Of a stretch of DNA of 27,749 nucleotides, positions 1 to 27,749 are shown piece after piece. Every line of letters starts with the position of its first letter. The stretch's first letter is position 1. The DNA is from Candidatus Micrarchaeia archaeon. Lineage in GTDB: Archaea; Micrarchaeota; Micrarchaeia; Micrarchaeales; CABMGC01. The position numbers and the translations under genes were made by a program. The stretch is from NCBI GenBank assembly GCA_049965975.1, contig JBMFVN010000001.1, positions 1 to 27,749 of the forward strand. The letters are read 5' to 3'. The notes beneath the pieces were generated by a model. The model was not told the origin of the DNA, ran no database searches, and worked only from the letters and a program-made list of their open reading frames with translations.

Positions 1-2
1 GC

Positions 3-59
3 GTGCCAAACGGCGTTACCTTTACGAGCAACTGGTGGTCTGGCTACACGCCGCCGTGA
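3..59 (+). CDS. Possible 3' end of an upstream gene (partial; VPNGVTFTSNWWSGYTPP*)
   Basis: Frame open from the window edge to TGA at 57-59. The peptide looks like a secreted-protein C-terminus and is followed by an AT-rich gap. Too short to verify. Confidence 0.3.
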   Translation: MPNGVTFTSNWWSGYTPP

Positions 60-237
60 CCTTGGTTTTTCCGATTCGATTGGCTAATTTGTTAATTTCA
101 TATTGTGCCGACTAGTCTGATTATAATTTTATGTGAGTCGTATTTATAGTAAGATGACCGATGCATAAGTCAAATTTAAATATTTTCTCATACAACTTGC
201 TGACGTTGACGTACGGAAACTACTGAAGGCTTGCGGA

Positions 238-720
238 TCAGCCAACATGCAAAATCGCGCCCAGCAGCGCGCGCAATTCCAAGATTCCTATAGCAAAAAT
301 CACTACCAATATAGCATCGATTGTTGAGCAGTATACGCAAATGTGGCCTATCGAAAACATTGCAAGAAAGGAGTAAAGAACTGCAAAAATGCCGGTTATG
401 CTGAAACAAGCCGAAAGCATGCCGAGCATTGCGTTTTTCCTCTGAAGCAAAACAAGCGCAAAAAGCACAGCAAACCAAGAAAAGGCCCAAACAGACAAAG
501 GCACGCCAATTATGCGGGAATATCTGCTTGTAAGAACCGCCGAGCAGTTTATCAGGCTACTGCTTGAACTTTGGCCAGGGCAAACAAATGCTATTTTCTG
601 GCCTGGACCTGGCTCTGACAAGACAAGATAAAAAGCTATGGCTAGGCCTATTAGTGAAAGCACGATCTTAACATGAAAAAGAAGCCTAGAAGAATCGTTC
701 TTCATATGTGCACTGCTCAT
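238..720 (-). CDS. Vitamin K epoxide reductase (VKOR) family membrane thiol-disulfide oxidoreductase
   Basis: Loop cysteines (VCPGQ...NCSAVLTSRYSRIIGVP), several TM helices, active-site CxxC (CVYC). ATGA overlap with the upstream PRC gene. Confidence 0.9.
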   Translation of the reverse strand: MSSAHMKNDSSRLLFHVKIVLSLIGLAIAFYLVLSEPGPGQKIAFVCPGQSSSSSLINCSAVLTSRYSRIIGVPLSVWAFSWFAVLFALVLLQRKNAMLGMLSACFSITGIFAVLYSFLAMFSIGHICVYCSTIDAILVVIFAIGILELRALLGAILHVG

Positions 721-950
721 TTGTCAGAAACGAGTATAGTTTCAGAAACCTTCTTTACTCTCTCGTATTTTACGCTGTTGCTGAATATGCTTTTGAGCAT
801 GTCTTCATTCTTTGCAGCGTCTATCTTCTGCAGTAGCAAATGAGATACCGAGCCTGAGTCCAAATCGAGCACGACATGCTGGACTTCGCCGACCCAGTGG
901 CCTGTTGTCGATATTATCTTTTTACCATAAAGCTCTGATATGCTTACCAT
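717..950 (-). CDS. Single-domain PRC-barrel protein
   Basis: ISELYGKKIISTTGHWVGEVQHVVLDLDSGSV matches the PRC-barrel pattern; 77 aa. Confidence 0.88.
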   Translation of the reverse strand: MVSISELYGKKIISTTGHWVGEVQHVVLDLDSGSVSHLLLQKIDAAKNEDMLKSIFSNSVKYERVKKVSETILVSDK

Positions 951-952
951 TC

Positions 953-1510
953 CTACACCTTGCCTATCTTAAGCCTAAATATTCTTTTCGAAGCGAAGAT
1001 TCTTATTATGTTCTCTTGAAGAAGCCTTATGAATGCCTTTTCGTTGGCACGCATTTCTTCAAGGTCTTTTGGGTCGAAAAGATCCTGCCTGCTGTGCACT
1101 ATGCTTGAAAGGAACTCGTCAGACATAGAGTAGTATTTGGCGCCGCACTTGCTGCATATGTATAAAGGAACTACAGGCACATTGTCTATCTGCTCCGGCT
1201 TCTTTGTGTCTAACTCTCTAACTATTTCTCCCCCGCACTTCGGGCACTTCGCCGCCACAACTACTGGCTTGTATTCGTCGACGTGGGAGATCTCAAGCGT
1301 AGAGTTTACAAAATTGCTAAGCTCGCGTGCTGTCTCGCCGCTTTGCCTGTATTCCTGCCTGACGACCTCTCCGTATTGTGAAAATTCGGTAAGCAGAACG
1401 CCGATTTTTGTCGGCTCTGCAATGCTAAAAAGCGTGCCTGTACCTTCGGTTTTGGCATAGGTCTCGGTTCTTAAGCGCCTGTCTTTGCTTTCGAAAGCCT
1501 TTATGCTCAT
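953..1510 (-). CDS. Uncharacterised protein with split zinc ribbon (YgiT/MqsA-type Zn-finger-like)
   Basis: CPKC...NVPVVPLYICSKCGAKYYS. ATGA overlap with the histone stop. Confidence 0.75.
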   Translation of the reverse strand: MSIKAFESKDRRLRTETYAKTEGTGTLFSIAEPTKIGVLLTEFSQYGEVVRQEYRQSGETARELSNFVNSTLEISHVDEYKPVVVAAKCPKCGGEIVRELDTKKPEQIDNVPVVPLYICSKCGAKYYSMSDEFLSSIVHSRQDLFDPKDLEEMRANEKAFIRLLQENIIRIFASKRIFRLKIGKV

Positions 1511-1722
1511 AGTTCTGCCTTCTTGAAAACATAAGCCTCTATGTCTTCTTTTGTCACTTTGTTCCTCTTTTTCTTCTTTGCGTTTTTTACAGCGAATTTT
1601 GCAATCTCTTTGGCCCTTTTCTCAAGCATCTTTGCTATCTCGTCCGCACCGCTATCGGTTATTCTAGCATGCGCATATTTGGCAACGAGCTTCTTTATAG
1701 AATCTCGCGAAATGTTTGCCAT
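1507..1722 (-). CDS. Archaeal histone (HMf-like histone fold), divergent
   Basis: 71 aa, basic; aligns gap-free to HMfB (ARIT, R53, VTKEDIE). Confidence 0.9.
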   Translation of the reverse strand: MANISRDSIKKLVAKYAHARITDSGADEIAKMLEKRAKEIAKFAVKNAKKKKRNKVTKEDIEAYVFKKAEL

Positions 1723-1857
1723 GCGACCACGTCAGCACTCAAGATCTTCATCACCAATCAGAAAAAATACTCATCATTTGCAAAATAATGGCAAAACAAA
1801 TATATATTTGTATGCACAATTTTTCTTGATTAATTATTTGTCATTGCAAGTGGTAAA
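1723..1857. promoter_or_regulatory. Divergent promoter region (histone operon / trxA)
   Basis: AT-rich gap between divergent starts, with TATA-like tracts (AATATATATT ~1798-1807; TTGATTAATTATTT ~1827-1840). Confidence 0.5.
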
Positions 1858-2172
1858 ATGAAAGAGGTAAGCAGCAAGGACTTCGAAAACGAAGTGCTTA
1901 GATCTGACAAGCCAGTAATCGTTGACTTTTGGGCAGAATGGTGCGGGCCGTGCAGGATATTCACCCCCATAATCGAAGAAACTGAAAAGGAGTATGATGA
2001 CAAGGTGAAGTTCTGCTCTGTAAACACTGATGAAAATGAGGACATAGCTGTAAAATACAGCATAATGAGCATACCCACTGCAATGCTCTTTGAAAAAGGC
2101 GTTCCAAAAGCAATGTCAGTCGGGGCAATACCAAAGGAGGACTTCAAGAAGTGGCTTGAAGAGAATCTGTAG
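1858..2172 (+). CDS. trxA: Thioredoxin
   Basis: VDFWAEWCGPC active site, cis-Pro motif IMSIPT; 104 aa. Confidence 0.97.
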   Translation: MKEVSSKDFENEVLRSDKPVIVDFWAEWCGPCRIFTPIIEETEKEYDDKVKFCSVNTDENEDIAVKYSIMSIPTAMLFEKGVPKAMSVGAIPKEDFKKWLEENL

Positions 2173-2178
2173 CTATGG

Positions 2179-3564
2179 CTAATGCCTCTTTTTCTTGTAG
2201 TTTGAGTATTTGAGAAGCGCAGAAAGTGCCTTAACTGCTGCAGCAGGAGAATCGTAAACTGGCACGCCGCCGCTTTCCATCATTATCTTGTGCATCTGCG
2301 TGTAAGAAGCGCCAGGACTTATTGCAACAAGAGGCTTGTTCACCTCATTCTTCTGCTTTATTATCTCCGCTGCTACTGATGAATCTGCACCGGGCGTTTG
2401 GAAAAGCACTATGGCTATTAGCATATCTATGTTTGGATCCTTACCTAGCGCCGCAAGAGAGCCGCCGAATCTTGCTGCATCAGCATCTCCGCCTATATCA
2501 AGAGGAGTGCCTATGTTGACATAGTCAGGCAAAACGGATTTGAGCGCAGTTTTAGTCTCTTCGCTGTAAGTTGCCATCTGCAAAACACCGCTATCAGCGA
2601 TGGCATCTGCGGTAAGCACGCCCGTGCCTCCGCCGTTTGTTATCACAGCCACTCTGTTTCCAGAGGGCTCTGCTTCAGAGTTGAATATCTTTGCGTATAT
2701 TATCAAATCGCTGAGATCATGGGCTACTGTGAAGCCATACTGCTTAAGCATTGCTTCCTGAACTGCGTAATTGCCTGCAAGCGCGGCGGTATGCGAGTGC
2801 GCGGCGGTAACGCCGGCCTGCGTCCTGCCTGCCTTTAGCACTATCACAGGTTTTACCTTTGTTATCTTCTTTGCAACTTCCCTGAAGCCTGCAGGGTTCT
2901 TTATGCCCTCGATGTACATTACCACTACTTTAGTCTCGTCATCCTTGAGCAGGTATCTCAGTATATCAGTCTCGTCGATATATGCAGCGTTGCCATAGGA
3001 AATGAACTTTGAAAGGCCGAAGCCTTCCCCAGCTATTACATCCAGCACAGTGCTGCCAACAGCGCCGCTTTGCGAGACAAAGCTGACTTTGCCTATGCCT
3101 GGCTCGGTAAGCTTGTAAGTTGGCAGGAAGAGCGTATTAACCCTTGAGCGCATGTCAAGAACGCCGAGGCAGTTTGGACCAAGCATCGCTATGCCGTATT
3201 TCTTGGCAATTTCAACTATTTGCTGCTGCAAGGCAATGTTGCCAACTTCTGAGAAGCCGCTGCTTATCACTATCGCGCTTCTTATTCCCTTTTTGCCGCA
3301 CTCTTCAAGCACCTCAGGAATTGCCTGCGCAGGAATCGCTATTACCGCAAGGTCCACCTTGCCCTTTATGTCGCTCACGCTCTTGTACGCCTTTATGCCC
3401 AGTATTTCGTCTGCTTCCTTGTTTACAGGATAAAGCCTGCCAGAGTAGCCAGTGTTTATGTAGTTTTCAAGTATTACTCTGCCTACCTTGCCAGGGTTTC
3501 TCGAAGCGCCTATTATAGCTACGCTTTTTGGCTTCAATATGTATCTTAGACTCTTGTTCTCCAA
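2179..3564 (-). CDS. acdA: Acetyl-CoA synthetase (ADP-forming) alpha subunit
   Basis: CoA-binding fold (VAIIGASRNPGKVG, LYPVN, GPNCLG), SQSG, GNAA, phospho-His motif SHTAALAG, TNGGG. TTG start. Confidence 0.93.
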   Translation of the reverse strand: MENKSLRYILKPKSVAIIGASRNPGKVGRVILENYINTGYSGRLYPVNKEADEILGIKAYKSVSDIKGKVDLAVIAIPAQAIPEVLEECGKKGIRSAIVISSGFSEVGNIALQQQIVEIAKKYGIAMLGPNCLGVLDMRSRVNTLFLPTYKLTEPGIGKVSFVSQSGAVGSTVLDVIAGEGFGLSKFISYGNAAYIDETDILRYLLKDDETKVVVMYIEGIKNPAGFREVAKKITKVKPVIVLKAGRTQAGVTAAHSHTAALAGNYAVQEAMLKQYGFTVAHDLSDLIIYAKIFNSEAEPSGNRVAVITNGGGTGVLTADAIADSGVLQMATYSEETKTALKSVLPDYVNIGTPLDIGGDADAARFGGSLAALGKDPNIDMLIAIVLFQTPGADSSVAAEIIKQKNEVNKPLVAISPGASYTQMHKIMMESGGVPVYDSPAAAVKALSALLKYSNYKKKRH

Positions 3565-3582
3565 ACAACCGCCTTTACAAAA

Positions 3583-4224
3583 TCAAGCATGCTGCGAAGC
3601 AGGATCGTCATTGGTAAGCAGCCTGAGGTCAAGCGCCTCGTAGTCGTTCTGCCTTATTACTACTGGATTAAGGTCTACTTCCCGCAAGCTGTCGTTCTCG
3701 CTGAACATCTTTGAAAAGCGCAATAGCAGAGAAACTAGCATCTTCTCAGCCTTGCCGTTGTATGTTATCACGTTCTTTGACTTGAGCTCAGAGATCATTT
3801 CCTCGGCATCGTACCTTGTCAATGGGCAAAGCCTTAGAGAGGTATCCTTGAATACCTCTACGTATATCCCGCCGAATCCGAGCATAACCGCCTTGCCGAA
3901 TTGGTCGTCTGTAGAACCGCCTATTATCGTCTCGACACCGCCTTTGCTCATCTTCTGGGCAAGTATCTTGTAAGGGGCGAACTTCTTTGCGCGCTGCTCA
4001 AGCGTTTTATATGCTTGCTCTATCTCTGAATCTGTGCTAAGGTTTAGCATTACAAGACCTGCCTTTGTCTTGTGAAGTGCCTTGTCGCTTAGCGCCTTGA
4101 GAACTATGGCATCATGCTTTGCAAACGAAACTGCCTCTTGTGCCGATGACACATAAGCGCTATCTACGCTTTTTATTCCATACTTATCAAGCAAGGCTTT
4201 GGCCTGCATGTAATCCATTAACAT
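3583..4224 (-). CDS. acdB: Acetyl-CoA synthetase (ADP-forming) beta subunit (ATP-grasp)
   Basis: HKTKAGLV, FGKAVMLGFGGIYVEVFKD, EVDLNP. Start moved to ATG 4224 (GGGTG RBS upstream). Adjacent to acdA. Confidence 0.92.
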   Translation of the reverse strand: MLMDYMQAKALLDKYGIKSVDSAYVSSAQEAVSFAKHDAIVLKALSDKALHKTKAGLVMLNLSTDSEIEQAYKTLEQRAKKFAPYKILAQKMSKGGVETIIGGSTDDQFGKAVMLGFGGIYVEVFKDTSLRLCPLTRYDAEEMISELKSKNVITYNGKAEKMLVSLLLRFSKMFSENDSLREVDLNPVVIRQNDYEALDLRLLTNDDPASQHA

Positions 4225-4266
4225 GCTTACACCCGAAACACAAACAACAAACGTCAAAACTTCATA

Positions 4267-4965
4267 TTAGATAATGTGCTTACCCAGCAGTACGGCAAGC
4301 ACTATCACAACCACTGCCACTACAAGGACCATTATGTTTGCCTTTCTGCTTTGCTTTGGCTTGACCAATTCATTCTGCATCTGGTTGATTTCTTGCGTTT
4401 GCTGTGACTGCTGCTGAGGCCCTGTGGCTTGCTGAGCCTGTGCTCCAGCAACACCTTGCTGGACCTGCTGTTGCGGCTGTGCTGCCGCAGGTGCCTGAAG
4501 GCTTGTGGCGTTAGCCTTTAAGAATCCCTGCTCTGTAAGCAACAATTCCACATTGCCATTACGCAACTCATAAGTCAGCAGATTCTGCTTGTAAAGCTTG
4601 TAAAGCCTATATGCTAGATCCTTAGAGACCAGATTGAGCGTGCTCTGGAGCTCCATCGGCAGTCGCTTGCCACCAGAAAGCTGCCTGAGTATTTCAGAGT
4701 CAAGCACATCTAGAGGCTCTGAGCTCCTTGCATTTAGGTCGTTAAGAAGGGCCTTAGCAGAATCGGTAAGAACTATGCTTGTGGGGCCAGGAAAACCGGA
4801 ATTTATATCTATGAGGCCTTTCTGCTTAAGCGTGCCTACAAGGTTTGCAGCGTCGAAATAGCTTGCATTTATCGCACCGCTGAATTTCTCTTCGGTCATG
4901 TCTGGGGTTATCCTAAGAATGCATACAACATCAAGAAAATTAATCTCGTTTGAGTTCTCAGCCAT
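4267..4965 (-). CDS. Hypothetical protein: two winged-helix-like domains, Gln-rich linker, C-terminal TM anchor
   Basis: Two HTH-wing-like segments (LKQKGLI...LTDSAK; LYKQNLL...LTEQG), QPQQQVQQ linker, hydrophobic tail IMVLVVAVVVIVLAVLLG. Confidence 0.75.
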   Translation of the reverse strand: MAENSNEINFLDVVCILRITPDMTEEKFSGAINASYFDAANLVGTLKQKGLIDINSGFPGPTSIVLTDSAKALLNDLNARSSEPLDVLDSEILRQLSGGKRLPMELQSTLNLVSKDLAYRLYKLYKQNLLTYELRNGNVELLLTEQGFLKANATSLQAPAAAQPQQQVQQGVAGAQAQQATGPQQQSQQTQEINQMQNELVKPKQSRKANIMVLVVAVVVIVLAVLLGKHII

Positions 4966-5060
4966 GCAATCTTTCAGACAATATAGAAGTAATACAAATA
5001 TAAAACATAAATATAAATGAGTAAACCATACTATTGTTTACTTTGAGAAAAGTTGTTCAA

Positions 5061-6311
5061 ATGCAGATAACATTTTTGGGAGGAGCAAGGGAAGTAGGCC
5101 GCTCTGCTATATTGGTAAATGCAGAGAAAAGATTTCTTTTAGACTACGGCATAAAGCTGGACCATAAGACAGAATACCCTCTGCCTTTGCATGCAAAGCT
5201 TGATGCGTATGTTTTGAGCCATGCTCATTTAGACCACAGCGGCTTTGCGCCGCACCTGTATAGCAATTCATATGTTCAGGCATTCGGCACCGCTCCTACA
5301 ATAGAGCTTTCGAGGCTCCTTATCGAGGACTCTATAAAAATAAACAAAAGAAACCATGCAAGGCAAGAATTTTCAAAAGGGGATTTGAGAAGGTTTGAGC
5401 GCGCATATACGCCGTGCGAATACGGCTCTGAAATCGATATTGGCGATTACACGCTGAGCCTTCATGACGCTGGCCACATAACAGGCAGCGCAATAACCTT
5501 GCTGACGAGCAGGAAAACGGGAAAAAGGCTCGTTTATACTGGCGATTACAAGCTTGAACCCCAAATGCTCCAAAAAGGTGCAGAAATAGTGAAAAGCGAC
5601 ATACTTATAACCGAGTCCACGTATGCCGACAGGGAGCACCCAGACAGGAGCGCACTAGTAAAAAGCTTCATAAACGAGGTAAAGGAGATAGTCGACAACG
5701 GCGGCACTGCGCTTGTGCCCGTGTTTGCAGTTGGCAGGGCTCAAGAAATATTAACCATACTTTACAAGAACAATCTCATAGACTATACGGTAATTGATGG
5801 AATGGCTAAGCAGGCAAGCGAGATAGTCATGCGCTACCCGGGATTCAGCACTAACGAGAGCCTGCTTGTTGAGGCTATGAAAAACACTACTTGGATAGGC
5901 ACAGAAAAAACAAGGGAAAGCGTTGTAAGCCCTGCAATTGTCGTAACTACAGCAGGCATGCTAAATGGCGGGCCTGTGCTCAACTATATACTCCAGCTAA
6001 ACGGCAAGTCAAAGATATTCCTTACAGGTTATCAGCTTGAGGGCACAAACGGCAGGAACCTCCTTGAGGGCAAGCCCATAATCATAGACAACAGAAAGCA
6101 CGTTATAAGAACACCTGTATCGTATTACGACTTTTCAGCGCACGCCGGAAGGAAGGACTTGTATGAATACGTAAGAAAAAGCGGCCCAGAAAAGGTAATT
6201 TGTGTGCACGGCGATGCAAACGTGGCAAGGAATTTCGCAGAAAGCCTAAAGCTAGAAGGCTTTGACGCTGTGGCTCCGGCACCGGGAGAAACACTAAATC
6301 TCGACTTTTGA
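5061..6311 (+). CDS. Metallo-beta-lactamase beta-CASP ribonuclease (aCPSF2-like, no KH domains)
   Basis: LGGAREVGRS, SHAHLDHSG, AGHITG, GDY, ESTY, FAVGRAQE, FSAHAG, VHGD. Start set at ATG 5061. Confidence 0.93.
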   Translation: MQITFLGGAREVGRSAILVNAEKRFLLDYGIKLDHKTEYPLPLHAKLDAYVLSHAHLDHSGFAPHLYSNSYVQAFGTAPTIELSRLLIEDSIKINKRNHARQEFSKGDLRRFERAYTPCEYGSEIDIGDYTLSLHDAGHITGSAITLLTSRKTGKRLVYTGDYKLEPQMLQKGAEIVKSDILITESTYADREHPDRSALVKSFINEVKEIVDNGGTALVPVFAVGRAQEILTILYKNNLIDYTVIDGMAKQASEIVMRYPGFSTNESLLVEAMKNTTWIGTEKTRESVVSPAIVVTTAGMLNGGPVLNYILQLNGKSKIFLTGYQLEGTNGRNLLEGKPIIIDNRKHVIRTPVSYYDFSAHAGRKDLYEYVRKSGPEKVICVHGDANVARNFAESLKLEGFDAVAPAPGETLNLDF

Positions 6312-6348
6312 GAAAAAGAAAAGAAGAGCAAAACAAAAAGAAACAAAA

Positions 6349-6654
6349 TTACGCTTCGTTTGCCTTCTTTATTATCTCGATTTTGCCGTACTTGCCAGGC
6401 GAAAGCTGGGGATTGCCCCTGAATTCGTTGACATAGCCGTTTGTTATGCGTATTTGGTCGCCGACATTTATGCTAGAGGCATAGTCCTCCCAAAGCGAAA
6501 TCGATATGCTCCCGCTATCATCGCTTAGCACTGCGTCTGCAACATTAAGCCTCTTGCCAAACTTTGTTATAACTTCACGAGGCTCGCTCTTTTCAGTTAT
6601 AGTGCCTTCAACTTCGACGTTGCTAGCACCAGCTTTCAGGTCTATTATCTTCAT
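6349..6654 (-). CDS. ssb: Single OB-fold single-stranded DNA-binding protein
   Basis: DDSGSISISLW and ITNGYVNEFRGNPQL resemble Sulfolobus-type SSB; no acidic tail. Confidence 0.85.
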   Translation of the reverse strand: MKIIDLKAGASNVEVEGTITEKSEPREVITKFGKRLNVADAVLSDDSGSISISLWEDYASSINVGDQIRITNGYVNEFRGNPQLSPGKYGKIEIIKKANEA

Positions 6655-6742
6655 TTATTCACCAGAATCCATTAGACTAAGAGAATTTATGTCAGGTAAC
6701 CTATAATAATTTTTGCTTTGGGCTTTTCTTTGCAATTTACCC

Positions 6743-7549
6743 CTATTTATCTTTTCTTTCTAAAAATCGCTTTGCTGCGCCGCTTACTATGCCAGATTCA
6801 TCGTGGCTTAGAGCTTCTGCCTCTTCCTTTGTAAGGTCTTTCCTCGATGCAAATGCATACCTATCCTCTACCCTGCTGCTTTTCATAATCAATTCCCTTT
6901 CTTCCTTGCTAAGCTTTGCATATGTTATGAAAACCGTAGAAAGCGCAGGATTGCCCAAGATCTCTTTCTTCTCTTCCGGTGTGAGAATGTCTATCGCATA
7001 GCGCACATAGGCTCTTGCAGCCTCAACATTGCCGTTGTTTATTAGGTTTAGCCTTACTTCCATTGGCAAGCGCGCCCATATGCCCTTGTCCTTGAGGTTC
7101 AGAAAAAGAAGCGTTGATGAATGCACATACTGCCTGCCAAGTACAAACACTGCTTCATCGAAAGACAGGTCTTCCCTCAAAGAGAAGCCGTCAACTAGAT
7201 ATGCATCTGAGCTTTGCATTATCTTTTTCCTTTGCTCCATGCTTAGATTGGCGCACCTTGCGGCTTCCTTCCTGACTTCGCCATCTGCGTCTTCCAATAG
7301 CAATGCGACTATCTCTGCGTCAATGGCAGAAAGCCCGGCAAGCTTTTTCCTTATTTCTTTGCTCGGGCTTTTTGCAAGATAAAGCTGCTCCTCCTTGCTT
7401 AGGCTGCCTTTGCTGAACAGCTCTATCTGGTTTATCGTATAGACTAATTGCCTTGCAGCTTCCTTGTCTTCTTCTCGCCTGCTTGGCTTGGTCTTTAGCT
7501 TCATGCTAGCAATAGAAACAAGAGCAAACAAAAAGGCGACTGCCTGCAT
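6743..7549 (-). CDS. Helical-repeat protein (LRV/HEAT-like)
   Basis: Repeated L[ST]xEE...L..D...VR..A units. Start uncertain (TTG 7555, ATG 7549 or ATG 7504). Confidence 0.65.
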   Translation of the reverse strand: MQAVAFLFALVSIASMKLKTKPSRREEDKEAARQLVYTINQIELFSKGSLSKEEQLYLAKSPSKEIRKKLAGLSAIDAEIVALLLEDADGEVRKEAARCANLSMEQRKKIMQSSDAYLVDGFSLREDLSFDEAVFVLGRQYVHSSTLLFLNLKDKGIWARLPMEVRLNLINNGNVEAARAYVRYAIDILTPEEKKEILGNPALSTVFITYAKLSKEERELIMKSSRVEDRYAFASRKDLTKEEAEALSHDESGIVSGAAKRFLERKDK

Positions 7550-7567
7550 AGACAACTGGCAAACAAG

Positions 7568-8656
7568 CTATTTCCTGAGCAGTAGATTCTTGAAAAAAGC
7601 AGTAGGGCTGTCCATGTCGCCATACTTGCTTAGAAGAGAGCCAAAACCCAGCTTGCCCAAAGCTCCGATGAGCAAAGACATGCTTCGCGGGCTTAATGAA
7701 GAGTATATGCTGTGGATAAGCTTGTGAATCAGCATGTCTGCGCCGAACCTTTTCTTGAAAGCCTTCTCATAAGCGCTCAGTGGCGCGCCTTTTGTTATGT
7801 GCTCGTAAATAGCCTTGGAAGCCATTAGAGCGGCATTGCCGCCGAAGATTATGCCACCACCTGTACTAGCCTTCACCTGACCTGCAGCATCGCCCACAAG
7901 CAAGACTTCCTTTTTTTCATCAACAAGCTTCTTCTTCGATTCTATCGGTATTATGCTTGCATACTCGCTAACGGGCCTTGCTTCGCCAAGAACCTGCTTT
8001 GCATACTTGGCCATAAACCTGTCAAAAGCCCTTTTGGCGTTGCCGTAGCTTGATTCTATTCCTATTCCTGCCTCTATTGCGTATTTTGAAACGGGGCAAA
8101 GCCAAGAGAAAAACCCCGGCGAAACTGAATTATCGAAAAACAAGTCTACAAAGGAATCTTTAGGGCTTACCTCGAACTCTGCTTTGTAAGTCAGCACGTA
8201 GCGCTTCACAAAGCCCATGCCAAAATGCCTTGCAACAAGTGAAAGCGCTCCGTCGGCTCCGACTATTATGCTTCTTTTTGACATTTCGCCGAGCTCATAA
8301 GCAGGCACCTGCCTGCCAAGCTCTACATTAGCGCCGTTTTGCTCGGCCAAATCAAGGCATATGCCATTTAAAATTGGTCTGTCAAGAACATATGCCTTGG
8401 GCTCTTTTGAATATACGCTAAGCAATACGCTTCCTGCATGCAGTCTTGCTCCGTAAAGCGTGTTCCTTATGGCATTCTTGTATGGTATTCCAAGGCTGTT
8501 AAGTCCTTTTATAGAGAGTATGCCACTTGCTACAGGAGGATACCCTGGCCTTTTCTTCTTGTCGTAAACGCTTACGCTTATGCCTCGCTTTGCCAAGTTT
8601 GCAGCCAAAAGCAGGCCTGCTGTGCCAGCGCCTATTATCGCTGTTTCGCTTTTCAT
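7568..8656 (-). CDS. Geranylgeranyl reductase family FAD-dependent oxidoreductase
   Basis: GAGTAG dinucleotide motif, VLDRPILN, VGADGA, LVGDAAGQVKASTGGGI. Start set at ATG 8656. Confidence 0.9.
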   Translation of the reverse strand: MKSETAIIGAGTAGLLLAANLAKRGISVSVYDKKKRPGYPPVASGILSIKGLNSLGIPYKNAIRNTLYGARLHAGSVLLSVYSKEPKAYVLDRPILNGICLDLAEQNGANVELGRQVPAYELGEMSKRSIIVGADGALSLVARHFGMGFVKRYVLTYKAEFEVSPKDSFVDLFFDNSVSPGFFSWLCPVSKYAIEAGIGIESSYGNAKRAFDRFMAKYAKQVLGEARPVSEYASIIPIESKKKLVDEKKEVLLVGDAAGQVKASTGGGIIFGGNAALMASKAIYEHITKGAPLSAYEKAFKKRFGADMLIHKLIHSIYSSLSPRSMSLLIGALGKLGFGSLLSKYGDMDSPTAFFKNLLLRK

Positions 8657-8686
8657 TTGCTCAATATTTATAAGGATGTATTGCAA

Positions 8687-8700
8687 AAGATAAATATCTT
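8687..8700. promoter_or_regulatory. Perfect inverted repeat AAGATA-AA-TATCTT in the GGR/aglB divergent gap
   Basis: Seen directly; its centre (TAAATA) is also TATA-like. Confidence 0.35.
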
Positions 8701-8722
8701 ATTTGACAAGATCTCTGATTAC

Positions 8723-11700
8723 ATGTCCTTAGCTGCAACAATCTTGCTCGCTTTTATTAGCATAATAGTGCCTGGCTTCGTGCTTGCTTACGCTCTTCTT
8801 GGCAAGACAAAGCTGCACCTGTTTGAAATAGTCGTAATTGGCTTCATATTCGGCTTAATATTTCCTCCTACGCTGACTTGGTTCGAAGCCTATTTCATGG
8901 ATTACATACACGCATTCACTTTCTCTGCAGGGCTTTTTGAGGCAAACGTAGTGGTCTTGACTATAGTTGGCCTGTTAGCCTGCTGGTACGAAGGCTTATT
9001 GAATATAAAAATACCAAGGGCAAAAAGCATAGCTGCGATTTCGAAGGAGGAGCACCTTGAAACGATAAAAGAGGTAAGGGCAAGAATACAGGAGCTTGGG
9101 CTGGACATGAAGCTGATAAGGCAGCACGAACAGGAAGAAAACGAGCTCGCTGAAAGACATAGGCAGGAAATGGAAAGGCTTGCTACTGCAGGGCCTGAGG
9201 AAAGGGCAAAGATAAAAGAGCTGCACGAAAAAGAAGAGAGGGAGCTTCTTGAAGAGCACGAAAGGGAGGAGAGGCTGCTCTTGCAGGCGCCAAAAGAAGA
9301 AAAAAGCAAGGGCAAGAGCGAATGGATTATGTGGACCTTCGTGACGCTGCTCATGCTGCTTACCTTCTCGACGCGCATACTCAACATAGGCACTGCGCCA
9401 AGATACTTTGAATTTGATCCATATTTTGACATGCTGAGCACTGAATCTATACTAGTGCACGGCTATCAGTACCTTTACGACTATTCTGCGTGGCCCACGC
9501 TTGTGAACGGCTCGCCACATAGGATGGAGCCGCTAATTCCATATCTTGAAGCCTTTTGGTACGATATTGCAAATCCGCCAAAGAATGCAATAAGCACCGC
9601 ATTGCTTAGCGATGTAAGCAGCTTCTACCCACCAATAGCAGCAGCATTGCTTGTGTTCGCAGTGTTCATGTTCCTTTACCACGAATATGGAAAAATCCCC
9701 GCACTATTTGGCGCATCGCTTACTGCATCGATGGCCGTGTTAGTGACTACTTTCATAGCCGGAGAGCAGCTGCTTGAGCCGTGGGGCATTTTCTCAATGT
9801 TCTTCTTCTATGCTGCTTATCTGCTTGCAATAAACAACAAAGAAGAATGGCGCTATGCTGTTCTTGCAGGCATAGCATTTGTAGCTACATTCCTCGGTGC
9901 GCACTACTATACGGTAAATGCAGGAGTGCTTGCGCTTTACATACTCTTCCAAGGAGTGCTTGATGTATTGAGAAAGAAAAACATGCACAGCTTTTACAAG
10001 ATGAATGCAATTGTGATAGCTATAATCGCATTTGGCTATGGCATATTCGATCCATACAAGTCATCGCTATACCACAGGATACCAAGCGTCGCCGGAATAC
10101 CTGTAATAGTTTCTTTTCCATTGCTCGCGCTTTTGATAGTTGCACTTTTCGAATATGTGCCGAAAGAGCTTCACAAGAGGCACATGATAGCAGCGCTAGA
10201 CTCGGCGGTATATTACACTTGGCTTGCAATACTGATTATCTTAGCGTTGCTGCTTGTGTTTCTAACGCCTCTTGGTAGGCCTGTAAAGAGCTACATAAAA
10301 CTCAGCCTACACTTTACAACTCCTTCAATTCCTCTTTTCATGACTGTTCAGGAATTCGAGCCGACGGGCTTTGGCTTTAACTTTGCATCTGCGGGCTTTG
10401 GCTGGATAGGCTTAAACCCGATAGTGTGGATAGTGCTTATAGTTTTCGTTCTGCTCTCGCTATTTGCGATTTTCAAGAGGAATTCAGATTCGGGCATGCT
10501 TTCAATATGGATTGTGCTTCCTTTAGCTTTCGCCGCTATGGTGGAAGTCAAGTACTTGCCTCACTTTGGAGTTGCATACATACTTGCATTGAGCATAATA
10601 CTTGGTGAACTGCTACTCATGTTTAGAGGCAAGATAAATACTCAGCTGAAATACCTGGGCATTGCGATACTTACTTTAATAGTGCTTTCTGAGGCAGTGC
10701 CAACATTTGCAGGAGTGCTTTCTGGCTATGCAAACCAGAATAATTGCAGCGTAATTGCAAAGCAGGGCAATTCAATAGGCTATGACATGTTCTGCAATAC
10801 GGTGCCGAGCTATTGGCTTAACGCCACAGCATGGATGCGCAGCAACGTTGGGCCGTATGGTCCTAGGATTCTCTCCTGGTGGGATTACGGCGACTGGATA
10901 AACTGGTTCGGAAACAGCAACGCGGTGCTAAGAGGGGACAACGCTGTGCCAACACTCGACTATGAGACTGCAGCAAGATATGTGCTTGGGCCTCAGGATG
11001 GCTATGGACCGGCCAGCCTTGCCAGCTTTGCAAACTCTGTTCAGGCAAAGTATGTTTTATTTGATAATGCGCTTACCCAGAAGTGGGGCGCTCTTGACTT
11101 TCTTGCTTGTATAGACATAAACGAAACAAACATGACTTTTGCAAAGAATGCTGCAAACGGCACAGGACAGCCGTATGTGCTTGGCACGTCGCAGTGCGAG
11201 CTTAAGCATGACCCTGCAGTTTTGCTAATTCCGGAAAACCTTGGGAGCATTAGCAGTTATTGCGCGCCCATAAAGAGCCTTAAGAATGAGACCTTGCTAA
11301 AGGGCATAGTCATTGCAGGAGACATGCTAACAAACATAACATACTGTGTGCCTTTGAATTCTACAACTCCAGTAGAAAGGCTTTATTATCCAAATGGAAC
11401 ACAGAGCAATGCACTGTTTGTCTTCAATTCACAGTTCTACGAAGGCACGCTGAATGTTTCTGGAGTACCAATGAGCGCATTCATGCTTCTTTATCTGCCG
11501 AATAAGAATGGCACAATAACCGCACCAACAGAATTCTACCAGTCAAGCTACTATCGCGGCTTCTACCTAGGTAGCCTTCCTGGGTTTAAGCTAGTTTATC
11601 CAAGCAACTTTACTGGCATAAACTACGTAAATGGCACGCACCCGATAATGATCTACGCGCTTGACAACTTTACAGGGACATTGCCCAAGGTTACTCCTAA

Positions 11701-11740
11701 GCCTGCATGGGTCCACAACAATTACACTATGCCTGGCTGA
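8723..11740 (+). CDS. aglB: Oligosaccharyltransferase AglB (STT3 family) with N-terminal extension
   Basis: EFDPY, TVQE and WWDYG motifs; many TM helices; large C-terminal soluble domain. True start ATG 8723; the longer ORF start overlaps GGR. Confidence 0.93.
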   Translation: MSLAATILLAFISIIVPGFVLAYALLGKTKLHLFEIVVIGFIFGLIFPPTLTWFEAYFMDYIHAFTFSAGLFEANVVVLTIVGLLACWYEGLLNIKIPRAKSIAAISKEEHLETIKEVRARIQELGLDMKLIRQHEQEENELAERHRQEMERLATAGPEERAKIKELHEKEERELLEEHEREERLLLQAPKEEKSKGKSEWIMWTFVTLLMLLTFSTRILNIGTAPRYFEFDPYFDMLSTESILVHGYQYLYDYSAWPTLVNGSPHRMEPLIPYLEAFWYDIANPPKNAISTALLSDVSSFYPPIAAALLVFAVFMFLYHEYGKIPALFGASLTASMAVLVTTFIAGEQLLEPWGIFSMFFFYAAYLLAINNKEEWRYAVLAGIAFVATFLGAHYYTVNAGVLALYILFQGVLDVLRKKNMHSFYKMNAIVIAIIAFGYGIFDPYKSSLYHRIPSVAGIPVIVSFPLLALLIVALFEYVPKELHKRHMIAALDSAVYYTWLAILIILALLLVFLTPLGRPVKSYIKLSLHFTTPSIPLFMTVQEFEPTGFGFNFASAGFGWIGLNPIVWIVLIVFVLLSLFAIFKRNSDSGMLSIWIVLPLAFAAMVEVKYLPHFGVAYILALSIILGELLLMFRGKINTQLKYLGIAILTLIVLSEAVPTFAGVLSGYANQNNCSVIAKQGNSIGYDMFCNTVPSYWLNATAWMRSNVGPYGPRILSWWDYGDWINWFGNSNAVLRGDNAVPTLDYETAARYVLGPQDGYGPASLASFANSVQAKYVLFDNALTQKWGALDFLACIDINETNMTFAKNAANGTGQPYVLGTSQCELKHDPAVLLIPENLGSISSYCAPIKSLKNETLLKGIVIAGDMLTNITYCVPLNSTTPVERLYYPNGTQSNALFVFNSQFYEGTLNVSGVPMSAFMLLYLPNKNGTITAPTEFYQSSYYRGFYLGSLPGFKLVYPSNFTGINYVNGTHPIMIYALDNFTGTLPKVTPKPAWVHNNYTMPG

Positions 11741-11782
11741 CAAATAGAAAAGAATAAAAACAAGCCAAGCAATAGGTTGCAT

Positions 11783-12316
11783 ATGGCGTACTGCCTGAAA
11801 AGCAAGGTCAATGAAGCACTTGAAAGCGGCACTGTTGATAAGGCATTAGACATACTGAGAAATGCTGGTCTAACCGTGACAAGGCACACGAATCCGGACG
11901 GCTCTTTAGGCGGCTGGATTGCCGGAGAATCTATTTTGAGAAATGTAACCACAGACAGCGAATGCATCATAATACAAGCAAAGCTTGAAAATTGCGAATT
12001 GAAAAACGCGAAAGTATACAATGCGAGGATATACAATTCCAAGATATACGATTCTGAAATAACCGGAAGCAACAAAGTTAACATTTCCTACTCTAAAATT
12101 TCCAATTCGGTAATAAAAGGAGGAGACATAAACTCGTCTATTATTGAAAAAAGCACAATTACAGGACACTCAAAGATAATTGGCTGCAAAATTGCTGGAA
12201 AAATTTTGAAAAGTGTAATCGCAACACAAAATCAGCAGCTAGAAAACATTTTCCAAAACCCGGGCACTTCGAAACCGCGCGAATTGCTTATCAAAAATCA
12301 AAGACGCTGGTCTTGA
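11783..12316 (+). CDS. Hypothetical beta-helix (5-residue repeat) protein
   Basis: RHTNPDGSLGGWIAGE followed by NCELK-NAKVY-NARIY-NSKIY-DSEIT repeats. ATG 11783 (or TTG 11777). Confidence 0.7.
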   Translation: MAYCLKSKVNEALESGTVDKALDILRNAGLTVTRHTNPDGSLGGWIAGESILRNVTTDSECIIIQAKLENCELKNAKVYNARIYNSKIYDSEITGSNKVNISYSKISNSVIKGGDINSSIIEKSTITGHSKIIGCKIAGKILKSVIATQNQQLENIFQNPGTSKPRELLIKNQRRWS

Positions 12317-12358
12317 ATAAAGCCGCACTATTTTATAGATTGCAATAGAAGTAAAACC

Positions 12359-12676
12359 ATGAAATCGAAAAACCTTGTAAAAAGCATAGCAAAAGAGCGG
12401 ATATTGGCACTCCTCAATTTAGCAGAAAGAATGGCAATTGAAAACACTGAGCAAAGTAAATCGCTAGAAAAACGCTATGTTCTGCTTGCTAAAAAGATAA
12501 GTGCGCATTACAAGGTAAAAATACCAAAAGGACTAAAGCAAAGGATATGCAAAAAATGCAACAACTTCATAGTTCCTGGGATAAACGGGAAGGTCAGGCT
12601 TGCGAGCAGCGGCTATCTTGTTTATAAGTGCGAGTGCGGCTCTGAAAACCATTTTTTCATACAACGCAGTCAGTAA
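12359..12676 (+). CDS. rnp4: Ribonuclease P protein component 4 (Rpp21/Rpr2)
   Basis: IAKERI..L, RYV.LAKKI, ICKKC...PG, KCECG zinc ligands. Confidence 0.93.
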   Translation: MKSKNLVKSIAKERILALLNLAERMAIENTEQSKSLEKRYVLLAKKISAHYKVKIPKGLKQRICKKCNNFIVPGINGKVRLASSGYLVYKCECGSENHFFIQRSQ

Positions 12677-13191
12677 ACTCCTAAGGCGTCTGCGATGGCG
12701 CTTATAAGATCTGCTGTCTGCGAATAGTCGCTTGCTGTAATAATGCCCTTGTCGTTTACCAAATTAGAATCTGAAAGCACCCCTTTGTAAAGGCTTATTA
12801 GCCTCCTCGCGTCTTCATCTTCAATGCCTGCAATCTTTGTGTCTTTTATTATGTTCGCCTTTGCCAGTATCTTTATTGCGTTGCCTACTGCGGCTATGGG
12901 CTTTTTGTTCTCCTTGGCAATTTTCAGTCTATCAAGAAGCTGCCTGTTCTCATAAAGCCTGCTTGATTCGACACCGGGCCCATCGATAAGTAAGATGGCA
13001 TCTGAGTATACGGGCTCGAACTCGTCTGCCTTTCCATCCTGCTTTATGCTTGCGCCATGGTAGCCTTTGCATTCCTTGCTAGCAAGGCTAAGAATTTCAT
13101 GCTGTATTCCTTTCTTGTCCAGGAACAGCAATGCCTGCGAAAGGGTTTCGTCCCTGAAATCCTGGGGAGCAACGATTATAGAAACTTTCAT
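12670..13191 (-). CDS. DJ-1/PfpI family protein, catalytic Cys absent
   Basis: APQDFRDE, DAILLIDGPG, KPIAAVGNA, IITA: DJ-1/PfpI fold motifs. Confidence 0.85.
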   Translation of the reverse strand: MKVSIIVAPQDFRDETLSQALLFLDKKGIQHEILSLASKECKGYHGASIKQDGKADEFEPVYSDAILLIDGPGVESSRLYENRQLLDRLKIAKENKKPIAAVGNAIKILAKANIIKDTKIAGIEDEDARRLISLYKGVLSDSNLVNDKGIITASDYSQTADLISAIADALGVY

Positions 13192-13199
13192 GATGTCGC

Positions 13200-15194
13200 C
13201 TATTGCTTGTTTTCAGCATTAAAATTCATACGTCTTTCTTTGAACAGCCAGAAAGCAAATAAAATCAGCGCAAGAGGAATTACTATTATTACGAGCAAGC
13301 TCTGCGGGGATAAAAGTACTAAATGCACAGGCACGCCATTTTTTGCGACAAAAGATTCTGAAAACAGTGAGAAGGCGCTTCCTGAAGCATAGCCGTATGG
13401 TACATCAGCTAAATAGAGAACTCCGGAAGGCCCTGAAAAGAAGTTGGCCCTTGTGCCGTTTGCGAAGGAAAGGCTTATGCTAGCATTAACAGGCATGCCA
13501 AACAAATCTTTGGTATAGATTTCCAAAGGATAGACCGGCAAGCTGATTTCTACAAGCCTAGGGCCTGAAACTGCAAACGAGTAGGTGATATTGATCTGAG
13601 TGCCCTTGTAGAACGCCTTTGTAACAGAGTACGATCCTGCCTGCAGATATGGGGTATTGTTAACAGACTTGCCGCTTACTACGTAATTCTCTACACTTAT
13701 GTTTTTTCCGCTTGCATCTTTTGCCAACAAGCTAACGCGGTATTCCTTTGCAAAATAAGCCTGCAGCGAAATCGGCTTTTCCACCAGCATTTCAAATGAA
13801 CTTTTTGTGCTGCCGTTGCTCCACGCCACGAATGCAATGCGCTCACCGGCAGATACGCTAATATAAGGTTCTACAACGTTCACCGTGTCATTGCTGCCTT
13901 GGGCGAGCCAGCCGCTGCCAGTAACATTACCATACTGTGAAGTTATGTTGACAAAGAATTCCTTTTCATAAACGGCAGAGACATACAAAGGCTGAGTCGC
14001 TACAAAAATGCCGCTTGGCTTTGTGTTTCCATTGGTCCAGTGCTCAAACACAAACCTGGTGCTGTTGCCAGAATAAACCGCATTGTTCAATATTCCGTAT
14101 TTTACTATACTGCCATTTGAATACCAGCCTGTACCATATGTCTGAAAGCCAGCAGGAGTAGAAGTTACATTAACAAAGTATTGGATTGTATAAACTGCGG
14201 ATTCTGTTATGTTACTATACATGTTTACAACTGTGCTGTTCAGCGGACCTGTATAAGATCCGATTCCCTTACCTATCCAATAGGAGAATACGGCGCGCTC
14301 GCCGTTTGCAATATAAATCTTTTCTGGCACAGAAATTGGCACTTGAGCATATGCTGCATATTCGGCACTGCTGTTAAGGGATTTGAAAGGAGTGGATATG
14401 CGAAGCCAATAGCCCAGATGCCAAAGCTGCGTGCCGTTAGTGCTAGTAGGCAGGCCACTGCCTACTTCAAAGTAGTTCACCCTGCTGTCCACTTCCTCAA
14501 CGCCATAAGGATTAGCAACATTTGTCTTGCTGCCCGACCCATATGAGATTATGCCATAGCCGTTCTCTACTGGATAAAAGCCGTTGTACTTGTATGCTGA
14601 AAGATTTTCAAACAGCACAGGCCTCATATAGCTTGTAATCCCGCTGCTGTTGGCAAGCTCTGCGATTGCCACTGGCGGATTTGGACCTGATGAATCTGTG
14701 CCAAGATTTACAGAGCCAACCTGCTTGCCGTTAAACAAAAAGTACCATGTATCGCCTAAGGAATAGAAAGAGTAAGTGTTAAAAGTGCCATTACTGCCTG
14801 CTGAGTCATTCGGCCCGATGGCGCCCATAAACGTTGAATTTTCCCCAGGAAGGAAATATTCGTAAAACCATGTGGGCGAGCCAGCAGCAAGATAAACTCT
14901 GCCTGTGCAGCCGCTAGCAGTACAATTTGTAGGGTAATTGCCGCTCTCATTTTCAACGGTATAGCCAATTTGTATGAAGGCGCCATTTTGCAGGTTCTCG
15001 CCAACCCAAAATGCGAATGAGCCGCTTGTCGGCATTTGAGGCTCGATAGTTTCTATGCTTACAGATGCCCCGTTGTTTTGCGAAGCAGAATTGCCAGCCC
15101 TTACGCCAGATTGAAACCAATATTCTGCATTGCTTGAAGCAAAAATTATTGTCAAGGCAAGCGCGCAAAGCAAAGCTCTGCTATATCCGCTCAT
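13200..15194 (-). CDS. Secreted, C-terminally membrane-anchored glycoprotein: G1 glutamic-peptidase-like domain plus beta-sandwich repeats
   Basis: Signal peptide (~1-23), FWVG...IQIG...WFYEY...AIAE, repeated GxGWYxxG/VFxxW modules, C-terminal TM with basic tail, many N-x-S/T sequons. Confidence 0.7.
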   Translation of the reverse strand: MSGYSRALLCALALTIIFASSNAEYWFQSGVRAGNSASQNNGASVSIETIEPQMPTSGSFAFWVGENLQNGAFIQIGYTVENESGNYPTNCTASGCTGRVYLAAGSPTWFYEYFLPGENSTFMGAIGPNDSAGSNGTFNTYSFYSLGDTWYFLFNGKQVGSVNLGTDSSGPNPPVAIAELANSSGITSYMRPVLFENLSAYKYNGFYPVENGYGIISYGSGSKTNVANPYGVEEVDSRVNYFEVGSGLPTSTNGTQLWHLGYWLRISTPFKSLNSSAEYAAYAQVPISVPEKIYIANGERAVFSYWIGKGIGSYTGPLNSTVVNMYSNITESAVYTIQYFVNVTSTPAGFQTYGTGWYSNGSIVKYGILNNAVYSGNSTRFVFEHWTNGNTKPSGIFVATQPLYVSAVYEKEFFVNITSQYGNVTGSGWLAQGSNDTVNVVEPYISVSAGERIAFVAWSNGSTKSSFEMLVEKPISLQAYFAKEYRVSLLAKDASGKNISVENYVVSGKSVNNTPYLQAGSYSVTKAFYKGTQINITYSFAVSGPRLVEISLPVYPLEIYTKDLFGMPVNASISLSFANGTRANFFSGPSGVLYLADVPYGYASGSAFSLFSESFVAKNGVPVHLVLLSPQSLLVIIVIPLALILFAFWLFKERRMNFNAENKQ

Positions 15195-15987
15195 AATCGA
15201 TACCTAGCTCATTCAACTTTTTAATTATTTCCTGCCTTTCCATAGAGTTGAATGAATGCCAATTTAGCACTGCAAGCTCAGGCTCAGGCTTGCTCCTGCT
15301 TACTGCTTGCTCTAGCATGAAAACGTTGTTTGTATCATCGTCGTTGTAATATGCGTATTTCGGAAACATATGCGAAAAGGCATAGCCCTTCTCAAGGGCA
15401 AGCTTGGTAAACGGGGAAGGATAATGGTTGCTACCTATGCCAATAACCACTTTGCTGTATTCTGTATTTGCCTGAAGGCTTGCCACAATGGCTTCTCCAA
15501 GAATTGCTGCAAGGGCCTTGTTGCATATCGTATCGTTGTTTCCGCCGAGCTCGACAAACAAAGAAGGTGTTTTGAGCAAGGGCCCATGGTGAGTAGCTTC
15601 ATAAGTCAGCGAAATTCCAGGTGCAGAGGCAAGCCTTGCATTCAATTGTTGGAGAATGCCGAGCATGCGCAACGGCGCCGCGACAGAAAGCTCGTGCGGC
15701 TTGCCCTTAAGTTTGGCTTCAGAACCCCAGTTACCTGTCGGATGCGAAGTAAAGGCGCCAACCCCCGCAGAGCTGACATGCTCGCTCAGCAAATAAGCGG
15801 CTTCGAAACCTAATGAATCGATAAACTCTGCTTCGAGCAGGTTTACTTCGCTTTTTATTATCTCTACGGCTTCAAGCTTCTCAGATACAAAGCCAGTTCC
15901 AGAGGAAGTAAATCCATAAGTTGAGGCGATATACTCTGCAATATTCTTTGAAGCGGGATCGCTTTCATTGTAAATTATGCCAATCAT
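15181..15987 (-). CDS. dtdA: D-aminoacyl-tRNA deacylase (archaeal DTD2/GEK1 type)
   Basis: LSEHVS, HPTGN, EATHHGP, LFVELG, GIGSNHY motifs. Start set at ATG 15987. Confidence 0.92.
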   Translation of the reverse strand: MIGIIYNESDPASKNIAEYIASTYGFTSSGTGFVSEKLEAVEIIKSEVNLLEAEFIDSLGFEAAYLLSEHVSSAGVGAFTSHPTGNWGSEAKLKGKPHELSVAAPLRMLGILQQLNARLASAPGISLTYEATHHGPLLKTPSLFVELGGNNDTICNKALAAILGEAIVASLQANTEYSKVVIGIGSNHYPSPFTKLALEKGYAFSHMFPKYAYYNDDDTNNVFMLEQAVSRSKPEPELAVLNWHSFNSMERQEIIKKLNELGIDYERI

Positions 15988-16060
15988 GAAAAACAATTTG
16001 AAAAAGAAACTAATTAAAGGTATTAGTCAAATTGAAACAAAAAAGTTATTCAATGGCTTC

Positions 16061-17506
16061 TCATTTGCAGGCATAATTCTTTGGAAAATCTACCGAAAAG
16101 CCGGCAAAGTTTAGCCGAACTGAAACATTAGAAAAATTAATTGAAGACTTGTTAACTCCTAAGCTGTTGAACGCTATTATTGGATAGCGCTGTATTGTTG
16201 AGTTGTAGTAAAAAGGCGAATGCGCCCTTATGCCGATATAACGCAAGTATACCCAATCGTTTGATACGAAATTGCAGTTTTCCAAGCCGAGCGTAGCAAG
16301 CGCCGACTTTACGCTTGCATATATCGGATCCCTGTAGCCATATGATGAAAATACTGCAACATTAGACAGGTAAGCAGAGAAAATGGAACCTAAAGAAAAT
16401 ATAAAAAGAACAGCAAGAACAAGTGGAAGCAGTCTTGCCCTAAACCTTGCTACTTTGACCGAAATTCCTTGGGAAAACTCGCTTATAAGCAGGCCAAGCA
16501 GCAAGGCAAAGCCAGGATATATCAAATAAACCAACCGAGGAAGGTTGTCTACCGAACCGTTAGGCAAGGTTAAAAGCCAGCCAAAAAGACCCAGTGCAAG
16601 GAAAGCAGAAGTCTTCTTAAATATACTATTCCCAAAAGTTTGCTCGCTTTTTTTGCTTGTTGTTTGAATTGACAAGCTCTTGCGTGCAAGTCTCAATATT
16701 AACAGGCAAGCCAAAACTGCAATAGCTAAACCAAAAGTTTCGAACAAAAGCCTTAGAGATACCACAGCCCCTGCAAGAGCGCTGCCGGAATGCGAAAAAA
16801 TACCCAAAGAATATAGGTAGCTAAATGCAGGATTGCCAAAAGCAAAGAAGTTGAACACAAGCCATGGAAAAAGCGTGATTAAAAACACAGCAAAAGCCTT
16901 CTTTCTGCCATGTGGAAGCAGCAATAGAAGAGGCACAAAAACAAGCGAAGGATATTTTGCAAGGCTGGAAAGCGCAAACAGAAATCCAGACTGCCATTTA
17001 TTATCAAGCAGCAAGCCAAAACCGAATAGCGCAAGCGTCATGGAAACCAGCTCAGTGCCGTTCAGAAGAACGAAATACAGAAAAGCGAAGGGTGTGAAGA
17101 AAAGGAGCGAAAGCAGAAAGAAATTGAGCTTTATTTTCTTTGACACAAACCAGACTGAAAAGAAATTCAGCAGCAGGATAAAAGCCAAATAGAGCTGAAT
17201 GAAATTATTATTCGAAAGCACAAAAGGAATAAGGAGCAGGCCTACTAATGGGGCTCTTTCTGGTTCGAAATAAAACGCGTTTGCATTATTAATAGCAGCA
17301 AACAAATCTCCATGCAAAAGAGAAGAATAGAAAAGAGGGCTCAGCAAGGACTTCGCATAGAACACATGAGCGATAAAATCCCAGTATATGCCGCTTGCGT
17401 TGAACACGGCAAAAACTGCCAGAGAAGCAAATACAAATAGCAAAGCAGACAGCAAAATAGTCAACCAAGCAACTTGTCCAAGCTTATGTCCGAGCATACT
17501 GGTCAT
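16061..17506 (-). CDS. Polytopic membrane GT-C-type glycosyltransferase (PMT/ArnT-like)
   Basis: About 11-13 TM segments; luminal loop YWDFIAH; EPERAPL; LAKYP; LPRLVY; C-terminal soluble tail. Confidence 0.7.
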   Translation of the reverse strand: MTSMLGHKLGQVAWLTILLSALLFVFASLAVFAVFNASGIYWDFIAHVFYAKSLLSPLFYSSLLHGDLFAAINNANAFYFEPERAPLVGLLLIPFVLSNNNFIQLYLAFILLLNFFSVWFVSKKIKLNFFLLSLLFFTPFAFLYFVLLNGTELVSMTLALFGFGLLLDNKWQSGFLFALSSLAKYPSLVFVPLLLLLPHGRKKAFAVFLITLFPWLVFNFFAFGNPAFSYLYSLGIFSHSGSALAGAVVSLRLLFETFGLAIAVLACLLILRLARKSLSIQTTSKKSEQTFGNSIFKKTSAFLALGLFGWLLTLPNGSVDNLPRLVYLIYPGFALLLGLLISEFSQGISVKVARFRARLLPLVLAVLFIFSLGSIFSAYLSNVAVFSSYGYRDPIYASVKSALATLGLENCNFVSNDWVYLRYIGIRAHSPFYYNSTIQRYPIIAFNSLGVNKSSINFSNVSVRLNFAGFSVDFPKNYACK

Positions 17507-17523
17507 ATGAATGACCTAAAAAC

Positions 17524-18042
17524 TTATTCATATATTCCCGCTTCTCTGTTGATTTTTCTCAGTTCTCTTATCCTTATAGCTGAGGGCCCTCGTATTGGAA
17601 ACCTTGCAACAAACACCTTTGAATCAAAAAGTTTTTGCTTCTGAAAGCCAAACTTGAAATCATTTGCACCAGTGAATTTTTGATAGGTTATCCTGCCAAT
17701 GAAGCACACAATTTTTGGCTTTTTTCTCTTTACGATTTGACAAAGCCGTCTTACACCTTTGCCTTCTTCGCCTTTTATCAGTTGTGACACGTCGCGAGAC
17801 GGTCTGTCAACTAAGTTAATAAATCCGAGACCGTACTTCTCAAATTTTGTGTAATAGAACCTTTTCAGTTCTTTGTCGCTTTTGAGCAGGTTTACTGGCT
17901 CTTTTATTATGCCTGCTTTAGACAAATTGTACCAAAACGTCTTGTTGTTCGAGAAAGGCACCCCTTTGGCGTATGATCCAAAGTGCGGGTTTATACCTAC
18001 AAACAGTATTTTGGCCCTATTGGGAACAAGGTACCTGATCAC
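17524..18042 (-). CDS. mug: Mismatch-specific uracil-DNA glycosylase (Mug/TDG, UDG family 2)
   Basis: ILFVGINPHFGS...FSNNKTFW, GFINLVDRPS, KIVCFIG. GTG at 18042 gives 172 aa, the size of bacterial Mug. Confidence 0.85.
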   Translation of the reverse strand: MIRYLVPNRAKILFVGINPHFGSYAKGVPFSNNKTFWYNLSKAGIIKEPVNLLKSDKELKRFYYTKFEKYGLGFINLVDRPSRDVSQLIKGEEGKGVRRLCQIVKRKKPKIVCFIGRITYQKFTGANDFKFGFQKQKLFDSKVFVARFPIRGPSAIRIRELRKINREAGIYE

Positions 18043-18130
18043 TAAATCGAGTATATTGTGCAAGCAGAATATATATTTATAGCAAATTATCGCCAAAGCA
18101 CATGTTGAAATTGAAGTTTGGAGTACGAAA

Positions 18131-18144
18131 AGAGTAAATACTCT
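18131..18144. promoter_or_regulatory. Perfect inverted repeat AGAGTA-AA-TACTCT in the mug/NifX-like divergent gap
   Basis: Seen directly; a second imperfect repeat TATTGTGC-AA-GCAGAATA lies at 18054-18071. Confidence 0.35.
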
Positions 18145-18195
18145 ATTGTTCATATATCTTTTATCTTTATTAGATACGGTGATTGCACGCCTGAT

Positions 18196-18525
18196 ATGAT
18201 AATTGTTGCTGCGATAGATTATGATGGCCTGCTTACAGGCATTGGAAGGGCCCCAAAGGTTGCTATAGCGAAGGCAAGCAACGGAGCCATAACAAGCGTA
18301 GAGGAGAAAGAGGTAAAGTGGGGCGAGGCCCACGAAAAAGAACAAGAAGGCCTGCACCATTCTAATCTTGCAAAATTCTTCATATCAAACAAGGCAACAG
18401 ACATAGTTGCTGCAGGAGCAGGACCAGACATGCAGCACATGATAGAAAGACTGGGCATCAAGCTTCACATAGCTTCTGGCTATTACCGCGATGTTATAGC
18501 TTCGATTGCAAATGAAAACAAATAA
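18196..18525 (+). CDS. NifB/NifX (dinitrogenase FeMo-cofactor-binding, MTH1175-like) family protein
   Basis: GIGRAPKVAI, His-rich loop, TDIVAAGAGP, ERLGIKL. Start set at ATG 18196. Confidence 0.75.
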   Translation: MIIVAAIDYDGLLTGIGRAPKVAIAKASNGAITSVEEKEVKWGEAHEKEQEGLHHSNLAKFFISNKATDIVAAGAGPDMQHMIERLGIKLHIASGYYRDVIASIANENK

Positions 18526-18597
18526 ACCTGCAGCTCTCTCGCGAAAAGACAAAGATTAAATAGTGTTTCGTAAATATTATATTGTCAAGGGGATTGT

Positions 18598-19341
18598 GTG
18601 TTCGAATTGAAGCTCGATGATGCGAGATATTGGAGGGATTGCGTTGAAGCAATAGTCAGCCTTGTAGACGAAGGCGTGTTCACAATAAGCAAGGAAGGCA
18701 TAACGCTAAAAGCCATGGACCCTAGCGGCATAAGCATGGTTTCCTTCTTCATGCCCAGCAAGGCGTTTTCAAATTATGATGTTGAAAAGACTGCAACCAT
18801 AGGCGTAAATCTCGACAATCTCAGCAAGATAATGTCGAGAACCAGGGACAACGAGTCATTGGTTATGAAAGATTCTGACAACAAGCTTCTTTTGGAGTTT
18901 GCCGGAGGAAAGAGCAAGAGAAGGTACAAGCTGCAGCTCATAGACATAAAAAGCAAGGACGAGAAAGAGCCAAAGGTGGAGTTCGACGCCAACGTAGAAG
19001 TAGATGGCGAGCACCTCAAAAACGTGCTCAAGGATGCCAGCCTCATATCTTCTTACATAGCCTTCAAAGCAACAAAGGACCAGTTTGCGATAACCGCAAA
19101 GGGCGATTCTGGAGAGCTTGAAGAAGTGCATGATGTCGACGGCGCTGAAGTTAAAAAGGTAGAAGCCAGCAAGGATGCCAGCGCAGTGTTCAACCTCGAA
19201 TTCCTTGAAAACATGGTAAAGTCAAGCCCCGTTGGCAATTCTGTGCAGCTTTCACTCAAGACAAACCAGCCTCTAAAGCTTGGCTATAGCATAGGAGACG
19301 CTACAATCGTGTATTACCTTGCGCCTTACGTTGAAGAGTAG
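18598..19341 (+). CDS. pcn: DNA polymerase sliding clamp PCNA
   Basis: LKAMDPSGISMV, YYLAP C-terminus, 247 aa; GTG start with AGGGGA RBS. Confidence 0.97.
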   Translation: MFELKLDDARYWRDCVEAIVSLVDEGVFTISKEGITLKAMDPSGISMVSFFMPSKAFSNYDVEKTATIGVNLDNLSKIMSRTRDNESLVMKDSDNKLLLEFAGGKSKRRYKLQLIDIKSKDEKEPKVEFDANVEVDGEHLKNVLKDASLISSYIAFKATKDQFAITAKGDSGELEEVHDVDGAEVKKVEASKDASAVFNLEFLENMVKSSPVGNSVQLSLKTNQPLKLGYSIGDATIVYYLAPYVEE

Positions 19342-19357
19342 CCTGTTTAATTTATTT

Positions 19358-22057
19358 TTATCTGCTTTTGTTTTTAGTAGTTGTGGCTATGTTTATGCGC
19401 GTCTTCTGTTTCTCAAAGTCAAGTATCTCTTTGGGCAGATCGGTATAGCGGTTGAGCTGCTTCAAACCTATCAGCTTTATCTCGGCCTTAAGAAGCTCTG
19501 GCTTGCCTGATGTGCCGTCGTTTGCGTAGGCAAGGTCAAGGTACGTAAAACCACGAGTGCCTTGGCTTGTTGGTATGCCAACCTGCATTGGAAAGCCAGT
19601 AAGCATTGACGAGGTGGTGCCAGTAGCAGAGATTACAGTTTGACCCCAAGGAGTAGTTATGAAATCTATAGAGTGCTCATGCCTGTCTGCGCCCAGCGCC
19701 AAAATATGATCAGCGTCAAGGTTTAATCTCCTTGTTTGCAGCCTGTGGGCCACATAAATGCTTGTATTGTCTGACAATTTAACGTCACCGGAGCCCATGT
19801 CTCCGCCAGAGATCGGAATTATTTGAGCCCTTACCCTGCCCTTCAAAGTCTGCGCTATTGACATGGCTTCGTCGTTAGTTTTGTTTCGATAAGATTTGTT
19901 GTAATGCTGGCCTGAAACAACCACTATCGCCTGAGCCTTCGCCGCTTTTATCACTGGTAGCAGATGCTGGATAAGCACTTCCCTCTGCTCATCAGTATTG
20001 CCTATAGGCTGCTTGTAAAGCAAATAAGATTCGTATTCTTCAACAAGCTCCTGCCTTCTGTTTCTGTCGATTTTTGTTTTCGCCAGGTATTCTTCAAACT
20101 CCTTGACATTTGAAATAGAACTCTCTTTGTTAAGCTCGTTCTTTATGCCAAGATAATCGCCTTCTATGTTGTCCCCTCCTAAGAACAAAATGTTTGCCAC
20201 CAGGCCGTTGTCCTTTAAGTACTTTTCCAAAGCGTCTGTAAGCCGAACGGTTGGCAAGCCGTAGCCTGAAGTGCCTATGTGCGCATCGTTGTACATCAGA
20301 ATGGGCAGCTGCTTTATCTGCGCAGGCTGCGAATACGATGCCAGATAAGGAGCTAGCGAATCCGGCATTCGCTCTTTAGCTTCCCTTAGCAAGCGCAAAT
20401 TCATCTCGCTTGGAAGCTTGTTCTCAATCTGAGCTATTGACTCTTCGGAAAGCTCTGAATTTGAAATACGCTTCAACTGATCGCTCCTCTTCAGCTCTTT
20501 AAGCCTGCTTTCAAGAGGCTCCTTTTCGTCATCAAAGGCTTCCTTTGCCTTAAGCTTAAGGTAAGCCGAGCTGTAAAAATAAAAAGAAACACCGCCATCT
20601 TTGCTTATTCTAGCCTCGATAAAGCCGGATGTCACTCCTTTGTTCTTGCCAACGACCTCTGTAAGCGGGGTCTTTATGCCTTCGTTCCATGCCTCCTGGA
20701 CTTTCTGAAAATCTACTATCGGAGGAACAGAAACCTCATAGACAAGCTTGCCTTCTGAATCATGACTATTGAATAAAGGCTTTGCTTTTACGCTTCCTAC
20801 AACCACGTGCGACATGGCAACTATTTCGGCATTGCTGCCTGCGAAATGCGCCTCTGTCTCAAGCCTAGCATCAGGACTGGCAGGATAAGACTCAGACGTG
20901 TTAGACCCTCTGGCAGAAAGCCTGACACCTATTTCTTTCAGGCTTACGTCGTTTACATTCTCACTAAGAATGTCAAGGTTGACGCGCCTGCCGAATGTGT
21001 TCCTTATGTAGGTTTTGACTATTGAATCTGCAAGAAGCCACGAGAGGTCATCGAGCCTTTTCGAGCCAGGGAGATTGTGCGTATAGAGTTCTCCTGCCTC
21101 GGCATGCTCGTGCACTGCCCGCATCGCTTGCTCCTGCTGCTTACTTATCTCTTTTGCTGAAATCCTTTTCAGCATGTCGGCAAGCTCCTTTGAATAAGAG
21201 TCAAGTTCTTCGTATCTTTTTGGCTCTTTAGACTTGTCAACAGAAATTAGCTCTTTGGAAACCTCATCGTATTTCTTCTGCACCTCCTCAACGGAAACGG
21301 TGTCTGTTACAAAATTCGAAATAAGCTCGTCTAGCAGCGGACTTTTGCCCGGGTTCAGCTTTGAACGTATCTTGGCAAGGTCATCGATAGAGTTAAAGTG
21401 CTCCTCGAGCCACAGGCTAAAGAGCTGCCTGAGAAGCTCGTAAGTATGGGCGTAATCGGCCCTTTCCTCTTCAAGCTGCCTTACCTTTTCTCTCAAATTG
21501 TATATTTTCTCCTCATGGCTTTTGCCGTCTTTGCCGTTTGAAAGCTCCTTGTTCAGCAAACCCTTGCTCTTTTCTATTATTGTCGCATCTGCATCTACTT
21601 TCTTTGAATAAGCCAAAAGATCCCTGCCTATCTGGGCCGGGTTGAAGTTGTATTCTTTCACGAACAAGTCGTGGTAGCTGCTTTCGTTGTAAATATCGCT
21701 GTAGCCCATTACGTATACTACTTTAGTATCAAGCTTGTTCTTTGCAAGAAGCTCTGTAAGTCTGACAAGGTGCGGCTTCATAGCAACAGTGGCAAGATCA
21801 AGAGTTCTTATGGCAAGGGGCTTTGTCTTGCTGTAGCCCCCTCTGGTTATGTACTCTGGCATTTTAGGGAGAAGCTCGCCGTTAAAAGCAAGCAAAGAAG
21901 GAACGCCTTCTCCTTTTAAAACTCTGTCCTTTAGCTCTTTGTAAACCCCAATTATGTTTTCCTTGCTGAACCAAACAAGGCCGCCACCAAGTTCGCCAAT
22001 AAGCCATAGGCTTGTTCCGGCATTCTGCCAGTCCCCACCTTTGTTGGCATTAGCCAA
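19358..22057 (-). CDS. Large hypothetical protein: tandem calcineurin-like metallophosphoesterase domains with coiled-coil insertions
   Basis: C-terminal motifs NDAHIG, GGDNIEG, SGQHY, VAH, DRHEH; degenerate N-terminal set. TTG start at 22057 after strong RBS GGAGGGG. Confidence 0.75.
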   Translation of the reverse strand: MANANKGGDWQNAGTSLWLIGELGGGLVWFSKENIIGVYKELKDRVLKGEGVPSLLAFNGELLPKMPEYITRGGYSKTKPLAIRTLDLATVAMKPHLVRLTELLAKNKLDTKVVYVMGYSDIYNESSYHDLFVKEYNFNPAQIGRDLLAYSKKVDADATIIEKSKGLLNKELSNGKDGKSHEEKIYNLREKVRQLEEERADYAHTYELLRQLFSLWLEEHFNSIDDLAKIRSKLNPGKSPLLDELISNFVTDTVSVEEVQKKYDEVSKELISVDKSKEPKRYEELDSYSKELADMLKRISAKEISKQQEQAMRAVHEHAEAGELYTHNLPGSKRLDDLSWLLADSIVKTYIRNTFGRRVNLDILSENVNDVSLKEIGVRLSARGSNTSESYPASPDARLETEAHFAGSNAEIVAMSHVVVGSVKAKPLFNSHDSEGKLVYEVSVPPIVDFQKVQEAWNEGIKTPLTEVVGKNKGVTSGFIEARISKDGGVSFYFYSSAYLKLKAKEAFDDEKEPLESRLKELKRSDQLKRISNSELSEESIAQIENKLPSEMNLRLLREAKERMPDSLAPYLASYSQPAQIKQLPILMYNDAHIGTSGYGLPTVRLTDALEKYLKDNGLVANILFLGGDNIEGDYLGIKNELNKESSISNVKEFEEYLAKTKIDRNRRQELVEEYESYLLYKQPIGNTDEQREVLIQHLLPVIKAAKAQAIVVVSGQHYNKSYRNKTNDEAMSIAQTLKGRVRAQIIPISGGDMGSGDVKLSDNTSIYVAHRLQTRRLNLDADHILALGADRHEHSIDFITTPWGQTVISATGTTSSMLTGFPMQVGIPTSQGTRGFTYLDLAYANDGTSGKPELLKAEIKLIGLKQLNRYTDLPKEILDFEKQKTRINIATTTKNKSR

Positions 22058-22175
22058 AAGGTCCCCCTCCCTAATGGAATAAATGAGCAAACAAATCATT
22101 TAAATAAGTTGCTCGGCATGTGCCGCAATACAAATAAAAGGGGTAATACTTTAGTAAAAATTTTTTTTGATTTTG

Positions 22176-23480
22176 CTATTTTTGAAATTTCCTGCGCCTC
22201 CGCCTTCTCGAAACGAAATCGATTACCTCTAAGTAGAAGAAGCCTATAATTATCCAGACAAAGAAGGCATATACAAGAACAGGGCTCGCAAACATTATCC
22301 CAAGGGCAAGCTGGGCAAGAGAAGCCAGCGCAGCTGCCATAGAAATGTACATAGGCCTGCGGCCGAAGCTCAGGCGTATTAGAGAGGTGTCTGCAGCAAG
22401 ATGCACGAAAAGGCCGCCGAGTGCAGAAACTATGGCAAAGCTCATGAAGGTATTGAAAGCGCCTGCAGGGCTAAGGGCGACAAGGCCCAGGCAGGCATAT
22501 GCCAAAATGGACAAAGCTGCAGCGTTTATGGGCTTGCCCGACCTAAGCTCAGCAAGACTGCTATGCAAATGGCCTTTAGATGCCATTGCAAAAATGGTCC
22601 TTGAAGAAGCGGTCATGAAAGCGAGAACACCGAGCACCGAATCGTTGAATACTGCAAGAAGCAGGAGCAGTACCGCATAAGGCCCGAACATTTGCTTTAT
22701 GACATACAATGCAGGAAATTCTGTAGAAAGCAGATTAGTCTCGTGCAGCGAAAGCAGAGCGTCAGAAAGCCCGTAAACTGCAAAAGCGGCAAGGGCGCCG
22801 CCGATTAGAATAACTCCTATTACAGCAACGCCTATATGTCTGGGCTTCTTGGCTTCTCCAGAAAGGGGCGTGAGCGTGCCGTAGCCTGTAGGTATGCCTA
22901 TTGCAAAAAGTATTGCAAGCGCAATAGAGCCAAGGCTTGGCACAGCCGCAATCGGGTTGTATATTTTGAAGCCTGCCGCCTTTATCCCGAAAACGGCTAT
23001 CAAGACAAGGAACAACACTTCAAGCGAAGCTGCGAAAATGGCATATTTTGCTGAAGGCTTTATTCCGAAAATTACGAACAAGGCTGCAGTGGCAAGAACA
23101 AGCAGCAGCGAAAACGCTATAGGAATGTGAACTATGTAAGTTATTAGGAAAGCCCCACCGACTAGATAAGCAGAGCCATACAAAACAGAATAAAACAGGT
23201 AAAGCCAGCCTGTCTCGAAACCGAGCCTCTTGGAAAGGCTTGAAAACGCATAAGCATAGTAGCCACCTGGCTCTGAAAACCTTGCCGAAAGCTTGTAAAC
23301 GACATAGCCGTTAAGAAGTACTATGAGCGTGCCTATCGCTATGGCGATGGGAGCGAATGTAAGAGCATAGATTAGCACGGCAGTAGCAAAAGTAAGTATT
23401 GAAAGCAAAGGAGCTTGGCCACCAAGACCCATGAAATACAGGTCTGCCAGCTCAAGCTGCCTGCTTAACTTATCGGCCAT
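22176..23480 (-). CDS. APC family amino acid permease
   Basis: GLGGQAP, GGYYAYA, TGYG, SRTIFAMA motifs; ~12 TM. Confidence 0.9.
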   Translation of the reverse strand: MADKLSRQLELADLYFMGLGGQAPLLSILTFATAVLIYALTFAPIAIAIGTLIVLLNGYVVYKLSARFSEPGGYYAYAFSSLSKRLGFETGWLYLFYSVLYGSAYLVGGAFLITYIVHIPIAFSLLLVLATAALFVIFGIKPSAKYAIFAASLEVLFLVLIAVFGIKAAGFKIYNPIAAVPSLGSIALAILFAIGIPTGYGTLTPLSGEAKKPRHIGVAVIGVILIGGALAAFAVYGLSDALLSLHETNLLSTEFPALYVIKQMFGPYAVLLLLLAVFNDSVLGVLAFMTASSRTIFAMASKGHLHSSLAELRSGKPINAAALSILAYACLGLVALSPAGAFNTFMSFAIVSALGGLFVHLAADTSLIRLSFGRRPMYISMAAALASLAQLALGIMFASPVLVYAFFVWIIIGFFYLEVIDFVSRRRRRRKFQK

Positions 23481-23569
23481 GCCAACACCAGAAAGAGCAT
23501 TTAGCTATTTTCTATTCTTGCACGCTAACTTTTATATAGGTGCTAGACTTTATGTAAAATGGGGGTTCT

Positions 23570-25633
23570 GTGGAAGCTGTTGCTGCTAAAGAGTTTGAGG
23601 ACAAGTTCCTTGAATTTTACAATGCTTATTACACAGAGCAGATAAACGCCCTTTTCGTAAGCTATCCGGTAAAAAGGTCGCTAAGCGTAAACATTGCTGA
23701 CCTTGAGAAGTTTGACCATGAGCTTGCAGAGGAGCTGCTAAACAACCCAGACAACGTAATACCTTCTGCAAACTCGGCGCTGGCAAAGCTTAACCCTAAG
23801 CCAGATGCCACAAAGCCCGTTTACGCAAGGTTCTTCAACCCCGATACTTCTAACGCACCGCTTCTTCAGGATGTAGGCTCCGAGCAGATAGGCAAGCTGC
23901 TGACGCTCGATTCCCTGGTAATAAAGCGATCAGAGATAATGCCAAAGGTGCATGTCGGCGTATTCAAGTGCAACGTCTGCGGGACAGTGGTGAAAATAGA
24001 CATGGACAGGCAGGAAGCCCCCGAGATATGCCCGCAGTGCCACCACAAGTCTCTAAAGCAGGTTACCGAAGAATCAGAATTCATAAACTTGCAAAGGCTA
24101 GAAGTCCAAGACCCGCTAGAAAAGCTCAAGGGCAACGTGCCCAACTGGCACATGGAAATATGGCTTCAGGATGACTTGGTAAACAGCGTCCTGCCTGGAG
24201 ACAGGGCAGACATAACAGGAATTCTGAGAATAAGGCCCAGGATAACAAGAACCGGCAAGCAGGACAAGTCAGTTTTCACGATGTTTCTCGAAGCAGTCTC
24301 TGTAAACCCGAAGCAGAAGGAATTCGCAGAACTCGAGATAACACCGGAAGAGGAGCAGAAGATAAAAGAGCTTGCAAAAGATCCGCTCATATTTGACAAG
24401 CTTGCGAAGTCAATAGCGCCTTCCATATACGGCTATGATGAGATAAAGAAGGCCATAACGCTTCAGCTCTTCGGCGGCACGCCTGACAAAAGGCTGATAG
24501 ACGGCGGACTGATAAGGAGCGACATACATATACTTCTCATAGGCGATCCTGGAACAGCAAAGACAAGACTTTTGCAGTCTGTAACTGCAATAGTGCCAAA
24601 GGGCATATATGTCAGCGGCAAGTCAGTGAGCTCTGCGGGCCTTACTGCAACTGCGGAGAGGGACGAACTCTCAGAAGGTGGTTGGACCCTTAAGGCAGGC
24701 GCTCTAGTTCTTGGCTCTGGCGGAACCGTATGCATAGATGAATTTGACAAAATAAGCGATGAAGACAAGGCAGGATTGCTTGAAGCCATGGAATCTCAGA
24801 CGATAAGCGTTGCAAAGGCAGGAATAGTGGCGCGTTTCAACGCGAAGGCGTCTATTCTTGCAAGCGCAAACCCAAAGTTTGGGAGGTTCGACAGGAACAT
24901 ATATCCATCGGAGCAGTTCGACATACCGCCGACACTTCTTTCAAGATTTGACCTTATTTTCCCGATAACTGACCTCATGGACGAGGAGCTTGACAGGAAC
25001 ATAGCAAGGCACATACTCATACAGCACGAAGCGGCAGGAGCACAGATCGCACAAGTAGCCGAGTACGAGCAGGTAGAGGCTCCGCCGATAGACGCTGATA
25101 TTCTGAGAAAGTATATAGCTTATGCAAAGAAGAACATAAAGCCCAGGCTCACAAAGGAGGCAAGCGAAAGGATAGAGGACTATTACACAGATCTCAGAAA
25201 GCTTGGGCTCAAGCAGGGAGCCACGCCAATAACGCCGAGACAGATAGAAGGCCTTGTCAGGCTTGCAGAAGCAAGCGCAAAGTCTAGACTCTCTCCGGTT
25301 GTAGAGCTTAAAGACGCTGAAATAGCTGTGCAGCTCACCGACTACATGCTTAACACGCTTGCAGTAGACAAGAGCGGAAGGCGCGACATAGACATATTGC
25401 AGACAGGCATGCCTAAGGAGAAAGTCGACAAGATAAACACAATAATGGGCATAATAAAGGAAATGGAGGAAAAGGAGGGCAACGCAAAAGTAACTTCTGT
25501 TCTCGAAGAGGCTGAAAAGGCTGGCATAGACAGGCAGACAACTGTAAAGTACATAGACGAGCTCGAGAGAAGCGGCGACGTGTATATGCCTAAGCCAGGT
25601 ATACTCAAGATTGTGAAGCACGAGTCCGAATAG
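23570..25633 (+). CDS. mcm: Replicative helicase MCM
   Basis: Zn finger CNVC...CPQC, Walker A GDPGTAKT, Walker B CIDEFDK, SRFD arginine finger, TPRQIE, C-terminal wH. GTG start; no intein. Confidence 0.98.
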   Translation: MEAVAAKEFEDKFLEFYNAYYTEQINALFVSYPVKRSLSVNIADLEKFDHELAEELLNNPDNVIPSANSALAKLNPKPDATKPVYARFFNPDTSNAPLLQDVGSEQIGKLLTLDSLVIKRSEIMPKVHVGVFKCNVCGTVVKIDMDRQEAPEICPQCHHKSLKQVTEESEFINLQRLEVQDPLEKLKGNVPNWHMEIWLQDDLVNSVLPGDRADITGILRIRPRITRTGKQDKSVFTMFLEAVSVNPKQKEFAELEITPEEEQKIKELAKDPLIFDKLAKSIAPSIYGYDEIKKAITLQLFGGTPDKRLIDGGLIRSDIHILLIGDPGTAKTRLLQSVTAIVPKGIYVSGKSVSSAGLTATAERDELSEGGWTLKAGALVLGSGGTVCIDEFDKISDEDKAGLLEAMESQTISVAKAGIVARFNAKASILASANPKFGRFDRNIYPSEQFDIPPTLLSRFDLIFPITDLMDEELDRNIARHILIQHEAAGAQIAQVAEYEQVEAPPIDADILRKYIAYAKKNIKPRLTKEASERIEDYYTDLRKLGLKQGATPITPRQIEGLVRLAEASAKSRLSPVVELKDAEIAVQLTDYMLNTLAVDKSGRRDIDILQTGMPKEKVDKINTIMGIIKEMEEKEGNAKVTSVLEEAEKAGIDRQTTVKYIDELERSGDVYMPKPGILKIVKHESE

Positions 25634-25695
25634 CTTCGGAACCGAGAAGCTAAGAAAAGGTTTTTATTGATAAATAGGTATTCTCTATTGATTCT

Positions 25696-27123
25696 GTGCT
25701 GCTAATTCCTGTGCTAGTGCTGCTTCCACTTTTGTTCATAATACCAGTCTTGGTTCTTGACAGGCGCCACTCTTTCGCTGTTTCTGTTGCTTCTGCAGCG
25801 GTAACCTTGCTGCTTATTGTATCTGCACTGGCATTGGCCCATTACTATGGCTTTGGCCCGCTTGATTCGTCTTTTGCTTATATCTCGAGCCTGGGCATAG
25901 GATTCAGCTTCAGCATGAACGCCTTCACAGAGCTTCTCGCGCTAATGACAGGCATAGTATTCCTTGCAGCTGCGATATCGGCAAAAAGCTTCATAAAGGA
26001 ATCTGAGAAGCTTTACAATGCGCTTTTCCTAATTTCTGCTTCTTCCACTTTGGGCGTGTTCCTTGCAGGAAACTTTTTCCTGCTTTATGTCTTCTGGGAG
26101 ATAAGCGAATTTGCGATGTTTTTCATAATCTACATTTTCGGGGCATATGACAGGCGCTATGCGGCAATAAAATTCATAATATTCTCTATGACATCTAGCC
26201 TGCTTTTGCTTATAGGCATAATGCTAATTTATTCTGAGATGCCTGTGCACACGTTCAGCATAAGCGAGGCATTGAGCAATGCTAAGCTCATACCTGCTCA
26301 ATGGCAGCTTTTGATACTAGTGATATTGCTTGTTGCTTTCATGATAAAAATGCCCATATTCCCATTTCATACATGGCTTCCTGACGCGCATACAGAGGCT
26401 CCTGCCCCTGGAAGCATGATACTTGCTGGCGTTTTGCTGAAGTTCGGCGGATACGGCATGCTGCTTGCTTTTCTCATGCTGCCGATAGCTGCCAAGTACT
26501 CTTTTTACCTTGCGCTGCTGTTTGCGCTTTCTATCATTTATGCCGGTTTCGTAACACTTAGGCAAGAGCACTTCAAGCGTGCAATAGCATATACGAGCGT
26601 TGTCGACATGGGAATAGCGGCCCTTGGCTTGGCTACATTCAACACATACGGCTATGCTGGTGCATTGTACGCCATGCTGAGCCATGGCATAGTAATTGCC
26701 CTTATGTTTCTGATTGCTGGTACTGTCGATGAGTCGTTTGGCACGTTGCTAATAAACAAGCTAAGAGGAATAGCAAAGAGCTTCAGTGGATTGGCATATG
26801 CTTTCATATTCGGCTCTTTTGCAATGGCTGGCCTGCCGCTTACAGCTGGCTTTGTCGGCGATCTGCTTGTATTTACTGGCGCAACAAAAGCGCTGGGCGT
26901 TGTTTTCCTGGCACCTTTGCTCGGCCTATTGCTGATAAGCGTATTCATGTTCTGGCTTGCCGAGCGCATGTTTTTCAACATAAGTGAGGCAATAGAGCCG
27001 TACGCAGAAGTCGATAAAAGCTTTGCATATGCCGCTTCTTTGCTAATTGCTTCGACGCTTTTGCTTGGCATACTTCCAGAGATATTGATAGGCCCAATCA
27101 GCACCGCTTTGGCGGCACTCTAG
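25696..27123 (+). CDS. nuoM: NuoM-like proton-translocating membrane subunit (complex I subunit M / MrpD family)
   Basis: FWEI, KMPIFPFHTWLPDAHTEAP, LAGVLLKFGGYG, SHG, AGLPLTAGFVG; ~14 TM. Confidence 0.9.
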   Translation: MLLIPVLVLLPLLFIIPVLVLDRRHSFAVSVASAAVTLLLIVSALALAHYYGFGPLDSSFAYISSLGIGFSFSMNAFTELLALMTGIVFLAAAISAKSFIKESEKLYNALFLISASSTLGVFLAGNFFLLYVFWEISEFAMFFIIYIFGAYDRRYAAIKFIIFSMTSSLLLLIGIMLIYSEMPVHTFSISEALSNAKLIPAQWQLLILVILLVAFMIKMPIFPFHTWLPDAHTEAPAPGSMILAGVLLKFGGYGMLLAFLMLPIAAKYSFYLALLFALSIIYAGFVTLRQEHFKRAIAYTSVVDMGIAALGLATFNTYGYAGALYAMLSHGIVIALMFLIAGTVDESFGTLLINKLRGIAKSFSGLAYAFIFGSFAMAGLPLTAGFVGDLLVFTGATKALGVVFLAPLLGLLLISVFMFWLAERMFFNISEAIEPYAEVDKSFAYAASLLIASTLLLGILPEILIGPISTALAAL

Positions 27124-27133
27124 GAAAATAGAA

Positions 27134-27634
27134 TCAAATAGTCTCAAGCTCTGAGGCTCCTACTTCGCCGTAGCCGGAATCGAGAAGTTCTCTTAGCAGA
27201 CCTATCAAATAGTTAGTATTCTCGATAATGTCGGTTTGCGTTACAATGCCTACAAGCTTATTCGACTCGTCGACTATGCAAAGCCTCTTTATCCTTTTTG
27301 TGGCCATGTACTTGGCAACGTCCTCTATTTTTGCCTCGGTGTTTGCGGTAAGGACGGGCTTGCTCATTACGTGCTTTGCCTTTGTAAACCAGAGACTTCT
27401 CTTCTTAGAAAGCAGCCTTCTTACTATATCGCCTTCTGTAACCATTCCTATTGGTTCATTTTCCTTGTTTACAATCACAACTGTGTCAATGTCGTGGTTT
27501 TTCATCTTTTTTGCTATCTCTCTAACGCTTGCATTCTCTCTTGCAGTAACTACAGGAGAGCTCATTATCTCTCTTATGGCTATGTCTGAAGTCTTTCGCG
27601 CATCAATAAGCAAATCCTTGTCAGGAGCTCGCAT
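27134..27634 (-). CDS. CBS-pair domain protein
   Basis: IMSSPVV...GMVTEGDI and VMSKPV...GIVTQTDI. ATG 27634 has a GGTGGGTG RBS and a TTTAAAAA box ~33 nt upstream. The frame is also open further upstream. Confidence 0.9.
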   Translation of the reverse strand: MRAPDKDLLIDARKTSDIAIREIMSSPVVTARENASVREIAKKMKNHDIDTVVIVNKENEPIGMVTEGDIVRRLLSKKRSLWFTKAKHVMSKPVLTANTEAKIEDVAKYMATKRIKRLCIVDESNKLVGIVTQTDIIENTNYLIGLLRELLDSGYGEVGASELETI

Positions 27635-27666
27635 ACACCCACCTAATTCATATTTCACCTGAAAGA

Positions 27667-27674
27667 TTTTTAAA
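27667..27674 (-). promoter_or_regulatory. Putative TATA box of the CBS gene
   Basis: TTTAAAAA on the minus strand, ~33 nt before ATG 27634. Confidence 0.45.
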
Positions 27675-27695
27675 TGGCTTGCAGCCATTCGGGTA

Positions 27696-27749
27696 GTGAC
27701 ATCCACCCACCCATAAATGGTGTGGGCTTCCTTCACATTCATCAGCTCG
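27696..27749 (-). mobile_element. Right end of an IS200/IS605-family (TnpB/IS1341-type) element; remainder outside the window
   Basis: Minus strand GAAG-CCCACaCCATTTATGGGTGGG-TGGATG-TCAC: subterminal hairpin (27706-27726) then terminal TCAC (27696-27699), the characteristic right-end layout. Confidence 0.7.

What the first reader, a model, noticed from the sequence alone, without database searches (positions are those of the whole stretch)
27676..27749. IS200/IS605 right end defining a putative TnpB omegaRNA 3' end and guide
Seen (minus strand): ...GAAG CCCACaCCA TTTA TGGGTGGG TGGATG TCAC, then TACCCGAATGGCTGCAAGCC. Established: IS200/IS605 right ends have a subterminal hairpin and terminal tetranucleotide, and TnpB omegaRNA spans the right end and uses the next ~16-20 nt as guide. 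Inference: a tnpB gene or a non-autonomous derivative lies just outside the window, and its guide would be 27695-27676, immediately upstream of the CBS gene TATA box. I saw no second copy of the guide in the window.
Basis: partly seen in the sequence, partly recalled or inferred. Interest (0 to 1): 0.7.

Follow-up and report, generated by a model that had tools for sequence, protein, structure and literature searches.

The report
Gene-less transposon remnant in Micrarchaeota
This is the right end of a ~160-base leftover of a common jumping gene (IS605 type) that has lost its TnpB nuclease gene and half of its guide-RNA scaffold, so it is an ordinary, probably inert, transposon scar and not a working RNA-guided system.

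Summary
The motif is real. Window 27749-27696 (minus strand) is the last 54 nt of an IS605/IS1341-type element: DNA guide GAAG, subterminal hairpin, terminal TCAC. The window is a whole contig of a Micrarchaeia MAG and breaks inside the element.

A second strain of the species (GCA_049967055.1; 33 differences in 4400 nt) extends 102 nt further and shows no tnpB there. A left-end hairpin is joined through a 3-4 nt microhomology to the last 93 nt of the omegaRNA region, giving a ~160-nt PATE.

Parent elements in related genomes carry tnpB (some also Y1 tnpA) and insert after TTAA. An empty allele of a sibling copy confirms TTAA|insert|TCAC with no duplication. Covariation across 33 parent omegaRNAs supports an ISDra2-like fold. 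The PATE lacks stem 1, the pseudoknot loop, stem 3 and the 5' strand of stem 2, so the nominal guide is probably not loaded.

No TTAA+guide target was found above chance, and no intact tnpA or tnpB in the MAG (83% complete). The genome holds about a dozen decayed end fragments. This is a new member of a known kind (PATE); the scan had not noted it on other DNA.

The parts
27696..27749 (-). Last 54 nt of a ~160-nt gene-less IS605/IS1341-derived element (PATE); the contig breaks inside it
   Evidence: Matches L068:103-156 with 2 substitutions. L068:1-102 supplies the left end and truncated omegaRNA segment. The window is the whole contig C1.
27730..27737 (-). 3' arm of a family-specific extra stem of the omegaRNA region; its 5' arm lies beyond the contig end
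   Evidence: Helix 6: 8 pairs, 6 with changes on both sides. The window allele has 2 substitutions here (27735, 27734) against L068.
27727..27730 (-). Right-end DNA guide tetranucleotide (GAAG), predicted to pair with the terminal TCAC during TnpA cleavage
   Evidence: Present just before the hairpin in the parent ends of alignment A1. The pairing scheme is from my own knowledge of IS608; guide/TEM pairing is described in PMC10055086.
27706..27726 (-). Subterminal hairpin: TnpA-binding site as ssDNA, and stem 4 of the parent omegaRNA
   Evidence: Fold; helix 7, 7 of 8 pairs with compensatory changes
27696..27699 (-). Terminal tetranucleotide TCAC (C_R/TEM), the element boundary
   Evidence: 32 of 33 parent ends finish in TCAC and their flanks are unrelated. 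The empty allele of a sibling copy fixes the boundary exactly.
27676..27695 (-). Host flank, i.e. the nominal guide. It is the upstream/BRE part of the CBS promoter and holds most of a 7-bp inverted repeat (27689-27673)
   Evidence: Identical in L068. The BRE/TATA core is shared with relatives lacking the element. Predicted mostly paired in the mini transcript.
27667..27674 (-). Archaeal TATA box of the CBS gene (host, not part of the element)
   Evidence: A similar AT-rich box lies at this position in L002-L005, L065, L069 and L070
27134..27634 (-). Stand-alone CBS-pair protein gene (166 aa), host gene downstream of the insertion
   Evidence: PF00571, E 4.6e-32; orthologues of 157-180 aa in Micrarchaeia

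Best explanation
A tnpB-carrying IS605/IS1341-type element of a Micrarchaeales family (about 1.35-1.4 kb, or about 1.8-2 kb with tnpA) or an already shortened copy inserted 3' of a TTAA site about 60 nt upstream of the CBS start, by Y1-TnpA peel-and-paste (inferred). An internal deletion of about 1.2 kb between short AGG/CAGG microhomologies removed tnpB and the 5' half of the omegaRNA (junction shown in L068; mechanism inferred). What remains is a ~160-nt PATE with both hairpins and both DNA guide tetranucleotides. It could in principle still be excised as ssDNA by a TnpA supplied in trans, but it cannot fold the TnpB-binding core, so it should not direct cleavage of its own empty site. With no tnpA or tnpB found in this MAG it is most likely stranded and decaying, like its sibling fragments.
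For: Conspecific contig L068 shows left end + linker + truncated omegaRNA + the same right end + the same flank. Its 1-64 part is 94-95% identical to left ends in G047/G046 and its 64-157 part is 97% identical to a tnpB 3' end in G047. Left ends of the family follow TTAA in 29 of 29 contexts (26 in register, 3 shifted by one). Complete elements with an IS200/IS605 transposase and TnpB above NCBIfam cut-offs share these ends. An empty allele at the aIF-2beta copy reads TTAA directly joined to the flank that follows TCAC in G000. Parent omegaRNA model: 93% of cells paired, 32 of 41 pairs with double-sided changes, 0 of 500 shuffles as high. The PATE covers only -93 to -1; stem 1 (-163 to -140), the pseudoknot loop (-153 to -150), stem 2 5' strand and stem 3 are gone. 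These are the helices TnpB binds in the ISDra2 structure (PMC10097598). No PF07282, PF01385 or PF01797 match in G000.
Against: The upstream part is seen only in a second strain, not in the window's own genome. L068 starts about 4 nt inside the left end, so the TTAA and left flank of this copy are not seen. No empty allele of this exact site was found. The exact deletion junction was not found in 401 other genomes, so there is no sign that this short form moved on its own. The MAG is 83% complete and repeats are often unassembled, so intact tnpA/tnpB may be missing from the bin.
Confidence: 0.85

Rival explanations
1. In the window's own strain the element is still full length (tnpB plus intact omegaRNA) and the deletion happened only in the L068 lineage. 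The 16-20 nt flank is then a real guide for cut-and-copy retention at TTAA+flank empty sites.
For: The contig breaks 54 nt into the element, about one assembly k-mer (contigs overlap by 55 nt), as expected for a repeated end. The window allele differs from L068 at 2 nt. The C14 contig end carries an intact stem 1.
Against: The two strains are 99.25% identical and share the insertion. No tnpB in G000 beyond a decayed C15 fragment. Conspecific empty alleles link C14 to C10, not to C1.
Confidence: 0.07
2. The PATE still yields a trans-acting guide RNA. A weak hairpin in the left-end linker (GGC at L068:55-57) stands in for stem 1 and the pseudoknot loop, and a TnpB from elsewhere is guided to the CBS promoter region.
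For: PATEs are reported to 'often encode omegaRNAs' acted on in trans (PMC10055086). GGGC is a natural loop variant in 12 of 33 parents.
Against: The linker is inherited unchanged from parental left ends. Stem 2 has no 5' partner in the right order. The predicted fold sequesters the guide seed. No TnpB in the MAG and no target above chance.
Confidence: 0.04
3. The remnant has been kept because it acts on the CBS gene, as an insulator/terminator-like hairpin or an upstream promoter.
For: It sits 21 nt upstream of the TATA box and is present in both strains seen.
Against: Absent at this position in congeners and other relatives. The BRE/TATA core is the host's own. Sibling copies lie in unrelated contexts and are decaying.
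Confidence: 0.03
4. The open frame from the window edge into the CBS gene is a TnpB-CBS fusion (scan note e1-5317981).
For: A 204-codon frame is open to the contig edge.
Against: In L068 that frame has stop codons just upstream of the part seen in the window and no TnpB sequence. Orthologues are 157-180 aa, with a 166-aa call in L068 (longer forms were not searched).
Confidence: 0.01

Closest known systems
PATEs (palindrome-associated transposable elements) of Haloquadratum walsbyi (PMC3119063) and PATE-like elements of Geobacillus stearothermophilus (PMC10055086)
   Same: No gene, no terminal inverted repeats, near-terminal palindromes related to IS605 ends, no target duplication, origin by core deletion. 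Terminal-only fusions of about 50 nt also occur here (C22, C4).
   Different: Host is Micrarchaeia. TAM TTAA and TEM TCAC. This derivative is seen at one site only and its omegaRNA is cut in half, whereas G. stearothermophilus PATEs are said to often encode omegaRNAs.
IS605/IS1341-group elements (IS608, ISDra2, ISGst1-5)
   Same: Left and right subterminal hairpins, DNA guide tetranucleotides, insertion 3' of a short AT-rich TAM, parents with Y1 tnpA and/or tnpB.
   Different: This copy encodes neither protein. Whether the parent family is named in ISfinder was not tested.
ISDra2 TnpB omegaRNA (PMC10097598)
   Same: Parent RNAs fit the same topology: stem 1 with a loop pairing to -5..-3, stems 2, 3 and terminal stem 4, guide from the flank.
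   Different: Parents carry an extra stem before stem 4 (scaffold about 163 nt against 116). The PATE keeps only the extra stem, stem 4 and one strand of stem 2.

Membership tests
IS200/IS605 right end | Subterminal hairpin, upstream DNA guide and terminal tetranucleotide | tested here: met
IS200/IS605 right end | Same end found 3' of tnpB in complete elements with Y1 tnpA | tested here: met
IS200/IS605 right end | Insertion after a fixed TAM with no target duplication (empty allele) | tested here: met
   Shown for the sibling copy at aIF-2beta and for family left ends; not seen for this exact site
PATE | Both ends present with no coding capacity | tested here: met
   L068:1-156; seen in a conspecific strain, not in G000 itself
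PATE | Mobilised as a unit (several copies of the same short form, or strain-specific insertion) | tested here: inconclusive
   Junction not found in 401 genomes; other short forms occur in G000 and relatives
PATE | Excision by TnpA in trans | not testable with these tools
   No PF01797 in G000 or its 5 congeners; present in 63 of 117 genomes of the family
TnpB omegaRNA locus (OMEGA) | tnpB gene overlapping or adjacent to the RNA | tested here: not met
TnpB omegaRNA locus (OMEGA) | Stem 1 and pseudoknot with positions -5 to -3 | tested here: not met
   Deleted in L068; conserved in parents (helices 1 and 2)
TnpB omegaRNA locus (OMEGA) | Terminal stem 4 followed by a flank-derived guide | tested here: met
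TnpB omegaRNA locus (OMEGA) | TAM+guide target (empty site or other) | tested here: inconclusive
   None in G000 or 247 other genomes of the order. Viral TTAA+12-nt seed hits were 4 against 14 for a reversed control. Conspecific empty alleles could not be sampled.
TnpB omegaRNA locus (OMEGA) | RNA expressed and bound by TnpB | not testable with these tools
   needs small-RNA-seq or RIP

The most novel reading that the evidence does not exclude
A gene-less IS605 remnant whose left-end linker replaces the lost stem 1/pseudoknot loop and yields a compact chimeric omegaRNA. Loaded by a TnpB in trans, it would guard this site or bind the promoter of a host CBS gene in a DPANN archaeon.
Probability: 0.04. 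Interest if true: 0.6.

Novelty: new member of a known kind. Interest (0 to 1): 0.15.

Why it matters
Little as a single locus: it is a typical decay product of IS605 elements. Two by-products are useful. First, a defined Micrarchaeales TnpB family with TAM TTAA (backed by an empty allele), TEM TCAC, RuvC-I and RuvC-III motifs in most full-length copies checked, and a covariation-supported omegaRNA with an extra stem, which could be tested as a compact nuclease. Second, a caution for the scan: a hairpin plus TCAC at a contig end is not evidence of a working guide RNA.

Tried and rejected
Rfam gave nothing meaningful (sR30, E 1.6). Two metagenome pattern scans and one genome scan for the exact end/flank found nothing, nor did a viral scan for the hairpin. 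A looser right-end pattern found 4 archaeal MAG contigs, two named Micrarchaeia. Exact look-ups of window proteins failed; the route through homologue P0001 worked. A handle search of L068's assembly was not possible.

A C14-to-C1 join, which would give an intact omegaRNA, was rejected because conspecific contigs join C14 to C10. A SOD-to-CBS join, as in G003/G005, was not supported: the conspecific SOD contig L163 ends in unrelated sequence with no overlap to L068, so the left flank is unknown.

The four viral seed matches extend to 12-14 nt, all read IPEW in one frame and are fewer than the control; the 18-nt guide had no viral match. My regular expression for the RuvC-II glutamate matched none of the parent TnpBs, so that residue was not checked. 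The sigma-70 promoter scan does not cover archaea.

Full report
Observation. The described motif is present on the minus strand: GAAG 27730-27727, hairpin 27726-27706, TCAC 27699-27696, flank 27695-27676, TATA box 27674-27667 and a 166-aa CBS gene at 27634-27134. The window is the whole contig C1 of a 620-kb, 83%-complete MAG. The named CBS homologues come from Candidatus Micrarchaeia/Micrarchaeaceae. Contigs of this assembly overlap by 55 nt and the element occupies the last 54 nt, which suggests a break at a repeated end (inference).

It is an IS605-family right end. The stretch from the hairpin to TCAC is identical to the ends of tnpB-bearing elements in related genomes (L048/L064 and L058). 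A 160-nt query matched in 71 of 118 genomes of the family. Complete elements run TTAA, left-end hairpin, a 410-450-codon tnpB frame, right end, over about 1.35-1.4 kb. Some also carry a Y1 transposase: L132 scores NF033573 at 134 bits (cut-off 55) and NF040570 at 286 bits (cut-off 100). All 29 left-end contexts follow TTAA, and 32 of 33 right ends finish in TCAC. The guide/cleavage pairs GAAG-TCAC and AAAT-TTAA fit the IS608 pairing scheme (my own knowledge; guide-TAM/TEM pairing is described in PMC10055086). A direct empty allele exists for a sibling copy. Three conspecific contigs read TTAA joined to the base before the aIF-2beta start codon, where G000 contig C14 has TCAC joined to that same flank. 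This confirms the TAM, the boundary and the lack of target duplication for the family.

What lies upstream. A second assembly of the species (GCA_049967055.1, L068; 33 mismatches over 4400 nt) has the same insertion and reaches 102 nt further. It begins about 4 nt inside a left end (hairpin within 1-48) and continues through a short linker that is also found after parental left ends. At about position 63 it switches to the last 93 nt of the parental omegaRNA region. The two parental sides share AGG or CAGG at the switch, consistent with microhomology-mediated loss of about 1.2 kb (inference). The element is therefore about 160 nt with no gene. The frame that is open from the window edge into CBS is closed by stops in L068, which contradicts the TnpB-CBS fusion noted elsewhere in the scan.

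Is the guide real? I aligned 33 parental 3' ends and tested a structure modelled on ISDra2 (PMC10097598). 93.2% of cells pair and 32 of 41 pairs show double-sided changes; 0 of 500 shuffles reach this, and slid controls give 35-45%. The sequences are related and the structure was drawn from them, so these numbers are supportive, not probabilities. Stem 1 covaries strongly. Its loop (GGAC or GGGC in 31 of 33) pairs with positions -5 to -3, though that pseudoknot is mostly conserved rather than covarying. In the closest parent, stem 1 spans -163 to -140, the loop -153 to -150, the 5' strand of stem 2 -135 to -131 and stem 3 -127 to -95; all are missing from the PATE. In the ISDra2 structure TnpB grips stem 1, the triple helix, stems 2 and 3a and the pseudoknot, so the remnant should not load (inference). 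Its predicted fold also buries most of the seed. No target was found. The best of 3039 TTAA sites in G000 matches 6 seed bases, there is no match in 247 other genomes of the order, and viral seed hits were 4 against 14 for a control. A natural TnpB target would be the empty allele in a sister chromosome or strain, which I could not sample.

Genome context. G000 has no Pfam hit for TnpB or Y1 TnpA. None of its five congeners has Y1 TnpA, though 63 of 117 family genomes do. It does hold many remnants: short left+right forms (C27/C43, C28, C7), terminal-only fusions (C22, C4), lone left ends (C20, C24, C25) and a decayed tnpB tail with mutated omegaRNA (C15). This matches the picture drawn for Haloquadratum PATEs, which arise by core deletion and can shrink to about 52 bp (PMC3119063). 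Relatives have the CBS promoter core without the element, so the insertion is lineage-specific and the promoter is the host's.

Verdict. It works like, and is, an IS605 right end. The locus is best filed as a PATE; mobility as a unit is unproven. It fails two defining features of a TnpB-omegaRNA locus (the tnpB gene; stem 1/pseudoknot). The main caveat is that the upstream part comes from a sister strain. New member of a known kind; interest 0.15.

Noticed in passing
G000 C14:15900-15940 (-); empty alleles L160-L162: A sibling element inserted at TTAA 1 nt before the start codon of aIF-2beta, separating it from its native upstream region; the element's GGAGG could serve as a ribosome-binding site. 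Strain-polymorphic.
   Followed up: partly
G000 C14:16003-16044 (+): An intact omegaRNA stem 1 with pseudoknot loop runs off the contig end, opposite in strand to the element above (nested or inverted piece). Its unassembled right end may be the repeat that broke C1.
   Followed up: partly
G000 C27:18-200 and C43:209-25: Two 94%-identical alleles of one short element at the same site: a strain bubble in the MAG.
   Followed up: partly
G000 C22:1811-1850; C4:8617-8653: Terminal-only left/right end fusions of about 40-50 nt, as expected from deletion between the two similar hairpins.
   Followed up: partly
G000 C19:1-55; C58 end; C14:4283-4322: Ends of a second IS605-type family (guide AAAG, terminal TTAC); C19 starts with exactly 55 nt of a right end.
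   Followed up: no
window 27673-27689: Perfect 7-bp inverted repeat with 3-nt spacer overlapping the BRE of the CBS promoter; chance or a regulator site.
   Followed up: no
L057 and L063 (G046, G049): Composite remnants in which a truncated right-end/omegaRNA piece is fused head-to-head to an inverted left end.
   Followed up: no
alignment A1; L132, L031, L034, L041, L098: Widespread Micrarchaeales TnpB family with TTAA TAM and an extra variable stem before the terminal hairpin of the omegaRNA; a candidate compact nuclease.
   Followed up: partly
window 8438-11740, 13200-15194, 16061-17506, 19358-22099: Four long ORFs (481-1100 aa) without a Pfam hit at E 0.001.
   Followed up: no
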